Shown: positions 1 through 59,862 of the stretch, piece by piece | Numbering within the stretch: position 1 is the first letter of the stretch | Layout of the letters: every line of letters starts with the position of its first letter | Virus record (IMG/VR): IMGVR_UViG_3300036841_000201 | Location: 1 to 59,862 of that record | Source: a virus | Lineage: Duplodnaviria; Caudoviricetes | DNA: 59,862 nucleotides | Strand: one strand, 5' to 3' | Notes under the pieces: model-generated | What the model saw: the letters and a program-made list of their open reading frames with translations, nothing else | Database searches by the model: none | What the model was told of the DNA's origin: nothing | Position numbers and translations under genes: made by a program

Positions 1-127
1 CCGCAAGTACGGCCGCGCCGGGTTCGCCGCGCTCGGTGCCGCCGGCCGTGCTCGCAGCGCTGGCAAGCGGATGACCAAGCGTGCGCTGTCCCGCGGCGCA
101 TATTGACGTCCCTCAACCCTGAGGGCG
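1..127. repeat. 127-bp terminal overlap (identical to 59736-59862); circular contig
   Basis: The first 127 nt are repeated exactly at the end of the window, and gene order is continuous across the junction. Confidence 0.95.
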
Positions 128-148
128 ATTCACCAGCAGGAGATTCTG

Positions 149-910
149 ATGACCACACCGGCGGCGCCTGGCGCGCCCGAGGGTGGACAGCCCAGCGGAG
201 ACCAGCCGGCGCCCGGCGCGCAGGACACGGCCCCGCAGCACGACAACACTCCGAAACCCCAACCACCGAAGACCCTCGGCAAGCCCAACCAGGGACAGCA
301 GACGGCGCCCGGCGCGTCCGATGCCAAGCCCGACGGCGAGCCGGCGAAGACGGATGCACAGGATGTCTCGGACCTCCCGGAGTGGGCGCAGAAGGCACTC
401 AAGGAGGCCCGCGCCGAGGCGGGCAAAGCCCGTACGGGCGCGAAGCAGAAGGCCGCCGAAGAGGCCCGCGCCGAGGTCTTCGCCGACATCAAGAAGCGTC
501 TCGGCCTCGACACCGACGGCGAACCGACCGTCGACGACCTGAAGGCCCAACTCGACGAGCGGGACAACCGCATCGCCGAGCTTGAGGCCGGGCAGATGGA
601 GTCGGCCTACCGAGACGTCGTGCGCACGGCCGCAGCAGCCGCGAAGGCGGACGCCGAGGCGCTGCTGGATTCCGCGGGTTTCCAGGAAGCCGTCATGGCC
701 GAACTCGACGACGAATTCACCGACGCTCAGCTGACCGAGGCCGTCGCGAAGGTGGTCAAGGAGTACGCCACGAAGCCGCGTTTCGCCGCGGCTGCCGCCG
801 CACCGGCCCGGTCGGGCGGCGAGATGACCGGAGCGCCAGCCCCCGCCCGGGGCCGGCCCAAGAGCCTCACCCAGGCCCTGAACAGGGCTTACGGCGGGGG
901 CGGTAACTAG
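149..910 (+). CDS. Capsid scaffolding protein
   Basis: Acidic, coiled-coil-like, P/A-rich N-terminus; GGAG RBS; directly upstream of the major capsid gene. Confidence 0.8.
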   Translation: MTTPAAPGAPEGGQPSGDQPAPGAQDTAPQHDNTPKPQPPKTLGKPNQGQQTAPGASDAKPDGEPAKTDAQDVSDLPEWAQKALKEARAEAGKARTGAKQKAAEEARAEVFADIKKRLGLDTDGEPTVDDLKAQLDERDNRIAELEAGQMESAYRDVVRTAAAAAKADAEALLDSAGFQEAVMAELDDEFTDAQLTEAVAKVVKEYATKPRFAAAAAAPARSGGEMTGAPAPARGRPKSLTQALNRAYGGGGN

Positions 911-922
911 GAGAACACACTC

Positions 923-1957
923 ATGCCTGTCACGCTTTCTCAGGCGGCGGTGAACACGCTGAACGATGTCGACTTCAGCGTGATCGACAACCTGCGCCGT
1001 TACTCGTGGCTGATGGACCAGATGGTCTGGGATGACTGCGTCAACCCGGCCGGCGGCGGGTCGACCCTGACCTACGGGTACACCCGCCTGACCAACGCTG
1101 TAGGCGCGGCGTTCCGCGCGCTGAACACCGAGTACACGCCCGGCCAGGCGGGCAGGTCGCGGTTCACCGTGGACCTGAAGCCGTTCGGTGGCGCGTTCAA
1201 CATTGACCGTGTGCTGTCGAACCTGGGTCCGACGGCCACCAATGAGATCTCGTTCCAGATGCAGCAGTTGCTCATCGGCACGAAGATCCGTTTCCAGCAG
1301 GAGTTGATCCTCGGCGACACCGCCGTGGACGGCAACGGCTTCGACGGGCTGTCCAAGAGCCTCACCGGGCAGTCGACGGAGAAGAGCGCCGGCTACACAG
1401 TCGCGGCCGCCTCCGACTGGACCGCTGGCACGGTCGACACCCAGGCCGAGGCGATGGCACGGCTGGACGAGCTGGACGACTGGCTGTCGCTGATCGTCCC
1501 GTCGCACACCGGCTCGGGCGACAACGGGCAGCCGGGCGCGCTTCCGCCGGGCCAGAAGGCCATCATCGGCAACACCAAGGTCATCGCCCGGCTGCGGGCG
1601 CTGGCGCGGTGGGCGTCGATGTTCACCAGCGAGAAGGACGACCTCGGCCGCCAGATCATGAAGTACGGCGACTGGTACGTCATGGACATCGGCGACCGTG
1701 CCGATGGGTCCGCGCCGATCATCCCGAATTCGGTGATCTCGGGACCCAAGACCGTCACGGACCTGTACGCGGTTACGTTCGGGCTCGACGCCTTCCACGG
1801 TGTCAGCGTCTCCGGCTCCGGCATGATCAAGACCTGGCTGCCGGACTTCACCACCGCAGGTGCCGTCAAGACCGGTGAAGTCGAGATGGGCCCGATCGCG
1901 TGCGTGCTGAAGAACACCAAGTCGGCGGGCGTGCTCCGCCAGGTCCAGGTGGCGTAA
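923..1957 (+). CDS. Major capsid protein
   Basis: 344 aa; MPVTLSQA start, FRALNTEY and NGFDGL motifs typical of actinophage capsids; position. Confidence 0.85.
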   Translation: MPVTLSQAAVNTLNDVDFSVIDNLRRYSWLMDQMVWDDCVNPAGGGSTLTYGYTRLTNAVGAAFRALNTEYTPGQAGRSRFTVDLKPFGGAFNIDRVLSNLGPTATNEISFQMQQLLIGTKIRFQQELILGDTAVDGNGFDGLSKSLTGQSTEKSAGYTVAAASDWTAGTVDTQAEAMARLDELDDWLSLIVPSHTGSGDNGQPGALPPGQKAIIGNTKVIARLRALARWASMFTSEKDDLGRQIMKYGDWYVMDIGDRADGSAPIIPNSVISGPKTVTDLYAVTFGLDAFHGVSVSGSGMIKTWLPDFTTAGAVKTGEVEMGPIACVLKNTKSAGVLRQVQVA

Positions 1958-2302
1958 ATGGCGACCTTCAACGTCACCACCCCAAACCAGGGCTACAGCG
2001 GCCCGGTCGGGGCGGTCCAGTTCCACGACGGTCACGCGGTCATCGACGGCGACCGTTACCCGGCGGAGTTGGCCTACTGCCGCGGCGCCGGCTACCACGT
2101 CGAAGAGATCGACACTGCGCCGCCGCTGCCGCCTGGGCCCTTCGACCCGTCCAGGCATAACGCCGATGAGGTGCTCGCCTATCTCGGCGACGCCGACGAG
2201 GCCGACGCCCTGCGCGTCCTGGACGCCGAGGTCGAAGGCAAGAACCGCAAGGGGATCACCGGCCAGCGTGACGCGATCCTCGCGAGCAAGAAGGGTCAGT
2301 AA
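1958..2302 (+). CDS. Hypothetical virion-associated protein
   Basis: Abuts the capsid gene; GC3-biased codons. Confidence 0.6.
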   Translation: MATFNVTTPNQGYSGPVGAVQFHDGHAVIDGDRYPAELAYCRGAGYHVEEIDTAPPLPPGPFDPSRHNADEVLAYLGDADEADALRVLDAEVEGKNRKGITGQRDAILASKKGQ

Positions 2303-2865
2303 TGCAACTCGGCCAGTACACGGGCAACACCCGGGATGCCCTCGGCTACCTGAACGCGCAAGCGCCGACCGTCGGCACCTTCGGCCGCTCCAACCTGCCG
2401 CGGGCGGGCCTGGATGACGTCGCCGCCCTCGCCACCGGCGTGATGACGTCAGTGCCGATCTTCCTGGCGGCCGGGGACGTGGTTACGAACCTGACGTTCA
2501 TTTCCGGCGCGACCGCGGCCGACACGCCACTGAACTGGTGGTTCGCGCTGTACAGCAACGCGGCCACCCCGGCGCTGCTCGCCCAGACCGCGGACCAGAC
2601 CACTGGTGCGTGGGCGGCCGAGACGGTCAAGACCGTCGCCCTGTCGGCCGCGCAGACGATCTCGACCACCGGGGTCTACTGGGCGGCCGTGATGGTGAAG
2701 GCGACCGCGACGCCATCGCTGGTGGGCTGCTCGGCGGCCAAGCCGGTACTCACCGGGGAGCGGAACTTGGCGCAGCGGTCCGGTTCGACTCTGACCACCA
2801 CGGCGCCGGCCACGATCGCCTCGCCGACGGTGAACCGGCTCACCCCGCTGGCGATCGCGAGCTGA
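2302..2865 (+). CDS. Putative head decoration/structural protein
   Basis: A/T-rich beta-type composition; translationally coupled; structural module. Confidence 0.5.
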   Translation: MQLGQYTGNTRDALGYLNAQAPTVGTFGRSNLPRAGLDDVAALATGVMTSVPIFLAAGDVVTNLTFISGATAADTPLNWWFALYSNAATPALLAQTADQTTGAWAAETVKTVALSAAQTISTTGVYWAAVMVKATATPSLVGCSAAKPVLTGERNLAQRSGSTLTTTAPATIASPTVNRLTPLAIAS

Positions 2866-2868
2866 ACC

Positions 2869-3291
2869 GTGGCGACGTACGCGACGGTCGAGGAGCTCAC
2901 TGGCGTTGACGGGCCGCTCGACTACACCCCCGTCAACGCCCAGCAGCTCCTCGACCGCGCGTCGCGTGACGTCCGCCGCGCCACCAAGTGCGCGACCTAC
3001 GACGTCGACGGGGACGACCTCCCGACCGATCCGGTCGTGCTGGCGGCGATGAAGGCGGCCACTCTCGAGCAGGTCTGTTTCAACCTGACCGCGGGTAATT
3101 CGGAAGGCATCCGGCACGGCCTCCAGTCCGGGGTGCCGTCGAGCACTTCGGCCGGTGAGATCGACCTGTCCCGCGGCCAGTCCGTCGGCGGCGCCACGTC
3201 GGGGCTGTCGTGGCTGGGTGATCAGCCTTTCGAGATCCTCCAAGAGGCCGGCCTGACCGGGCAGGCCCCATACACATATCTGATGCCGTGA
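2869..3291 (+). CDS. Head-to-tail adaptor
   Basis: YATVEEL...LLDRAS...KAATLEQ pattern; position. Confidence 0.7.
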   Translation: MATYATVEELTGVDGPLDYTPVNAQQLLDRASRDVRRATKCATYDVDGDDLPTDPVVLAAMKAATLEQVCFNLTAGNSEGIRHGLQSGVPSSTSAGEIDLSRGQSVGGATSGLSWLGDQPFEILQEAGLTGQAPYTYLMP

Positions 3292-3824
3292 CCCGCAGGG
3301 ACGTGCGGACCGGCATCGCGGAGCACTTCGGCGGTTCGACGTTCGACGACGGCGACCAGGTGTACCGGCCCACCCCGCTGGCCGCGCAGGGTTTGGCCGG
3401 CGTCGCTCCGTACTTCCAGGAGCGGTTCCGCGACGAAGTTATCGCTATTAAGGGCCTCGCCGACGGTCGAGGTCGGGGCGCCGTGATGTGCGTGCACATC
3501 GGCCAGACCAAGGAGACGCGCCACTCGACCGGCGGGATCTTCAAGGTTCCGTACGCGATCCAGCTGTACGTGTGGCACCTGTCGCTGGTCCCGACCGTGC
3601 AGGACGCCCAAGCGGACCGGGATGACCTCGTCGAGGCGATTATCGCGCGCATCCACGCCGATCCGACCCTCGGCGGAACGGTGGTGCAGGCCGGCGAGGG
3701 AGTGGACGGGATCGATATCAGCACCCCGCCGCCGGTGATCGAGCCGTCGACGTCGACGCGCGTCCGTCAGGACACGGTGATCTCCTTCGCCGCCGAGCTT
3801 TACCCGTTCCAGCCGAACATGTGA
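3288..3824 (+). CDS. Putative tail terminator/completion protein
   Basis: IHADPTLGGTV motif; position before the tail tube gene. Confidence 0.55.
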   Translation: MTRRDVRTGIAEHFGGSTFDDGDQVYRPTPLAAQGLAGVAPYFQERFRDEVIAIKGLADGRGRGAVMCVHIGQTKETRHSTGGIFKVPYAIQLYVWHLSLVPTVQDAQADRDDLVEAIIARIHADPTLGGTVVQAGEGVDGIDISTPPPVIEPSTSTRVRQDTVISFAAELYPFQPNM

Positions 3825-4108
3825 GGCCAGACGTGCCCCGATACATCTTCCAGGGCGATCACGAGCAGACCTACCCGCAGTACCTCGACGTGGCCAAGGG
3901 GTCGACCCTGGTCGCCGAGCCCGGCCAGGCGTACGAGATCGCGCAGGCCGAGGGCCTGACCGTCCCGGGCGAGCCCGACGAGGACGGGGGCACGCAGCCG
4001 GTCGAGGTCGCGCTTGCGATGCCGCCCGATGGGCGATGGACGGCTGAGCAGTCGCGTACGCGCGCGGGCCGCCGCGACACCACCACCGACACCACAGGGG
4101 AGTCCTGA
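3821..4108 (+). CDS. Hypothetical protein
   Basis: Small ORF filling the gap before the major tail gene; start may be GTG 3833. Confidence 0.55.
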   Translation: MRPDVPRYIFQGDHEQTYPQYLDVAKGSTLVAEPGQAYEIAQAEGLTVPGEPDEDGGTQPVEVALAMPPDGRWTAEQSRTRAGRRDTTTDTTGES

Positions 4109-4111
4109 CCG

Positions 4112-5110
4112 ATGCCTACCCCCGCCGTCTACCCGTCCGCGCTGAGCTTCCTCGGCCTCGGCAAAGAAAGCACCGCCGGGACCGCGGTCGTGCCGACGCA
4201 CTACATGCCGTGGACCGAGTTCAAGCCGGCCCCGAACGTCGAGCTCCTGGCCGACGAGGGGATGCGCGGCACCATGAGCGCGGTGCACGGCGCCGTCATG
4301 GGCAAGCACTATTCGGAGCTGGAGCTGTCCGGCCCCCCGTTCAGCGACAGCTTCGGGCACCTGCTGTACAACGCTCTCGGCGGGTACGCGGTGACCGGCG
4401 CGGGCCCGTACTCGCACACGTTCTCCCTGCTCAACACTGGCACCGGCCAGCCGATAACCCACACGATCACCGACCGGCAGGGCATCACCGCGAGCACGGG
4501 CGCCCGCGTGTACCCGTACGCGTGCCTCAGCGAACTCACCCTGAAGGGCAACGCCGCCGAACTGCTCGAGTTCGACAGCAAATGGACCGCCTCCGCCTCG
4601 GCGGCGGCCGGCGCGGGTCCGACGAACTCCCCGCCGTCGACGACGGTCACGCCGGCGTGGCGGTCCTCGGTGTCCCTCGGCGGCACGGCCTCACCTACGG
4701 TGCTCGAGTGGGAAGTGACCATCAAGCGTGAGTTGCAGGTCGACCTCACCGCCGACGGCACGCAAGCCCCGTGGGTGATCGGCCGCGGCCCCGTGTCCGT
4801 CGAGGGCAAGTTGACCGTGCGCGCGAGCGACGCCGCACCCATGGCCGCTGAAGGCCCGCACACCACCTTGATCGCCGGTACGCAGCAGGCGCTCGTCATC
4901 GCCGTCGCGGACAACCTCGGCGGGACCTCGGGGCACTCGCTGACCTTGACGATGACGAAAGCCCAGTTCAGCAAGGTCGAGTTGACCCGCGACACGATGA
5001 TCGGCTGGGAGATCGAGTTCGTCGGCATCGGCAACACGACCGACGCGGGCGCCTCCGGCGGCGACGCACCCATCAAGGCCGTGCTCGTCAACGCCGTCAC
5101 CACCTACTGA
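4112..5110 (+). CDS. Major tail (tube) protein
   Basis: LGLGKESTAGTAV N-terminus, LVNAVTTY C-terminus; 332 aa; precedes chaperones and tape measure. Confidence 0.8.
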   Translation: MPTPAVYPSALSFLGLGKESTAGTAVVPTHYMPWTEFKPAPNVELLADEGMRGTMSAVHGAVMGKHYSELELSGPPFSDSFGHLLYNALGGYAVTGAGPYSHTFSLLNTGTGQPITHTITDRQGITASTGARVYPYACLSELTLKGNAAELLEFDSKWTASASAAAGAGPTNSPPSTTVTPAWRSSVSLGGTASPTVLEWEVTIKRELQVDLTADGTQAPWVIGRGPVSVEGKLTVRASDAAPMAAEGPHTTLIAGTQQALVIAVADNLGGTSGHSLTLTMTKAQFSKVELTRDTMIGWEIEFVGIGNTTDAGASGGDAPIKAVLVNAVTTY

Positions 5111-5125
5111 GCCACGGAGCATCCC

Positions 5126-5566
5126 ATGCAGACCACGCGCGTTGACCTGCCCGGCGCCCAGTGGGCCACGATCCGCACCGCCGATTCGCTCAAGCGCGGC
5201 GACCAGCGCGCTGTCCGGAAGGCCGCACTGATCGACGTCGACCCCCAGGAAGACGAGACCGCGCGCATTCAGGTGTCCCAGGGCATCGAGGACGACATGC
5301 GCGACGCCCTGATCGCGCGGCTCATCACCGAATGGTCACTCGACCTTCCGCTGCCGGTCGCGCGGCCCGACATCCTCGACGAGCTCGACCTGGCGACCTA
5401 CGACGCGCTGCATGACGCGACCGAGGAGCACTGGCGGCGCCTGGATTTCAAGCGAAAGGCCTCGACGAGCTCGAACTCCTCCGGCTCAAGAACGCGCTCG
5501 GCCCCCAACGGTCACGCCAACGGACACGCCAGCAACAGCCTTCCCGCCGGAGTCTCGACGCCCTGA
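5126..5566 (+). CDS. Tail assembly chaperone (gpG-like)
   Basis: Lies between tail tube and tape measure; ITEWSLD motif. Confidence 0.75.
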   Translation: MQTTRVDLPGAQWATIRTADSLKRGDQRAVRKAALIDVDPQEDETARIQVSQGIEDDMRDALIARLITEWSLDLPLPVARPDILDELDLATYDALHDATEEHWRRLDFKRKASTSSNSSGSRTRSAPNGHANGHASNSLPAGVSTP

Positions 5567-5724
5567 TCTACGTCCAGTACGCCCGAGCTTTCGGCTGGAC
5601 GCCCGATCAGGTTGACGCGCTTCCCCTCCACATCGAGCCGCTTCTGCTGCCGGTCAATGGCCTGATCGAGGAGGTGCACGCCGATGCCGTCCGACGTGCA
5701 AGCTCTCGTACGGGCCCTGGATAG
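5443..5724 (+). CDS. Tail assembly chaperone -1 frameshift extension (gpGT-like)
   Basis: The -1 frame after GGATTTC/GCGAAAG reads GLDELELLRLKNAL...YARAFGWTPDQVDALP...TAG at 5722-5724. Confidence 0.65.
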   Translation, partial: GFQAKGLDELELLRLKNALGPQRSRQRTRQQQPSRRSLDALIYVQYARAFGWTPDQVDALPLHIEPLLLPVNGLIEEVHADAVRRASSRTGPG

Positions 5725-6127
5725 CCTCGCCGCTCAGGCTGAGGGTCCCGGCGCGCGCGCCGGGGTGCTGGCGATGGCCGACGTAGGCCATCAGGAGATC
5801 ACCCGGCAACTCACCCTGCGCTCGCACGCGCCTGGCACGCCGTCGCCGTCCCCGGCAGGGCAGCCACCGGCGCGGATCACGAGCGCCCTGGTGCGGTCGC
5901 TGGTGGCGACGCAGCCCGTCCCGTCCGGTCCCGCGCAGTGGTCGGTGCGGGTCGGTCCGACGTCGGTGTACGGGCGCATCCACGAGCGCGGCGGGGTGAC
6001 CGGCAGGAACCACGCCACGACCCTCCCGCCGAGGCCTTACCTGCTGCCGGCCGCGGTCGCACTGAACGCCTCCGGGCGCGCGCGTGAGGCCGGGGAACAC
6101 GCGTTCCGCCGAGAGCTGGGGCTCTGA
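5684..6127 (+). CDS. HK97 gp10-like tail/neck protein
   Basis: VGPTSVYGRIHERGG...LPPRPYL motif. Confidence 0.65.
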   Translation: MPSDVQALVRALDSLAAQAEGPGARAGVLAMADVGHQEITRQLTLRSHAPGTPSPSPAGQPPARITSALVRSLVATQPVPSGPAQWSVRVGPTSVYGRIHERGGVTGRNHATTLPPRPYLLPAAVALNASGRAREAGEHAFRRELGL

Positions 6128-8593
6128 GTGGCCGGCGCCGTCCCCGACGTCGTCACCCGCTTCGTCGCCGACGTCCTCCCGTGGGTGCGCAACGTCCGGC
6201 GCGCCTCCAATGAGACGGAACAGTTCGGCCAGGAGAACGCCAAGGCTGCGCTGGCGGCAAGGCGGATGGGGCTAGCCGCGAAGGAAGCCGCAGAGAAGGC
6301 CGCCCGCGCACAAGCCCTCGCCGCCGAGGCCGCAGAGCGGCTGAAGAAAGAGGAGATCGACGCGGCCGAGGCCGCCGAGATCGCCGCGCGCGCGGAACGC
6401 GCCGTGGAGAAGGCGTCCATCGCCGAGGCGGCGGCACAGATCGCGGCGGCCGAGGCTGCGGACGAGCACGCCGACCAGCTCCGCGACGTGGCCGTTACCC
6501 AGCGCGCCACCAGCGGCAGCACCCGGAACCTGATCTCCGGGTTGCGCGGGTTCATGGGGACGCTGCTGCGGCTCAACCTGATGGGCGCCGCCTTCGCCAC
6601 CGTCGCCGCCGGCGCGGCGTCCTCGGTCATGCCGGTGATGAGCCTTGTCAACGCCCTGGCGCCTGCAGCAGGCCTGTTCGCATCCGCCCCGGCCGCGGTG
6701 CTGGGTCTGGCGGCCGCGCTGGTGACCCTGACCGGCGTCATGCCCGCGCTCAAGCGCGAACTGTCGGCCCTGAAACCCATGTGGGACCGGGCCGCGAAGG
6801 CCGCTCAGGGTGCGTTCAGCGCGCAGATCCACGGGCAGGTCAAGGCGCTCGCCCGCGAGCTCGGCGGGCCGCTACGGGCCGGAATGAGCCAGGTCGGCGC
6901 CGCCCTCGGCGTGATGACCCGCCGCGTGATCGAGTTCGCGCGGTCGTCGGAGTCCGTCAAGGCCGTACGGACGATCTTCGGGTCCGTCGCCAACGCCATG
7001 CTGAAGCTCAGCCCGGCGATCCGGCCGCTGCTGAACGGCATCCGCGACCTCGCCGTGGCCGGCTCCGGTGCGCTCGGACAGTTCGGTGCAGCTGCAGGAC
7101 GGGCGCTGTCGATCTTCGGTGCGTGGATGTCCCGGCTGGCCGCCTCCGGGCGGGTCGCGAACATCATCAACGTCGCGGTCGGCGTGCTCCGACAACTTGG
7201 GTCGATCGCGAAGAACGTCGGCAGCATTCTGGGCAGCGTCTTCGGCGCTGCGGCGGTCTCCGGCGGCGGTTTGCTCGGCACGCTGATCCGCCTGACCGGC
7301 CAGGCCGCTGCGTTCCTCAAGTCCGCCGAGGGCGCCAAAGTCCTGCGGTCGATCTTCGCGGGCCTGTCCGGCGTCGGCAAAGCCCTCGGCCCCGTGATCA
7401 TCTCCCTGCTCAAAGGCATAGGCACCATCGCCCCTGCGATCGGTCGTATCGCGACCGCCGCCGGCCCCGTACTGACCACGGCGATCAACGCCCTGGCGCC
7501 CGCGCTGGCCGCGCTCGAACCCGGAATCACCGCGCTGGTCAAAGGCCTCGGACAGGGCATAGCCAAGATCGCGAAGAGTGGCGCGCTGACGACACTCGCG
7601 AAGGCCCTGTCTGGCATCGCTATCGCCGCGGCACCGATCCTGCCGGTGCTCGGACAGCTGATCGCGAGCCTGATCACTTCCCTGGCGCCACACCTGCCTG
7701 CCCTGACAGCCGCGATAGGGCAACTGGTCCTCTCACTGCTTCCGCTGGTCCCGCCGATCACGCAGGTAGTGATCGCGGCCCTGCCGATGATCCCGGTCAT
7801 CACCCAGATCATCCAGATCGCCGCCCAGTTGGCGACCGCGGTCCTGCCCATGCTGCAAGGGCAGCTCATGCTCAACGTCTACGCGATGAAGTTCCTGGTG
7901 TTCATCGCGAAGGCCTCGTGGACCGGCATTCTGGCGATCGTCAAGGTCGCGGTCGCGGTGATCAAGGCCGTGATCGGATGGTTCGCCTCGCTGCCTGACA
8001 AGTTCAGGGACTGGTTCGGGCGTGCCAAGACAGCGGTCACACAACAGTTCACTCACATGGTCGCCGCAGCCAAGCAACTCCCTGGCAAGATCAAAAGCGC
8101 TGTCGGGAACCTCGGTCATCTGCTGTGGGATGCAGGTCGCAAGGTGGTCCAGGGCATCATCGACGGCATCCGGTCCATGCTCGGCTCGCTCGGGTCGACC
8201 GCCTCGAGCGTCGCCAGCACGATCCGCGCATACCTCCCGTTCAGCCCGGCCAAGCGCGGCCCGCTGTCCGGGAACGGAGCACCGGAGGTGTCCGGCCGGC
8301 GGATATCGGAGAACCTCGCGGCCGGCATCGTGCGCGCCCGCGGCGTCGTCGGCGCGGCGATGAACGTCTTGGCCGCCCAGGTGTCTGGCGGCATCGGCCC
8401 GTCCTTCGCTATCGCTGGCGCCGTCGGCACGCGGGGTGGCGGCGGCGCCACGATCGTCAACAACGTCACCCACGTGCACGTGGCCGGCTCCGTGCTGTCC
8501 GAGCGGCAGCTGGTCAACGTCGTGCAAGAGCACGTGCTGCGCCGAAACGCGCGTAACCCATCCAACATGCTCGGCCTCCCGACGGGCCGATGA
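6128..8593 (+). CDS. Tape measure protein
   Basis: 821 aa, Ala/Gly/Leu-rich helical repeats, LPFSPAKRGPLSG C-terminal motif. Confidence 0.9.
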   Translation: MAGAVPDVVTRFVADVLPWVRNVRRASNETEQFGQENAKAALAARRMGLAAKEAAEKAARAQALAAEAAERLKKEEIDAAEAAEIAARAERAVEKASIAEAAAQIAAAEAADEHADQLRDVAVTQRATSGSTRNLISGLRGFMGTLLRLNLMGAAFATVAAGAASSVMPVMSLVNALAPAAGLFASAPAAVLGLAAALVTLTGVMPALKRELSALKPMWDRAAKAAQGAFSAQIHGQVKALARELGGPLRAGMSQVGAALGVMTRRVIEFARSSESVKAVRTIFGSVANAMLKLSPAIRPLLNGIRDLAVAGSGALGQFGAAAGRALSIFGAWMSRLAASGRVANIINVAVGVLRQLGSIAKNVGSILGSVFGAAAVSGGGLLGTLIRLTGQAAAFLKSAEGAKVLRSIFAGLSGVGKALGPVIISLLKGIGTIAPAIGRIATAAGPVLTTAINALAPALAALEPGITALVKGLGQGIAKIAKSGALTTLAKALSGIAIAAAPILPVLGQLIASLITSLAPHLPALTAAIGQLVLSLLPLVPPITQVVIAALPMIPVITQIIQIAAQLATAVLPMLQGQLMLNVYAMKFLVFIAKASWTGILAIVKVAVAVIKAVIGWFASLPDKFRDWFGRAKTAVTQQFTHMVAAAKQLPGKIKSAVGNLGHLLWDAGRKVVQGIIDGIRSMLGSLGSTASSVASTIRAYLPFSPAKRGPLSGNGAPEVSGRRISENLAAGIVRARGVVGAAMNVLAAQVSGGIGPSFAIAGAVGTRGGGGATIVNNVTHVHVAGSVLSERQLVNVVQEHVLRRNARNPSNMLGLPTGR

Positions 8594-8835
8594 GCGGGGG
8601 AGTGATGGCTGAAGGAACCCCGATCGATCGGGACAAGCTGCTGAGCGTCGGAGTGCTCCGCGGCGGCCGCACACGCCCTCGCGTACGCGAGGGCCGTGAC
8701 GAGGCCGGCGAGCGGTACAAGGCGACCACCGACGAACTCGGCAACACGGTGACCGAGCGGGCCGGCGACCGGCAGGACGTGACCATCAAGGCGCAGACCG
8801 TCGGGGCGCGCACCACGATCAACGGGGAGGGCTGA
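8590..8835 (+). CDS. Hypothetical protein
   Basis: Small coupled ORF in the tail module. Confidence 0.55.
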   Translation: MSGGVMAEGTPIDRDKLLSVGVLRGGRTRPRVREGRDEAGERYKATTDELGNTVTERAGDRQDVTIKAQTVGARTTINGEG

Positions 8836-8836
8836 G

Positions 8837-9298
8837 GTGGCGTTCACGGTTTCGGGGCTGTTCTGCCAGACCTTCATCGACGCGATCGACCCGACCGGGT
8901 TGGCGCTCGACCTGACCGCCACCAGCCACAAAGTGGCCTTGTTCACCAACTCAGTGACACCGGACTACTCGGCGACCTCCCCGGTGCCTGCGTACGGCGT
9001 CAGCCCATGGAACGCCAACGAGAACAGCGGCACCGGCTACACCGCTGGCGGGGTGGCGATCGGCGCCACACCTACCCTCGTCGTCTCGTCGGGAACGATT
9101 GTGTGGGACGGCCCTGACGTGCAGTGGTTGACCTCCACGATCACTAACGCCCGCGGGTGCCTGATCTACGCTGACGCGCTCGCGGGCGACAACGCCATCG
9201 TCGCGGTCACGTTCGGCGCGGACTACAGCACGAGCGTAGGAACCTTCGCCATCCAATGGGCCGCAGGTGGGATCGCCACCCTCGACATGACGCCGTAG
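8837..9298 (+). CDS. Minor tail protein
   Basis: KVALF...GTGYTAGG...WAAGGI pattern common in actinophage tail genes. Confidence 0.65.
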   Translation: MAFTVSGLFCQTFIDAIDPTGLALDLTATSHKVALFTNSVTPDYSATSPVPAYGVSPWNANENSGTGYTAGGVAIGATPTLVVSSGTIVWDGPDVQWLTSTITNARGCLIYADALAGDNAIVAVTFGADYSTSVGTFAIQWAAGGIATLDMTP

Positions 9299-9305
9299 GC
9301 GCCCG

Positions 9306-12300
9306 ATGGCCACCACGCTCACCCACTCGTTCGAATCCGGGCAGGCCTCCGGCACGACGATCACGACCGGTAACTCCGGCACCGGTGGGAACGCTTTCGA
9401 CTCGACGACCATCGGCGCGGGCGCGGCGCTCACCTACGACTCGACAGCGTTGCGCCAGACGCTCTCTCTGCTCGCCACGACAACCGGTACGGTCTCCGCC
9501 TCGTCGGCGAACTGGACAACCTCGATCAGCGCGATGTCCCGCGTCTATGGCCGGTTCCTGGTCAGGCCGACGGTGACCGGAGTGCTGACGCCGTGGGTGC
9601 GTGGCCGCGGCGCCGGCACGCAGAACTTCCGCATCGCGATCGAGACGACGAACAAGATCACGTTGCGGAACACCGGCAGCTCGACGCTGGTCACCTCGGC
9701 CGGCGCCATGACCACATCCGATACGTGGCTGATCCGCTTCGACGTCACCATCGGCGCCAGCGCGACCGGCGTCCTGTACATCCACTACAACCCGCTGTCC
9801 GGCACGCCGGACGAGACGCTCACGGCCAACAGCGCAAATTTCTTCACGAGCAACTGTGACGAGCTGAACTGGGGTGTCGCGGTCGCGACGGCCAACGTCG
9901 GCGTCCGCATGGACGATATCGTCGGCGGCGACGTTGTGCTCCCAGGCCCGCCGATCGTCACGATCACCCCGTCCGTGGTGACCGCTGTCGCCGCGACACC
10001 TGCGCCGACGGTCTCGACGGGTGTCACCGCGAAGCCGGCCGCCGTCGCTGCGGTGGCGAGCGTGCCGGCGCCCACGCTCTCGACCAGCTCGATCATCACA
10101 CCGGCAACCGTTGCCGCGTTGGCCACCATCCCGACCCCCACGGCGGGGCTGTTGGTGTCGCCGCCGACGCTCGTCAACGAATGGACCGCCACCGCGACCG
10201 ACGCCGACCCGATCGTCCGCGCCACCCCGACCGCCGGGAACTGGCTGATCGTCGTCACGTCCTGGCACACCATCGACGGCACCACCCCGACCCTGGCCGT
10301 GGGCGATCTGGCCGGGAACTGGTGGCGCCGCCTCGGCCAGTCCATCAACTCGGACAAGGGCATCGGGGTCGAGATCTGGGCAGCCCCGAACATCGCCCTC
10401 CGCGGCCGCTCGTACACCGACGTGCACGTCACCGTCGCTGACGTCACCGGCTCCGACCTCGGCCGAGTCGCCGTGGACGTGGCCGAGTTCGCGAACTTGT
10501 CCGACTACGTAACGATCGAAGCGCAGGTAGCGGACTCCGCAGACGCGGCCACGGCTTTCTCCCTCACCATGTCCGCCCCGGCGGCGGCGAGCCTGGCGAT
10601 CGTCGGGATCGTGGTGGACGACGACGACACGACGATCTCGCACACCTCGGTCGGGTGGTCGAGCCTCACGCAGGTCACCGCGTCCAGCGCGGTGGAGATC
10701 GAGCAGCACGGCCGCTACAAGGCCACGAGCGCCGGGGAAACCACGTCGTGGACGAGCTCACCGGCGGTGAACTTCGCCGGCGTGCTGATCGCGTTCCGGC
10801 AGACTGGCGTGGCCCCGTCGCAGCCGAACGCGAACTGGCCGGCGCTGCAGGTGCAACTCGGTCTCGGGTTCGATATGCGCACCCCGCTGCCGGCCGTCGA
10901 GTGGACGTCGCTGATCGACCGGCTGGCCGGGCTGTCGACCGCGCACGGGATCCAGGCGGAGATGGGCGCGCCGCAGGCCGGCGAAACAGACCTCGACCTA
11001 CGCAACAACGACGGCGCCTTGACGCCCCGGCCGGCGGCGGACACGGGTACTGCGGCGGGCGCCGGCACGACTTCCTACATCGTGATCCCGGACGCGACGG
11101 CCGCGTCGTGGTCGGTGGGGGACTGGGCTGTCATCAAGACTTCGGCCGGCGTCGTGCGCGCGACCACCACCGGGGACTACGCCGTACGGATCACCGCCAA
11201 GCCCAGCGCGTTCGGATTCACGAATTTGACCTTCACCCCAGCGCTCACCGCGGCGACCGCTACGAACGACACGGTGACGGCCTGCCCCATCGACATGTAC
11301 CTACCGGCGCGCATGCTCGCGACCTGGGACGGCCGGACGTACCCGATCTACACCGGGCAGGTCGAGCGGTGGCCACAGCGCACCTCCGACGCCTACCACG
11401 TCGGCGTCCCGGCGGTAGGCACCGATGCCCTCGCCACCCTGACCGCGGAGACCGTGACTCCGCTGCGGGGCGAGATCCTTCGCCGGCGGCCGTGGGCGTA
11501 CTGGCCCTGCGACGACAGCAGCGGGGCGCCGGGCGCGCAGAACGTCTCGGGTCGTACGGTGACGCAGTTGATCCAGCGGCTCAGCAAGGACGGAGCCGGC
11601 AGCGCCGAAGCTGCGTTCGGTAGCGACACCCGCCTCAACGGCCTGAACGGGATCAACGGAGACCCGGGCACCGGGTGGGAGCAGTCCGGCCTCGTCGCCG
11701 CGGACACCACCGAGGGCTACTGCCTGCGCGGCGACCTGGACAACCCGCCTGCGATCTCCGGCGGCATCACGATCTACGTGTGCGCCCGGATCCAGAAGAT
11801 CCAGTTCGGGCCGATCGTGCACGAACCGACGATCTTCATCATCAAGAACTCCGACCCGGGCGGTGGTGGCACGGGTGCGATGCTGCAGCTCGCGTGCGAC
11901 CAGACCAACCCTGGGCTCGGACAGATCAGCGTGTGGGACAAGGACACCCACGCCCGCACCGACACGCTGTCCGCCGGCCCGATCGACTTCACCAACACGT
12001 TCATCGACCTGGCCGTGACCTTCACGCGCACCTCGTGGACGTGCTATGTCAACGGCAATGTCGCCGAACTCGGTGGCGAGGTCTTCAGCGGGTCGTGCGA
12101 CCTTCAGGCGCACTTCGACATCTTTTCGGCGATGGGCGAGGCCGACCAGTTCTTCAACGGCACCATGGCCCTCGGGACGATCTCACACATCGCTATCTGG
12201 GACCGCGTGTTGTCCGCGGCCGAACTCGCCACCATCAGCAGCGTTCGTGTCTTCGCAGGCAGCGGCAAGGAATTCACGCACGAGCGGATCAAGAGGAAGT

Positions 12301-13073
12301 TGGCCACCTCCGGATGGAAGGGCGCCCGCATCGTCTCGGCCGGCGATGTCCTGCTCTCCGATGATGTCGGCAACGAAGGCCGCTCGGTCGCCGACATGAC
12401 CAACGAGGTCGCCAGCACCGAGGCCTCACTCACCTATGTCGACGCTGGCGGTTACCTGCGGGTGGAATCCCGCGCCGTGGCTGCCGACAAGGTCCCGCAG
12501 CTCGTCCTCGGCGAGGACACTGCCTCCGGCGAGGTTCCGTACGTACCGGGTCTGGAGTACGACTACGACCCGACGTTCGTCTACAACCACACCGAGGTGG
12601 AGCGGACAGCGGCCGTATGGGACACCGACACCCCGCAGGGATTCGCCTCGAGCGTCACCCTGCACGTCGCTGAGGACTCCTTGAGCAAGGACCGGTACGG
12701 GCTGCGCACCCTCAGCAAGGACGCCCGGCTCTACAACCCTGACGACGCCGCAGCGCTGGCCGAGTGGCTGCTGTCGAAGTACCGCCTGCCGCAGCTGCGG
12801 ATCTCCACCGTCACCATCGACCCCACCGCCTACCCCGCCGCGTGGCCGGGCGTGCTCGGCGTCGAGGTCGGGGACCTGGTGACGATCAACCGGCGTCCGC
12901 TCAACGCGCCGGCGACGAGCACGCAATGCCTGGTGCTGAAGGTGCAGCACGACGTCACCACCAGCCCAACCCGGTGGGCCCTGACCCTGACCCTCGCCAC
13001 GGCCGACCCGGGGACGCTCGTGCTCTCCGACGCCGTCCGGGGGATCGTCGGCGACAACTCCTTCGGGTGGTGA
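9306..13073 (+). CDS. Large minor tail protein with LamG-like domain(s)
   Basis: 1255 aa; PWAYWPCDD and ISHIAIWDRVLSAAE LamG-type motifs; C-terminal EVGDLVTI tail-hub motif. Confidence 0.75.
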   Translation: MATTLTHSFESGQASGTTITTGNSGTGGNAFDSTTIGAGAALTYDSTALRQTLSLLATTTGTVSASSANWTTSISAMSRVYGRFLVRPTVTGVLTPWVRGRGAGTQNFRIAIETTNKITLRNTGSSTLVTSAGAMTTSDTWLIRFDVTIGASATGVLYIHYNPLSGTPDETLTANSANFFTSNCDELNWGVAVATANVGVRMDDIVGGDVVLPGPPIVTITPSVVTAVAATPAPTVSTGVTAKPAAVAAVASVPAPTLSTSSIITPATVAALATIPTPTAGLLVSPPTLVNEWTATATDADPIVRATPTAGNWLIVVTSWHTIDGTTPTLAVGDLAGNWWRRLGQSINSDKGIGVEIWAAPNIALRGRSYTDVHVTVADVTGSDLGRVAVDVAEFANLSDYVTIEAQVADSADAATAFSLTMSAPAAASLAIVGIVVDDDDTTISHTSVGWSSLTQVTASSAVEIEQHGRYKATSAGETTSWTSSPAVNFAGVLIAFRQTGVAPSQPNANWPALQVQLGLGFDMRTPLPAVEWTSLIDRLAGLSTAHGIQAEMGAPQAGETDLDLRNNDGALTPRPAADTGTAAGAGTTSYIVIPDATAASWSVGDWAVIKTSAGVVRATTTGDYAVRITAKPSAFGFTNLTFTPALTAATATNDTVTACPIDMYLPARMLATWDGRTYPIYTGQVERWPQRTSDAYHVGVPAVGTDALATLTAETVTPLRGEILRRRPWAYWPCDDSSGAPGAQNVSGRTVTQLIQRLSKDGAGSAEAAFGSDTRLNGLNGINGDPGTGWEQSGLVAADTTEGYCLRGDLDNPPAISGGITIYVCARIQKIQFGPIVHEPTIFIIKNSDPGGGGTGAMLQLACDQTNPGLGQISVWDKDTHARTDTLSAGPIDFTNTFIDLAVTFTRTSWTCYVNGNVAELGGEVFSGSCDLQAHFDIFSAMGEADQFFNGTMALGTISHIAIWDRVLSAAELATISSVRVFAGSGKEFTHERIKRKLATSGWKGARIVSAGDVLLSDDVGNEGRSVADMTNEVASTEASLTYVDAGGYLRVESRAVAADKVPQLVLGEDTASGEVPYVPGLEYDYDPTFVYNHTEVERTAAVWDTDTPQGFASSVTLHVAEDSLSKDRYGLRTLSKDARLYNPDDAAALAEWLLSKYRLPQLRISTVTIDPTAYPAAWPGVLGVEVGDLVTINRRPLNAPATSTQCLVLKVQHDVTTSPTRWALTLTLATADPGTLVLSDAVRGIVGDNSFGW

Positions 13074-13077
13074 GCCG

Positions 13078-14253
13078 GTGACCACGCTGCAGACCACCAC
13101 CCCGGACGGTCAGATTGTTGATCTGCCGGTCGACCCGCAGACCTGGACCGAGGCGCAGCGTGTCCGCGTACAGGACCTCTACCGGGACGTGTCCGGTACG
13201 GTCGCTTGGGCCCGACGCAGGACCCAGTTCATGGGCATCCAGACCGCCGCGCAGAGCATCTCGTCGTCGACATTCACAGCGCTGGACCTCGACACAGAAC
13301 TGATCGACACCGACGCCGGACACTCGCTCACCACCAATATCAGCAGATGGACCGCGCCCACCAGCACGAACACGACCGACTATTACCTGATCAACGGGTA
13401 CGTCCCGTTCAACTACTCGGGCGGCACCGCCTCCACCTTCATTACCGGCTTGCGCATCAATGGCGCCGGCACGACCTTCGAAGGCAACAAGATCGGCGCG
13501 ACGAGCGCGCACATCGTCGACGGCATGGTCATCGACCTGATCGGCCTGTCCGCCGGCGACTACGTCCAGCTGATGGGCTGGCAGAACACCGGCTCGTCGC
13601 AGAACACCGCGGTCTCCGCCAAGACCCCGAGCCTGAACATTAGGTGGGCGTGCTCGAGCCCGGCGACGAGCGTGAACCTGCCCTCCCCGCACACCTGGCT
13701 CGATTCCGACCTCGCCACTGCGGACGCCACCGGCACCAGCGGCGGCCACACGCTCGTGCCCTTCAACCGCGAGATTCGCGACCCCATCCGGTGGCTCAAC
13801 CGTCCGCCCACGTTGCGGGTCACCTCGGCCGGCACCTCCCAGACGATCGCCGCGAACACTTGGACGGCGATCACCATGGTTACCGAGACCATCGACACGC
13901 ACGCCATGTGGGCTGCCTCGCCGAACCCGACTCGGATCGTGTGCGCGCAGCCGGGTCTCTATTTGATCGTGGGGCTGTTCGCGGTCGACGCCGACGCCAC
14001 GCCGAGTTCCTACGTGCAGGCCCGCATCCGGCACACCATTGCCGCCGGCGGCACGGCCGACTACTACGGCCAGTCCTCGATGCGCGCCACCGGCGCGAGC
14101 TCGCCCGGTGACGCCGTCTACGCGACCGCGATGATCCGCATGGTCGCCAACGACTACATCGAGCTGCTGGGCTGGCAGAACGACGGCACACGCAACGTCA
14201 AGACCGGTGCCGGTGACTGCGCCCGAGTCATCGCACTGTTCATGGCGGCCTGA
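13078..14253 (+). CDS. Tail fibre/receptor-binding-like protein (C1q-like beta domains)
   Basis: Repeated PTRI...GLYLI...DYIEL/DYVQL motifs. Confidence 0.6.
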   Translation: MTTLQTTTPDGQIVDLPVDPQTWTEAQRVRVQDLYRDVSGTVAWARRRTQFMGIQTAAQSISSSTFTALDLDTELIDTDAGHSLTTNISRWTAPTSTNTTDYYLINGYVPFNYSGGTASTFITGLRINGAGTTFEGNKIGATSAHIVDGMVIDLIGLSAGDYVQLMGWQNTGSSQNTAVSAKTPSLNIRWACSSPATSVNLPSPHTWLDSDLATADATGTSGGHTLVPFNREIRDPIRWLNRPPTLRVTSAGTSQTIAANTWTAITMVTETIDTHAMWAASPNPTRIVCAQPGLYLIVGLFAVDADATPSSYVQARIRHTIAAGGTADYYGQSSMRATGASSPGDAVYATAMIRMVANDYIELLGWQNDGTRNVKTGAGDCARVIALFMAA

Positions 14254-14822
14254 TGGCATACACCCCGCCACCGACAATTCCACGCTTCCAAGCCGGCCGG
14301 GTCCCCGCCACGACCGACCTGAACGGGCTCGTCCGTGACTCCTGGAACGGCCTGCTGCAGCGCGCCGTGTTCCGCGCCCGCCGCACGACTTCCCTCACGA
14401 TCGCCGCGGGGCATCAGTTCGTCGCGTGGAACTCGGCCGGTATCGACGAGGACAACGCGAGCGGGTGGAGCGCCGGCCAGCCCACCCGCTACACCGTCCC
14501 AACGGCCGGTTGGTACCTCATCACCGCCGCCGTTTCCCTCTCCGGCACAGGCGCGGCGAACCTCGTCCTGATCCCGAGCATCGCCGTCAACGGCGTCAGC
14601 CTCACCGGAGTCGGCTCGAACGGCTGGGAGGGCGCCGAGATCCGAGTCCCGACCGGCGGCACCGGCGAGCCGAAGATATCCAGCGGCCTCTGGGAGCAGT
14701 ACGCCAACGCTGGCGACTACTTCGAGCTTGACCTTTGGTACTCGTCCGAATCCGCGATCACCGCCGTGGACACCACCGCCGGGCAGCAATGCCGAATCGG
14801 GATCGCCTGGACAGGCATGTGA
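14253..14822 (+). CDS. Tail protein (C1q-like beta domain)
   Basis: PTRYTVPTAGWYLI...AGDYFEL, same pattern as the preceding gene. Confidence 0.6.
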   Translation: MAYTPPPTIPRFQAGRVPATTDLNGLVRDSWNGLLQRAVFRARRTTSLTIAAGHQFVAWNSAGIDEDNASGWSAGQPTRYTVPTAGWYLITAAVSLSGTGAANLVLIPSIAVNGVSLTGVGSNGWEGAEIRVPTGGTGEPKISSGLWEQYANAGDYFELDLWYSSESAITAVDTTAGQQCRIGIAWTGM

Positions 14823-14834
14823 AGAGGGGGCGCA

Positions 14835-15137
14835 GTGACTGATGGGCCCTCGAACGCGGAGCTCGGCGGACGGATCGCTGACCTGCGTACCGACATCGCC
14901 TCGCTACGTGCGCACCTGTCCCAGGACTACGTGCTCGCGCAGGTGCACAAGATCGTCATCGACGGGTTGACCGACCGCGTCCGCCGGCTGGAGGAAGAAC
15001 AGGCCGCGGCCAAAGTGCGCGAGGAGAATGAGCGGTCGGCGAATCGGCGGACCCGCTGGCAGGTCGTCGCGGGCGGCATCGCGGCGTTCCTGGCCTCCCT
15101 CGGCGTAGCCGTGATCAGCGCATTCATAAGGGGTTGA
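14835..15137 (+). CDS. Membrane protein (coiled coil plus C-terminal TM), lysis-associated
   Basis: Hydrophobic C-terminus; upstream of endolysin. Confidence 0.6.
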   Translation: MTDGPSNAELGGRIADLRTDIASLRAHLSQDYVLAQVHKIVIDGLTDRVRRLEEEQAAAKVREENERSANRRTRWQVVAGGIAAFLASLGVAVISAFIRG

Positions 15138-15141
15138 GTCC

Positions 15142-15636
15142 ATGACGAAGGCCTGGGATGCCACGCTGGCCGGCGGCGTAGCCACTGTGGCGGCCGCGAT
15201 GGTCGTCGGCGCGCACCTGGCGGCGAGCGCGTACGTGGGTGTGCGGCACGAGCGGGACCTTGCCCGCGCGCAGGTCGCCGCTCTCCGGGCTGCCCGGCCG
15301 GTCGGCCAGCCGGCTCAGCCCATGCCGTCTTCAACCCCTTCATCGTCCTCCCCGGCGCGTGCCAGGTCCCCCCGTCCTGAGGCACCCGGCGCCGGGGAGG
15401 GCCAGTCTCACCCGGGCGCGCGTGCGGCCGTGCTCGTGCCCGTCAGCGCGCGGGAGACGCCGCACCCCGGCGGCGGCCGCGCGCCGGGCGGGAGTGGCAA
15501 CCCGTCCCCTGCCGGCTCGGGTGGAGGCGAGAAGACCACCGCGCCCGCCGCCGAGCAGTGCCCGGACGGCCGGCTGCTGACCGTGCGCGTCCTGCGCCTG
15601 CCCTGCAACACGGTCGTCGTCGGCGGCCGACCCTGA
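15142..15636 (+). CDS. Hypothetical membrane/secreted protein
   Basis: N-terminal hydrophobic segment, P/S/G-rich linker, C-terminal Cys pair. Confidence 0.5.
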   Translation: MTKAWDATLAGGVATVAAAMVVGAHLAASAYVGVRHERDLARAQVAALRAARPVGQPAQPMPSSTPSSSSPARARSPRPEAPGAGEGQSHPGARAAVLVPVSARETPHPGGGRAPGGSGNPSPAGSGGGEKTTAPAAEQCPDGRLLTVRVLRLPCNTVVVGGRP

Positions 15637-15651
15637 ATGCGAGGAGATCTC

Positions 15652-15786
15652 ATGTCCGAACCGATGCCTCCGGAGCCGGCCGGCGACGCCGCCCCGCGCC
15701 CCGAGGACGGCCCGCAGACACCCGACCTTGACGACCTGGACGCACAAGCCGAGCAGGTCGACAACGAGATCGAGCGAGGCGAGTAA
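15652..15786 (+). CDS. Small acidic protein (44 aa)
   Basis: GAGGAG RBS; MSEPMPPEP...EIERGE; TAA overlaps the endolysin ATG; not in the ORF track. Confidence 0.55.
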   Translation: MSEPMPPEPAGDAAPRPEDGPQTPDLDDLDAQAEQVDNEIERGE

Positions 15787-16487
15787 TGGGCACCGTGACC
15801 GCGATGCTGGCCGAGGCCCGGCGGCACATCGGGTACCGCGAGGGCAAGACCACGCCGTTCGGGATCTGGTACGGCGACCAGGTCCACAGCAGCGCGTACG
15901 ACTCGGCGGCCTGGTGCGACATGTTCCTGTCCTACTGCGCCGCGGTGACCGACAACGGCCCGGCCGTAGGCCGGTTCGCCTACACCCCGAGCCACGTGAA
16001 CTGGTTCAAGAGCCTCGGACGCTGGCACAACGGCAAGGCCGGCGCCCGAGCCGGTGATCTGGTGTTCTTCGACTGGGACGGCGGCGTTGTCGATCACGTC
16101 GGCATCGTCGAGAAGGTCCTGAGCGATGGCCGCCTGCAGACGATCGAGGGCAATACCTCGGACGCGTGCCTGCGCAGGGTGCGGTCCGGCTCCATCGCTG
16201 GGTACGGCCGCCCGGCCTACACCGCCACCCCGCCGGCACCGAAGCCGCCGCCTCCGCCCCCGCCGTGGCCGGGCACCTACTACCAGCTGCGGTCCCCGAT
16301 GATGCGCGGCGAGAACGTGAAGTGGATCCAGCGCCGTCTCAACGTCAAGGGCGCGTCCCCGAAACTCGGTGTCGACGGCGTGTTCGGTCCGCGCACCGAG
16401 CGCGAGACCCGCGACTACCAGAAGGCCCACAAGCTCACCGTGGACGGCGTCGTCGGGCCGCGGACCTGGGTCTCACTGGCCAAGTAG
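15786..16487 (+). CDS. Endolysin (CHAP domain plus peptidoglycan-binding domain)
   Basis: AWCDMF...GDLVFFDW...DHVGIVE...TIEGNT CHAP motifs; VDGVFGPRT/VDGVVGPRTW PG-binding motifs. Confidence 0.9.
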   Translation: MGTVTAMLAEARRHIGYREGKTTPFGIWYGDQVHSSAYDSAAWCDMFLSYCAAVTDNGPAVGRFAYTPSHVNWFKSLGRWHNGKAGARAGDLVFFDWDGGVVDHVGIVEKVLSDGRLQTIEGNTSDACLRRVRSGSIAGYGRPAYTATPPAPKPPPPPPPWPGTYYQLRSPMMRGENVKWIQRRLNVKGASPKLGVDGVFGPRTERETRDYQKAHKLTVDGVVGPRTWVSLAK

Positions 16488-16490
16488 AAG

Positions 16491-16520
16491 ACCCCGGCGC
16501 CCGTTGCGGCGGGCCCGGGG
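16491..16520. terminator. GC hairpin between convergent genes
   Basis: CCCCGGCGCCCG...CGGGCCCGGGG imperfect inverted repeat after the endolysin stop. Confidence 0.4.
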
Positions 16521-16552
16521 ATGGCAACCCTCAAGGAAAAACTAGAAGCGGG

Positions 16553-16987
16553 TTACGCGCCGAGATACGCGAGGACCCGTCGAATCGAATCGGGGGAGTC
16601 TCCGAGGACTCCTAGCGCAGTGTTGCACTTCTTGCATAGAAGACCCCTGACCCTCCCGGTCCGGTGATCGTGGTCTACGCACAAGCCGTGCACGGCCATC
16701 AGCACGTGTTCCTTGCTGCATAACGCGCAGCGGCCCTCTTGCCGATCGAACAGCCCCATGTATTCCTCCCAACTAAGCCCGTAGAGTCGGCGGACGTGCC
16801 CCTTGACGTAGGACAGTCGGTGGGCCTCGGGATTCTCCTCGCGCCAGCGCTTATTCCGCTTCGAGTTGCAGCGCTTACAGTGGTTCTGCCTCTTGTGGAA
16901 CTCAGACGGATCCTTGGTTTCCTTGCAGTAGTTGCACGTCTTCACCCTATTAACTCTAATAGAGTTGGCAGAGTTGGGCCGCATCAT
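16553..16987 (-). CDS. Recombination endonuclease VII / HNH-type endonuclease
   Basis: CxxC zinc motifs, YGLS..EY..L...Q.GRCALC, VDHDHRTGRVRGLLCKKCNTALG; lower GC; start uncertain (16987 or GTG 16945). Confidence 0.85.
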   Translation of the reverse strand: MMRPNSANSIRVNRVKTCNYCKETKDPSEFHKRQNHCKRCNSKRNKRWREENPEAHRLSYVKGHVRRLYGLSWEEYMGLFDRQEGRCALCSKEHVLMAVHGLCVDHDHRTGRVRGLLCKKCNTALGVLGDSPDSIRRVLAYLGA

Positions 16988-17041
16988 TTTCGCTTTAGCA
17001 CCTCCGCGAATCTCATTGCTGCGTAGCTCGCAGTTTGCTCT

Positions 17042-17071
17042 ATGCCTCGCAGGGCAGTGCGAGGCATTTCT
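17042..17071 (+). terminator. Perfect 10-bp hairpin with a short T tract upstream of the holin
   Basis: ATGCCTCGCA-GGGCAG-TGCGAGGCAT-TTCT. Confidence 0.4.
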
Positions 17072-17086
17072 CATGCTGGAGGCACG

Positions 17087-17275
17087 ATGCAGATCAGCAA
17101 GTACTGGAAGGGCATCATCGCCGCACTCGCCCCGGTCATTACGACGATCGGCGCTGCGGTCGATGACGGCAAGATTGACGGCGCTGAGGCGTTGACGATC
17201 GCCGGGGTACTGACCGTGCTCGTCGGTGTGGTGGCCAAGAGCAACGCGCAGCAGCCGCCGGCTGGGGATGCCTGA
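17087..17275 (+). CDS. Putative holin
   Basis: 62 aa, two hydrophobic segments, KYWKGIIAAL start, GGAGG RBS. Confidence 0.7.
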   Translation: MQISKYWKGIIAALAPVITTIGAAVDDGKIDGAEALTIAGVLTVLVGVVAKSNAQQPPAGDA

Positions 17276-18222
17276 TGGGCGTTCTGGTCGCCACCGAGGA
17301 CGAGGTGCGCGAGGTTGAGCGCGAAGGTAACGAACACGACGCTGTCCAGGATGCCGAGCTCGCCTCGCTCGCCGAGCGGGTGGACGCGCTCGAGGCCCGC
17401 CCAGCCCCGACGGTGACAGCGCCGCGGGTGGGTGCGTACGTCGGCGCGGAGACCGGCACCGTCGACTACCCGGGGCTGTGGCGGGCCGCTCAGCGCTCAT
17501 TCGGGCCGCTGCACATCTGGCGGTGCTTCGACTCGACGATCAAGGCGCCGGCCTCGGCCCGGTACGCGAAGGTGCCCGGCCCAACCCCGTTCTACTCGCT
17601 GAAGCCCCCGAACGCGGACCGAGCAGGTTTCGCCGCCGGCCAGTACGTGACCGCCTACCAGACGGTCGTGTCCGGCCTGCCGCAGGGCTCATACCTGGCG
17701 GTGTGGCACGAGCCCGAAGACGACATGACCGGCGACCAGTTCGCCGCGCTGACTGAACGCGCGTACGCCGACGCGAAGGCCGTACGGCCGGATCTGACCT
17801 TCTGCTACGCGGCCATGGCCTACCAGTGGGAGACCAACTCCCAGGGCAACGTCGGCTCCTCGGCCGGCTGGCTCGACGCCGCCAAGCTCGTCGACCTCGT
17901 CACCGTGGATGTGTACGCCAACGACTGGCATTACTGGCCGCTGGCCACCGACGCCGGCATGGCCCGGTGGCTCGACGAGATCGCGGCAGCGTCCGGGCGG
18001 CCGTGGGGCATCAGCGAGCGCGGCATCGACTCTGCCGCGGGCGAGAATGCGCGGATCGACATGCTGATGGACGACTGGCTGTTCGCCTGCCAGCACGGTG
18101 CGCAGATGATGCTGTACTGGCAAGCCAACTGGACAACCGGGAATTGGGCGCTCACCGGGGCCACCGAGTTGGCCGCCATGGGACGCATCGCAGCGCAGGG
18201 CAATGCTGCTCGGTTGGGGTGA
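17275..18222 (+). CDS. Putative glycoside hydrolase (clan GH-A / GH26-like)
   Basis: WHEPE acid/base-like motif, D.V.VDVY, PWGISE nucleophile-like motif. Confidence 0.6.
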   Translation: MGVLVATEDEVREVEREGNEHDAVQDAELASLAERVDALEARPAPTVTAPRVGAYVGAETGTVDYPGLWRAAQRSFGPLHIWRCFDSTIKAPASARYAKVPGPTPFYSLKPPNADRAGFAAGQYVTAYQTVVSGLPQGSYLAVWHEPEDDMTGDQFAALTERAYADAKAVRPDLTFCYAAMAYQWETNSQGNVGSSAGWLDAAKLVDLVTVDVYANDWHYWPLATDAGMARWLDEIAAASGRPWGISERGIDSAAGENARIDMLMDDWLFACQHGAQMMLYWQANWTTGNWALTGATELAAMGRIAAQGNAARLG

Positions 18223-19303
18223 TGAGTGATGGGTGGACGAGGAGCAAGCGGCCGGAGCGTCGCGCAGGCGACAACGACCACTGCGACTACTGCGAGCGTC
18301 GAGGACCGTATCCGCCAGGTCTTCGACCAAATCGCCCCGCGCAATCCGTGGGGTCAGAGGGAGCATGCGTCGATCACCGACATCCGCAAGGCCCTTGCCG
18401 GCGAATTCACTGATGCCCAGCTGGATGCGGCGATGCGCCGGCTGGCCCACGATCCCGACGTGGACATGATGCCCGAGGCGAACCAGAAGATCCTCACGAC
18501 CGAGCGCCGCCGCCACGCGGTGCGGGTCGGCGGCCAGGACAGCCACCTCATCAAGATTTCCAAATGAGCGCACCGGGTAATGCTGCTCGGTTGGTGATTC
18601 CGGACCGGCATCTCGGCGGCACCCGCTCCAGCCACCGTTGGGCCGAGATGCCCGGCAACTGGGACCGGCTCAACACCCGCGCACTGTTTCCCGGCGACGA
18701 CGAGTGGGGCGTCCCGCTACTGCCGGAGTCCACGTGGATTCCTGCTCGGTTGGTGGCATACAACGACAGGGCAGCGTGCGACCGGGCGGCCGGCGAGACT
18801 GACGTGGCGGTGCACACCTTCCTCGACGACTACCGCTTCGAAGTCGCGTGGACCAAGCCGGAGCGTGCCCTGTCCCGCGTCATGCGCGTCGGTGCCGGCC
18901 TGACTCCGGACTTTAGCCTGTGGGCCGACATGCCCATGGCCATGCAGCTGTGGCAGGTTTACCGGTCCCGCTGGTGCGGCGCCTGGTGGGCCAGCCACGG
19001 CGTGCGGGTCATCCCCACGATCAGTTGGTCCACCCCGGAGTCCTACCGCTTCGCCTTCGCCGGCATAGCAACCGGCTCGGTCGTGGCAATCTCCAGCGTC
19101 GGCACCCGCTCGGCTGGCGATCTGTTCGCGGCCGGCTACCGCGAGATGCTCGACCGGCTCCGCCCATCCACTGTCCTGGTGTACGGCGATCTCCCGAAAA
19201 CCTGCTCGGTTGGGGTGGATGGGCCGGCGGTCCGCTGCTACCCGACCCGCTGGCGCGATCGATCGCCGGCCCCGGCGGACTCGTCGGCAACCTGCTCGGT
19301 TGG
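18206..19303 (+). repeat. Five direct copies of CTGCTCGGTTGG
   Basis: Copies start at 18206, 18583, 18742, 19202 and 19292. Confidence 0.85.
18226..18567 (+). CDS. Hypothetical protein (MGGRG N-terminus), possible winged helix
   Basis: Coupled to the DUF4417 gene; MGGRGAS starts are typical of DUF4417 neighbours. Confidence 0.6.
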   Translation: MMGGRGASGRSVAQATTTTATTASVEDRIRQVFDQIAPRNPWGQREHASITDIRKALAGEFTDAQLDAAMRRLAHDPDVDMMPEANQKILTTERRRHAVRVGGQDSHLIKISK

Positions 19304-19316
19304 GGGAAATGGGTGA
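18564..19316 (+). CDS. DUF4417 domain protein
   Basis: HTFLDDYRFE...TPDFSLWADMP...YRSRW...VIPTISW motifs. Confidence 0.8.
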   Translation: MSAPGNAARLVIPDRHLGGTRSSHRWAEMPGNWDRLNTRALFPGDDEWGVPLLPESTWIPARLVAYNDRAACDRAAGETDVAVHTFLDDYRFEVAWTKPERALSRVMRVGAGLTPDFSLWADMPMAMQLWQVYRSRWCGAWWASHGVRVIPTISWSTPESYRFAFAGIATGSVVAISSVGTRSAGDLFAAGYREMLDRLRPSTVLVYGDLPKTCSVGVDGPAVRCYPTRWRDRSPAPADSSATCSVGGNG

Positions 19317-19377
19317 GGTTGGCGCCGAAGAAATAGATCGAGCCTGGCAGGTCGCCGGCAGTAAGATATCGGTGCGA

Positions 19378-19450
19378 AGCGGGGTGGAGCAGTTGGTAGC
19401 TCGCCGGGCTCATAACCCGGAGGTCGTCGGTTCAAGTCCGATTCCCGCCA
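19378..19450 (+). tRNA. tRNA-Met(CAT), initiator type
   Basis: Cloverleaf; anticodon stem CCGGG/CCCGG with CTCATAA loop; TTCAAGT T-loop; unpaired 1:72 (A:C); CCA not encoded. Confidence 0.92.
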
Positions 19451-19464
19451 CTACGCCTGATGGT

Positions 19465-19498
19465 AAGACCCCCGCTTCCTTCGGGAGGCGGGGGTCTT
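19465..19498. terminator. Bidirectional intrinsic terminator
   Basis: AAGACCCCCGCTTCC-TTCG-GGAGGCGGGGGTCTT between convergent units. Confidence 0.8.
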
Positions 19499-19512
19499 CT
19501 GCTGTCTGGGAA

Positions 19513-19761
19513 TCACCCGACCGTCATGACCGGCGGCTTCATGGCGCCGAGTATTCGCGCGTCCTTGTCGCTGATCCCGAACGGCCTGACCTCATCGAGC
19601 GGCCACGGTCGGTGAAACGCGAGGACCTCGACCCCGAGGGCCTGGCCGTGTTCGTCGAGATCGACCAGGGCTTCGCCGTCCACCTCGACCGTACGGGCCA
19701 CTCGGCCAGCGCGGAACTGGGCGTACATCGCGCCGGCAGCGATGTCGTAACTGATCTTCAC
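19513..19761 (-). CDS. DUF2283 domain protein
   Basis: KISYDIAAGAMY...RTVEV...VDLDEHGQALGVEVL. Confidence 0.75.
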   Translation of the reverse strand: MKISYDIAAGAMYAQFRAGRVARTVEVDGEALVDLDEHGQALGVEVLAFHRPWPLDEVRPFGISDKDARILGAMKPPVMTVG

Positions 19762-19769
19762 CTTGGCCC

Positions 19770-19904
19770 TCAGATGAAGGAGTTGAACGCCGCCACCCGT
19801 ACGGGCTCGGCCTCCTCGCGGTCCCGGGTGAGCCGGGCGACGATGTGCGCGGCGTCTTCGTCGGTGGCGAGCTGGTCCAAATCCAGGTCGTCCAGGGTGT
19901 CCAT
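19770..19904 (-). CDS. FxSxx-COOH-like small peptide (44 aa)
   Basis: GGAGGAG RBS; MDTLDDLDLDQLATDEDAAHIVARLTRDREEAEPVRVAAFNSFI; not in the ORF track. Confidence 0.7.
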   Translation of the reverse strand: MDTLDDLDLDQLATDEDAAHIVARLTRDREEAEPVRVAAFNSFI

Positions 19905-19939
19905 ATCTCCTCCAGTGTTATTTGCTGATGTTGCATGCA

Positions 19940-20245
19940 TCATTCCAGCTCAGCGTCCGGGTCGAGCAGCCCCAGGGCGATGGCGATCTCGCTCTCTACC
20001 TTCACGGCAGCGTCATCCGAAGCGCCGCCCAGAGTGCGGAAATGGCGCCATCGGGCGGTCCTCGGTGATTGGCTGTCGGCCGCGGCGTAGAGCCGGCCGG
20101 CCTCGGCCCGCATCTCCTCCATCAGGCCCAGCAGCCGCTCGGCCATCGTGAGCAGCCGCCCGTGGTCTTCGGCGATCTCGGCCGGGTCGCTGCGGGTCTT
20201 GGCCGCGGCCAGCCAGCCCGGGATGCGGTCGCCAGGGTCGCTCAC
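19940..20245 (-). CDS. Hypothetical protein
   Basis: Coupled ORF in the leftward operon. Confidence 0.6.
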   Translation of the reverse strand: MSDPGDRIPGWLAAAKTRSDPAEIAEDHGRLLTMAERLLGLMEEMRAEAGRLYAAADSQSPRTARWRHFRTLGGASDDAAVKVESEIAIALGLLDPDAELE

Positions 20246-20436
20246 TGCCGCTCCAGTAGCAAGCGCAGGGCGGCGATATCCCGGGCGTACAGCACGCCCC
20301 GCCCGGTACGGGTCGCCACCAGCCTGACGGTCTTGTCCGGCATGGTCTCCTCGGCAATCTCCCAGCCAGGGTAGGCGTCGCGGAGTCGCCCGAGGTTCCA
20401 GTCGGCCAGCGCGGCGAAGCTGTCGTCGAGGTTCAT
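20242..20436 (-). CDS. Hypothetical protein
   Basis: GAGGAG RBS, MNLDDSFAAL start. Confidence 0.6.
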   Translation of the reverse strand: MNLDDSFAALADWNLGRLRDAYPGWEIAEETMPDKTVRLVATRTGRGVLYARDIAALRLLLERQ

Positions 20437-20460
20437 GTCCCGCTCCTCAAAAGTTGGTGG

Positions 20461-20553
20461 CCGGGTGCGGCGGCGGACTCGCCGGGGGGCCAGCTCCGGC
20501 CGGTGGCCTGCCGGCCCCACCTCCCCGCCCGTGGTCGGCACCGCCGCACCCGG
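20461..20553 (-). other. Intergenic multi-stem structure
   Basis: Perfect 13-bp outer stem CCGGGTGCGGCGG/CCGCCGCACCCGG enclosing smaller hairpins. Confidence 0.5.
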
Positions 20554-20558
20554 CGTCT

Positions 20559-20906
20559 TCACGTGGCCGCGCAGCCCTGCTCGGCGGCCGGCGGCCCCGA
20601 CACCCACTGCACGACACCGCCGCAGTCATGCACCGCGACCGCGACCGGGCACTTCCCGTCGCCGAAGATGTCGACTCGCATGATGAGTCCGAAGGCGCTG
20701 GACTCCTCGTGCAGCGCGTACAACGCGTCAACGAGGTGGCGGCGGGCGCACGGCAGGCACCCGCACCGGCCGATCGGGCCGAGCATTTTCTTCCCGCGGT
20801 GGCCGTCCGGGTTGTCGAATGTGACCGACCAGTCGAAGGCGATCGGAGGGGAGTGCAGCCAGTCGGCCGGCAACTCGACGGCGGCCGTACATCGCCCGGC
20901 TCTCAT
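20559..20906 (-). CDS. Cys-rich hypothetical protein
   Basis: ATG overlaps the upstream stop; CGCLPC motif. Confidence 0.5.
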   Translation of the reverse strand: MRAGRCTAAVELPADWLHSPPIAFDWSVTFDNPDGHRGKKMLGPIGRCGCLPCARRHLVDALYALHEESSAFGLIMRVDIFGDGKCPVAVAVHDCGGVVQWVSGPPAAEQGCAAT

Positions 20907-21196
20907 TGCCCGTCCGCCGAACGCAGGACGTAGCGGATGATGCGGCCGGCGGCGTCGACCTTGTCGGCGGGGGTGATCGGATCGTTCCACGGCCACCAGA
21001 AGTGCGGGATCTGGCCGAGCGGCCGGCACTTGACCGTCTCGCTGATGGGGGCCGCCGGGTTGGTGACCTTCAGGCTGTCGTCGCCGGTTAACTCGGCCTG
21101 CCAGCCGTGCCTGCCGAGCGCGGCGGCGAGCTGCTCAAGGTGCGTACGTGCTTGGGTGTCGGCACCGGCCGGTTGTGCCTGCGGGGTGCTGCTCAT
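20903..21196 (-). CDS. Hypothetical protein divergent from the XRE gene
   Basis: LEQLAAAL..GW...FWWPW pattern. Confidence 0.6.
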   Translation of the reverse strand: MSSTPQAQPAGADTQARTHLEQLAAALGRHGWQAELTGDDSLKVTNPAAPISETVKCRPLGQIPHFWWPWNDPITPADKVDAAGRIIRYVLRSADGQ

Positions 21197-21328
21197 CGTT
21201 CCACCGCCCTCACCTGGTGTAACTGACACTCCACAGGTTGGCCGGTCGGCGTTACGCTGACCACGGGGAGCACAAGAACGAGGACCGAACAAGACCTAGA
21301 CCGCCTCTGTTCCGGAGAGTTCCGCCGA

Positions 21329-22132
21329 ATGAGCGATGAACACATGACGCCCCGCAAGTTCCTTGCTAAGGAACTAGGTCGTGCTCGTGAACGCACTGGG
21401 ATGAGTACGACAGATGTGGCCAAAGCGGTGCATGTAGTAGAACGGCTGGTGCGCTATTGGGAAGACGGAAAAAGGCTGCCGCAGCCGGATACGATGCTGC
21501 TGCTCGACGACCTATACGGCACTCATGAGATGCTCACGCGCATGAGAAGAGAACTCGTGAAGCCAGTGGGGCCCATCGAGTGGTTCGGCCGGTGGACAGA
21601 AATAGAAGGTGGCGCCACTGCGATATACGAGTTCGAGCCGTGCTTGGTCTCGGGCCTACTCCAGACCGAGGATTATGCGCGTGTCGTCTTACGTGCAGGT
21701 AACCAGAACGCCGACGTTGAGGAGATGCTGAGCGCGAGGCTGGAGCGCCAGAACGCGCTGACCAAGGAAGACCCACCGATGTTCGTGTTCGTGATCGCAG
21801 AAAGCGCTTTGCGACACAAGGTGGGATCGAGGAAGATCATGCATCAGCAGATGCTTCATCTTGCAGATATGGCCGAGCGGGACAATGTGGTAATCCACGT
21901 CATCCCAGCCAGCAAGCCAGCGTGCGCAGATTACATTAGCGGCTTCCTTATCGCAGAGTTCAACGGAAGCGCTATCGCCTATGTGGATAACCAGCTAAAT
22001 GGCCAGGAGGTTGAGGATATCGAAGATGTCGCTAAACTGCGGCGGTCCTTTGATGTGTTCCGGGGGTACGCACTAGACCGGGAAGAAAGCATTGAATTCA
22101 TTAGGAGGATGGCAGAGGAATGGAAACCCTGA
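21329..22132 (+). CDS. XRE HTH plus DUF5753 regulator (WhiJ/Scr1-like)
   Basis: N-terminal HTH; GLLQTEDYAR...RLERQ...ESALR motifs. Confidence 0.88.
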   Translation: MSDEHMTPRKFLAKELGRARERTGMSTTDVAKAVHVVERLVRYWEDGKRLPQPDTMLLLDDLYGTHEMLTRMRRELVKPVGPIEWFGRWTEIEGGATAIYEFEPCLVSGLLQTEDYARVVLRAGNQNADVEEMLSARLERQNALTKEDPPMFVFVIAESALRHKVGSRKIMHQQMLHLADMAERDNVVIHVIPASKPACADYISGFLIAEFNGSAIAYVDNQLNGQEVEDIEDVAKLRRSFDVFRGYALDREESIEFIRRMAEEWKP

Positions 22133-22317
22133 ATTGGCGTTTGTCCTCATACACGGGATCCAACGGTGGTGCCTGTGTCGAGGTCGCGCGCACGCGATCG
22201 CAGCAGATCGCGACGCGCGACTCGAAGAACCGTACGGGACCACAACTACGCTTCGACCGTCCAGCCTTTGCCAGGTTGCTGGATGAGATCAAGAACGGCG
22301 AACACGATCTAGCGTAG
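22120..22317 (+). CDS. DUF397 protein
   Basis: WRLSSYTGSNGGACVEVA...TRDSK. Confidence 0.9.
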   Translation: METLNWRLSSYTGSNGGACVEVARTRSQQIATRDSKNRTGPQLRFDRPAFARLLDEIKNGEHDLA

Positions 22318-22335
22318 CCGATAGTCTCAAACGCG

Positions 22336-22372
22336 ACGCCCCGCCGGTTCCCCTCACGGGCCGGCGGGGCGT
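22336..22372. terminator. Bidirectional terminator
   Basis: ACGCCCCGCCGG...CCGGCGGGGCGT between convergent genes. Confidence 0.7.
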
Positions 22373-22388
22373 TTCGCTTCTCCGGCGC

Positions 22389-22730
22389 TTACGCGTCGAC
22401 GAGTTCGTTGTCGTCGGCCGGTTTGAGTGCCATGCACTCCTCGCGGACAAGCTCGGTCAGCTTCTCCCAGCCTGGCGTGCTCTGGCCGATCTGATGCAGC
22501 GCGGTGCGAGCGGTGGCGATCGTCTTCTCCGCAACCCTCATCAGGTCGCTCTGGTCGACGACTGCCATCGTCACCTGAATCCACCCCTCGGCTAGGGCCG
22601 CGGTCAGGTCAACGTCTTCGATCTCCGGGTCCCGCTTCTCCAGATCGCCCAAAGCTTGTGCGAGGGCGTCGAAGAAGTCGTCGTCGAGCTCGCCGGGACC
22701 GGCGATTCTGAGCTCGGTGTCCCACCTCAT
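22389..22730 (-). CDS. Putative HicB-like antitoxin
   Basis: Acidic, 113 aa, coupled downstream of the HicA-like gene. Confidence 0.5.
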   Translation of the reverse strand: MRWDTELRIAGPGELDDDFFDALAQALGDLEKRDPEIEDVDLTAALAEGWIQVTMAVVDQSDLMRVAEKTIATARTALHQIGQSTPGWEKLTELVREECMALKPADDNELVDA

Positions 22731-22951
22731 GACATCTCCTCGTTCCAGCAGGTGTCGCGGCCAAGTTTGTGGAGCAGGTTTGTCAGATATCGGGAGCCGG
22801 ACGGTGTGCAGGCCACGGTCTTGCGGTGCTTGCGCTTACACGGGCACCAGATCTTGTAATGATTCCTACCCTTGGTGACCCGCCATCCCTTGCCCTCGGC
22901 CTCCTTGAGGATGGCTTCCAACTCTTTGACCTTGTGTTTTGGCCTGCTCAC
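22727..22951 (-). CDS. HicA-like toxin
   Basis: Basic, 74 aa; KELEAILKEAEGKGWRV..GRNHYKIWCPC...TPS. Confidence 0.6.
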   Translation of the reverse strand: MSRPKHKVKELEAILKEAEGKGWRVTKGRNHYKIWCPCKRKHRKTVACTPSGSRYLTNLLHKLGRDTCWNEEMS

Positions 22952-23141
22952 GCCCCGCCTACCTGGAGTCTAGGTTTTCTTTGCCCGAGCATGAATGGGC
23001 CCAGGGTTGGCACTACATACTGTCGCTGTCCGGTGACACCCGCCACCGGTTCGGCCAGTCCCCCGAGACGGGTGATCGGGCGTACGCAGTCCGGGCCGCA
23101 GACGATGCACTCGACGCGGCCCGGACTGTTCTTATCGTCGG

Positions 23142-24395
23142 CTATCGGAGCGCTCCCGCCAGTGCGGGTCGTAGCGCAACCTCGACGGTCGCCCGGGTGC
23201 CCCAAGCCCCGTCGCGCATGGTCGCCAGCGCGTACAGCCGCAGCGGCACGAGCAACGCCAAGTTCATCAGCGCGTAGGTCGGCGCCGCGGCGAAGGTGAG
23301 CCACCGGTCGAGCAGCGGCACGTTGGCCGCTCCGCGCAGGTAGTGCAGGGACCGCACCCATGCGGCGACGCACACCCATCCGCCGTACCCGGCGAGGACC
23401 GCCCACCCGGCAGGATGAGTGACCACGACGGCGACAGCGACGAGCAGAGCGCCTGTGAACGCGACCCAGGTGACGAGCTCGACGAAGTTGAGCCACCACG
23501 CTGGCCGCCGCGGGCTCGTGGCCGTCATCAGCAGGCCTTCGCGGATGAAGCTGCGGGTCCACCTGGCTTGCTGCCGCAGGTAGTGGGTGAGCCGTTCCGG
23601 GACCGCCGTGCGCGCGACTGCGGCGGGTTGAATGACGGCGCGGCCGGCCATCAGGCAGTAGTAGGTGAGGCGCCGGTCATCCCCCGCGGTGGCGGGTGCG
23701 CCGAGGAAGGTCTGACCCAGGAAGTCCCCGAGGTTGTCGCGTACGACCTGCCCGCGGTACAGCGCCAGGGACCCGCAGGCGCACAGCACGCTGCCGAGCC
23801 GGGAGTAGGCCACCCGCTCACCGAGGAACGCGTTCACGTACCGCATGTCGATCAACCTGGTCAGCAGGTTGACGGCGCGGTTGAGCGCGAGCACCAGCCC
23901 GGTCACGCACATGACCTCCGGCCGCGCGAACGGCACCAATGCCCGCTCGGTGGCGTCCTCGGCCAGCACGGTGTCGGAGTCGACGCACATGTACACGTCG
24001 GCGTTCCACGCGTTCTGCACGCCGGCGGCCAGCGCATGCCGCTTGCCCCGATTCGCGGAGAAGCGGATCACTTCGTACCGGACGCCGCGAGCGCGGAACT
24101 CCCGGCCGGCGCCCTCGGCAACGTCGGCCGCCGTGCCCGAGTCGGAGCCGTCGTCGACGACCATGACGACGTCGGGGAGGCGGGTCTGGCGGTACAGCGA
24201 GTCCAGACATTCCCACAGGACGTGCGGGTCCTCGTTGTACACGGTGATGATCGCGGCGACCCGGCCGCGCCAGGTGCCCGCCGCCCGGTCAGTCGGTCGA
24301 CGGCGGCGGATCGGGAGCGACATCAGCAGCTTCGCGAGCAGGACCGAGCCGACGACCATCCCGTACCAGCCGATGTGTCCAAGGATCGTGCTCAT
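23142..24395 (-). CDS. Processive GT2 glycosyltransferase (hyaluronan/chitin-synthase, NodC-like)
   Basis: YNED, DDGS, DSD, GDDRRLT and QQARW motifs; C-terminal TM helices; WGTR. Confidence 0.85.
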   Translation of the reverse strand: MSTILGHIGWYGMVVGSVLLAKLLMSLPIRRRRPTDRAAGTWRGRVAAIITVYNEDPHVLWECLDSLYRQTRLPDVVMVVDDGSDSGTAADVAEGAGREFRARGVRYEVIRFSANRGKRHALAAGVQNAWNADVYMCVDSDTVLAEDATERALVPFARPEVMCVTGLVLALNRAVNLLTRLIDMRYVNAFLGERVAYSRLGSVLCACGSLALYRGQVVRDNLGDFLGQTFLGAPATAGDDRRLTYYCLMAGRAVIQPAAVARTAVPERLTHYLRQQARWTRSFIREGLLMTATSPRRPAWWLNFVELVTWVAFTGALLVAVAVVVTHPAGWAVLAGYGGWVCVAAWVRSLHYLRGAANVPLLDRWLTFAAAPTYALMNLALLVPLRLYALATMRDGAWGTRATVEVALRPALAGALR

Positions 24396-24877
24396 TCCAG
24401 CCCCCCGTCGGTAGCCGACGGACCACCCGGTGAGGGCGTACCGACAGACTGGGTAGGCGCGCTGTCGGCCGGAGCCGGGCGGTGGGAGCGCTTCGCGGCG
24501 GGTTTGGCGGTGTGCGTCGGTCGCGGTGAGGCGTAGCGGGCCGACTCCGGGGATTGGGTCGTGCCCGGTTCAGCGACAGCGGGCGCCTGGCGGTGTCGTG
24601 GCCGTACGCGGGCGGGCAGGACCGGCGCCATGATCCGGGCAGGGTGGCCGCTGCGCACGATGGTCATGCGGATGGGCTGATGATCGAGCGTGACGGCGAT
24701 GCTGACGTCGTAGGCGACGGCGGCGAGTAGGAAGATCAGGCCCAGCCGGAGTGGGTGTGCGCGAAGCTCGGCGAGGAACCGGGCCAGCCAGCCGGGCGCC
24801 GGGATGTGGTTGTGAGTCTTGTTGCTGTCCGGTGTGCGGTTAGGCTGCCAGCCGGACGCCCCGTAGTCCATCGTCAT
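24392..24877 (-). CDS. Membrane protein with Pro-rich tail
   Basis: Single TM segment; stop overlaps the GT2 start. Confidence 0.55.
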   Translation of the reverse strand: MTMDYGASGWQPNRTPDSNKTHNHIPAPGWLARFLAELRAHPLRLGLIFLLAAVAYDVSIAVTLDHQPIRMTIVRSGHPARIMAPVLPARVRPRHRQAPAVAEPGTTQSPESARYASPRPTHTAKPAAKRSHRPAPADSAPTQSVGTPSPGGPSATDGGLE

Positions 24878-24903
24878 GTCCGCATATTGCGGACTTGAAG
24901 GGC

Positions 24904-24940
24904 TCCATGTCAAGTGGAATGCGTACACTTGTTACATGGA
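24904..24940. other. Candidate attP site
   Basis: Imperfect inverted repeat TCCATGT-CAAGTG...CACTTG-TT-ACATGGA; AT-rich; abuts the integrase start. Confidence 0.5.
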
Positions 24941-26360
24941 ATCTCGCCCCGTGCGCGCCGCCTCATACTGCCGGCTGTCGCTCGCCCGCATGGGCGACAC
25001 CACCAACGTCGATGATCAGGACCGAATCAACCACCGCCTGGCCAAGGCGCGGGGTTGGACGATCGCGTCGGAGCATGTCTACAAGGACAATTCGCGCTCG
25101 GCGTGGCAGCGGGACCGTAAGCGGCCGGGCTGGGACGCGATGGTCGCCGCGGTAGAGCGGGGCGAACTCGACGCCATCATCATCTACCACGGCGACCGGA
25201 TCGTCCGCCAGCCGCGCGACATGCTCGACCTGATGGACATGGCCGCCGGGCAGGGCATGCGCCTTGCCTCGCCCACCGGCGAGTACAACCTCGACGATCC
25301 CGACCACCAGATGATGCTTACCTGGATCGCCGCGCGGGCGAAGAACGAGATTGATCACCTGTCGCGGCGGATGAAGGAAGGTCATCGGCGCCGCGGTGAA
25401 CGCGGGTACGTACGCGCGGGCGGGCGCGGCGGGCGCCCGTTCGGGTTCGAGAAGGACTGCGCCACCCATGTACCGGATGAGGTCGAGCTGATCCGGGAGG
25501 CTGCGCGCCGGGTGCTCAACACCGAGCCGGTCGGCGCGATCGTGGGGGACTGGAACGCACGCGGCCTCACCACCACGGCGGGCGGTCCATGGACGCATAC
25601 GACGCTGAAGAAGATGCTCATGCGCCCACGGCTGGCCGGGCTGATGCCGGACGGCGAGCAGCAGGCGGCGTGGGAGCCGGTGCTGGCCGCCGATCGGGAC
25701 GCGGCGGTGGAGATGTGGCGCAGCCTGGTCGCGGTGTTGAGCCAGAAGGCCGGCGATTTCGGCTACGCGACGAACGTGCGCAGGTATCTGCTGTCGGGGA
25801 TCGCGGTGTGCGGGTCGTGTCAGGCGCCGGTCGCGATCCGGCACAACCGGCGGGGGAAGACGCTGCTCGGGTACGGGTGCGTGAACCCCGACTGCTCGCG
25901 GAAGGTGCACCGCAAGGCCGAGCACGTGGACGGCTACGTGACGGGCCGGCTGGTCGAGCTGTTGAACGATCGAGAGTTCCTGGCGGGCCTCGGCGAGGGT
26001 CGTGACCCGGAGTTGGCCGGGCAGATCCAGGCGCTGGAGGTGCGCAAGGCCCAGACGAAACGGCAGCTGGAAAACCTCGCGGATCATCCGAACCTCACCC
26101 CGGACCTGCTGATCAAGTCGTTGGCCTCGTTCGACCGGCGCATCGGCGAGTTGCGCGAGCGGGTCAGGGTGACTGAGCAGCAACGTCTGCTGATCGAGTA
26201 CGCGGGTCTGACCTTGGAGAGGTGGCTCGATCTGCCGCTGGAGATGCAGCGGGCTCTGATCGTGGCTGGCTACGCGCTGATCGAGATCGAGCCGACCGGC
26301 CGGCGCGGTCCCGGGTTCGACCCGGACTCGGTCGTACTGACCCGCCGGCCGGTCGGCTAG
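24936..26360 (+). CDS. int: Large serine recombinase (integrase)
   Basis: YCRLS catalytic motif, DN..SA...RPG, DRI.R, recombinase domain, LLSGIAVCGSC zinc ribbon. Confidence 0.93.
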   Translation: MESRPVRAASYCRLSLARMGDTTNVDDQDRINHRLAKARGWTIASEHVYKDNSRSAWQRDRKRPGWDAMVAAVERGELDAIIIYHGDRIVRQPRDMLDLMDMAAGQGMRLASPTGEYNLDDPDHQMMLTWIAARAKNEIDHLSRRMKEGHRRRGERGYVRAGGRGGRPFGFEKDCATHVPDEVELIREAARRVLNTEPVGAIVGDWNARGLTTTAGGPWTHTTLKKMLMRPRLAGLMPDGEQQAAWEPVLAADRDAAVEMWRSLVAVLSQKAGDFGYATNVRRYLLSGIAVCGSCQAPVAIRHNRRGKTLLGYGCVNPDCSRKVHRKAEHVDGYVTGRLVELLNDREFLAGLGEGRDPELAGQIQALEVRKAQTKRQLENLADHPNLTPDLLIKSLASFDRRIGELRERVRVTEQQRLLIEYAGLTLERWLDLPLEMQRALIVAGYALIEIEPTGRRGPGFDPDSVVLTRRPVG

Positions 26361-26364
26361 GCCT

Positions 26365-27132
26365 TCACAGGCACATCTTCCCGAGCTTGATGATCCGCGG
26401 CGTGCAGGCCGGTCTGGCGCCGGATGTCCCGTCGGTGCTGGTCTGCCCGCCGGTCCGTCCGCTGCCGGTCGCCGGCTCCGGATCCGAGTTCGACGGGGTG
26501 GTGTTGGAAGCCGACGACGACGGGGACATTGCGGGGTTCTCCGCGCGTTCACGTCGGTCCGGGCCGGCCCGGCGTGGCGACTGCGCTTGTCGTCCCGGCG
26601 CCACCCTCGGCAACTGGTGCCCGACGAGGGCCCGCAGATCCCGCTGGGGTGGATCGTTCCACGGGTTTTTGGCCGGGGCGGCGATCGGCGGGGACGGGTA
26701 GCTGGTGGATATCGGGGCTCCGTGCCCGATGAACCAGGCCGCGATGATGGCCGCCGTGAACGCACCGACGAAGAGGCGTCCGACCCATTGGCCGATGTTC
26801 ATCGCCCCGTGGTTGCTCCCGGCATGCTCGCGTGCCATGGCGCGCAGACCGAAGTACATGACGTCGTAGTTCAGGTCACCGGGCCTGGTGAGGGTGCGGC
26901 AGACGGCGATGACGGCGAACCCGTACAGGGCGGCTACAGCCATCCTGGCTGGCGGCGAGGAGCGGTCGAACCAGGGCCAGTCCGGGAGCGCTAAAAGCCC
27001 AGCCAGCCCGAGAGTCCAGCACGCGATCACACCACATTTCCACGTCGGTCGTTGCATCCCCGAGTCCTCCCCTGGGGGTCGTACGTCACCGTTTGTTGCC
27101 CCGCTGGCCGGGCGGGGGTTGTGCTGTGCCAC
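26365..27132 (-). CDS. Membrane protein with Pro/Ser-rich tail
   Basis: About three TM segments; downstream of the repressor; start uncertain. Confidence 0.55.
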   Translation of the reverse strand: MAQHNPRPASGATNGDVRPPGEDSGMQRPTWKCGVIACWTLGLAGLLALPDWPWFDRSSPPARMAVAALYGFAVIAVCRTLTRPGDLNYDVMYFGLRAMAREHAGSNHGAMNIGQWVGRLFVGAFTAAIIAAWFIGHGAPISTSYPSPPIAAPAKNPWNDPPQRDLRALVGHQLPRVAPGRQAQSPRRAGPDRRERAENPAMSPSSSASNTTPSNSDPEPATGSGRTGGQTSTDGTSGARPACTPRIIKLGKMCL

Positions 27133-27165
27133 CAGTTGAGGTCCCGGGAGGGGGCGGGACGCTTG

Positions 27166-27648
27166 TTACGTTGCGGGGTCGATGATCACACCGTTCGCGT
27201 AGGACCTGACGTCTTCCTCCTTCCTGCGCTCACTCCGCTCGACAATCTCGAGGATCTTTTTCAGGTGCGCCTGCTGCTGCTCGTAGGACAGGCGGCGGAA
27301 CGCCTTCATGAACCGCTCATCGCGGGCCAACGCGTCGGGGAGTTCGACATGAGCTCGCTCGGCCGACTCAAGGTCGCGAAGCTCGGCCGCCGCATCCTGG
27401 CGGCCGGCATCGATGAGTTGCTCGGGGGTTACGCCGACAACTTGGGCCATCCGTGCGAGCGTGTCGGCCGGGCCGCGGACTGGTCCGTATCCTCCGCCGC
27501 TGAGCGATTGATAGCCCAGAACAATCTGTCGCCACCAGCCATCGCTGATGCCCGCACGGCGCGCAGCTTCGCGTACGGAGAGCCCAGCTTGCTTGCGCGC
27601 GGCGGTGATCAACCGCCCCTCTGGGGGTGCCTCTGGTCGGCCATTCAC
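27166..27648 (-). CDS. Immunity repressor (XRE HTH)
   Basis: ARKQAGLSVREAARRAGISDGWWRQI HTH; divergent from the Cro-like gene; start uncertain (27648 or 27675). Confidence 0.8.
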   Translation of the reverse strand: MNGRPEAPPEGRLITAARKQAGLSVREAARRAGISDGWWRQIVLGYQSLSGGGYGPVRGPADTLARMAQVVGVTPEQLIDAGRQDAAAELRDLESAERAHVELPDALARDERFMKAFRRLSYEQQQAHLKKILEIVERSERRKEEDVRSYANGVIIDPAT

Positions 27649-27667
27649 GATCTCTACCTTCGCATAA

Positions 27668-27771
27668 CTACGCACGTTGGTCTACCGAACAGCGCGGAGA
27701 TGCAGGTAAGGCCTGTCTTACTACGTAGGTAGTGCGTAGCCATTGACCTACGCACGCCTACGCACTACCTT
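27668..27771. promoter_or_regulatory. Genetic-switch operators and rightward promoter
   Basis: CTACGCAC boxes at 27668, 27748, 27758 and inverted at 27732; 13-bp inverted repeat 27727-27739/27758-27770; TTGACC-N17-TACCTT ending 6 nt before the cro GTG. Confidence 0.65.
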
Positions 27772-27777
27772 TGACCT

Positions 27778-28029
27778 GTGTCGAGCCAGCGAAAACGCCC
27801 CAAGATTCTCAACCACGAGCCTGTGGCGGTCACATACGCACGCGAGAAGGCCGGGCTGACCAAGCGGGAGTTGGCGGAGCGACTCGGCATCTCAGAGCAG
27901 CTAATGGGCGAGATCGAGTCCGGTTGGCGCAATGCCACCTCGGCGACGCTGCTCAAGCTCGCTGAAGAACTGAACTGCCCCGTGGTCGTCCTGGAACGCA
28001 AGCGCTCCCCTGAGGCGAGGACGGCATGA
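27778..28029 (+). CDS. Cro-like HTH protein
   Basis: AREKAGLTKRELAERLGISEQLMGEIESGWR. Confidence 0.85.
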   Translation: MSSQRKRPKILNHEPVAVTYAREKAGLTKRELAERLGISEQLMGEIESGWRNATSATLLKLAEELNCPVVVLERKRSPEARTA

Positions 28030-28133
28030 CCTTCCGTCGATGGCTGTCAGCCGCCGGTACCTGGGTCTGCGATAGGTGCGGCCGAGTCAATTACGACCCG
28101 GCCACTAGTTGCTACAACTGCGGGGCGATCTGA
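28026..28133 (+). CDS. 35-aa RanBP2-type zinc-finger microprotein
   Basis: MTFRRWLSAAGTWVCDRCGRVNYDPATSCYNCGAI; coupled at both ends (ATGA, TGATG); not in the ORF track. Confidence 0.65.
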   Translation: MTFRRWLSAAGTWVCDRCGRVNYDPATSCYNCGAI

Positions 28134-28318
28134 TGGCCACCAAGCAGGACAAGCCCGCTCGCCGGATCTGCCGCACCTTCGAAGAGTGCTTCGAAGCCGG
28201 CCGCGAAGACGGCCGCCGACTCGACCGGCCACTGTCTCCCGCTGAGGCCCGGATCTTCGCCGATCTCCTACGCCCTTACCTGATCCCCGCCGCGACCGAC
28301 CGGAAGGCGGCGAGCTGA
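28133..28318 (+). CDS. Hypothetical protein
   Basis: TGATG coupling at both ends. Confidence 0.6.
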   Translation: MATKQDKPARRICRTFEECFEAGREDGRRLDRPLSPAEARIFADLLRPYLIPAATDRKAAS

Positions 28319-28422
28319 TGGCTACGTACGCGTGGGCCGTGTGCCACCTCTGCCAGGCCGGCAGCCACTGTCTCGGCAGCGTCGCGGGCTGTTCGTGCTG
28401 CGGCCGGGTTGCGAGGAGCTGA
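28318..28422 (+). CDS. 34-aa Cys-rich microprotein
   Basis: MATYAWAVCHLCQAGSHCLGSVAGCSCCGRVARS; TGATG coupling at both ends. Confidence 0.55.
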   Translation: MATYAWAVCHLCQAGSHCLGSVAGCSCCGRVARS

Positions 28423-29510
28423 TGAACACCACCACCCCGGGCATGCGCATCGACGAGATCCGGGTGATCGATCGCCACCGCACCGACTTCGGCGATCTGA
28501 ATGCGCTCGTCGAGTCGATTCGTGAGCTGAGCCTGCTTCAGCCAGTCGTCGTGACCCGGGATGGCCGCCTGGTTGCCGGTCAGCGCCGGCTGGCGGCGTG
28601 CCGCTCATTGGGATGGGAGGCCATCCCGGTTGCGTATGCCGAGAACCTCACTGATGCGGTTGAGCTGTTGAAGGCCGAGCGCGACGAGAACGTGTGCCGC
28701 AAGGCCATGGTCCCGTCAGAACTCGCCGCCCTGGGTGAGGCGCTGCACGCGTTCGAGGCCCAAAACGCGAAGGAACGTCAACGGCAGGCAGGTCGCGAAC
28801 ACGGCCGTGGAATAGCTAGTGACCCGAAGGGCACAAGCTATTCCGGCAATAAGACCCGGGCGCTGGTTGGCCAAGCGCTAGGGATGGCCGGTTCCACGTA
28901 TTCCGACCTGCGTTCCGCCTACCGCCTCGCGAGCGACACAGAAGCCCCAGATGCCGAGCGCGAAATTGCCCGCGACGCACTGAAAGAGATGGACCGCACC
29001 GGTCACGTCAAACCGGTCGTGGAACGGATGCGCAAGCGTCTGCGCAATCAACGCGGCGTCGAGGAGCGTAAGCAGCCGAAACCGCCCAAGGCGGAACCCT
29101 CGCAGGAGAGCACGGAAGCCGGCGAGTGGATCCCCCCTAAGGGCGACAGTAGCCAGAAGGCGGCGGCACGGCGCCGCGACTTGATTCAGGAACTGGCCCG
29201 GCGCGGCTATTCATCGGAGCAGATCGGCGATCGGATCGGCATGCGTCCGGAGACGGTGCGCCGTATCGCAAGGGAAGAGCGTACTTCGATCTCGGCCGAC
29301 GAAGCGCTCAGGAAGACCCACAGAAAGATCGACTCTAACCGCATCATTCGGGAGACCGTCGCCGGGTTCGAAGGTCTTGAACTCGCGTTGAGCCTCGTCG
29401 ACTTCGACGCGCTCGACACCTACGAGATACCGAACTGGACCGCCTCCCTCAGCGAAGCAATCCGGATCCTCAACCGACTGAACAAACAACTGAAGGAGAT
29501 GGTCCAGTGA
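28422..29510 (+). CDS. ParB-like N-terminal domain protein with HTH
   Basis: LVESIRELSLLQPVVV...LVAGQRRLAA...EN..RK motifs. Confidence 0.85.
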   Translation: MNTTTPGMRIDEIRVIDRHRTDFGDLNALVESIRELSLLQPVVVTRDGRLVAGQRRLAACRSLGWEAIPVAYAENLTDAVELLKAERDENVCRKAMVPSELAALGEALHAFEAQNAKERQRQAGREHGRGIASDPKGTSYSGNKTRALVGQALGMAGSTYSDLRSAYRLASDTEAPDAEREIARDALKEMDRTGHVKPVVERMRKRLRNQRGVEERKQPKPPKAEPSQESTEAGEWIPPKGDSSQKAAARRRDLIQELARRGYSSEQIGDRIGMRPETVRRIAREERTSISADEALRKTHRKIDSNRIIRETVAGFEGLELALSLVDFDALDTYEIPNWTASLSEAIRILNRLNKQLKEMVQ

Positions 29511-30319
29511 CCAACAAGCCTACCGGCAAGCGCATCGAGCGGGTAGCGCGTCTGCGCTGGGTGCCGCTGAACAAGATGCGGATCAATCCGCTGGCGCAGC
29601 GTGAACTCAAGCCCGCGCGTGTCGACAAGCTCGCGTCCGAGATGGACATCGAGCAGCTCGGCTACCCGACCGTCAGCCTTCGCAGCGACTGGTACTACGT
29701 CATCGACGGTCAGCACCGGATCGAGGCGTACAAGAAGTGGCTGGGCGACGGGAACTGGGAAGACCAGCAAATCCAGTGCTCCACCTATGACGGCCTTACC
29801 GAGGAAGAGGAAGCGGAGATCTTCCTCAAGCAGAACGACACTCTCTCGGTGGCAGCCTTCGAGAAGTTCCGCATCGCGGTCAAGTCGGGCCGTCCAGAGG
29901 AAACCGACATTGACCGGATCGTACGCGCCGCAGGGCTGCGGATATCGCGGGCGCAGGGCGGGTCGATCAGCGCAGTTAGCACCCTTCGAAAGGTGTACCG
30001 CCGGGGGCCTGCGGTGCTCTCCAAGACTCTGCGGATCGTCTTTCCCGCGTTCGGCGATGCGGGGCTTGAAGCTCCGATCATCGAGGGGATAGGGCTCGTC
30101 TGCCACCGCTACAACGGCGAGGTTGACGAGGTAACTGCGGTTATAAAACTGACCAAGATCCATCGCGGCGCTATTGGCCTGCGGGATGCGGCCGAGAACA
30201 TTCGGCTGAAGACCGGTAACCCTCGCGCGCACTGCTATGCGGCAGCGGCGATCGACGTTCTGAACCGCGGAAAGGGCGGCAAGAAGCTGACGCCCTGGTG
30301 GCGGACCGACGACAACTGA
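29507..30319 (+). CDS. ParB/Srx-fold protein (DUF6551-like)
   Basis: QR...YVIDGQHR...EEAEIF motifs. Confidence 0.7.
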   Translation: MTNKPTGKRIERVARLRWVPLNKMRINPLAQRELKPARVDKLASEMDIEQLGYPTVSLRSDWYYVIDGQHRIEAYKKWLGDGNWEDQQIQCSTYDGLTEEEEAEIFLKQNDTLSVAAFEKFRIAVKSGRPEETDIDRIVRAAGLRISRAQGGSISAVSTLRKVYRRGPAVLSKTLRIVFPAFGDAGLEAPIIEGIGLVCHRYNGEVDEVTAVIKLTKIHRGAIGLRDAAENIRLKTGNPRAHCYAAAAIDVLNRGKGGKKLTPWWRTDDN

Positions 30320-30397
30320 AAAACCCGCCCGGGACTGCACCCCGGGCGGGGGCCGGAGGCAATCCGGCTGGTCTCAACCCTAACCGGAGGCAACCCG

Positions 30398-30841
30398 ATG
30401 AGCACCAACGACAGACCCCCCGACACCCCGACTGTGGCAGAGCTGGAGGTGGGAGACGTGATCCAAACCGCCGGGCTCGACGCCATGGAATACCCCGAGG
30501 TCCGCATCGTCCGCAACGACCGCATGAGCCTCGGCTACCGACTACTGGCCACCGCTCCGATCGACAAGCCGGGCGCGGTCAGCCACTACCCGCAGCGCGG
30601 GCACCTGCACGTGACCCGCATCCGCCGCGCGCACGAGGAACGCGGCGAGGCCTACGACGAGTGGTCGGTGCACATCGACCGCCCCGGCGAGGCCACCGAG
30701 GTGCTTCCGGCCACGCGCAGCAGGGCGGTCGCTCTCCAGCAGATGGAGGCGTGGGCCGGGGCCGGTGAGGTGTCGCTGTGGTCCCACCGGGTGCCGGCGT
30801 GGACCCGCGTCCCTGCCCCTGCGAGCAAGGAGTGTGCGTGA
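30398..30841 (+). CDS. Hypothetical protein
   Basis: GGAGG RBS; coupled to the next gene. Confidence 0.6.
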   Translation: MSTNDRPPDTPTVAELEVGDVIQTAGLDAMEYPEVRIVRNDRMSLGYRLLATAPIDKPGAVSHYPQRGHLHVTRIRRAHEERGEAYDEWSVHIDRPGEATEVLPATRSRAVALQQMEAWAGAGEVSLWSHRVPAWTRVPAPASKECA

Positions 30842-31749
30842 TGGCATGCCGCGAGATCAAGTCACAAGCCGACTACGACGCCGCGAAGACCGGTGGCGAC
30901 TGCTGCCTGCACATCGTGGACGGCCACGTGGTCCTTGATTCGTCCGACTCGGCCAGCGTGGAGGCGTACGGCTCGGCCAGCGTGCGGGCGTCCGGCTCGG
31001 CCAGCGTGGAGGCGTACGACTCGGCCAGCGTGCGGGCGTACGGCTCGGCCAGCGTGGAGGCGTACGACTCGGCCAGCGTGCGGGCGTACGACTCGGCCAG
31101 CGTGGAGGCGTCCGGCTCGGCCAGCGTGCGGGCGTACGGCTCGGCCAGCGTGGAGGCGTACGGCTCGGCCAGCGTGCGGGCGTACGGCTCGGCCAGCGTG
31201 CGGGCGTACGGCTCGGCCAGCGTGGAGGCGTACGGCTCGGCCAGCGTGGAGGCGTACGACTCGGCCAGCGTGCACGGCCATGCCAACGCCACCATCACCG
31301 GCACCCCGTACACCGCGTTGTTCCGCCATGACGACACGGTCACCCTTACCGGCGGCGTCGTCATCGAGGTTCCCAAGCTCACCGACTCCGACCCCGGCGA
31401 GTGGTGCGACTACTACGGCGTCACTCGCGAAGACGGCACCGCGGTCGTCTTCAAGGCCGTCGATGGCGACCTATGCGCGCACTACGACGGCACCCGCTAC
31501 GACGTCGGTGCAACCGTCGAAGCCACCGACTGGGACGGCGTCGCCGAGTGCGGCGGCGGCCTGCACTTCGGTCCGACACCCCGGCACGCGCGCAAGTACA
31601 ACCGGTCCGCCTCGCGGTTCCTGGCGTGCCGGGTGCTGCTGTCGGAGACGGTCACGCTCGGCGACAAGGTCAAGTCCAGAGCGTGTGAGGTACTGCACGA
31701 GGTTGACCGCGACGGCGCCCGCGTCCCTGCGACCGAGGCAGGTGCGTGA
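30841..31749 (+). CDS. Octapeptide-repeat (beta-helix-like) protein
   Basis: (SASV[E/R]A[Y/S][G/D])n followed by a C-terminal ECGGGLHF domain. Confidence 0.75.
   Translation: MACREIKSQADYDAAKTGGDCCLHIVDGHVVLDSSDSASVEAYGSASVRASGSASVEAYDSASVRAYGSASVEAYDSASVRAYDSASVEASGSASVRAYGSASVEAYGSASVRAYGSASVRAYGSASVEAYGSASVEAYDSASVHGHANATITGTPYTALFRHDDTVTLTGGVVIEVPKLTDSDPGEWCDYYGVTREDGTAVVFKAVDGDLCAHYDGTRYDVGATVEATDWDGVAECGGGLHFGPTPRHARKYNRSASRFLACRVLLSETVTLGDKVKSRACEVLHEVDRDGARVPATEAGA
30946..31272 (+). repeat. 24-bp tandem repeat, 14 copies of the TCGGCCAGCGTG core
   Basis: Counted directly; exact 24-nt period. Confidence 0.95.
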
Positions 31750-32117
31750 TGCCGACTCCGAACGTGGCATTGCTGAAGCAGACACTCGCGCACATAGAGG
31801 CCAACCCGCACGAGTGGAACCAGGGCGAGTACCGCTGCGAGACGGGCATGTGTTTCGCCGGTTGGGCCGCCATTCTCGCGGGCGGCCAGTGGGAGAACGC
31901 CGACCCGGAAACCGGAGACGTCGAGTATCTGGTGATCGAACCGGATGACGAGATCGCGTATGTCTTCGATGGAGGAATCCACGTCAAGTGGCGTGCGCAG
32001 CGAATTCTCGGGCTCACCGTAGACCAGCGCATCCTTCTTTGTGCCGGCAGCAACACCCTCGATGATCTCCGGTCCATCGTCGCCGAGATCATCGCTGGGG
32101 CGGGTGAGTCGTCATGA
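31746..32117 (+). CDS. Hypothetical protein
   Basis: WNQ..YRCETGMCFAGW motif; coupled. Confidence 0.65.
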   Translation: MMPTPNVALLKQTLAHIEANPHEWNQGEYRCETGMCFAGWAAILAGGQWENADPETGDVEYLVIEPDDEIAYVFDGGIHVKWRAQRILGLTVDQRILLCAGSNTLDDLRSIVAEIIAGAGESS

Positions 32118-32359
32118 CCACCGCACTGCCGAAGGGCCGCGCCGTCCACGACGAGCCAAAGCTGGAACAGGCCATTGAGGCGCTCGCCGCACAGTGGCCG
32201 GTCGGCACCGTACAGGCCCGGCTTGGTGACGCGGAACGATCACGCTCGACGAGCCACACAACATCCCCGGCCTGCACGCGGGACGCTCTTCTGCCTGGTC
32301 GCTGCTGGGTTCAGGTGATCAAGTACCTGCGTCAGGTGCGGCGGGGTGGTTCGCGATGA
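32114..32359 (+). CDS. Hypothetical protein
   Basis: ATGA coupling at both ends. Confidence 0.45.
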   Translation: MTTALPKGRAVHDEPKLEQAIEALAAQWPVGTVQARLGDAERSRSTSHTTSPACTRDALLPGRCWVQVIKYLRQVRRGGSR

Positions 32360-33396
32360 GCCACTACAGCGTTGTTGTCTGCCTGGACGACCCGGCCTGC
32401 CTTGATGACCTCCTGGCGCCATACGACGAGAACAAAGAGGTCGAGCCCTACCGCAGTTACGAGGACGGTGGGCCGGCGGAATTCTGGCTGTACTCCTTGC
32501 TCCAGCGTGCCGATGAGGACGACCGCAACGGCACCGGCATCAAGCCGTACAAGCCGGACGAGATCGGCTACTCCTCGGCCTCATCGAAGGAGCCGCCCGA
32601 GGTCCAGCGCAAGAAGATCGCCGATGACGCCGCCTTGTTCCGGTCGCTGCCGGTGCCGATTACCTGGCGCGACATCGTCCGTACCTACAACGAGAAGTAC
32701 GGCGATGAGGACTCGGAGCTGCTCTACGACGAGGCGACCGATCGCGCGTACACGATGTCGACCTACAACCCCGACTCCAAATGGGACTACTGGCGCATCG
32801 GCGGCCGGTGGGGCGGCTACTTCCGATACCGGGACGGCTGCCGCGATCACGTGATCAAGCCTGAGCGAGGTTGGGACTCACCTGAGGTCATCGCTCCGGA
32901 TACCTGCAACGGCGGGCCGAAGTCCGCGCTCGACCTCGACCGTATGCGCGAAGACAAGGCGGACGACGCGCGGCGCGACTACGCCAAGTTCCATGATCTC
33001 GTTGAGGGCACGCCCGAAGCTCTGCCGTTCCGCGTCTTCGCCGACAACATCAGCCCCGAGTCGGGATACGGGATCGACCGGGCGCGCAAGGAGTACCGCT
33101 CGCAGCCGCGCGTAGAGCGAATAAAGGGCAGCGAGTTCAACTACTTCGGCTCTGACGCGATCGAGGATCTTCAGCAACCGGAGCGGGTCTACGTCGATAA
33201 GCAGCGGGCGGGCGCCGTTCCCGGCTACGCCCTGCTGACGCTCGACGGCAAGTGGATGGCCCCCGGCCGCATGGGCTGGTTCGGCATGAGTTCGGAGAGC
33301 GAGAGCGACCTGATCGGTTACTGGGAGGTCGCTAACGCCTACCTCGATTCCGTCCCTGAGTCCACGTGGCTCGTCGTCGTGGATTGCCACATCTGA
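32356..33396 (+). CDS. Conserved phage hypothetical protein
   Basis: MSHYSV...TYNPDSKWDYWRIGGRW...VVVDCHI pattern. Confidence 0.75.
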   Translation: MSHYSVVVCLDDPACLDDLLAPYDENKEVEPYRSYEDGGPAEFWLYSLLQRADEDDRNGTGIKPYKPDEIGYSSASSKEPPEVQRKKIADDAALFRSLPVPITWRDIVRTYNEKYGDEDSELLYDEATDRAYTMSTYNPDSKWDYWRIGGRWGGYFRYRDGCRDHVIKPERGWDSPEVIAPDTCNGGPKSALDLDRMREDKADDARRDYAKFHDLVEGTPEALPFRVFADNISPESGYGIDRARKEYRSQPRVERIKGSEFNYFGSDAIEDLQQPERVYVDKQRAGAVPGYALLTLDGKWMAPGRMGWFGMSSESESDLIGYWEVANAYLDSVPESTWLVVVDCHI

Positions 33397-33408
33397 GGAG
33401 GCCTGGAC

Positions 33409-33762
33409 ATGACGATGACCGCCGACCTGCGCACCCAAGCAGCGGACCTACTCGACCGGGCCGCACAGCACATCGAGCGCTACGGCTGGGCTCAAGACTG
33501 CTGGTACGTCCGGGAGCCTGACCGGCTGCCGTGGGAATCACCAGCGTGCGCGAGCGGGGCTGTCTACCTGGCAGCCGGCATCGACCCGTACCGCTTCGGC
33601 CCGCACGGGGGACGAGAGGACCCCACCGTTCTGGCGCGAAGCATTCTGGCCGAGTACCTGGACTCCACGAGTGTCGCGCTGTGGAACGACGACTGGGCCA
33701 CGACCAAAAACAAGGTCGTCACCTCACTGCGTGAGGCTGCACGGCAGGCGAGACAGCCATGA
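33409..33762 (+). CDS. DUF6197-like protein
   Basis: AAQHIERYGWAQ...CASGAV...WND motifs. Confidence 0.6.
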   Translation: MTMTADLRTQAADLLDRAAQHIERYGWAQDCWYVREPDRLPWESPACASGAVYLAAGIDPYRFGPHGGREDPTVLARSILAEYLDSTSVALWNDDWATTKNKVVTSLREAARQARQP

Positions 33763-34115
33763 GCGCCGCCGTCGACGCCTACATCGCGGACTTCCGTGTC
33801 CGGGTCGCCGTCGTCACCACTGCCGCATTCCAGGCGATGAAGACCGCCGCCCCGGACACCGGCCGGGAGTCACTGACGCGGTTCGAGATCGGCGACCGCG
33901 CGTACGCGCTGCTGCGCACCCCCGAAGAGGGGCAGGCGCTTCTGGAGGACTACGAGGACGCCGTACGGGTCCGCGACGGGGTTGAGGCCGGCGTCGTGCA
34001 CTGGTCCGAGGTCGAACCCGAACTAGTCGGCCCGCGGTACAGCGAGGACGCGTTCGACATCGCGGCCGGCCGGGCCGATGACGCAGCGTACGCGCTGCTG
34101 GCGGGGAGGCTGTGA
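33759..34115 (+). CDS. Hypothetical protein
   Basis: Coupled ORF. Confidence 0.6.
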   Translation: MSAAVDAYIADFRVRVAVVTTAAFQAMKTAAPDTGRESLTRFEIGDRAYALLRTPEEGQALLEDYEDAVRVRDGVEAGVVHWSEVEPELVGPRYSEDAFDIAAGRADDAAYALLAGRL

Positions 34116-34381
34116 TGGCCCTGACCTGGCGTGAGGCCGACTACGAAACCCGGGTGCGGAGCGTACAGCCCGCCCTCAGGGACCTGTACATCCGGGCCAT
34201 CATCCACCCCGACCCGGTCCGCCAGGCCGACATGCGCACCTCCATCGCTGATCTACGCACCGCCATCGCGGTCGCATGCGACGTGCCGGCCGGCGACATC
34301 CACCCGGCGCACGGGCTGCCCGCCGTGGTGCGCGACGGGTGGACCGCGTACGGGCTGACTGCCGCGAAAGGCGGTGCCTGA
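34112..34381 (+). CDS. Hypothetical protein
   Basis: Coupled ORF. Confidence 0.55.
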   Translation: MMALTWREADYETRVRSVQPALRDLYIRAIIHPDPVRQADMRTSIADLRTAIAVACDVPAGDIHPAHGLPAVVRDGWTAYGLTAAKGGA

Positions 34382-35223
34382 TGGCCTTCGACGGCAAAAG
34401 CCTCGACGACTACGTGGACGTGGCCGAGCGAATCGCCATTTTCCGCCAGCAGTATCCCGAAGGGTCGCTGCAACCTGCCGACATCGCACAGCCCTACCGC
34501 ATCGAAACGATCAAGGGCTTCGATAAGAACGGCAACGAGATCGCACAGACGTTCATCGTGTACGCCGCCGCCGCCTACCGCACGCCGCTCGACGAGCGGC
34601 CCGGCATCGGGCTCGCGTACGAGATCTTTCCCGGCCGCACCCCGTACACCCGCGGGTCGGAGCTGATGAACGCCGAAACCTCCGCGTGGGGCCGGGCGAT
34701 CATCGCCGTAGGGGCTGCGGACTCCCGTGCGGGAATCGCCTCGCAGCAGGAGGTACGGAACCGGCAGGCCGAACGCGAGGACGGTCGCAACAAGGACGGC
34801 TCCAAGCCGCGACGAGGCGTGCCGGACGAGCAGTTCGAGGCCGAGGGGCGGATGACCCGCCAGCAGTCGGCCGACCACGGACGGCTTGCCAAGGAGACCC
34901 AGGAGAACCCGAAGAAGGCCGAGCGGCACCGGGGCCCGGTCGAAGAGGACCCGTGGGCCGACGGCAACGGCATGGTCAACCGGCCCCAACTCAAGCGGAT
35001 CGGTGACCTTTTCGACCAGGCGCAGTGGAGCGACGAGGCCGACCGGCTCCGAGCAGCCTCGCAAATCGCGGGTCGCGAGCTGAAGAACGCCTACGACCTG
35101 TCCAAGGACGAAGCCGAGCAGTTGATCGCCGCGCTGCTGCTGGTGTGCCAGTCCGATGACCCGGCTCAACGCCTGAGCGATCTGGTGGCGCAGGTCGCCG
35201 AGCAGGAAGGAGGCCAGTCGTGA
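34381..35223 (+). CDS. Putative ssDNA-annealing recombinase (Sak/Rad52-like)
   Basis: DYVDVAERI..F...YP.G...NAETSAWGRA...IAS..EV motifs. Confidence 0.65.
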   Translation: MAFDGKSLDDYVDVAERIAIFRQQYPEGSLQPADIAQPYRIETIKGFDKNGNEIAQTFIVYAAAAYRTPLDERPGIGLAYEIFPGRTPYTRGSELMNAETSAWGRAIIAVGAADSRAGIASQQEVRNRQAEREDGRNKDGSKPRRGVPDEQFEAEGRMTRQQSADHGRLAKETQENPKKAERHRGPVEEDPWADGNGMVNRPQLKRIGDLFDQAQWSDEADRLRAASQIAGRELKNAYDLSKDEAEQLIAALLLVCQSDDPAQRLSDLVAQVAEQEGGQS

Positions 35224-35570
35224 CCGAGCCCGTCTTGAACCCGGTGGACATCGAGCAGCAGATCTCCGACGTCACAGATCAGATCGCCCGCGGCGTCCGC
35301 ATCGTCACCGACGCCGAACGCGACGCCGCCCGCCTGCGGCGCGAATACGACCGCGCGTACGCGCACGCCTACAAGGACGCGGACGGGCCCATCCCGGAGC
35401 GCAAGTACACCGCGGACCTAAACACGATGGACGAGCGGGAGGCGGCAGAGAACGCCGAGATCGCGTTCCGGCACGCGCAGCGTACGGCGAAGGCGTTGGA
35501 GCGGAAGCTGGACGCGCTGCGCTCGCAGGGTGCGTCGGTGCGCGCGATGTACGAGGCGGTGCGCTCATGA
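35220..35570 (+). CDS. Helical hypothetical protein
   Basis: Coupled ORF. Confidence 0.65.
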   Translation: MTEPVLNPVDIEQQISDVTDQIARGVRIVTDAERDAARLRREYDRAYAHAYKDADGPIPERKYTADLNTMDEREAAENAEIAFRHAQRTAKALERKLDALRSQGASVRAMYEAVRS

Positions 35571-36004
35571 TACGCCGCCGCAAGAGCCTGAAGCGTCAGC
35601 CGCTGCGCCGTACGCCGATGCGTCGCCGCTGGCGCGACACCGGGCCCGATGAGGCCACGCGCGAGCAGGTGGGCGCACGGGACATCTGGTGCTGCGTCGT
35701 CTGCGGCCGTCACCTCGGCGCGTCCGGTTCGACCCTGCATCACCGCCGTAACCGCGGCAGCGGGGGCAGCAGCGACCCCGCGATCAACCGGCCGTCGAAC
35801 CTGCTGACCGTGTGCGGGTCCGGCACGACCGGATGCCACGGCTGGATCACCAACCGGCCTGGGGAGGCCCGCGACGCCGGGTACGTCGTGTCGCTCAACA
35901 GCACCGACAACCCGCGGGACGTGCCGGTCCGGCACGCGCTGTACGGACTGGTGTACCTCGACGACAACGGCGGCTTTGAGCATGTCGGGGGCGATGCCGC
36001 GTGA
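35567..36004 (+). CDS. HNH endonuclease-like protein
   Basis: CVVCG...HHRR...NLLTVCGSGTTGCHGWI. Confidence 0.8.
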   Translation: MIRRRKSLKRQPLRRTPMRRRWRDTGPDEATREQVGARDIWCCVVCGRHLGASGSTLHHRRNRGSGGSSDPAINRPSNLLTVCGSGTTGCHGWITNRPGEARDAGYVVSLNSTDNPRDVPVRHALYGLVYLDDNGGFEHVGGDAA

Positions 36005-36255
36005 TGCTGCCGCTGAGTTTCGTATCCCGTGACGGTCTGGCCGGGCTCGGCTTCCGCGTCCTGCGCTGCGCCCACTGCGGCCAGGACCGCCCGGCCGCCC
36101 GCTTGTTCGACGGCGAAGTCTGCGCCGTCTGCCTCCGGCCGGTCGACGAGTTGTCGGCGGTTGAGCAGCGCCTGTCTGACCACATTGAGGCCGCCACCCG
36201 GCGTGCCATTGACCGCCCCGCCGACCACACCCACTCCGGGAGCGATGCCTCATGA
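36001..36255 (+). CDS. Small zinc-finger protein
   Basis: CAHC...CAVC. Confidence 0.55.
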   Translation: MMLPLSFVSRDGLAGLGFRVLRCAHCGQDRPAARLFDGEVCAVCLRPVDELSAVEQRLSDHIEAATRRAIDRPADHTHSGSDAS

Positions 36256-36833
36256 GCAAGACCACCAAGACCACCCGGCGGGCCACATCGCAGCCGACGC
36301 CCAAACATGGCACGTCCGCCGGGTTCAACCTTCGTCACCTCGTCCGCGATGTCGTCGCATCCTCCCCGTCGCCGGACTATCCGCTGATCGCCAAGGAGGC
36401 CGCCCGCCGGATCCCGCCCGAGCACCTCGAAGCCGCGTTGATAACGGCGTTGACCGAGTACGTGCGGCACTACGCGACGACGATCCGCCCGACGATCTCC
36501 GTCCTGGCTGCGCCCGTCCAGCTCGCCGAGTCGGCGGCCCCGGCCCGGCGCCCGGGTCAGTCGCCGAAGGTCATCGGGATTCGGCAGGCGTGGCGACGGT
36601 ACCTCGACGCCCCGTTCGGCACGGCGACCGGGCAGAAGTGGCTCGGCGACTGCGACGCCGCCGACCTCATCTTCATCGCTGAGGATCTGGAGAAGAAGGC
36701 CGCCGAGAATGTGGCGAAGGCGACCGGGATCCGTGGCCTGCGCGAGGAGATGGGCCGCCACAAGGCCGCCCGGGTCCGTGACCTCCCTGACGTGGTGCTG
36801 GCCGCGTACCTCGCTGGAGGTGCGGCGGCATGA
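36252..36833 (+). CDS. Tas-adjacent hypothetical protein (carries one guide unit in its 5' end)
   Basis: 193 aa; ATGA-coupled to the Tas ORF. Confidence 0.7.
   Translation: MSKTTKTTRRATSQPTPKHGTSAGFNLRHLVRDVVASSPSPDYPLIAKEAARRIPPEHLEAALITALTEYVRHYATTIRPTISVLAAPVQLAESAAPARRPGQSPKVIGIRQAWRRYLDAPFGTATGQKWLGDCDAADLIFIAEDLEKKAAENVAKATGIRGLREEMGRHKAARVRDLPDVVLAAYLAGGAAA
36273..36324 (+). ncRNA. TIGR-like stem-loop unit 0
   Basis: ACCCGGCGGG-CCA-CATCGCAGC-CG-ACGC-CCA-AACATGGCA-CG-TCCGCCGGGT. Confidence 0.85.
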
Positions 36834-38095
36834 GCACCCCACAGACAACCCCGCAGGCCAGCCTGGGAACGACAACCAACGAGATCCCGCCTGCGGGGTC
36901 ACAGCATGGCCGGGACCAAAAGGCAAGCGCGGCCCAAATAATGGCCGTCCCGGCCACCGACTTCCCCGGCGACCAAAGTGACATCGACGCCCAAGCATGC
37001 AGCGTCGCCGGGGACTCAGGCCAGCCGACGGCCATCGGAATATCGCCGCCCATGGCAGGCGCGCCGTCGGCTGATGACACCCCCCGGGCGGCCACCGAGC
37101 TGGCGAGAACCATCGCGCAACCGCCGTCCGGGGGGAAGGAGCAGGGTCCGCCAGCGACCAACGCCTTTCCGCCGCCCAAACAACTGGTGTCGCTGGCGGA
37201 TCCATTCCTCGCCCTCGCCGCTGACGTCGTGGACGACCTCGAAAAGGTCCGCATCGCCAACGAGAACCGCCTTCGGCAACTCACTCGCACCGAGACCGAC
37301 AAGGACGGCGAAGAGCGCGGGTTCGGCCTGACCGAGGACCACCCGGACGTGGCCCGCCTGTCCGCCCTCGTGGACATGCTTGGCCAGGCCGAACACCAGG
37401 CCGTGTTGAACCTTCAGCGGCTGATGCGTAAGCATCCGCTCGGCCCGTGGATCAAGGCCACGGCCGGCGTGGGGGAGAAGCAGGCCGCCCGACTCCTTGC
37501 CGTCATCGGTGACCCGTACATTCGCCCTGAACTCGTCCGCGATGGCGTCGTCGAGCCCGCCCGACCGCGCCGCGTCTCGGAGTTGTGGGCGTACTGCGGC
37601 TATCACGTACTTCCCGCTGGCTACGCCATCGACGACACCCAGAGTCGATCCGCCAGCGGGACCGACTTCTCTGCCGACCATGGTGAGGCCGATGCCCAAA
37701 AGGCTGGCGTCGGCGGGGAGCAGGCGGGCCACTCCGACCATAACCTGAGCGATTTCCCTCGACAACGCGTCGGAGTGGCCCCAAAGCGCCGGCGTGGCAC
37801 CCGCACGAACTGGTCCACGACCGCGAAGACCAGGACGTTCCTGATCGCTGAGTCGTGCATCAAGCATCGCCAGTCCCCATTCCGCGCTGTGTACGACGCC
37901 ACCCGGGAGAAGTACGCCGACGCAGTCCACGCCATGCCGTGTGCACGCTGCGGCCCGTCCGGCAAACCGGCCCCCGCCGCCTCCCCGCTCAGCGACGGCC
38001 ACAAGCATGCCCGGGCGATGCGCGCCGTCTCCAAAGAGATCTTGAAAGCGCTGTGGCGTGAAGCCCGACGCATCCACGAAGGAGGCGACCGGTGA
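36830..38095 (+). CDS. TasA-like Nop/IS110-related RNA-binding protein (no RuvC/HNH domain evident)
   Basis: Coiled coil LEKVRIANENRL; HPLGPWI....GVGEKQAARLL; SELWAYCG; KRRRG...NW; FRAVYD..REKY; GHKHARAMRAVSKEILKALW. Confidence 0.8.
   Translation: MSTPQTTPQASLGTTTNEIPPAGSQHGRDQKASAAQIMAVPATDFPGDQSDIDAQACSVAGDSGQPTAIGISPPMAGAPSADDTPRAATELARTIAQPPSGGKEQGPPATNAFPPPKQLVSLADPFLALAADVVDDLEKVRIANENRLRQLTRTETDKDGEERGFGLTEDHPDVARLSALVDMLGQAEHQAVLNLQRLMRKHPLGPWIKATAGVGEKQAARLLAVIGDPYIRPELVRDGVVEPARPRRVSELWAYCGYHVLPAGYAIDDTQSRSASGTDFSADHGEADAQKAGVGGEQAGHSDHNLSDFPRQRVGVAPKRRRGTRTNWSTTAKTRTFLIAESCIKHRQSPFRAVYDATREKYADAVHAMPCARCGPSGKPAPAASPLSDGHKHARAMRAVSKEILKALWREARRIHEGGDR
36848..37203 (+). ncRNA. TIGR-like stem-loop array, units 1-6
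   Basis: Six units (36848-36899, 36907-36956, 36963-37014, 37022-37073, 37080-37135, 37144-37203), each stem-CCA-N9-CG-N4-CCA-N9-YG-complementary stem. Confidence 0.9.
37612..37781 (+). ncRNA. TIGR-like stem-loop array, units 7-9, inside the Tas coding region
   Basis: Units 37612-37661, 37667-37720 and 37726-37781 with the same spacing; one CTA and one CCC box variant. Confidence 0.85.
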
Positions 38096-38427
38096 GGGTC
38101 CGCATCCCCAAGCCCGTGAACCAGGCGCTCGACCGCCCCGAGGCGCTCGCCGCGGTGACCCTGCTCGCCGTCGGCGCCATCGTCGGCGCCGCAGCGGCCA
38201 TGAGCGGGTTGGCCGTGTACGTCCTCGGTGCCGCCACCGGCCTGCTCGCGGCTGGGCTCATCTACGGGGTCGCCACCGTCCGCCTGCTCGCCGACCGCAA
38301 CGCCCTGTTGGAAGAGGTCGGCCACCTCGGATACGAGCTTCGCAAGGCCAAGGCCAGCAGTTTCGCCGCCGCCCACGAACCGACAACCCGACTCCCCGCG
38401 ATCACTACTGAGAGGGGAAAGCAGTGA
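38092..38427 (+). CDS. Membrane protein
   Basis: Two hydrophobic segments; coupled to the Tas stop. Confidence 0.65.
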   Translation: MRVRIPKPVNQALDRPEALAAVTLLAVGAIVGAAAAMSGLAVYVLGAATGLLAAGLIYGVATVRLLADRNALLEEVGHLGYELRKAKASSFAAAHEPTTRLPAITTERGKQ

Positions 38428-38897
38428 CTACCGAACCCACCGCACCGCCGCTGGGTACCGACACCTTGACTTGGCTGCGGGACAGGGCCATTGAGGCAAA
38501 CGACGACCTCCCGCGACTGCGGCAGCAGGTAGCCGAGTTGGCCAACCAGGAGCGGATTCTCCGCGAGCAACTCGCCGTCGTCGCGCGAGACGGACTGGAG
38601 GCACAAGACCATCTCCGCAACGCGGAGTTGAACGCCGCGAACATCCCGCCGTTCCTGGACGCATCTCGCCGCGCCGCCGGAGTGGAGCTGCCCGCGCGCG
38701 ATGCCGAGCCGCGACCGACCGAGGCGATCCCGACCGTCACCGCCGAGTTGCCGTTGGGTTTGGCTCAGCCGCGTACGGCGTCGTCGATCGCCAACCAGAT
38801 GCAATCGGCGCTGTCACCCGAGGCACTCGCCGAAGCAGCCGCCAAGGACGGTGGTGCGCCCTTTCGCGACGACACCGAGGACGGCCCGGATGAGTAG
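38424..38897 (+). CDS. Hypothetical coiled-coil protein
   Basis: Coupled ORF. Confidence 0.6.
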   Translation: MTTEPTAPPLGTDTLTWLRDRAIEANDDLPRLRQQVAELANQERILREQLAVVARDGLEAQDHLRNAELNAANIPPFLDASRRAAGVELPARDAEPRPTEAIPTVTAELPLGLAQPRTASSIANQMQSALSPEALAEAAAKDGGAPFRDDTEDGPDE

Positions 38898-39788
38898 GCG
38901 TGGACCGCGACCGCGCAAGGTCACGCGCCTGACGCTGCTGCGGGTGCTGGTGCTGGTGGCGCTGGCGCGGGCCAGCTACCCGGTGCGGGTGCGGCTGCGT
39001 GCCCAGCACCCCGGCCGGCGCGTGAAGGCGGTGACGGCATGATCGCCATCGCTGTCGCCCTGCCCGCCGTCGTGCTCGCTGGCCTCGCCGCCGTACGGGT
39101 GCTCCAGCGCCGCGCCGCCGAGCGCCGCAAGTGGGCTCGCATCGTCGCCGTGGTGGAGGCCAGTGCCGCCGACGTGTGGGACGCCTTCGACGCGCTCGAT
39201 CGCGCCCTGGACGAGGAGCGGACGTGACGTGGGGCTACGGCTTGGCGATCATCGCCGCCGGCACCGCCGCGGTCTGGACCGCGTACAAGCTGCTGCGGCA
39301 CAACCGCCGCCGGGCCAAGACATGGGCGAGCGACCCGCTGCCCCGCCGTCCTCTGCCAGCGCACCTACGCCGCTTGTCGGGCATGCCTGGCCACCCTGAG
39401 CGGGTCCGGGACTGGCCCGGCTACGCCGATGCCTGGCACCAGCTTGTCGTCCAACTCGCCGTCGAGGTCTACCAGCAGCAGCAGGACGGCGGTGAGCGGC
39501 CATGATCCACCACCTGCCTGACCCGAGCGTGTGGGACCTGATCGGCGGCGGGCTCATCTCCCTGGCCGCCGTAGGGATCTGCTGGCGTTTCCTCGGCTGG
39601 CCGCATGCGGACGACAGCGACACGGCGAGGAGGCAGCCGTGACGATCTTCCTTCAGTGCATGTCCTGCTTCGCCGCCGCGGTCCTGCTCGCCGCTCTGGT
39701 GGCGCTGGTGATGTACGCGCTGATCAGGTCGCGCTCCCAGGGTGACAGCCGCCCCGAGATCACCGACGAAGACGGGAACCTGCCATGA
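38890..39788 (+). other. Run of five small membrane-protein genes (38890-39042, 39039-39227, 39224-39505, 39502-39642, 39639-39788)
   Basis: Each has one hydrophobic segment; successive ATGA/GTGA overlaps. Confidence 0.55.
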
Positions 39789-40498
39789 GACTCACGCACG
39801 AGGAGCAGATCCAAATCGAGGAGTTGCTCAACGAGGTCGTCGGCGACGAGGTAACCGTCGAACAGGACGGCGACTACGGACTGATCGCTGATATTGCGCT
39901 GATCGTCAAGCGCTTGAAAGAAGAGCGCGCCGAGGTGCGTCGGCTGCGCGAGCAGGTCATCGAGCTGACCGCCGAACGCGACGACCTACGCGGCGAGATC
40001 GCCAAGACCGAGGCGAACTTCGAGGACTACGCGGAAGAGACCAAGCACACCGGGCAGCGCGCAGACCCGTCGATCGAAACCACCGACGCCGAGCTGAACG
40101 AGCTCGGCGTCCGCATCAAGAAGGCGCGCGACGAGGTCAAAAGGCTGGCCCGCGAGTACGGCCGCAACTGGCGCACCAGCATCCCCGTGCAAGCCGACCG
40201 CGACAGCGACACGGTCCTCATGGCGGCACTGTCGGACGCCAATGGCCTGCTGCTCTACGTGGAACAACTCCGCGTCCAGACGATCCCGCAGATCGCGTTG
40301 AGGTGGGAGGCGGAGAAGAACCGCGCTGACAATGCCGAGGTCGCCGTCGAGCGCGGCCGGCGGGTAGCAGATTCGCTTCGCAGGCAGGCCAGCGGAGATG
40401 TCTGCGACGAGTCCCGCATCAGGCTGAAGGTGGCCGCCTCGGCGCTCTATCACGCCTTCGACGGCGCCGGCCAGCCCGCAGATGGGGGTGGCGAGTGA
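39785..40498 (+). CDS. Coiled-coil hypothetical protein
   Basis: Coupled ORF, E/R/L-rich. Confidence 0.65.
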   Translation: MRLTHEEQIQIEELLNEVVGDEVTVEQDGDYGLIADIALIVKRLKEERAEVRRLREQVIELTAERDDLRGEIAKTEANFEDYAEETKHTGQRADPSIETTDAELNELGVRIKKARDEVKRLAREYGRNWRTSIPVQADRDSDTVLMAALSDANGLLLYVEQLRVQTIPQIALRWEAEKNRADNAEVAVERGRRVADSLRRQASGDVCDESRIRLKVAASALYHAFDGAGQPADGGGE

Positions 40499-40644
40499 TG
40501 GCTACAACCAAGATCGCCCTGTGGCGCTGCGGACGCTTCACCCTGCTCGTCGAAGCTCGCGACGCCTGGATCGGGGTGTTCGTCGCACCTGACGCCGTAT
40601 ACGTGTGCCCGCTGCCGTTCCTCGTTCTGAGGTGGACGCGGTGA
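40498..40644 (+). CDS. Small hypothetical protein (48 aa)
   Basis: MATTKIALWRCGRF...; coupled at both ends. Confidence 0.5.
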   Translation: MATTKIALWRCGRFTLLVEARDAWIGVFVAPDAVYVCPLPFLVLRWTR

Positions 40645-41510
40645 CTGACTTCCTTCCCAGCGCCGTAGACCCCACGCCCCCGAGGGGTTCGGCGCATGCA
40701 GCCACCATTCGCCCCCCGGTGGCTGCCGCGGCCCCTGAATTCGGGCAGGGTGCCGCACCGGCGGTAGGGCTTGACCATCAGCCCGCCGCCAGCCCGGCCG
40801 GTCCCGTAGGTAGCGGGGCGGGACCGGTCGGGCACCGACCCAAGCTTCTTGATCTTTTTTGTGGAGCGGGTGGCTGCTCGGCGGGCTACCACCGCGCCGG
40901 CTTCGACATTGTTGGCGTCGACTGCCGGCCACAGCCCCGGTACCCGTTCGAGTTCATTGAGGCCGACGCCTTCGACGTGCTCGCCGACGAGCCGTTCATC
41001 GCGCGGTTTGATGTGCTCGCCGGCAGCCCGCCGTGCCGTGACCACACTGCCCTAGCCAGCGTGGCCGGCACGGACGGCACCGGATGGATGCTCGCCGCCA
41101 CACGCGACCGGTTCGAAGCCATCGGCAAGCCGTATGCCGTCGAGAACGTGCCCGGCGCGGCCATGCGTAACCCGCTCACGCTCTGCGGCAGCGAGTTCGG
41201 CCTGACCACCACCACCGAGGCGCACGGTCGCGTATGGCTTCGCCGGCACCGGCTGTTCGAGTCCAACGTGTTCCTGATGGGCGCCGGTGGCTGCAACTGC
41301 CATGGCAAAGCCACCGTCCCGGTGTACGGCGGCGGAGCTGGCGGATCCCGCGTCGGTATCAGCGGGCTGGGCGTCGCGAAGGCGAGTCGCGAAGTCATGG
41401 GCATCGACTGGATGACCCGCGACGAGCTCGATCAGGCCATCCCCCCGGCGTACACCGAGCACGTCGGTCGCCAACTCGTGGCCGCTCTCGCGAAGGGAGC
41501 GGTCGCGTGA
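40641..41510 (+). CDS. C5-cytosine DNA methyltransferase
   Basis: LLDLFCGAGG (motif I), GSPPC (IV), ENV (VI), AIPP (X). Confidence 0.85.
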   Translation: MTDFLPSAVDPTPPRGSAHAATIRPPVAAAAPEFGQGAAPAVGLDHQPAASPAGPVGSGAGPVGHRPKLLDLFCGAGGCSAGYHRAGFDIVGVDCRPQPRYPFEFIEADAFDVLADEPFIARFDVLAGSPPCRDHTALASVAGTDGTGWMLAATRDRFEAIGKPYAVENVPGAAMRNPLTLCGSEFGLTTTTEAHGRVWLRRHRLFESNVFLMGAGGCNCHGKATVPVYGGGAGGSRVGISGLGVAKASREVMGIDWMTRDELDQAIPPAYTEHVGRQLVAALAKGAVA

Positions 41511-42118
41511 CCGATCTCGCACAGCCCCGACTGGCCGCGGTCGCGCTCGGCGGCCCACGCGTCATAGGCCTAGACCTGTCCCTGACCTCGACCGGCCTCG
41601 CCGACTCCGCAGGCGCCTGGCTCCGCACGTCCACGATCGCCAGCAACTCACCAGGGCCGAACGCGCAGCTGACCGAGCACAGGCGACGCCTGCGCGGCAT
41701 CGTCCACGAGATCACCGACCACATCAGCAGCCAAGGCGCGTATCCCACGCTGGTCGTCATCGAGGGCCCGTCGTACGGGTCGAAGGGCGCCGGCACCTGG
41801 GACCGCGGCGGGCTGTGGTGGCTCGTCGTCGATTACTTGCTCGGCGGTCTCGAGCGCCACCGTCATCCGATCGCGGTCGTCCCGCCGGCCGCGTTGAAGA
41901 AGTACGCCACCGGCCGCGGAAACGCCGACAAGACCGCGATGGCGGTAGCGCTCCAGCGGCGCATGCACATCGAACTCGGCGACGACAACCAGACAGACGC
42001 GTGGTGGCTGTGCGCGGCCGGGCTCGACCATCTCGGCCACCCGGTCGTCGACATGCCGAAGGACCACCGCGCCGCGCTCAGCAAGGTTGCTTGGCCTGCG
42101 GAGGTGCCCACGCCGTGA
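41507..42118 (+). CDS. RuvC-like Holliday junction resolvase
   Basis: IGLDLSLTSTG, VVIEG, LKKYATGRGNADK, DDNQTDA. Confidence 0.85.
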   Translation: MTDLAQPRLAAVALGGPRVIGLDLSLTSTGLADSAGAWLRTSTIASNSPGPNAQLTEHRRRLRGIVHEITDHISSQGAYPTLVVIEGPSYGSKGAGTWDRGGLWWLVVDYLLGGLERHRHPIAVVPPAALKKYATGRGNADKTAMAVALQRRMHIELGDDNQTDAWWLCAAGLDHLGHPVVDMPKDHRAALSKVAWPAEVPTP

Positions 42119-42190
42119 GCCTCCTCAACGCCCGCCAGGCCCGCCCCACACACCAACCCCGCGACCACAGAGAAGAAAGGAATCACCGAA

Positions 42191-42823
42191 GTGACCGATA
42201 ACGAGTTCACCGTCGAGGCACTGCCGCTGCGGGTCGCCATGCAAACAGCTTCGGCGTTCGCGTCGTCAGATCAGACCCTGCCGATGATCAACCTGGTCAG
42301 TTTTAAGCCGACCGACAGCAACGAAATCGAGTTGGCCGCCACCGACCGTTACATGATCTCGTGGGAGACCATCAAGGCGGTCGGGTCGCCGTTCGAATTC
42401 CTCATGCCAGTGGACGCCGTTAAGCGCCTGCTGAGCGTGATCCCGAAAGGCACTCGCTCCAAGCCGCTCACCGGCATGGTGACGTTCACCCAGGCCGAAA
42501 AGAAGATCACCGCCAAGCTCGTCAGCGACCACGAGGAAGCCTCGTTCACCTTCACCCCGTTCGACGGCGAATTCGTCGACTATCGCAAGCTCATCAACGA
42601 CGCCCGGAATTACGAAGTCGACACCAGCCTGAAGAGCATTCACCTCACCCCATACCTAGTGTCACGGGTCTTCCGGGATCTGTCGTCACGGCTCGGTCTC
42701 GCCCCCGTTGAGATCTCCTTCCGGAGCAAGCACAAGCCGATCCTGGTCACGTCGGAAGACACCACTTTCGGCGCCCTGATCATGCCCGTCCGGCGCCGCG
42801 ACGACCGGGAGGACGCGGCATGA
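42191..42823 (+). CDS. DNA polymerase III beta-clamp-like protein (partial, about two domains)
   Basis: LAATDRY, GEF.DYRKLI, ALIMPVR. Confidence 0.7.
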   Translation: MTDNEFTVEALPLRVAMQTASAFASSDQTLPMINLVSFKPTDSNEIELAATDRYMISWETIKAVGSPFEFLMPVDAVKRLLSVIPKGTRSKPLTGMVTFTQAEKKITAKLVSDHEEASFTFTPFDGEFVDYRKLINDARNYEVDTSLKSIHLTPYLVSRVFRDLSSRLGLAPVEISFRSKHKPILVTSEDTTFGALIMPVRRRDDREDAA

Positions 42824-43077
42824 ACTGGGACCTGCTCTGGATCATCTGGCTGGCCGTCGTGGCCGCCCCGTTCGCCGCCCTCGAAACCATCGCGATCGTC
42901 GACAAACGCAAGGGCAACACCTTGACCGCGACCACCCGCCGGTGGCTCGGCATCGACCCGCCGAACAAGCGCCGCCGCATCGGCATCCCCGCGTTTACTG
43001 CGGCACTGCTGATCTTCACCGGCTGGTTTCTTCCGCACATCGTTGCTGGCTGGTGGGGCGGGAGTGGTGGCGCATGA
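42820..43077 (+). CDS. Membrane protein
   Basis: Two hydrophobic segments. Confidence 0.6.
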   Translation: MNWDLLWIIWLAVVAAPFAALETIAIVDKRKGNTLTATTRRWLGIDPPNKRRRIGIPAFTAALLIFTGWFLPHIVAGWWGGSGGA

Positions 43078-43394
43078 ACCAGCCATACCGCGTGCTGGTC
43101 ACCGGATCACGCACCTGGACTGACGAGGACGCCGTACGCACCGCCATCAGCGTCGCCGTCGCCAGCCACAACGCCGAAGGCGTCGTGATCGTCCATGGTG
43201 CCTGCCCGCACGGCGCGGACGCACTCGCCGACAAGATCGCCCAGGAGATGGGTTTGCAGGTCGAGCGCTGGCCAGCCGACTGGGGCACCCACGGCCGCTC
43301 CGCGGGCTACCGCCGCAACGCCGCCATGGTCTCCCGCGGCGCCGACGTCTGTTTGGCGTTCATAGCACCGTGCGTTGATCGGTCCTCGCTATGA
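43074..43394 (+). CDS. SLOG-family (DUF2493/YspA-like) protein, possibly C-terminally short
   Basis: RVLVTGSR, VHGACPHGAD, AGYRRNAAM. Confidence 0.75.
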   Translation: MNQPYRVLVTGSRTWTDEDAVRTAISVAVASHNAEGVVIVHGACPHGADALADKIAQEMGLQVERWPADWGTHGRSAGYRRNAAMVSRGADVCLAFIAPCVDRSSL

Positions 43395-44692
43395 CCGCCG
43401 CCGTGCTCCGCGCCGACGCCCGGAACCTGCCGTTGCCGGACGGCAGCGTCGACCTCGTCTGCACCTCGCCGCCCTTCTACGCCCTCAGGGACTACAGGGA
43501 CGGCGGCGCCAGCCTGGCCGGTCAGATCGGCGCCGAGCGCACGCCGCAGGCGTACGTGGATGCGCTGCTCGACGCGACGCGCGAATGGGTGCGCGTCCTC
43601 AAGCCTGGTGGGTCGATCTTTTGCAACCTGGGCGATAAGTTCTCGGGCGCTCAGGCGCAGAGCGACGGCCGGGCCGCGCGCAGCAACTCCGCCGATTTTT
43701 GGCGGCGCACCGACCCGCGCCGCACCGGAATCCCGAACAAGTCGCTGATGCTCCTGCCCGAGCGCTACCGGGTCGCGTGCGTCGACCAACTCGGCCTAAT
43801 CGCCCGGGCCGTCGTCATCTGGGCCAAGCCCAACGGCCTGCCCGAGAGCGTCACCGACCGCGTACGCCGCTCGCATGAGGACTTCGTGCACCTGGTCAAG
43901 CAGCCCCGCTACTACAGCGCGGTAGACGAGATCCGGCAGCCTCACACGCGTGTCGACCCGCCGCGCCGGCTCGGTACGCGCAACCAGACCCAGCGCCACA
44001 CGGCAGCCACGGACAACACCGGGTGGAAGGACAACGCGGTCGCGCACCACCCGCTCGGCGCGCTGCCCGGCAGCGTGTGGGAAGTCGCATCCCAGCCGTT
44101 CAGCCCGCCCGTGCACGTCGCGCACGCCCGATGCTGCGGCGGCCAAGACAAGACGTGCGAGCGCGGCCTCGCGCACTACGCCGCGTTCCCGCCCGCGCTG
44201 GTGCGCCGCATCGTGCTCGGCTGGTCGCCGCCCGGCATCTGCACCGAATGCGGCGAAGGTCGCCGTCCAGTCGCGACGGTCGAAGACAGGAGCGCATACA
44301 GAGACCTCTCGCTGACGCCGTCTCAGGTGGGCCTACACGCCGAGGGCGCCTGGCATGACGGCATCGAGACCAGCACTCTTGCCCGGCCGGGCTGGCGCAA
44401 GACTGGGCGGCCACAGCACAGCATCACCGGCTACGCCTGCGCCTGCCCCACCCCGGACGCGCCCACCCGCCCAAGCTTTGTAGTTGACCCTTTCGGCGGA
44501 ACCGGGACCGTGGCCATGGTCGCGTCTGTGCTCGGCCGCCGCGGACTGTCCTTCGACCTGAGCCACGACTATGGCCGGTTGGCGAGATGGCGTACGGCAG
44601 ATCCGCGTGAGCGCGCCCGGGCGGCCGGCGTAACCCCGCCCCCACCCGTCTCGCCGGCACAGTCCGGCCTGTTCGAGCTGGAGGCCGGATGA
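43391..44692 (+). CDS. N4-C/N6-A DNA methyltransferase (beta class)
   Basis: TSPPF catalytic motif, IWAKPN, HYAAFP, VVDPFGGTGT. Confidence 0.88.
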   Translation: MTAAVLRADARNLPLPDGSVDLVCTSPPFYALRDYRDGGASLAGQIGAERTPQAYVDALLDATREWVRVLKPGGSIFCNLGDKFSGAQAQSDGRAARSNSADFWRRTDPRRTGIPNKSLMLLPERYRVACVDQLGLIARAVVIWAKPNGLPESVTDRVRRSHEDFVHLVKQPRYYSAVDEIRQPHTRVDPPRRLGTRNQTQRHTAATDNTGWKDNAVAHHPLGALPGSVWEVASQPFSPPVHVAHARCCGGQDKTCERGLAHYAAFPPALVRRIVLGWSPPGICTECGEGRRPVATVEDRSAYRDLSLTPSQVGLHAEGAWHDGIETSTLARPGWRKTGRPQHSITGYACACPTPDAPTRPSFVVDPFGGTGTVAMVASVLGRRGLSFDLSHDYGRLARWRTADPRERARAAGVTPPPPVSPAQSGLFELEAG

Positions 44693-44730
44693 CCACCCGC
44701 GTCCACACACCCACCTGGGAGGTGACCTGA

Positions 44731-45357
44731 ATGGCGCTCTCATCTCAAATCGAAGCAGCGTGCCGCACCGAAACCGAATCCACCTGGCGCCCGATCGGCG
44801 GCCGCGGGGTGGACGAACCCTCGTCCCTGCACCTGCTCCACGCCCCACGCCACGACCGCCTCCTCGCCGCCCTGGAGCGCGAGCAAGTCCGCTGGACGGT
44901 GCGGCGGATGGCCAACCGGCACGGCTGCACGGGCCGCTGTGACGCCCCCGAGCATGCCCGGGACGTGGCCGAGCTCCGGCAGATGCTCGACATCCTCGGC
45001 CTCCTCAACGACGAGCCCGAACCAACTCCGGAGCCCGAGCCCGCGCCCGAAACACCGCGCCGCCCTCGAGCGGTCGCCGAGTTCGCCCGCGCGGTCGTCG
45101 CCATGCAATGGAGCGACCGGGCCGCCTGCCTCTACAGCGACCCTGACCTGTTCTACCCGCGTAAGACGGTCGGCCCCGAAGCCTACGAACAGAACGAGAA
45201 AGCCAAGAAGGTGTGCCGGGACTGCCCGGTCATCCGCGACTGCTTCAACTGGGCCATGCGTAACCGGGAGAAAGGCGTGTGGGGCGGCGCGTCCGAGGTG
45301 GAGCGGGACAGGATCCGCCGCAAACGGCAGCGGGCAGCGCGGGAGAACGTGGCATGA
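44731..45357 (+). CDS. WhiB-family regulator with N-terminal extension
   Basis: WSDRAAC...DPDLFYP...AKKVCRDCPV...C...GVWGG. Confidence 0.88.
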   Translation: MALSSQIEAACRTETESTWRPIGGRGVDEPSSLHLLHAPRHDRLLAALEREQVRWTVRRMANRHGCTGRCDAPEHARDVAELRQMLDILGLLNDEPEPTPEPEPAPETPRRPRAVAEFARAVVAMQWSDRAACLYSDPDLFYPRKTVGPEAYEQNEKAKKVCRDCPVIRDCFNWAMRNREKGVWGGASEVERDRIRRKRQRAARENVA

Positions 45358-45533
45358 GCCGCGACGAGTTCGACGAGCGGATCCGCGCGCTGAACGCCGA
45401 GCGTGCCCGACCCGAGCCGCCCAAGCCTCTGCCGCCCGGCGTGGCGCTGCTGCTCCGGCAACTCGTGGCGACGCTGCACAGCCTGTACACCACTCCTCCC
45501 GACCCCCCGCCCTCGCAGAGAGGGGCCGCATAG
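45354..45533 (+). CDS. Hypothetical protein
   Basis: Coupled ORF. Confidence 0.5.
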   Translation: MSRDEFDERIRALNAERARPEPPKPLPPGVALLLRQLVATLHSLYTTPPDPPPSQRGAA

Positions 45534-46109
45534 ATGGCCGTAAGCAGACGCCTGCGCTTCGAGATCCTCCGCCGCGACAACCACGCGTGCCGGTACTGCG
45601 GTGCTACGGCGCCCGAGGTGAAGCTCACCGTCGACCACGTCGTCCCCGAAGCGCTCGGCGGCACCGACGACCCGAGCAACCTCGTCACGGCGTGCCAGTC
45701 CTGCAATTCCGGCAAGACGTCGATCGCGCCGGACAGTCCGCTGGTCGATGACGTGGCAGCCGACGCGCTGCGCTGGGCTCGGGCCCGTGAGCGCGCCCTA
45801 GCCACGCTGACGGCCGAACGCGACGCGCTGTACGACTACGTCCAGGGCTTCTTCCGGTACTGGGAGGACGCTTCTCCGCAGTTCGCTGAGTTGCCCGAGG
45901 ACTGGGATAGCTCGATCGTCCGCTTCCACGACGCTGGACTCCCGTACGACGAGCTGATCGACGCCACCCGCCGCGCCTTCCTGGCCGGGCACGTCCCGCA
46001 GCGGCGTCGCTTTGTCTACATGCTCGGCATCGGCTGGAACAAGGTCGAGCGCATCCAGGCCATGACCGAGGAGATCGTCCGATCCGACGACGCCGGGGAG
46101 GGCGAATAG
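45534..46109 (+). CDS. HNH endonuclease domain protein
   Basis: LRRDNHACRYCG...VDHVVP...NLVTACQSCNSGK. Confidence 0.88.
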   Translation: MAVSRRLRFEILRRDNHACRYCGATAPEVKLTVDHVVPEALGGTDDPSNLVTACQSCNSGKTSIAPDSPLVDDVAADALRWARARERALATLTAERDALYDYVQGFFRYWEDASPQFAELPEDWDSSIVRFHDAGLPYDELIDATRRAFLAGHVPQRRRFVYMLGIGWNKVERIQAMTEEIVRSDDAGEGE

Positions 46110-46841
46110 ATGCCCTGGTTCCTTGTCGACGACGGGTTCGCGTTCCATCGGAAGGTGGTCGCGGCCGGGAACGCGGCGCTTGGGCTGTGGGTCCGCGCAG
46201 GGTCCTGGTGCGCCCGTGAACTCACCGACGGGTTCGTACCCGACCACATGCTGACCGCGCTCGGCACCAGGCCGCAGGCGAAGCGACTCGTCGCCGTTGG
46301 GCTGTGGGAGCGCGTCGACGGCGGGTACCGGTTCTGGCAGTGGAACGACCCCGGCCGGCAGCCGACGAGAAATCAAGTCGAGCAGAAGCGAGCGGCCGCG
46401 CGCGAACGAATGCGTAAAGTCCGTGGTTCGCGCGAACAGGATGAGAACGAACACTCGAACAACGCGCGAAGTTCGGACGCAGTTCGCGACGCCTTCCCTT
46501 CCCTTCCCTCTCCTTCCCTTCAGGAAGGTTCTCTAAGAGATCATCTCTCCCGCCGTAACGCGCGTCCGGACCTTGATGACGATCTTGCTAAGCAAATCGA
46601 CGAACAGATCATTGAGGTCCTCCGCGACCAGACCGGACTCACCGTCACCGCCGATTGGGCCGCCAAGACTCGCCGCCTGATTCTCGGTAAGCGCACCAAT
46701 GTCACCGAACCTGAGCGGTACGTGCTCACCGCGATCGAGCGTGAGCCGGAAAGGTTCCTGCCGATTGGTCGTGACCCAGCCAGCCAGAGCGCAACGGACG
46801 CCATCGCGGCCACCATGCGCGCCGCCCGAGGTGAGCCATGA
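46110..46841 (+). CDS. Putative replication initiator (RepA-like)
   Basis: MPWFLVDDGF..HRKV...GLW...GSW....TDGFVP family; internal short repeats. Confidence 0.65.
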   Translation: MPWFLVDDGFAFHRKVVAAGNAALGLWVRAGSWCARELTDGFVPDHMLTALGTRPQAKRLVAVGLWERVDGGYRFWQWNDPGRQPTRNQVEQKRAAARERMRKVRGSREQDENEHSNNARSSDAVRDAFPSLPSPSLQEGSLRDHLSRRNARPDLDDDLAKQIDEQIIEVLRDQTGLTVTADWAAKTRRLILGKRTNVTEPERYVLTAIEREPERFLPIGRDPASQSATDAIAATMRAARGEP

Positions 46842-47020
46842 TCGGACGCCGCTACCTCGATCCGGGAGACCGGCTGTCTGGCCGGCACAACCCGCCGCGT
46901 CCGTGCCGGATCCTCGCCCGCTGGGCATCCCGCGGCGGCCCGCGGAACGTCCTCGTCGCCTACGACCACGGCACACACGCCGTGATCCCGTTCCCGCGCT
47001 GGCGGCGGAGGATGCCATGA
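46838..47020 (+). CDS. Hypothetical protein
   Basis: Coupled ORF. Confidence 0.5.
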   Translation: MIGRRYLDPGDRLSGRHNPPRPCRILARWASRGGPRNVLVAYDHGTHAVIPFPRWRRRMP

Positions 47021-47319
47021 GCGACCCGAAACCGGCCACCGAAGCACTCGTCCGTCTCGCTGTCGAAACCCGCAGCGACGACTGGCCCGAACGCGACATC
47101 CGCGGCGCCCTCGCCGCAGCACGCACCGCCGGCCTCACCTGGCCGCAAGTCCTCGCCGCGTTCGGCCGCCTGATGGCCGACCCGAAGGCGCACCCGCGCG
47201 AGCTCGTACCCGACTCGCGTTCGCCGCTGGCGTCGAAGCCGCGTCTCGCCGATGAGGCTGTGCACCGGCACGCCGCAGCCGCCCGAGCCGCCCTACAAGG
47301 AGACCAAGATCATGATTGA
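47017..47319 (+). CDS. Hypothetical protein
   Basis: GGAGG RBS; coupled. Confidence 0.55.
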   Translation: MSDPKPATEALVRLAVETRSDDWPERDIRGALAAARTAGLTWPQVLAAFGRLMADPKAHPRELVPDSRSPLASKPRLADEAVHRHAAAARAALQGDQDHD

Positions 47320-47746
47320 GCAGACACCGACATCCGCGATCAGCGCCGACCTCCGACGCCGGCTGACAGCCAAGATCACTGAGGATGGCATCGCGCCGCC
47401 GCTGGCCGAACGCATCCTCGACCAGACCGTTGCGTTCCTGCGTCTGGTCGCCGACAGCCCTGGTCAGGGGTTTTCGCCGTCGCCGTTGGTGGACATCGGC
47501 TGGCACGCGTTCATCCTGCACACCCGCGACTACGCGCAGTTTTGTGAGCGGGTGGCGGGTCGGTTCATCCACCACGACCCCGACGACGGTGTTGGCGGTG
47601 TGGGGCGTGCGGCTGTCACTGCGGCGGCGATGCGGGTGCGTGGCATCGAGGTCGATGAGGGCTTGTGGTACGGCGCGGCGCAGTGCGGTGCCCATTGCCG
47701 CGCGACCCGAGCCGCCACGACTACGAGCACCCCGCGTACGAGCTGA
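47312..47746 (+). CDS. Glycine-rich-domain-like (DUF1399-type) protein
   Basis: PSPLVDIGWHAFILHTRDY..FC....GRFIHHDP. Confidence 0.7.
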   Translation: MIEQTPTSAISADLRRRLTAKITEDGIAPPLAERILDQTVAFLRLVADSPGQGFSPSPLVDIGWHAFILHTRDYAQFCERVAGRFIHHDPDDGVGGVGRAAVTAAAMRVRGIEVDEGLWYGAAQCGAHCRATRAATTTSTPRTS

Positions 47747-47806
47747 GGCCTGTCGTGCACAAGCGCGCGATCGACCGTCCCGCCCTACACCACCAGGAGA
47801 CACCAG

Positions 47807-48130
47807 ATGCCTGACCACCAGCCCGAAGACGCCGAGATGAGCCTCGTAATGCCGTTCGTCACCTGCCGGTCGGAGGGCGGCCCGCACGACGACCAGTCGT
47901 ACGTGTGCGGCTACGAGATGGGCAAACTCGACGCCACGCTCCGTAACGGGATCGGGCTCAACTACTACGAGCTGACGATCCACACCGAGAACGTGCCGCA
48001 GGCCGACCTGATCGCTATGGAACACGGCTACGCGATGACCGCCACACAGAGCACCGACGTGCCTGAGTGGACGTTTGCAGTGTTCCGCCGCCCCGAGCCC
48101 ACCCCCACCGGAGGCACCGGCAATGACTGA
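47807..48130 (+). CDS. Hypothetical protein
   Basis: GGAG RBS; GC3 bias. Confidence 0.6.
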   Translation: MPDHQPEDAEMSLVMPFVTCRSEGGPHDDQSYVCGYEMGKLDATLRNGIGLNYYELTIHTENVPQADLIAMEHGYAMTATQSTDVPEWTFAVFRRPEPTPTGGTGND

Positions 48131-48338
48131 GCAGAACTTGGCCAAGCACTTGGCCTCCCGGCACGCCGACGGTATGGCGCTCACCCGCTCGTTGGCCGAG
48201 AACCAGGATGCCCATGCCCACGAGCATCGGGGGCCGGGCACGATTCGCAACCACGACCCCGAGGACCTGAGTTGGGATCAGGCGAGCGTGGACCTGGTCG
48301 TCGCCGAGCTGTCGGAGGGAGGCACCGATGGCGAGTGA
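48123..48338 (+). CDS. Hypothetical protein
   Basis: GGAGG RBS; overlaps neighbours. Confidence 0.55.
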   Translation: MTEQNLAKHLASRHADGMALTRSLAENQDAHAHEHRGPGTIRNHDPEDLSWDQASVDLVVAELSEGGTDGE

Positions 48339-48894
48339 GCGACCCGACGTGCCAAACGAGTTGGTGGAGACTGCGGTCAACGCATTGCTACACGAGCTCG
48401 GCATCCCTCGGAGCAGCCCGTGCGGGCTCGCGTACGAGCGCGAAGTCCGATCCATCCTCGCCGCTGTCCTGCCCGCCCACGAAGACACGGTGCGGGCAGC
48501 GATCGTCAAGGACATCAAGCACTACTTCGCGTCGGTCGATGACTCGCTTTACGACGATGTGATCACTCTGTGCGGCCGGATCGAGCGCGGCGAATATGGC
48601 CATGTCGACCCACCGGATCACCTCGCGTGCCAGACGGTCGAGATCGACGGTGGACCGGTACGGGTGCAGGCCGACCAGCCTCTCACCGACGACGATCGGG
48701 CAGCGCTCACCGAGCTGGTTGGCGCGGCGAAGCGGCGGATGGAGGCCGAGCAGGCGGCCGAGCGCGCCGAGATCGAACGGCAGGTGCGGCAGGTCACGCT
48801 CGCGAAGATCGAGGCCGACTTTCGGACGCACGAGCCAACGCTCGACGAGCTGTGGAACGTCGTCCGCGAGAACCTGGAGTCCCGCCGTGGCTGA
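48328..48894 (+). CDS. Hypothetical protein
   Basis: GGAGG RBS. Confidence 0.6.
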   Translation: MASERPDVPNELVETAVNALLHELGIPRSSPCGLAYEREVRSILAAVLPAHEDTVRAAIVKDIKHYFASVDDSLYDDVITLCGRIERGEYGHVDPPDHLACQTVEIDGGPVRVQADQPLTDDDRAALTELVGAAKRRMEAEQAAERAEIERQVRQVTLAKIEADFRTHEPTLDELWNVVRENLESRRG

Positions 48895-49159
48895 GCAGAC
48901 AGGCCCGCGCGAGGTAATTGCGTCGCTGCGCCTGCGGCAGTACGACTCCGAGTTCGACGCCTCACACCTGTCATGGCAGGACTTCACCCACGATGCAGAC
49001 GAGATCCTCGCCGCCCTCCGCGACGCCGGCAAGGTCATCGTCGACGCCGAGGACGCCCGAGCCCTACTCCGCGCAGCGATCGACTCTGGCCACGACGTGT
49101 CCACCGAATTCCGCAGCGTCCGCGCTGCTCTCTCGACCACCGAGCAGGAGGACCGGTGA
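48887..49159 (+). CDS. Hypothetical protein
   Basis: GGAG RBS, GTG start. Confidence 0.55.
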   Translation: MAEQTGPREVIASLRLRQYDSEFDASHLSWQDFTHDADEILAALRDAGKVIVDAEDARALLRAAIDSGHDVSTEFRSVRAALSTTEQEDR

Positions 49160-49536
49160 GCACGGGCATGCCGGAAGGTATCTGGCTGGCCAAGTTCGGC
49201 GTGATCGTTACCGACTATTTCGGCCACATCCCGTACCACGTCGGCTCGTCCCTGCACACGAAGGACTGGCGGGACGTGGACGTTCGGTTGATCATGCCCG
49301 ACGACGAGTTCACGGCCCGGTTCGGCGCCGTGCAGAACACGGCGAACGCGAAGCTGGCCGCGATCACGCTGGCGTTCACCGCGCTCGGTACGCAGATGAC
49401 CGGGCTCCCGATCGATTTCCAGATACAGCCGCAGTCGTACGCCAACGGCGTCTACGGCGGCGAGCCTCGCTCAGCACTGTTCGAGATCAAGACCGCCGCT
49501 CTCTCGACCACCGAACCCACCGAGGAGACCGGGTGA
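49156..49536 (+). CDS. Minimal nucleotidyltransferase-like protein
   Basis: YHVGSSL....WRDVDVR (GS...DxD). Confidence 0.55.
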   Translation: MSTGMPEGIWLAKFGVIVTDYFGHIPYHVGSSLHTKDWRDVDVRLIMPDDEFTARFGAVQNTANAKLAAITLAFTALGTQMTGLPIDFQIQPQSYANGVYGGEPRSALFEIKTAALSTTEPTEETG

Positions 49537-49540
49537 ACGG

Positions 49541-49744
49541 TCAGGCTTGGTCCTTCGGTCGACGCGGCATCTCGTCGATGTCTCCGACGAACCAGCGCGC
49601 GAGACGCCGCAGGATGACGGACCGGTTGGAATCGGGGTCCATCTCCTTCGCTGCCTGGTCGAGCCGCTCCCAGAGGTCGTCATCCATGCGGACGCGGCGG
49701 AACGGCGTTCCTGGTGGCACCTGCACTCCCGCTGTTGGCTTCAC
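49541..49744 (-). CDS. Ribbon-helix-helix DNA-binding protein
   Basis: RRVRMDDDLWERL......NRSVILRRL. Confidence 0.65.
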   Translation of the reverse strand: MKPTAGVQVPPGTPFRRVRMDDDLWERLDQAAKEMDPDSNRSVILRRLARWFVGDIDEMPRRPKDQA

Positions 49745-49831
49745 GCGATCCTCCCATGGTCCATGTTGTAGGCTTGTCTGTAGCTACAGTATGACTTACA
49801 ATGGCGCTACAAGCAATCAGCAGGGGGACCG

Positions 49832-50128
49832 ATGAGCAAGAGCGCATTTGCGAAGGTGCGGGACGCAATGGCACCGCAGACAGCCGCCATGACTACCGAG
49901 GCCCTGTGCACGGCACTCCTGGTGCTCGACGGGCCGGACCTGGACGAGCCGGAGCGCACCGTCCGCGCGGTTCTCGAAGGTGCTCTGTGTGAACGGCACG
50001 CCGAGGCGTATGAGGCGTCGCTGCGCTGGTACGAAGACCGCGAGGCCGGGAGTCACGCTGAAGCCATCACCACTGCCGCTCTCGTCGCCGCTGGCGAGTC
50101 AGCGCTGAAGGAAGATCTCAATGGCTGA
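49832..50128 (+). CDS. Hypothetical protein
   Basis: Divergent from the RHH gene. Confidence 0.6.
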   Translation: MSKSAFAKVRDAMAPQTAAMTTEALCTALLVLDGPDLDEPERTVRAVLEGALCERHAEAYEASLRWYEDREAGSHAEAITTAALVAAGESALKEDLNG

Positions 50129-50507
50129 TCCGGACGTGCGCGACCTGATCGCGAAGATGCTGTTCGAGGACATGGACCGATACGACTACGGGCTCTCTCA
50201 CTGGCAGTGGTACGCGGACGTGCTCGTTGATGCTCTCGCTGAGTCCGGTCTGGCTGTGCTGCCGGCTAGAGACGTGCGGCTGTTGGTGGAGCACGACGAC
50301 ACCGATAACCCTGCGCTGAGGGCCCTGGGAGTCGTCAATCGAGTCGAAGCGAAGCTTCGTCTCCGAGCCCGTCTTCTCGCTCTCCCTGCACCTGGCTCCG
50401 AGCCCGGCTCTCGCCGCGCCGACCGGTCGCAGACTGATCCGCTTCTTGAAGCTGAGGAGCGGATAGACGGGCTGTACGACGGACGCGAAGGGCCGGGCGA
50501 TGGCTGA
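50121..50507 (+). CDS. Hypothetical protein
   Basis: Overlapping operon ORF. Confidence 0.55.
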   Translation: MADPDVRDLIAKMLFEDMDRYDYGLSHWQWYADVLVDALAESGLAVLPARDVRLLVEHDDTDNPALRALGVVNRVEAKLRLRARLLALPAPGSEPGSRRADRSQTDPLLEAEERIDGLYDGREGPGDG

Positions 50508-50754
50508 GCGGATCACCTGGAAGCAGGGCCAGTACAGCATCACCAGTGGCTACGTCGGCGGCCTGCCGCTGTTCACGATCGCGTGGAAGACGTCACGGGC
50601 GGCGCCCGATTGGACCCTGCAAGTGGATCTACCAGGCGGGTGGGAGCACCTCGCCAGCGACGACAAGGACGCGTTGAAGCAGCGGGCTGAGGCGGCGCTC
50701 GTGGTCTTCGTGGAGCGGCTTGGCGCGAGTTTCTCGGAGGAGTCTGATGCCTGA
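50500..50754 (+). CDS. Hypothetical protein
   Basis: Overlapping operon ORF. Confidence 0.55.
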   Translation: MAERITWKQGQYSITSGYVGGLPLFTIAWKTSRAAPDWTLQVDLPGGWEHLASDDKDALKQRAEAALVVFVERLGASFSEESDA

Positions 50755-50790
50755 CCGGCCCGGATCTCCGCTCGCTACCGCTCAACAGAT

Positions 50791-51180
50791 GTGGGGGACG
50801 ACATGACAACTGATCTTCCTGACGTTCGGCCAGGCCAGATCTGGGCCGACAACGACAAGCGGTCCAAGGGCCGCACGCTGCAAGTGGACCAGATCATCAG
50901 TGATCGCACTAGTGGTGACCTGGTTGCGGTTTGCAAGATCCTCACCAACGCAGACAGCACCCAGCGTGAGCTTGATGATCCCAAGATTCTCTGGTCGAGC
51001 CGGGACATGCGCGGCCAGAGGGTTCGGGTCAAGGTCAGTCGTATGCGGCCGACGTCTACCGGCTACCGGCTGATGCAGGACGTCCCGCAGCAGTACTCCA
51101 GCGATCCCGATTCCTACGACCGTAACGGCGTCATGGACGCAGCCGGTCACATCCACTCCGACGCCGACCCAGGACTGTGA
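50791..51180 (+). CDS. Hypothetical protein
   Basis: VRPGQIWADNDKR motif; start may be ATG 50803. Confidence 0.6.
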   Translation: MGDDMTTDLPDVRPGQIWADNDKRSKGRTLQVDQIISDRTSGDLVAVCKILTNADSTQRELDDPKILWSSRDMRGQRVRVKVSRMRPTSTGYRLMQDVPQQYSSDPDSYDRNGVMDAAGHIHSDADPGL

Positions 51181-51184
51181 TCGC

Positions 51185-51343
51185 ATGCCCCTGAAGAAAT
51201 ACATCACCTGGGCCATAGCCGCCTTCGTGATCTTCTACCTGCTCCGCTCGCCCACCAACGCCGCCCACGTCGTGCAGAGCGTGGCCGACAAGATCGCTTG
51301 GGCGGCGAATTCGCTGACCCGATTTGTGAACGAGTTGGCCTGA
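51185..51343 (+). CDS. Small membrane protein (52 aa)
   Basis: MPLKKYITWAIAAFVIFYLLRSP...; not in the ORF track. Confidence 0.6.
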   Translation: MPLKKYITWAIAAFVIFYLLRSPTNAAHVVQSVADKIAWAANSLTRFVNELA

Positions 51344-51354
51344 AAGGAACCCCG

Positions 51355-51582
51355 ATGGACGACAAGGACATCGAGCAGATCATTGAACGGCTGAGCAAGC
51401 GCCACAGCCTCAGCCGCCGAGCCGCAGCCGCGATGGTGGCCGACTGGCGAGCGGACGGCAAAGAAAGCCCCTACGGACTCGAGGTCAGCCAAGCGGCTCT
51501 CGGTGTCGTCGTGGGCAACGCAGTCCGGAAAGCCCTACGGCCGTTTACCGAGATGGCATCACGCTTCCGGGAGGGCCGATGA
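51355..51582 (+). CDS. Hypothetical protein
   Basis: AAGGA RBS. Confidence 0.55.
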   Translation: MDDKDIEQIIERLSKRHSLSRRAAAAMVADWRADGKESPYGLEVSQAALGVVVGNAVRKALRPFTEMASRFREGR

Positions 51583-51710
51583 ACGACGACAAGCCCAACC
51601 AGCCGAACCTGAAGTGGTTCACCCACTCCGCAGCGTTCGTCGTCCTGGTGTTCCTGGTGGCGCTCGCCGGCGCCATCGTGGTGGCCGCGTGGAAGTGGGC
51701 GCTCGGGTGA
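51579..51710 (+). CDS. Small membrane protein (43 aa)
   Basis: Single TM segment; coupled at both ends. Confidence 0.5.
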   Translation: MNDDKPNQPNLKWFTHSAAFVVLVFLVALAGAIVVAAWKWALG

Positions 51711-52513
51711 CCACCGACCGGTGCATTGCCGCCCACCGCGTCGATCCCGACCGGCCACGCCAAGCAGCCGACGGCAAGTACCTGTGCCAGGGCCACCTCG
51801 CCGACCTCGAACAGCTCGTCGCGGAGATGCCCGCCATCCACGACGACCTCACCCGCCCGTCCACACCCGGCCCGAAGGCCTACGGTGGCGGTGGCGAATC
51901 CCACGGCCTCACGGTGGATGACGCGGCGGCCGACCTGCGGCGCCACATGGAAGGTGTCGTGGCGTCCTGGTGCCGGGTTGTCGTCGAGGAGCGCGGCGCC
52001 CGCCCGCCAGCGAGCGAAGCCATCCACCACACCTCGCCGTGGCTCGTGAACGCCCGCACCGACCATCTCGGCTGGTGTGCCGCGAACCGGTGGGTGGACG
52101 AGATGCTGGCCGAACTCCGCGAACTCCGCGGCAAGGCCACCGGCCTGGTCGATCTGCCCGCCCGCAAGGTGCCGCTGGAGGCGCCCTGCCTCGTCCACGC
52201 CGACGGCGAGCCTTGCCCCGGCACCGTGACCATCATCGTGCGTGGGGACGACTGGACGGCCCGCTGCGACACCTGCCCCGACCCTCAGGACGCCACCCCG
52301 TACGTGCGGGCACTCTCGAGACCCGGGCAGACGGTCGACGTGGCCGGGGTGATCAGGCTCGCCCACATGGCCGGAATCCCGTGCTCACCCGACGTCGTTC
52401 GGCAGTGGGCGCACCGGGGCAAGATCAAGGGTGGGGACGGGTCGTACGAGTTGGCGAGCGTGCATGACTACCTGGCCAGGCGTCAGGCCAAGAGTGAGAG
52501 AATCGCATCGTGA
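51707..52513 (+). CDS. Zinc-finger plus HTH protein, candidate late-gene regulator
   Basis: Multiple Cys/His pairs; C-terminal VRQWAHRGKI HTH; position before the packaging genes. Confidence 0.55.
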   Translation: MTTDRCIAAHRVDPDRPRQAADGKYLCQGHLADLEQLVAEMPAIHDDLTRPSTPGPKAYGGGGESHGLTVDDAAADLRRHMEGVVASWCRVVVEERGARPPASEAIHHTSPWLVNARTDHLGWCAANRWVDEMLAELRELRGKATGLVDLPARKVPLEAPCLVHADGEPCPGTVTIIVRGDDWTARCDTCPDPQDATPYVRALSRPGQTVDVAGVIRLAHMAGIPCSPDVVRQWAHRGKIKGGDGSYELASVHDYLARRQAKSERIAS

Positions 52514-52782
52514 TGACCTTGGCTCTCGTCGCACCCTTCTTCGCTGCGATCCTGGTGTTCGACCCGCTGCGCCGGGCGGCCGTCGTCCTGATCCGTGCGC
52601 TGGCCGAGGGCTTCGTGGAGATGTCCACCAGCTTCGCCCCGGTGATCAACACGACCATGCGCGGGCCACAGCACTGGATCGAGGACCCGCTACGCGCCAT
52701 CACCGGCCGACAGCGGCCCGACTACGAGCGCATCGCCCAGCTGGAGGCCGAAGCGTACGGGGCCGTAGATGACGCACAGTAG
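52510..52782 (+). CDS. Hypothetical membrane protein
   Basis: N-terminal hydrophobic segment. Confidence 0.55.
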   Translation: MMTLALVAPFFAAILVFDPLRRAAVVLIRALAEGFVEMSTSFAPVINTTMRGPQHWIEDPLRAITGRQRPDYERIAQLEAEAYGAVDDAQ

Positions 52783-53164
52783 CGGGGAGCACGGATTGCC
52801 GGGGCGAGCAACTACAGACAGTGGTTTGGTGGCGTTCCTGCACGCCCGGCTCGACGAGGACCAAACGGAGATCGATAAGCACCCGGATGACCCGACCGAG
52901 CCGGCCGGCTACGAGACCACCACGGAGACCGGCTATCCCTGTCTCCCCGTCCTCATCATCGGCAAGAAGCGGGCGTTGCGCGAGGTCGAGGCCAAACGCC
53001 GGATCGTGAAGCGCCATACCGGTGAGCACCACTGCCATCAGGAAGAGCACGAGTGGTACGAGGCTGGCGAGCGGGTTACGGGCTTGTGGCCATGTGATGA
53101 TCTCCGTGATCTTGCCGCCGCGCACGTCGACCATCCGGACTGCAAACCGGAGTGGAAGCCGTGA
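52769..53164 (+). CDS. DUF6221-like protein
   Basis: FLHARLDED...LREVEAKRRIV...DHPD..PEW. Confidence 0.65.
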   Translation: MTHSSGEHGLPGRATTDSGLVAFLHARLDEDQTEIDKHPDDPTEPAGYETTTETGYPCLPVLIIGKKRALREVEAKRRIVKRHTGEHHCHQEEHEWYEAGERVTGLWPCDDLRDLAAAHVDHPDCKPEWKP

Positions 53165-53394
53165 GGCTCTGGCGCAGATCTCGAACGCTGGCCGCTTCCG
53201 GGGTGCTTTTCGGCCGCGAGCCTGGAGGGAACTGGGAAGGCGGCACCACCGACCGCAACGGTCATCGGTGGATCCACGAGCCGTGGCGTGGCTGGCGCCG
53301 CGTCGAGGACCTCCCGCGTCCGCTGAGGCGACCACAGCGTGTCGACTTGCACGCAGGTCAGACGGGTGTCACACTCAGTATGAAACCGTGGTGA
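53161..53394 (+). CDS. Hypothetical protein
   Basis: GTGA coupling. Confidence 0.4.
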   Translation: MRLWRRSRTLAASGVLFGREPGGNWEGGTTDRNGHRWIHEPWRGWRRVEDLPRPLRRPQRVDLHAGQTGVTLSMKPW

Positions 53395-53416
53395 TCAATA
53401 CGCCCGGGAAGCCCGG

Positions 53417-53677
53417 TCAGTCCTCAGACGGCCGGGCATCGTCATGTCTCGGCCGGATCGTCTCCTCGTCGAACACATATGATCCCCAAGCCGCCGACGG
53501 TGATCCTCGCGGATCGGTGTACTGAAGCCTGATCGCCCACCCGTCCGGCAGTCGAAACCAGGCGTGGATCGCCCCCGGCCACCACGCTCCCGCAAGCCTG
53601 ATCCACACGTACGCGTGTGCTGGCTTCACCGGCTCGCTACCGGCCGGCACGTTGATCCACTGAGCGTCCCGCGTCAT
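53417..53677 (-). CDS. Hypothetical protein (Trp-rich)
   Basis: Fills the gap opposite the operon; MTRDAQWINV... Confidence 0.45.
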   Translation of the reverse strand: MTRDAQWINVPAGSEPVKPAHAYVWIRLAGAWWPGAIHAWFRLPDGWAIRLQYTDPRGSPSAAWGSYVFDEETIRPRHDDARPSED

Positions 53678-53723
53678 CCCAGTCGAGCGTATCGAACAGG
53701 TGAGCGATGGGGGGTGATCGGAT

Positions 53724-54194
53724 GTGCCTAAGCCGATCTCCCAACCCAAACGCGACGCGATCCTGACCGACATCAAGGCAGGGGAGAAGTCCTGCCGACA
53801 GATCGCCCGCGACCACGGCGTGAGCCCCGGCACAGTCTCCGGCATCGCAAAGGGCGTAGAGGGCGCCTTTGAACGTTCGGCCACGAAACGCGCTACTGAG
53901 GCGAAGGTTGCCGACAACAAGGCAATGCGTGCTGAGGTATCGCGGGAGTTCCTCACCAAGGCGCGTGAGTTGCTGGCGATGATGAATGAGCCGCACCTGG
54001 CGCACAGTTTCGGCGGCCGCGACAACGTCTACCGCGAGCACGAGTTGGCGAAGCCGCCGCCGGCCGAGCTGCGGAACCTGATCGTGTCCGCGGCGGTCGC
54101 GTTCGACAAGCACCTAGCCGCGGACCGGCACGACAGCGACGATCAGGGCCTCGCCGCGGTGGATGCGTGGCTGCGGTCGATGCTCGGTAGCTGA
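53724..54194 (+). CDS. Terminase small subunit (HTH)
   Basis: N-terminal HTH; coupled to the large subunit. Confidence 0.75.
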   Translation: MPKPISQPKRDAILTDIKAGEKSCRQIARDHGVSPGTVSGIAKGVEGAFERSATKRATEAKVADNKAMRAEVSREFLTKARELLAMMNEPHLAHSFGGRDNVYREHELAKPPPAELRNLIVSAAVAFDKHLAADRHDSDDQGLAAVDAWLRSMLGS

Positions 54195-55480
54195 TGCGTG
54201 TCGTCCCGCTCGAGGGCAAGGCGAAGGCCGCGGCCGGGCTGTGTACGGCTCGGCTGAATGTCTTCGAGGGCGCCGTCAGGTCGGGAAAGACGATCGCGTC
54301 GCTGCTCGCGTGGCTGAAGTTCGTGCGCGAGGCCCCGGACGGTCCGTTGCTGATGGTGGGCAAGACCGAACGGACGTTGAAGCACAACATCATCGATCCG
54401 CTGGTGGAGATGCTCGGCAACCGGCGGTGCAAGTTCCTGGCCGGGACCGGCGAGTTGTGGCTGCTGGGCCGGCGCGTATATGTCGCCGGGGCGAATGACG
54501 AGCGGTCGCAGGAGAAGATCCGCGGGCTCACGCTGGCCGGCGCGTACGTGGATGAGGCGTCGATCGTGCCGGAGTCGTTCTGGGCGATGCTCAAGACGCG
54601 GCTGTCGGTCGAGGGTGCGCGGCTGATCTGCACGACGAACCCGGACGGCCCGAACCACTGGCTGAAGAGCCAGCACCTCGACCGGGCGAAGCTGCACCTG
54701 ACCCGCGACGGCGACGTCAACCGGTTCGAGGCGAGCGAACTGCTGGATCTACACCGGTTCTCCTTCCAGCTCGAGGACAACCCGTCGCTGCCACGCTCGT
54801 TCATCGAGGAGACGAAGAAGGAGCACGTCGGCCTCTGGTATCGCCGCCTGGTCCTCGGCGAGTGGTGCCTAGCCGAGGGCTCCGTGTACGACATGTGGGA
54901 CCCGGACCGGCACGTCGTCGACGTCCTCCCGCAGATCCAGCGGTGGATCAGCATAGGCATCGACTACGGCACAACGAATCCGTTCGCCGCGCTCGTGCTC
55001 GGGATCGGCGTGGACCAGCGGCTGTACCTGACCAACGAGTGGCGCTACGACTCCAAGCAGGCGCACCGGCAGTTGACGGACGTGGAGTACTCCAAGCGCC
55101 TGCGCGCGTGGCTTGAGGAGTTGCCGCATCCGCATTCGCCGGCGGTTGGGATCCGGCCGCAGTGGTGCGTGGTCGACCCGTCGGCGGCGTCGTTCATCGC
55201 CCAGCTGCACCAGGACGGGCTCTCGCCGGCGCAGGGCGACAACAGCGTGTTGGACGGCATCCGCGTGGTGTCGTCGCTGCTCGCGCGCGACCGTTTGAAG
55301 GTGCACCGCTCGTGCACAGGCTGGATCAACGAGATCCCTGGCTATAGCTGGGACCCGGACCGGGCCGACCGCGGCGAGGACGCGCCGATCAAGGTCGACG
55401 ACCACAGCTTGGACGCCGGTCGCTACGGCATCTACACGACTCGGGCCGCGTGGCGGTCGCAACTGAGGGAGGCGGCGTAG
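54194..55480 (+). CDS. terL: Terminase large subunit (PBSX-like)
   Basis: GAVRSGKT Walker A, YVDE Walker B, TTNP, IDYGTTNP, DHSLDAGRY. Confidence 0.95.
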   Translation: MRVVPLEGKAKAAAGLCTARLNVFEGAVRSGKTIASLLAWLKFVREAPDGPLLMVGKTERTLKHNIIDPLVEMLGNRRCKFLAGTGELWLLGRRVYVAGANDERSQEKIRGLTLAGAYVDEASIVPESFWAMLKTRLSVEGARLICTTNPDGPNHWLKSQHLDRAKLHLTRDGDVNRFEASELLDLHRFSFQLEDNPSLPRSFIEETKKEHVGLWYRRLVLGEWCLAEGSVYDMWDPDRHVVDVLPQIQRWISIGIDYGTTNPFAALVLGIGVDQRLYLTNEWRYDSKQAHRQLTDVEYSKRLRAWLEELPHPHSPAVGIRPQWCVVDPSAASFIAQLHQDGLSPAQGDNSVLDGIRVVSSLLARDRLKVHRSCTGWINEIPGYSWDPDRADRGEDAPIKVDDHSLDAGRYGIYTTRAAWRSQLREAA

Positions 55481-55713
55481 TGGCTGATCGCAAGGCCGGC
55501 GAACTGCTCGACGCGCTGAACGTCACCCTCGAGGTCGACGACACCGACATGGTCACCGACGCCATCGTGATCGCCAAGAACGTGATGGCCAACGGCGAGG
55601 TCTCGGTGATCATCGGCAAGTCCGAGTCCACGTCGTGGCTTGAGCAACTCGGCCTGGTGTACGCGGCGGCCGACATCATGCGCGAAGGTGGCTACGAACG
55701 GGCCGGCGACTGA
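55480..55713 (+). CDS. Hypothetical protein
   Basis: GGAGG RBS; coupled. Confidence 0.6.
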   Translation: MADRKAGELLDALNVTLEVDDTDMVTDAIVIAKNVMANGEVSVIIGKSESTSWLEQLGLVYAAADIMREGGYERAGD

Positions 55714-55943
55714 TGGTCGATGACCTGGCAACCCGCGTGGGCGAGGTGAACGCGCGGCTCGTCGCGGCCGGCCGCTGCATCATGCACAACAGCGACGTGG
55801 ACATCCCCGCCCGCTACGCGATGGCACTGCAGAACGGGAACGTCGTGCCGCTGTGCGTCGAGTGCTGTGCCTGGTGGCGTCAGGACGCGCAGGAGTCCGG
55901 AGACCCGATGTCGCAGCCGGTACGAATCACCGAGCTGGTCTGA
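55713..55943 (+). CDS. Hypothetical protein
   Basis: TGATG coupling at both ends. Confidence 0.55.
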   Translation: MVDDLATRVGEVNARLVAAGRCIMHNSDVDIPARYAMALQNGNVVPLCVECCAWWRQDAQESGDPMSQPVRITELV

Positions 55944-57559
55944 TGCCACTTCCGACCGGCGGGGCCTGGCCGCCCGAGAACCTGCGGCCCGTCTATCAAC
56001 GTCTCGCCGCGTGGTCGGCTTGGTATTCGGGGAATCCCGACGAGCTTTCCTGGGTGTACGGCGGGCAGGCCGGCGTACCGTACGACTCGACCTCGCTGGA
56101 GCGGATCCAGAACCACCCGAGCCAGTACCGCGGCGGTGTCGTGGGCTGGTTCGCGCGGTGGTTCTGGGGTGAGCCGCTCACCGCGAGCCAGAAGCGCACG
56201 AAGCTGCACATCCCGGTGGCCGCGGACATCTCGCAGACCTCGGCCGAGTTGTTGTTCTCCGAGCCACCGAAGATCACCGTCCCTGAGGGTGGCAGCGGTG
56301 CGACCGCAGCGCAGGACCGCATCGAACAACTCGTCGACGACGGCGTGCACGCGACGTTCCTGGAGGCGGCGGAGATCTGCGCCGCGCTGTCCGGCGTGTA
56401 CCTGGCGACGTGCTGGGATCGTGAGGTTGCCGACCGGCCATGGCTCGCCGCGCGGCATCCCGACGCGGCCGTCCCGGAGTGGCGGTACGACCGGTTGGCC
56501 GAGGTGACGTTCTGGCGGGTCCTCGAGGATGACGGGAAACGCGTCGTCAGGCATCTCGAGCGGCACGAGCCCGGCTACATCCTCCACGGCGTGTACGAGG
56601 GAACGCCCGAACAGCTCGGCAAGCAGGTCGACCTCGGCGCGTTCCCGGCGACAGAGAACCTCGAGCCGGTGGTGGAGACGGGCCTGCCGAACCGGTTGAC
56701 CGCGACCTACATCCCGAACATGCGGCCGAACCGGATCTGGCGGAACCTGCCGGCGGCGGCGTACTGCGGTCGCAGCGACTTCACCGGCCTCGAACCGCTC
56801 ATGGACGCTTTGGACGAGACGTGGTCGTCGTGGATGCGCGACATCCGCCAAGGCGTCGGAAGGATCTTGGTCCCGGAACAGTATCTCGAGAACCTCGGCG
56901 CCGGCCGCGGGTCGCGCTGGGACCCGAGCCGTGAGGTGTACGAGGCGCTGTCGATGCTCCCGTCCAATGACCGGTCCCAGATCGAGCAGATCCAGTTCGC
57001 GATCCGGGTGGCCGAGCACCGCGACACCACCCAAGAGCAGGTCGAACACATCATCCGCGGCGCCGGGTACTCCGCGCAGACGTTCGGGCTGAAGGGTGAT
57101 GTCGCGGTGACGGCGACCGAGGTGAACGCGCGGGAGAAGAAGACCATCACGACCCGGAACCGGAAGATCGTGTATTGGCGGCCGGGCACGGCCGAGGCTG
57201 TCGAGACGCTCCTGATGGTGGACGCGGCGCAGTTCAACTCCGGCATTGACCCGGTCCGCCCTGATGTCGACTTCGGCCCGTACGTCGGCACCGACATCGG
57301 TGAGAACGCCCAGACCGCGCAGTTGATGCGCGCCGCGGAGGCCGCGTCCACGGAGACCCTCGTCAAGATGCTGCATCCGGACTGGGACGACAAGCAGGTG
57401 GCCGAGGAGGTCGCGCGGATCCGGGACGACTCCGTGGCGAGCCTGCCGCCGATGCTGTCCGGGCCGGCGGATCAGGGCGGCGCGGCGGGCATCGACGAGA
57501 AAATGCCGCCCGACGAAGCCGACACCGCCGAACCGGACGCTGCCGACGAGGGCTACTGA
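55943..57559 (+). CDS. Portal protein (SPP1/A118-like)
   Basis: LHIPVAADI..TSAELLFSEPP, GRSDF, YSAQTFG, TATEV motifs. Confidence 0.92.
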   Translation: MPLPTGGAWPPENLRPVYQRLAAWSAWYSGNPDELSWVYGGQAGVPYDSTSLERIQNHPSQYRGGVVGWFARWFWGEPLTASQKRTKLHIPVAADISQTSAELLFSEPPKITVPEGGSGATAAQDRIEQLVDDGVHATFLEAAEICAALSGVYLATCWDREVADRPWLAARHPDAAVPEWRYDRLAEVTFWRVLEDDGKRVVRHLERHEPGYILHGVYEGTPEQLGKQVDLGAFPATENLEPVVETGLPNRLTATYIPNMRPNRIWRNLPAAAYCGRSDFTGLEPLMDALDETWSSWMRDIRQGVGRILVPEQYLENLGAGRGSRWDPSREVYEALSMLPSNDRSQIEQIQFAIRVAEHRDTTQEQVEHIIRGAGYSAQTFGLKGDVAVTATEVNAREKKTITTRNRKIVYWRPGTAEAVETLLMVDAAQFNSGIDPVRPDVDFGPYVGTDIGENAQTAQLMRAAEAASTETLVKMLHPDWDDKQVAEEVARIRDDSVASLPPMLSGPADQGGAAGIDEKMPPDEADTAEPDAADEGY

Positions 57560-57639
57560 CCGCAAATCTTTCACTTCGCCACCGGCGGGCAAGCGGCCGA
57601 ACCGTAAATCTTCCTGTCGCGGGGAGGTGATCAGCCGCT

Positions 57640-57832
57640 ATGCCTGGACCGCACAGACCCTTTCGGTCGAAGGCACAGTGGCGATTACCGCCTGTTCTTC
57701 GCTTCACCTCGACTTCGGCGCTACGCCCACCAGAAAGCTCACGCTACGGCCGGCGGCCCGATCGTCCGCTACCGGCGACTGCCGTTCCGTAAGCGGGCTC
57801 CGACCGCGCGGACTCTCCGGAAGCTGGGATGA
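57640..57832 (+). pseudogene. Small basic protein gene split by a +1 frameshift at a TTA codon
   Basis: GGAGGTG RBS; MPGPHRPFRSKAQWR in frame 0, then (Y)RLFFASPRLRRYAHQKAH...RKLG* in the +1 frame, whose TGA overlaps the next ATG. Confidence 0.55.
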
Positions 57833-58884
57833 GCGAGCCCCTACCGCGGCTGCTGAACTTCGCCGACCAGGCAATGACCTTCCCGGACGTCGACCGCTCA
57901 CCGCCGTTCCCGCCCGGCCTGGTCTGGCCGACCCTGCGGCTGCACAACGCGGCGGAGATCCAGATCGTCGCCGGCATAGCGCGACTGCTCGCTGATGACC
58001 TCGCCGCGGCGGACTGGCCGGCTCGAGCGACCGCGCGGACGCTGAAGCTGCGCCGCATCGTCGATGGCGTCGTCGCCGGGTTGGTGGAGAACGGCCAGCA
58101 CCTGGCGGCCGACGCGATCACGAAGGCGTACCGGCAGGTGGTTCCCGATCGCCGACCGGATGGTCTGATCGAGCGTCTGCTGCTGGCTCTGCGGGAGTTC
58201 TGGGAGCAGATCAGGGCCACGGTGATGCGGCTTTGGAGTCAGGCTCTGGCTGCTGGGCAGGCCGACGATACCCGGCCGGTGGCGGTGCAGCGGGTGCTCG
58301 ACCGGGCCGCCGACCGCGGGCTGGGTCCTCGCGGCGGGCTCGGCTCGTACGCGGAAACCGTCGTGGGGGACGCAGTGCACGGCGCCGGCACGGACGCCTT
58401 CACCCAGGCCCTGCTGGCTCAAGGCGGAGACCTCGTGATCGTCACCGAGTCGCCGCACCCGTGCCCGATCTGCCTGCCGTGGGAGCACAAGGTGCTCTCG
58501 GTGACCGGTACGGACCCTGATCACCCGGCCCTGTCCGTGGCGCAAGAGGCTGGCCTCTTCCACAGAAATTGCCGCCACACATTGTTCGCCTGGGCGCCGG
58601 GATTTCAATGGCCGCCGAACATCGTCAAACACCTGCGCGGCACCTACGAGCAGGAGCAGCGGCAACGTCAGATCGAGGCGAACATCCGGCGGTGGAAGCG
58701 CCGGGAAGCGGCCGCGCTCGACGACCTGGCCGCGGCCAGATCCCGGAAGAAGATCCGCGAGTGGCAGGCCGCGATGCGCGAGCACATCAAGGCGACGGGT
58801 CTGCAGCGGTCACTGATGCGCGAGCGTACCGACTTCGAACGCACCCCGCCGAAGCGACACGCCCTCGCTGGCCCGCCGAGATAG
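57829..58884 (+). CDS. Minor capsid protein (MuF-like / Phage_min_cap2)
   Basis: CPICLPWE.KVLS...GLFHRNCRH...QRQIE..IRRWKR. Confidence 0.85.
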   Translation: MSEPLPRLLNFADQAMTFPDVDRSPPFPPGLVWPTLRLHNAAEIQIVAGIARLLADDLAAADWPARATARTLKLRRIVDGVVAGLVENGQHLAADAITKAYRQVVPDRRPDGLIERLLLALREFWEQIRATVMRLWSQALAAGQADDTRPVAVQRVLDRAADRGLGPRGGLGSYAETVVGDAVHGAGTDAFTQALLAQGGDLVIVTESPHPCPICLPWEHKVLSVTGTDPDHPALSVAQEAGLFHRNCRHTLFAWAPGFQWPPNIVKHLRGTYEQEQRQRQIEANIRRWKRREAAALDDLAAARSRKKIREWQAAMREHIKATGLQRSLMRERTDFERTPPKRHALAGPPR

Positions 58885-58896
58885 GAGAACCCCGCG

Positions 58897-59616
58897 GTGG
58901 AGTGGAATCCGAGCGAGCACCCGCGTAAGGCCGCAGGGGCTGCCGGCGGCGGGCAGTTCGCGCCGCTGTCCTACAACGCCAAGACCAACACGGGCACCGG
59001 GTACGGGAAGAAGCACGGCGACGACCGCGTCCGGGACGCCCAGAAGGCCCTGAACGCCCTCGGGATGAAGGACGCCAGCGGTAAGCCGCTGGTGCTCGAC
59101 GGGAAGCTGGGACCGCGCACCACGGCCGCCCTGAAGCGCTACCAAAAAGCCCACGGCATGCGGCCGGACGGGAAGATCACCCCCGCCCTGCTGAGCCGGC
59201 TCAAGAGCCGCGGCGGCAGCAAGGGCAAGACCCTTCACCGCGCCGGGAGTTCGGCGGGCCGCAGCTCCCCGGCGGGCCACAGCTCGAGGCGGAGCAGTGG
59301 AGGAGGCTCCCGAGGTGGGAGCGGGCAGATCGGCGCCGCACGCCGGGCCCTCCTCGCCGCCGGGCTCGTTAAGGGCAACCCGAGCGATAAGCAGGTCACC
59401 GCCGCGGTCAAGAAGTACCAGAAGTCCCGCCACATGCCCGCCAACGGGAAGATCACGCCCGAGCTGCTCGACCGGCTGCGTAAGGACCGCGCGCACCCGA
59501 AGGCCGCGGTGCGTACGCGCATCACCCGGCCGGACATTCGCTCGATCGAGGCGGCACCGCTCACCAAGGCGATGTTTGCTCGCCGCCGGCCGCTGCCTCG
59601 ACGACGCACCGCGTAG
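58897..59616 (+). CDS. Basic protein with two peptidoglycan-binding domains
   Basis: WNPSEHPR...GGQF; LDGKLGPRTTAALKRYQ...DGKIT; AVKKYQ...NGKIT. Confidence 0.7.
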   Translation: MEWNPSEHPRKAAGAAGGGQFAPLSYNAKTNTGTGYGKKHGDDRVRDAQKALNALGMKDASGKPLVLDGKLGPRTTAALKRYQKAHGMRPDGKITPALLSRLKSRGGSKGKTLHRAGSSAGRSSPAGHSSRRSSGGGSRGGSGQIGAARRALLAAGLVKGNPSDKQVTAAVKKYQKSRHMPANGKITPELLDRLRKDRAHPKAAVRTRITRPDIRSIEAAPLTKAMFARRRPLPRRRTA

Positions 59617-59625
59617 GAGGCGACC

Positions 59626-59841
59626 GTGGCGAAGCTCGCACCGCTCGGCACCGGCCAGCGATTCAAGTCTCTGAAACGCAAACTCGCCGCGAAAGGCGCA
59701 GCTGATCCCGGCGCCCTGGCCGCGCACATCGGCCGCCGCAAGTACGGCCGCGCCGGGTTCGCCGCGCTCGGTGCCGCCGGCCGTGCTCGCAGCGCTGGCA
59801 AGCGGATGACCAAGCGTGCGCTGTCCCGCGGCGCATATTGA
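59626..59841 (+). CDS. Small basic protein
   Basis: GGAGG RBS; LGTGQRFKSL...ALAAHIGRRKYG. Confidence 0.65.
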   Translation: MAKLAPLGTGQRFKSLKRKLAAKGAADPGALAAHIGRRKYGRAGFAALGAAGRARSAGKRMTKRALSRGAY

Positions 59842-59862
59842 CGTCCCTCAACCCTGAGGGCG
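59736..59862. repeat. 127-bp terminal overlap (identical to 1-127)
   Basis: Exact match. Confidence 0.95.

Follow-up and report, generated by a model that had tools for sequence, protein, structure and literature searches.

A probable stem-loop TIGR-TasA system with ten hairpin guides inside coding sequence in a temperate actinobacterial phage

Systems of the TIGR-Tas type bind or cut DNA under RNA guidance; they are compact, require no PAM and are of current interest for engineering. The phage genome analysed here raises the question of what ten hairpins written inside two adjacent genes are for, and whether they and the protein encoded with them form such a system. Three lines of published work bear on it: stem-loop arrays with TasA have been described (Faure 2025, PMC12045711); tigRNAs located within genes, in disordered regions, a BlTasA tigRNA in the wedge loop and repression by TasA with EMSA have been reported (Xu 2026, bioRxiv 10.64898/2026.09.09.750476); and a cryo-EM structure of PlTasA is available (Guan 2026). 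Passages of Faure 2025 and Xu 2026 state that it is unknown what TIGR systems naturally target, what biological role they play, how their guides mature and how they acquire spacers. We conclude that the locus is very probably a stem-loop TIGR-TasA system of a temperate, high-GC actinobacterial phage.

Ten dual-spacer hairpins on one strand

The window (the whole stretch of DNA analysed, 59,862 bases) carries ten hairpin units on the plus strand between 36273 and 37781 (Table 1). In each, a stem of 9–14 bp encloses a 32-nt loop with the plan CCA-N9-CG-N4-CCA-N9-YG, two boxes being degenerate among the ten units; box C is CCA in 18 of 20 positions, and box D reads CG at 19 of 20 positions and TG at the remaining one. 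This architecture had been proposed in a preliminary description of the sequence, whose ten pairs of A and B spacers were all recovered letter for letter. We defined a strict unit by a box score of at least 9/10, two 9-nt spacers, a loop of 31–35 nt and a stem with 8 or more pairs. Across the whole window this definition gives ten units on the plus strand and none on the minus strand, with no further unit on either strand outside 36273–37781, against a mean of 0.4 (maximum 3) in 40 dinucleotide-preserving shuffles. The exact regular expression of the preliminary description matches 12 times in the window, eight of them within 36283–37709, against a chance level of 1.16 (sd 1.2, largest 5), and 12 matches were reached in none of 100 shuffles. 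When the expression is relaxed it also picks up the degenerate units U7 and U9 and returns 25 matches in all; a stem of 9 or more pairs that meets the loop without offset is found in the ten units of Table 1 and in no other match.

Table 1. Features of the locus, with minimum-energy folding z-scores (z) for the hairpin units
Feature	Position	Strand	Details
P0002, 193-aa ORF directly upstream of tasA	36252..36833	+	PHROG 4604, 5.7e-15 (unknown function)
tasA, 421-aa Tas protein without nuclease	36830..38095	+	PHROG, PDB sequence, AlphaFold and Foldseek comparison
TasA wedge-loop insertion (aa 262-318, pLDDT <50) with U7-U9	37613..37783	+	AlphaFold, alignment to TaTasR
tigRNA U0	36273..36324	+	loop 36283-36314; 10-bp stem; P0002 codons 8-24 (low-confidence N-terminus); z -2.5
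tigRNA U1	36848..36899	+	loop 36858-36889; 10-bp stem; z -4.7
tigRNA U2	36907..36956	+	loop 36916-36947; 9-bp stem; z -2.9
tigRNA U3	36963..37014	+	loop 36973-37004; 10-bp stem; CTT at 5' stem base; z -4.0
tigRNA U4	37020..37075	+	loop 37032-37063; stem of 12 positions, 11 pairs; z -3.9
tigRNA U5	37080..37135	+	loop 37092-37123; 12-bp stem; z -3.7
tigRNA U6	37144..37203	+	loop 37158-37189; 14-bp stem; second box D TG; z -5.1
tigRNA U7	37612..37661	+	loop 37621-37652; 9-bp stem; first box C CTA (degenerate); z -5.3
tigRNA U8	37667..37720	+	loop 37678-37709; 11-bp stem; CTT at 5' stem base; z -2.1
tigRNA U9	37726..37781	+	loop 37738-37769; 12-bp stem; second box C CCC (degenerate); z -6.0

The stems differ from unit to unit and are maintained as base pairs. 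All 90 cells of the inner nine stem pairs are paired across the ten units, and both-sided changes occur in 11 of the 12 stem pairs covered by the covariation test. The covariation score is 0.826, compared with 0.230 after shuffling (equalled in none of 500 shuffles) and 0.07–0.21 in slid controls. The terminal stem is present in the minimum-energy structure of all ten units, with z-scores from -2.1 to -6.0. U7 stands apart in that its spacers are partly self-complementary, the minimum-energy structure pairing them with each other; because its first box C is degenerate as well, U7 may be decayed. A CUU at the stem base is a published processing mark of stem-loop tigRNAs, and 3 of the 10 window units have the corresponding CTT at the base of the 5' arm, as do 69 of the 223 units of the wider clade described below (raw counts). 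We also considered complementarity between A9 and B9, present in 53 of 158 clade units (34%), as a sign of overlapping half-sites, and rejected it because positions 3 and 6 give 36% and 38%. Since A and B lie 18 nt apart, this complementarity looks like a codon-phase composition effect.

A Tas protein without a nuclease domain

The start codon of tasA is preceded by GGAGG 9 nt upstream. Three parts can be told apart in the AlphaFold model of the encoded protein: a disordered N-terminus (residues 1 to about 110, with AlphaFold disorder over 1–102), coiled-coil helices at 125–152 and 172–201 (pLDDT >90), and behind them a C-terminal domain of Nop type whose core (pLDDT >90) is interrupted by a disordered wedge insertion at 262–318. 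The coiled coil is predicted to be a dimerisation scaffold. PHROG and PDB matches are confined to residues 122–418. A phmmer search of the PDB found only TasR (9mty, E 5.9e-8) and TasH (E 1.6e-5), and Foldseek returned TasR or TasH in all of its ten best rows (E 1.6e-7 to 1.1e-5), followed by IS110-family recombinases at about 1e-2 and then by Nop5, Nop56 and Prp31 at 0.2–2. The coiled coil and Nop-like half noted in the preliminary description were thus borne out, and its label of the protein as IS110-type has to be replaced: TasR and TasH match far better than IS110, and this is a Tas protein proper.

TasA is a Tas protein without a nuclease domain, because no Pfam family matches it at E<=1, PF01548 included, and residues 1–102 are disordered; the absence of a DEDD RuvC domain had been noted from the sequence before. 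Its last helix spans residues 389–416 of 421 and leaves a tail of five residues, so the C-terminal Y/H processing loop of dual-repeat Tas proteins is absent from the AlphaFold model. Absence of that loop is a criterion for stem-loop TasA (Xu 2026, bioRxiv 10.64898/2026.09.09.750476). The wedge insertion maps between TaTasR residues 212 and 216, and the published wedge segment, G210–K230 in TaTasR numbering, encloses this point (Xu 2026). The guides follow the published plan of stem-loop tigRNAs, with CCA as box C, and the earlier assignment of the locus to the stem-loop TasA type is upheld.

Compared by description, PlTasA (from a Peromyscus leucopus gut contig; Faure 2025, Guan 2026) and BlTasA (from Bifidobacterium longum; Xu 2026) are, like the phage protein, nuclease-less proteins of coiled coil and Nop domain with a short C-terminal tail. 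They share tandem hairpins with unit-specific stems and guides placed both upstream of and inside the tas coding sequence, and the wedge-loop guides of the phage have a counterpart in BlTasA. The phage clade differs in using CG and not UG as box D, in belonging to high-GC actinobacterial phages and in having a conserved upstream partner gene; in this phage all ten guides lie inside ORFs, one of them in the neighbouring gene. TaTasR (9mty) and SpTasH (9w04 and others), the best sequence and fold matches, have in common with the phage system the CCA box C, dual 9-nt spacers and the tandem-strand targeting rule. They differ in carrying RuvC or HNH nucleases and the Y/H processing loop, and their 36-nt guides have conserved edge and loop repeats in place of stems. 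More distantly, IS110, IS621 and ISCro4 (8wt6, 8wt9, 9t56) have a coiled-coil and Nop-like RNA-binding half (Foldseek E about 1e-2) and programmable RNA loops, but also a DEDD RuvC domain, a single two-loop bridge RNA and a role in DNA recombination, none of which the phage locus has. Archaeal and eukaryotic box C/D RNPs (Nop5, Nop56/58; 3nvk, 3pla) also have the Nop fold and RNAs with two guides each, set between motifs of box C/D type, the Nop5/Nop56 fold match being distant (E 0.16–2 over about 150 columns). Those RNPs use K-turn RNAs with L7Ae and fibrillarin as partners and act on RNA, whereas the phage units lack K-turns and have boxes of 3 and 2 nt in place of RUGAUGA and CUGA.

Putative guides in coding segments predicted to be disordered

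All ten units fall in coding segments predicted to be disordered: one in the N-terminus of P0002, six in that of TasA and three in the TasA wedge loop. The preliminary description did not emphasise this intragenic placement. The two disordered segments of TasA, 1–102 and 262–318, coincide with guide-bearing DNA, and the 3' arm of U6 already encodes the first conserved residues of the TasA core (residues 120–125). GC3 falls to 0.76 and 0.69 in the guide-bearing parts, compared with 0.83–0.88 elsewhere, indicating that codon choice is overridden there. Coding of the guide-bearing region extends to the relatives: upstream of the tas core, the coding frame runs without a stop for a median of 139 codons, compared with medians of 47 and 32 for the two others, and it outlasts both of them in 27 of 36 sources.

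P0002 is joined to tasA by an overlap of its stop codon with the tasA start (ATGA), and in 20 of 28 related loci the gene immediately before tas is a P0002 homolog. Its AF2 model has a pLDDT of 83. A Pfam search with P0002 gave no match; no PDB entry was matched by Foldseek at E<=0.001; the best hit of a wide VIA-align search (Z 5.0) was a generic helical hairpin; and the protein atlas held no usable match. From gene order alone we infer that the locus is an early operon. Scans of 33500–39500, which are weak for actinobacteria, found no sigma-70-like promoter and a single site resembling a terminator, which lies on the opposite strand; they give no sign that the guides have a transcript of their own. 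Rfam gave no match at E<=1 in 35500–38800, and the sole sequencing run listed for the stretch is of DNA and may come from the source sample itself; no RNA run is listed.

A conserved arrangement in actinobacterial phages

Units on the same strand as tas, next to or inside the gene, occur in 27 of 28 related loci and in all 7 further viral loci; in these two sets 148 and 65 units lie on the tas strand and 5 and 0 on the opposite strand. Across 223 units from 36 sources the 9-nt spacer length, the 18-nt offset from A to B and the boxes are kept while the spacer sequence is wholly replaced. Stems are kept by position between phages whose TasA proteins share only about 50–58% identity, again with both spacers replaced, and some relatives carry units in intergenic DNA. 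The box series CCA/CG/CCA/CG is complete in 108 of 158 units of the clade. CG in place of UG as box D, first noted for this one locus, is therefore the norm of the clade.

The clade is found in 90 deposited phage records (83 from Mycobacterium, 5 from Gordonia, 1 from Rhodococcus and 1 from Arthrobacter), and its layout of tas and hairpins recurs in both phages and prophages from many genera of actinobacteria, with cultured Gordonia and Mycobacterium phages among the carriers. The locus itself had no megablast match among deposited phages, and IMG/VR held no close sibling phage, the best TasA identity there being 51%.

Searches for targets

We searched for sites in which spacer A is joined to the reverse complement of B. 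Within the genome of the phage itself, with both half-site orders, gaps of 0–2 and up to 3 mismatches, nothing was found below 2 mismatches. The two orders gave 6 and 3 non-self matches at 2–3 mismatches, which is about the level estimated for chance (about 2.5 per order at up to 3 mismatches). Two own-genome matches of U4 are the array itself. An exact scan of IMG/VR for A + N0-2 + rc(B) covered five of the ten guides (U0, U1, U2, U5 and U8) and yielded 2 loci for U0, 2 for U1, 7 for U2, 4 for U5 and none for U8, mostly with a gap of 1–2 nt. We judged all of these to be chance matches: those of U2 lie in phages of 36–46% GC and those of U0 in phages of 48–49% GC, those of U5 have gaps of 1–2 nt within a common string coding for Ala-Glu-Leu-Ala-Leu-Arg, and the two U1 loci were likewise set aside. 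U1 sites were absent from all 5 genomes that carry related prophages, and U5 sites from all 161 sampled genomes of the class. When the 223 guides of the clade were searched against 364,690 bases with up to 1 mismatch, only three loci were found, and these had themselves been collected with the same patterns; the order-swapped control gave no match.

Alternative explanations

Could the hairpins serve the message that contains them? They might act in cis on the tasA mRNA, as RNase sites, as brakes on translation or as elements that govern its stability, with CCA and CG boxes that are solely autoregulatory, no DNA targeting and "spacers" that are free sequence. The confinement of all ten units to two coding sequences and the empty target searches are what such structures would lead one to expect, and excision of a guide would destroy the mRNA, so that some autoregulatory effect is likely in any case. 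As a full account we nevertheless consider this quite improbable, because constant spacer length, offset and boxes around replaced spacers are the signature of guides, and because homologous stem-loop TasA systems bind and repress DNA in a spacer-dependent manner (Xu 2026, bioRxiv 10.64898/2026.09.09.750476). Still further from the data is the idea that the units are low-complexity peptide repeats of a disordered tail in which hairpins are incidental. The units, at least U7–U9 of the wedge, are indeed translated in frame; yet their starts fall in different codon phases (1,1,2,2,1,1,1,2,2,2), which marks them as RNA or DNA repeats and not peptide repeats. With stem arms that covary as base pairs, a GC3 drop where the guides lie and the same units in intergenic DNA of some relatives, we give this idea next to no credence.

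The protein invites another reading, in which it is a decayed, non-functional transposase of the IS110 family that has lost its DEDD RuvC domain and the hairpins are bridge-RNA-like remnants. PHROG 4285 and several GenBank records name homologs "transposase", and IS110-family structures are the second-best fold matches. Against decay, Tas structures match with a Foldseek E-value about 10^5-fold better than those of the IS110 family, and the protein belongs to a family of 1991 members (found at E<=1e-3 when 7999 candidates were scored) in which many core residues are invariant. The ten tandem units, where an IS110 element would have one bridge RNA, and an arrangement kept across phages and prophages of many actinobacterial genera make this origin very improbable. 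A stem-loop TIGR-TasA system remains our preferred reading.

Discussion

How might such a TIGR-TasA system work? We infer expression, processing, dimer binding and repression from the literature. A rightward transcript over 36252–38095 would carry the ten hairpins, each displaying a pair of 9-nt spacers, both set between a box C (CCA) and a box D (CG), in a 32-nt loop closed by a stem of its own. The same transcript would give TasA, which would dimerise through its coiled coil and bind both symmetric box C/D pairs of one hairpin. The hairpins would be excised as RNAs of about 50–60 nt, probably by a host RNase. Each ribonucleoprotein would then open an 18-bp DNA site, spacer A pairing with half of the site on one strand and spacer B with the adjacent half on the opposite strand, so that the site would read A followed by the reverse complement of B. 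Because it has no nuclease, TasA would only bind and bend DNA, and transcription or replication of the target would be blocked.

A system of this kind is already in print (2025–2026), and the locus is a clean new example that establishes no new principle. Beyond the text of Faure 2025 and Xu 2026, their locus catalogues aside, it adds the actinobacterial spread, the positional stems with replaced spacers and the conserved upstream partner, and it gives a textbook stem-loop TasA system its setting in the complete genome of a temperate phage. As a speculation that we rate as unlikely, the hairpins could be positionally fixed "sockets" in ORFs whose spacers are swapped, with the P0002 family as an accessory for guide maturation or spacer renewal; if true, this would speak to the unanswered question of how new spacers enter TIGR arrays. 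Many phages of the clade grow on the laboratory strains Mycobacterium smegmatis mc2 155 (for instance the TasA-bearing Fromanvirus Tripl3t) and Gordonia terrae 3612 (Spooky, BENtherdunthat and LonelyBoi), which makes experiments in native hosts straightforward. GenBank currently labels the homologs "hypothetical protein", "transposase" or "DNA binding domain protein", and these entries could be re-annotated.

Ten guide units at a phage tasA locus

At 59,862 bases and 67.9% G+C, the window spans a complete virus record and carries direct terminal repeats. Downstream of an HTH regulator gene lies a long rightward gene block that contains a ParB-like gene, HNH endonucleases, DNA methyltransferases and a WhiB-like regulator, together with tasA (product P0001) and the gene directly upstream of it (product P0002). 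The start of each of these last two ORFs overlaps the previous stop as ATGA.

Features of the window and placement of the tigRNA units
Feature	Position	Strand	Details
Serine integrase	24876-26360		
HTH regulator	27778-28029		
ParB-like gene	29507-30319	+	PHROG 1033, 2.7e-23
P0002 ORF	36252-36833	+	193 aa
P0001 ORF (TasA)	36830-38095	+	421 aa
U0	Codons 8-24 of P0002	+	Low-confidence N-terminal extension, absent from many homologs
U1-U6	TasA residues 7-125	+	
U7-U9	TasA residues 261-318	+	Exactly the disordered wedge insertion

The preliminary description had reported ten hairpin guide units here, each with two 9-nt spacers (A and B) in a CCA-N9-CG-N4-CCA-N9-YG loop closed by a unit-specific stem. 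These units are real, and the spacer pairs listed for them are correct in all ten. The regular expression proposed for the loop matches the window 12 times (8 of them in 36283-37709) against 1.16 expected by chance, and none of 100 shuffles reached 12. Relaxing the expression raised the matches to 25 and gained two degenerate units, and in only ten of the 25 does a stem of 9-14 bp adjoin, with no offset, a loop of exactly 32 nt. A strict definition finds ten units on the + strand of the whole genome and leaves the - strand empty; over 40 dinucleotide shuffles the mean count was 0.4 and the highest 3. When the ten units are aligned without gaps, all 90 cells of the inner nine stem pairs are paired and both sides change at 11 of the 12 stem pairs, with a covariation score equalled in 0 of 500 shuffles. 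Minimum-energy folds hold the terminal stem in every unit (z-scores -2.1 to -6.0). Because the codon phase at the unit start varies among the ten, the units are nucleic-acid repeats and not peptide repeats. A lone - strand hairpin (34975-34944), with an 11-pair stem and a CCA-N9-CG-N5-CCA-N8-CT loop, falls outside the strict definition and is probably due to chance.

The protein is a TasA

A Pfam search with P0001 returned no match, and in PHROGs its residues 122-418 hit family 4285, labelled 'transposase' (7e-95). Among all PDB sequences, the sole matches were TIGR-TasR (9mty, 5.9e-8) and TasH (1.6e-5). We modelled the structure with AlphaFold2 from a 46-sequence alignment. The core has pLDDT >90 and comprises a coiled coil (125-152 and 172-201) followed by a C-terminal helical domain that extends to residue 416; residues 1-102 and 262-318 are disordered. 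Foldseek ranked TasR and TasH first for this model (E 1.6e-7 to 1.1e-5), followed by the IS110-family recombinases ISCro4 and IS621 (about 1e-2) and then by Nop5, Nop56/58 and Prp31 (0.2-2). P0001 has no nuclease domain. The earlier interpretation as a stem-loop TasA system was right.

The internal disordered stretch maps between TaTasR residues 212 and 216, within the wedge segment defined as G210-K230 (Xu 2026, bioRxiv 10.64898/2026.09.09.750476). The modelled tail beyond the last helix is 5 residues long, which fits the absence of the Y/H processing loop reported for stem-loop Tas proteins (Xu 2026). Every one of the 46 aligned family members has H367, C371, C374 and H391 (window 37928-38002); the segment that these four residues span corresponds to 'insertion 2' of TasA and is gapped in TaTasR. 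From the alignment, this His-Cys-Cys-His pattern looks like a small clade-specific zinc-binding knuckle.

Guides lie within coding sequence

All ten guides are within coding sequence and are confined to its disordered parts. In the guide-bearing parts GC3 is 0.76 and 0.69, compared with 0.83-0.88 elsewhere, and the coding frame is open, with 2 and 3 stops in the other two frames. Units U7-U9 must be translated, because they are flanked by essential parts of the TasA fold. Across 36 sources, the coding frame upstream of the conserved core has a median of 139 open codons versus 47 and 32 in the other frames and is the longest frame in 27, which suggests that the N-terminal guides are probably translated through as well. 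The true tasA start is not certain, because the gene caller of the protein database began at Met38 (P0003, 384 aa). Two in-frame ATGs of the long ORF fall within guides: 36941 (Met38) is in spacer B of U2, and 37052 (Met75) is in spacer B of U4.

In Mycobacterium phage Tripl3t, an annotated 340-bp 'intergenic' gap upstream of gene 73 (L005 2812-3151) holds at least three tigRNA units. Upstream of the core, its tas frame runs for 113 codons without a stop, versus 10 and 3 in the other frames, so the deposited start of gene 73 may be too far downstream.

Stems are kept while spacers are replaced

Relatives with a TasA only 49-58% identical carry several of the window's stems in collinear order. 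The stems of U2, U3 and U7 share 16-18 of 18 stem-proximal bases with the related locus L006, as do those of U1, U3, U4, U5 and U7 with a further locus, L046; the spacers of these stem-matched pairs agree at 2-8 of 18 bases, against a background of 4.8. Over all sources, 270 unit pairs have at least 16 of 18 stem bases in common, and their spacer identity centres on 4-6 of 18. The exception is a set of 16 pairs in which 16-18 spacer bases are identical; we read these as duplicated records. Chance resemblance between G+C-rich stems would account for an estimated 0.6 or so of the four perfect (18/18) matches seen for the window; orthology is likely because the matches are collinear. Across these comparisons, conservation follows the position of a stem and does not extend to the spacers. 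The N terminus of the TasA alignment is unalignable except for a few conserved residues (AG, PAG and PG), which look as if they are encoded by the stems.

In Gordonia phages Spooky, BENtherdunthat and LonelyBoi, corresponding array positions carry almost the same stems, such as the arm pairs beginning CCAGCAGCAG and CCACCCCGACGG, around unrelated spacers.

A conserved partner gene

In 20 of 28 related loci (L002-L029), the gene immediately upstream of tas encodes a homolog of P0002 (PHROG 4604), at 27-41% identity. The P0002 model is confident (pLDDT 83); it consists of two helical parts with a variable linker between them and matched neither solved folds nor the clusters of a protein atlas. 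The family could serve actinophage TasA systems as an accessory factor. ParB-like genes occur in operons with some tasA genes (Faure 2025, PMC12045711); P0002 is not that partner. The ParB-like gene of the window shares the rightward block with tasA but, at 6 kb upstream, is not adjacent to it.

Relation to published systems

In stem-loop TIGR arrays, two 8-12 nt spacers are flanked by box C (CCA) and box D (UG), the stems are palindromic and variable, and the associated TasA lacks a nuclease (Faure 2025); 2,559 such arrays have been reported (Xu 2026), and the structure of PlTasA has been solved with a stem-loop guide (Guan 2026, bioRxiv 10.64898/2026.08.11.744272). Stem-loop tigRNAs also occur within tas coding sequences, in disordered regions and with the frame unbroken, and Bifidobacterium longum TasA (BlTasA) has an intragenic tigRNA in its wedge loop (Xu 2026). 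The locus is a stem-loop TIGR-TasA of the published kind, nearest to BlTasA in layout. To this we add its occurrence across actinophages that include cultivable relatives, stems that stay fixed while spacers are replaced wholesale, a conserved upstream partner gene without a fold match, and the invariant His-Cys-Cys-His pattern in insertion 2. Within the literature searched, Faure 2025 alone joins 'TIGR-Tas' with 'mycobacteriophage', through a cited review, and none of the 20 papers listed of 163 matches pairs a Tas term with an actinophage term (actinobacteriophage, Gordonia phage or Streptomyces phage).

Faure 2025 gives a tandem-strand targeting rule; from the 'C - 5' rule and the 8-nt 3' overhangs of that study, we derived a target site that reads spacer A and then spacer B in reverse complement. 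One TasA shows spacer-dependent repression and binding by EMSA, and the same study states natural targets and spacer acquisition to be unknown (Xu 2026). Searches with five of the ten guides against IMG/VR, and with one guide in each search of bacterial genomes, found no natural target, a weak negative given this coverage.

The clade is spread across actinophages

Among 7999 candidates scored, 1991 proteins belong to the TasA family at E<=1e-3, with Streptomyces, Streptosporangiaceae and Nonomuraea as named sources. By tblastn, homologs occur in deposited records of phages of Mycobacterium (83), Gordonia (5), Rhodococcus (1) and Arthrobacter (1), 90 in total, all below 60% identity and annotated as hypothetical protein, transposase or DNA-binding protein. 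Bacterial genome contigs yielded 24 related loci, mostly actinobacterial (best, a Streptosporangiaceae MAG, 58% identity), and IMG/VR seven more (best, 51%). The arrangement is a clade trait: units on the tas strand adjoin the gene or lie within it in 27 of 28 loci (L002-L029) and in all seven further viral loci, with 5 and 0 stray opposite-strand matches, respectively. Of 158 units from the window and L002-L029, 143 have a 32-nt loop and 108 read CCA/CG/CCA/CG at the four boxes; a CG box D is therefore the clade norm. In the Gordonia phages, the genes closely follow, on the downstream side, the switch of repressor, Cro and antirepressor. Two genome contigs from one study (L014 and L025) carry near-identical TasA loci and were binned to a Rhodanobacteraceae MAG and an Intrasporangiaceae MAG, respectively; the former looks like a mis-binned actinobacterial phage contig.

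Follow-up and report, generated by a model that had tools for sequence, protein, structure and literature searches.

The segment 37612–37781 of the DNA analyzed here, a window of 59,862 nt that represents a ~60-kb soil actinophage contig, is best explained (probability about 0.85) as a three-unit TIGR sub-array of the stem-loop type, which lies in frame within the wedge loop of TasA, a Tas protein without a nuclease, with the same bases serving both RNA and protein. According to this model, the plus strand RNA of each of the three units (U7 to U9) would form a stem of 10–13 bp closing a 30-nt loop, and the loop would carry two 9-nt spacers, with a CCA box on one side of each and a CG box on the other. 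U7 to U9 and the seven units upstream of them would mature to tigRNAs of roughly 50–56 nt, which would load TasA dimers and guide them to DNA, where one spacer would pair with each strand. As TasA lacks a nuclease domain, RNA-guided binding and transcriptional repression would be the likely outcome. Translation would read through the same stretch and produce a disordered extension of the wedge loop of ~58 aa. In Tas complexes of known structure, it is the wedge loop that contacts the tigRNA. That the units of the window are transcribed and processed and that they mediate DNA binding and repression is supposed by analogy with published relatives. In sequencing-run listings, 37612–37781 was found in one DNA run, a soil metagenome that may be its source, and in no RNA run; the G+C content of the DNA is 68%.

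The tasA gene (36830..38095, + strand) encodes 421 aa with a Nop domain and without a nuclease domain, as judged from phrog_4285, profile and Foldseek matches. Its ATG overlaps the stop codon of the upstream gene (ATGA), and a GGAGG sequence is located 9 nt 5′ of the ATG. The match to phrog_4285 (E 7e-95) spans aa 122–418 only, and aa 1–125 are encoded by guide units. Based on the AlphaFold model and the alignment with 9mty, the first part of the Nop core (37205..37603, +) comprises a coiled coil, a helix-hairpin-helix region and a beta hairpin and ends with LWAYCGY. The second part (37782..38095, +) consists of APKRRRG...NWS, C-terminal helices and a Cys/His-rich segment. The upstream gene in the ORF list (36252..36833, +) is a phage gene of unknown function (phrog_4604, PHROG E 5.7e-15). 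The gene caller of the protein database placed the tasA start at M38, resulting in a protein of 384 aa. The locus lies within a phage early-gene block and not within an insertion sequence.

Profile comparison and structure prediction identify the protein as a nuclease-less Tas (TasA) with a Tas-type Nop domain. A profile built from 31 homologues matched the solved chains of TasR (9mty, E 3.4e-15) and TasH (E 3.6e-7). The AlphaFold model of TasA (pLDDT 81) retrieved TasR and TasH at Foldseek ranks 1–10 with a probability of 1.00 (E 7e-8 to 1.5e-5), followed by IS621 and then Nop5/56/58. These matches bear out the assignment to the Tas Nop-domain proteins in the preliminary description of this DNA. 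No Pfam family was found in the 421 aa of TasA, and searches of Pfam and PHROG did not detect a RuvC or HNH domain. The dual-repeat TIGR systems with TasR and TasH (PDB 9mty, 9w04, 21kl) have the Nop-domain fold and the dual-spacer logic in common with the TasA described here. In contrast to it, they have a RuvC or HNH nuclease and guides of 36 nt, their edge and loop repeats are conserved, and their wedge is compact, with ~2 residues at the position where this TasA has 58. An IS110-family transposase was considered and rejected, as an N-terminal RuvC-like (DEDD) domain was not detected and the model of aa 126–421 matched IS621 weakly. The C-terminal RNA-binding domain of the IS110/IS621 bridge-RNA recombinases is related to TasA (Foldseek E 0.025–0.06), whereas the tasA locus contains neither a RuvC-like catalytic domain nor a bridge RNA. 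These recombinases are the origin of the database label "transposase" in the PHROG family and in GenBank phage homologues. The fold of Nop5 and Nop56/58 from box C/D s(no)RNPs is distantly similar to the TasA Nop domain (Foldseek E 0.5–3). Like the tig units, the RNAs of these particles have two guide segments, each flanked by short boxes; they target RNA, while the characterized Tas systems target DNA.

The insert is located between LWAYCGY and APKRRRG of ORF 36830..38095, is in frame and contains no stop codon, as described before; its length is 58 codons. The open frame alone is weak evidence, since a second plus strand frame (ORF 37497..37748) likewise has no stop codon across most of this stretch. 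Stronger evidence comes from the conserved protein motifs, which resume in the same frame on both sides. In the alignment with 9mty the insert falls between residues 214 and 217, and the two motifs are ~2 residues apart in that protein. As the wedge has been defined as G210–K230 of 9mty in the accessible text of Xu et al. (bioRxiv 10.64898/2026.09.09.750476), the aligned insertion site corresponds to the Tas wedge loop. A short loop had been proposed as the normal state in this family, in agreement with the ~2 residues in 9mty and with 37 loci, among 72 for which DNA was available, whose loops do not exceed 5 aa. In the AlphaFold model, pLDDT stayed below 50 throughout the insert and mostly exceeded 90 in the surrounding residues, and the insert peptide is thus predicted to be disordered. 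This low confidence and the variable length of the insert speak against a conserved folded subdomain. GC3 of the insert was 0.71 compared with 0.79–0.91 in neighboring genes. Such a weakened codon-position signal fits dual use of the sequence but also a poorly constrained linker.

The three guide units that had been proposed inside tasA were confirmed by their anatomy, by RNA folding and by a covariance model trained on 99 units from other loci, all located outside the reading frames of Tas proteins. The 170 nt from 37612 to 37781 consist of three hairpins and two 6-nt linkers and nothing else, and the three loops are exactly 30 nt long. U7 (37612..37661, +; 35.2 bits, E 1.2e-5) has a 10-bp stem and a loop of the form TA-N9-CG-N4-CCA-N9-C, in which box C1 is CTA rather than CCA. 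U8 (37668..37719, +; 38.1 bits, E 2.7e-6) has four canonical boxes and 11 pairs including two G-U pairs, which can form solely in the plus strand RNA; a third G-U is present at the stem end. U9 (37726..37781, +; 27.1 bits, E 7.6e-4) has a perfect 13-bp stem, and its box C2 is CCC rather than CCA. Both degenerate boxes named in the preliminary description are therefore present. The 3′ arm of U9 encodes VGVA and runs into the conserved APKRRRG motif.

Seven further units precede the sub-array. U1 to U6 form a tandem series at 36848..37203 on the plus strand (36848–36899, 36907–36956, 36963–37014, 37022–37073, 37080–37135 and 37144–37203) with covariance model E values of 4.5e-9 to 6.3e-7. They occupy codons 7–125 in the 5′ part of tasA in mixed phases, and the codon-position signal of this region is weak (GC1/2/3 = 0.67/0.62/0.76). 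In U0 (36273..36324, +; 41.3 bits, E 5.4e-7), a stem of 11 pairs closes a 30-nt loop with four canonical boxes. U0 resides within the first 25 codons of the upstream gene, which has a GC3 of 0.88 and whose phrog_4604 match starts at aa 26, directly after U0. This unit was absent from the earlier unit numbering. All ten units display the architecture CCA-N9-CG-N4-CCA-N9-CG with single box deviations in U6 (a T preceding the closing G), U7 and U9. Their stems of 10–15 pairs differ in sequence, and the linkers measure 6–8 nt. A CUU motif has been reported at tigRNA processing sites; CTT was found directly at the 5′ stem base in three of the ten units (U3, U7 and U8).

DNA with 68% G+C is rich in open frames and short palindromes, which raises the question of a chance or compositional artefact. 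The probability of such an artefact is negligible in view of the following results. Perfect stems of at least 9 bp that close a loop of exactly 30 nt occur eight times in the 59,862 nt, and seven of these eight cluster at the array, within 36848–37781. The RNA from 37604 to 37790 folded into three hairpins with −87.2 kcal/mol (z = −4.23), and none of 200 shuffled sequences folded as well. On the contig, the independently trained covariance model returned exactly ten unit hits, all on the plus strand, with E values of 1e-5 to 8e-4 for U7 to U9; the best match outside the array reached 19.3 bits (E 0.04). Moreover, the four canonical boxes occurred in none of 64 background hairpins. The eighth perfect hairpin, at 15347–15400 with a 12-bp stem and a 30-nt loop, was discarded as a unit because it lacks the boxes (11.8–14.1 bits). 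A CRISPR array was also discarded, as no tandem repeat was found in 36250–37800 and the direct-repeat families of the region are short and two-copy. No Rfam family was found in 36000–38300 at E ≤ 1.

As had been predicted for homologous Tas proteins, the insert varies in unit-sized steps that preserve the frame. Among 119 homologues the loop length is quantized at ~0, 19, 40, 60 and 80 aa, with one loop of ≤10 aa, three of 17–24 aa, 69 of 34–44 aa, 42 of 56–63 aa, four of 76–80 aa and none of any other length. The frame was kept, without a stop codon, at all 72 loci with DNA; a scan of genome contigs yielded four loci. At the 72 loci, three units were present in each of the five inserts of 56–60 aa, the 22 inserts of 34–42 aa contained two units (16 loci) or one unit (6 loci), and the 37 loops of ≤5 aa contained none. 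Wedge-unit number among the relatives ranges from 0 to ~4 and changed repeatedly on the tree. Of 30 spacings between units, 29 measure 57, 60, 63 or 66 nt, and 58 of 60 intragenic units share a single codon phase at the loop start, which can be attributed to in-frame duplication of a founder unit.

Covariation within the inserts points to selection on the RNA. Compensatory changes were found at 14 of 17 pairs in 20 two-unit inserts, in which 93.2% of the cells were paired compared with 76.6% after shuffling; none of 500 shuffles reached the observed value. Double changes occurred in 63 cells compared with 21.7 in the shuffles, and slid partners gave 31–61%. Among the 45 pairs of the five inserts with three units, 23 were compensatory. 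These substitution patterns provide evidence that the intragenic RNA structure is under selection, and the stem changes alter the encoded amino acids. They also bear on the possibility that selection acts on the insert as a peptide repeat (PAG-H/Q...D-T/A-Q/H...) and that RNA pairing is a by-product of its codons. The insert peptides of the homologues do have recurrent residues at the box positions, and the shared codon phase might be taken in favor of such a repeat. However, the recurrent residues are exactly those that the box nucleotides force (CAN = His/Gln, GAN = Asp/Glu), and a founder unit duplicated in frame already accounts for the single phase. The two sides of a stem pair change jointly and thereby alter the amino acids, residues encoded by the spacers are at random identity, and the identical nucleotide architecture is present at non-coding positions. 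A peptide repeat as the primary object of selection is therefore extremely unlikely.

The conservation pattern within the units resembles that of guide arrays. Pairwise identity was 0.26–0.31 in the spacers, 0.63–0.67 in the stems and 0.54–0.75 in the flanking coding sequence; the box columns were invariant or nearly so and the spacers hypervariable. A census based on hairpins only, which comprised 62 intragenic, 290 upstream and 64 background hairpins, revealed an identical box consensus in the intragenic and upstream hairpins of the relatives. All four boxes were canonical in 42 of 62 intragenic and 166 of 290 upstream hairpins. The preliminary description had suggested ageing of the units, which does not hold as a general reading given these proportions. 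In the window itself, U7 to U9 do have the three lowest covariance model scores of the ten units, and the deviations seen in U7 (T at loop position 1) and U9 (C at position 20) are rare, occurring in 2% and 5% of the 62 intragenic hairpins, respectively. Considering both the rare deviations and the low scores, some of the three may be weakened guides.

The same observations could mean that the units are relics, which once spread into the wedge loop and are now tolerated as a disordered linker but no longer matured or used as guides. Inserts without detectable hairpins exist at two loci (L058, 46 aa; L029, 24 aa). Furthermore, when the contig was searched on both strands for spacer A beside the reverse complement of spacer B, in both orders and with gaps of 0–2 nt, no target of U7 to U9 was found at ≤2 mismatches. 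The same search gave two near-matches for U5, each with two mismatches; these candidate sites lie in the methyltransferase gene. Decay is nevertheless difficult to reconcile with intragenic stems that stay paired through compensatory changes across loci, with boxes as canonical as those of extragenic units, with spacers that turn over while stems and boxes persist, and with the fully canonical U8. In addition, small-RNA reads from coding-sequence units that map to the wedge loop are described for Bifidobacterium longum TasA in the accessible text of Xu et al. (10.64898/2026.09.09.750476). Taken together, these data make relics improbable. In a comparison with 430 units from other loci, no shared spacer pairs were detected; the best pairs had 5–6 mismatches out of 18, with a null 5th percentile of 6. 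Single-spacer near-matches were few, for example spacer A of U9 and a unit of the L001 insert with one mismatch.

Three stable hairpins within a coding sequence might also act in cis on the tasA message, by ribosome pausing or through mRNA half-life, and not as guides. A scan for sigma-70-type promoters in 35900–38400 gave no site with 0.2 expected, although the consensus may not suit the host. Lack of a promoter-like site in this region would be in line with a role in cis and suggests that a long transcript probably includes the units. A pure cis role, however, leaves the loops of exactly 30 nt, the two box pairs, which are the same as in extragenic guide units, and the hypervariable 9-nt spacers unexplained, and we regard it as very improbable.

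If the units serve as guides, maturation of those in the wedge might destroy the tasA message and thereby couple guide supply to TasA synthesis, as we infer in line with the possible negative autoregulation put forward in the preliminary description. An extension of this idea, which we consider speculative and rather unlikely, is that the wedge sub-array acts as a dosage circuit. Each guide from U7 to U9 would cost one tasA message, a message under translation would escape processing, and the number of units would set the ratio of TasA to guide. If this were true, a change in a wedge spacer would also rewrite the peptide that lies against the guide, and guide repertoire and protein surface would be mechanically linked. 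Natural alleles with 0, 1, 2, 3 and 4 units would make the dosage circuit directly testable.

The preliminary description left it as a question whether intragenic arrays of this kind had been described, and they have. Stem-loop tigRNAs in frame in disordered segments are reported in the accessible text of Xu et al. (bioRxiv 10.64898/2026.09.09.750476, September 2026). According to the same text, arrays in tas genes occur at the 5′ end, at the 3′ end or internally, guide maturation is suggested to be linked with Tas translation, and the choice between processing and internal promoters for intragenic units is left undecided. RNA-guided repression by TasA has been demonstrated. As the class is already in print, the window represents a further example and opens no new field. 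B. longum TasA, as far as described there, resembles the TasA of the window in being nuclease-less, in its actinobacterial setting and in having units upstream and in frame in a disordered wedge loop. By description, the figure legend for B. longum gives two wedge units, compared with three in the window. The window differs further from that account in that six additional units occupy the 5′ part of the tasA frame and a seventh the neighboring gene, so that none is intergenic. The TasA array on a Peromyscus leucopus gut contig (Faure et al. 2025, Science, PMC12045711), in its accessible description, is similar in that its units are individual guides and its TasA has no nuclease. There, three sub-arrays surround the gene with an intergenic region between them, whereas the units of the window lie within reading frames, and the CCA and CG boxes of the window's clade set it apart from the P. 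leucopus array.

The window adds a clean actinophage example with all ten units inside reading frames. Dual coding of a guide array and of the reading frame for the guide-binding protein in one DNA is unusual and raises the question whether effector synthesis is traded against guide supply. On the comparative side, the gain is a wedge loop that grows and shrinks in frame-preserving steps of one unit, from about 0 to 4, with intragenic spacers as variable as any and with units no more degenerate than extragenic ones. Homologues in Mycobacterium and Gordonia phages are labeled "transposase", "DNA binding domain protein" or "hypothetical protein". Such labels conceal that well-studied phage collections, which would be easily accessible to experiments, contain an RNA-guided system.

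The coding region of tasA contains three in-frame units of the guide type. Segment 37612-37781 consists of three hairpins on the + strand separated by two 6-nt linkers: U7 (37612-37661) with a 10-bp stem, U8 (37668-37719) with 11 pairs, and U9 (37726-37781) with a 13-bp stem. Because two of its pairs are G-U, U8 can pair fully only as + strand RNA. All three loops are exactly 30 nt long and read CA-N9-CG-N4-CCA-N9-C; counting in the C that ends the 5′ arm and the G that opens the 3′ arm, this makes two symmetric halves, CCA-N9-CG. As proposed in the preliminary description, the insert is in frame and free of stop codons between the LWAYCGY and APKRRRG motifs of ORF 36830..38095 (421 aa), and two boxes are degenerate, the first of U7 being CTA and the second of U9 CCC. 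The open frame over the insert is little evidence alone, because the region has 68% G+C and a second + frame is also open across most of it.

A 30-nt loop closed by a perfect stem of 9 bp or more occurred eight times in the 59,862-nt window, seven of them within 36848-37781. The eighth hairpin (15347-15400) lacks the boxes and was rejected as a guide unit. Folding of 37604-37790 yielded three hairpins with -87.2 kcal/mol (z = -4.23), equalled by none of 200 shuffles. A covariance model trained on 99 units outside Tas reading frames of other loci, none from the window, was run with filters off and gave exactly ten significant matches in the contig, every one on the + strand. Seven are upstream units (36272-37200; E 4.5e-9 to 6.3e-7), followed by U8 (38.1 bits, E 2.7e-6), U7 (35.2 bits, E 1.2e-5) and U9 (27.1 bits, E 7.6e-4); the next-best match reached 19.3 bits (E 0.04). 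No Rfam family matched at the locus (36000-38300).

A Pfam search of the tasA ORF returned no family, and the product matched phrog_4285, labelled 'transposase', across aa 122-418. Compared with solved structures, a profile built on 31 homologues matched TasR 9mty (E 3.4e-15) and TasH (E 3.6e-7). Foldseek ranked TasR and TasH first for the AlphaFold model of aa 126-421 (pLDDT 81.1, pTM 0.74), then IS621 and ISCro4, then Nop5/56/58. As no nuclease domain is present, the product was classified as TasA. In the 9mty alignment, the last residue of LWAYAGYSVD is 214 and the first of KVQKRKKG is 217. Both positions fall inside G210-K230, the wedge of TaTasR according to Xu et al. (bioRxiv 10.64898/2026.09.09.750476), and thus the insert lies within the wedge loop. 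Disorder is predicted for it, as model residues 137-197 have pLDDT values under 50 and the flanks mostly exceed 90. Elsewhere in the protein, a His, two Cys and a further His (H242, C246, C249 and H266 in fragment numbering; ...H..MPCARCGP...GHKH...) are invariant in the 31 homologues. They lie between the last helices (37900-38010, TasA aa about 367-393) and possibly form a small zinc site, which TasR 9mty lacks in the alignment.

The distance between the two motifs was expected to vary in frame-preserving steps of unit size, which was borne out in the relatives. A protein search gave 1,917 matches, the best 120 of which were examined (119 excluding the window's own protein). These 119 of the matches listed fell into discrete classes of ≤10 aa (1), 17-24 aa (3), 34-44 aa (69), 56-63 aa (42) and 76-80 aa (4), with none between, equivalent to about 0, 1, 2, 3 and 4 units at 19-20 codons each. 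At the DNA level, 72 loci with both flanks were compared (4 genomes, 2 phage records, 65 IMG/VR records and the window itself; L069, whose contig ends within the gene, was left out). The frame was preserved in 72/72 loci and no insert contained a stop codon. Wedge units were absent from 37 loci with at most 5 aa and from L072 (11 aa), whereas L028 (19 aa) had one, the five loci with 56-60 aa had three each and L019 (81 aa) had four; among 22 loci with 34-42 aa, two units were detected in 16 and one in six. Exceptions were L003 (46 aa, one unit), L010 (49 aa, two) and L015 (73 aa, two detected), together with L029 and L058 (below). In nearly all loci, guide units also flanked the gene, upstream as well as downstream. 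The 24-aa wedge insert of L029 (locus 2876-2947) is an unrelated peptide with no units. That of L058 (46 aa, locus 1961-2098) had no detected guide hairpins and a peptide that still looks unit-like, and possibly represents a decayed sub-array.

A quick tree was calculated for 60 Tas cores without the insert, after removal of duplicates and of three rows whose extrapolated core contained a stop. It required 18 changes of unit class (minimum possible 4) compared to a shuffled mean of 25.8, and 0/200 shuffles were as low. On well-supported branches alone, the 0-unit class must have changed at least 4 times. Repeated gain and loss of wedge units is indicated, with 28 of 57 inner branches unresolved and therefore no exact count.

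The structural reading of the insert as wedge-loop guide units is supported, and comparison across loci shows the intragenic hairpins to be under selection as RNA. RNAalifold recovered both stems from an alignment of 20 two-unit inserts, with compensatory double changes in 14 of 17 pairs. Pairing was observed in 93.2% of cells vs 76.6% in shuffles and double changes in 63 cells vs 21.7, values reached in 0/500 shuffles, the structure being somewhat favoured as it was derived from the alignment on which it was tested. Sliding the partners by 1-3 columns reduced pairing to 31-61%. Five three-unit inserts showed compensatory changes in 23/45 pairs. The spacers are hypervariable: their pairwise identity was 0.26-0.31 across all four, against 0.63-0.67 for the stems and 0.54-0.75 for the coding sequence on either side.

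A hairpin census based on geometry alone, with the motif filter off, gave the consensus CCA-N9-CGA-NN-CCCA-N9-CG for 62 intragenic hairpins. All four boxes were canonical in 42/62 intragenic, 166/290 upstream, 28/82 downstream and 0/64 background hairpins. The proposal that the units of the insert are ageing therefore does not extend to the intragenic class, which is not decayed relative to upstream units; it retains some ground for U7 and U9, whose deviations are rare (2% and 5% of intragenic hairpins). Spacer sharing between the window and other loci did not exceed the null level. At 37739-37768, spacer A of U9, the third wedge unit, differs by one base from that of the first wedge unit of L001 (at 3400-3429), the closest relative (Streptosporangiaceae MAG, Tas 71% identical), and the spacer B regions of the two units appear related after a shift of 1 nt. 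This likeness is a hint that loops can pass from one unit position to another. L004, a Gordonia sedimidis contig, carries a chromosomal TasA with a short wedge, probably in a prophage, with 3-4 units upstream and five directly downstream of the gene (locus 2683-2925 and 3698-3993); the downstream stems are nearly identical to each other (TGCC..GG.GC) in contrast to the variable stems elsewhere.

Intragenic loops started in a single codon phase in 58/60 units (69 distinct loci) and were spaced by 57, 60, 63 or 66 nt in 29/30 cases. Upstream units occupied all three phases (125/62/123) with aperiodic spacings of 53-64 nt. No special cause has to be assumed for the single phase: if units multiply by tandem duplication under the need to keep the frame, every copy takes over the phase of its founder. 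Boxes in that phase encode His/Gln (CAN) and Asp/Glu (GAN), which accounts for the recurrent residues of the insert peptides. GC3 was 0.71 in the insert, 0.76 in the 5′ array part and 0.79-0.91 in neighbouring genes. Ahead of the Nop core, the open stretch had a median length of 62 codons in the Tas frame vs 25 and 24 in the other frames, and 159/310 upstream units lay inside this open Tas frame.

The contig derives from a soil metagenome, and no RNA sequencing run was found to contain the segment. The locus is surrounded by phage early genes coding for a RecT-like protein, an HNH endonuclease, two DNA methyltransferases and a RuvC-like resolvase. At 36830, the tasA ATG and the stop codon of the preceding gene overlap (ATGA), with GGAGG 9 nt upstream of the ATG; a gene caller in the protein database placed the start at M38 instead. 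With either start, most of U1-U6 (36848-37203) fall within the 5′ part of the frame. The tenth unit, U0 (36273-36324; 11-pair stem, 30-nt loop, four canonical boxes, covariance model E 5.4e-7), occupies codons 8-25 of the upstream gene (ORF 36252..36833), whose match to phrog_4604 begins at aa 26, after the U0 codons. It is a guide unit within the reading frame of a non-tas gene. Intergenic units do not occur in this phage. A tandem repeat at 30941-31273 (24 nt x 13.8 copies or 48 nt x 6.9, 89-94% matches) is unrelated to the guide units.

According to published work on relatives (Faure et al., PMC12045711; Xu et al.), stem-loop arrays are transcribed and then cut to single-hairpin tigRNAs, units inside the Bifidobacterium longum TasA coding sequence give small RNAs (Xu et al.), and TasA RNPs bind DNA through both spacers and repress transcription. 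Maturation of U7-U9 out of the tasA message would sever it, and guide output might then be traded against TasA synthesis, in line with the negative autoregulation suggested in the preliminary description. Xu et al. raise the same trade-off as a possibility, with internal promoters as the alternative. A scan of 35900-38400 for sigma-70-like promoters found none, which is weak evidence on this point. Among the ten units, only U3, U7 and U8 carry CTT at the stem base, corresponding to the CUU motif reported at processing sites. Tandem-spacer targets for U7-U9 were not found in the contig at ≤2 mismatches. U5 (37080-37135) has two near-matches on the - strand (43966-43984 and 44040-44058), 74 nt apart and in opposite half-site order. 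Both fall in 43391..44692, a DNA methyltransferase gene, and both show 2 mismatches and a gap of 1 nt. Shuffling the spacers 300 times gave 0.18 such matches on average, with at least two in five shuffles and two within 200 nt in none. The pair is a weak lead, found post hoc, to a possible self-target of U5.

Stem-loop TIGR arrays with TasA were already reported by Faure et al. (2025), and intragenic arrays of this kind are already described as a class by Xu et al., the only result of a full-text literature search for 'tigRNA' and 'intragenic'. The finding is biologically striking, and its incremental part comprises points that these descriptions are not known to contain: the quantised series of 0-4 units within this clade (the supplementary tables of Xu et al. 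may list the clade or contig), the covariation statistics and single codon phase of intragenic units, their being no more degenerate than extragenic ones, and the unit within a neighbouring gene. Homologues occur in 90 phage records (83 Mycobacterium, 5 Gordonia, 1 Rhodococcus, 1 Arthrobacter), where they are labelled transposase, DNA binding domain protein, HTH protein or hypothetical protein. The well-studied phages of these records appear to carry unannotated TIGR-TasA systems. In Mycobacterium phage Pari (L006, NC_028874.1), gp23 (236 aa) has a short wedge, and the 334-nt gap before the gene contains guide-type hairpins (locus 2159-2209 and 2357-2404).
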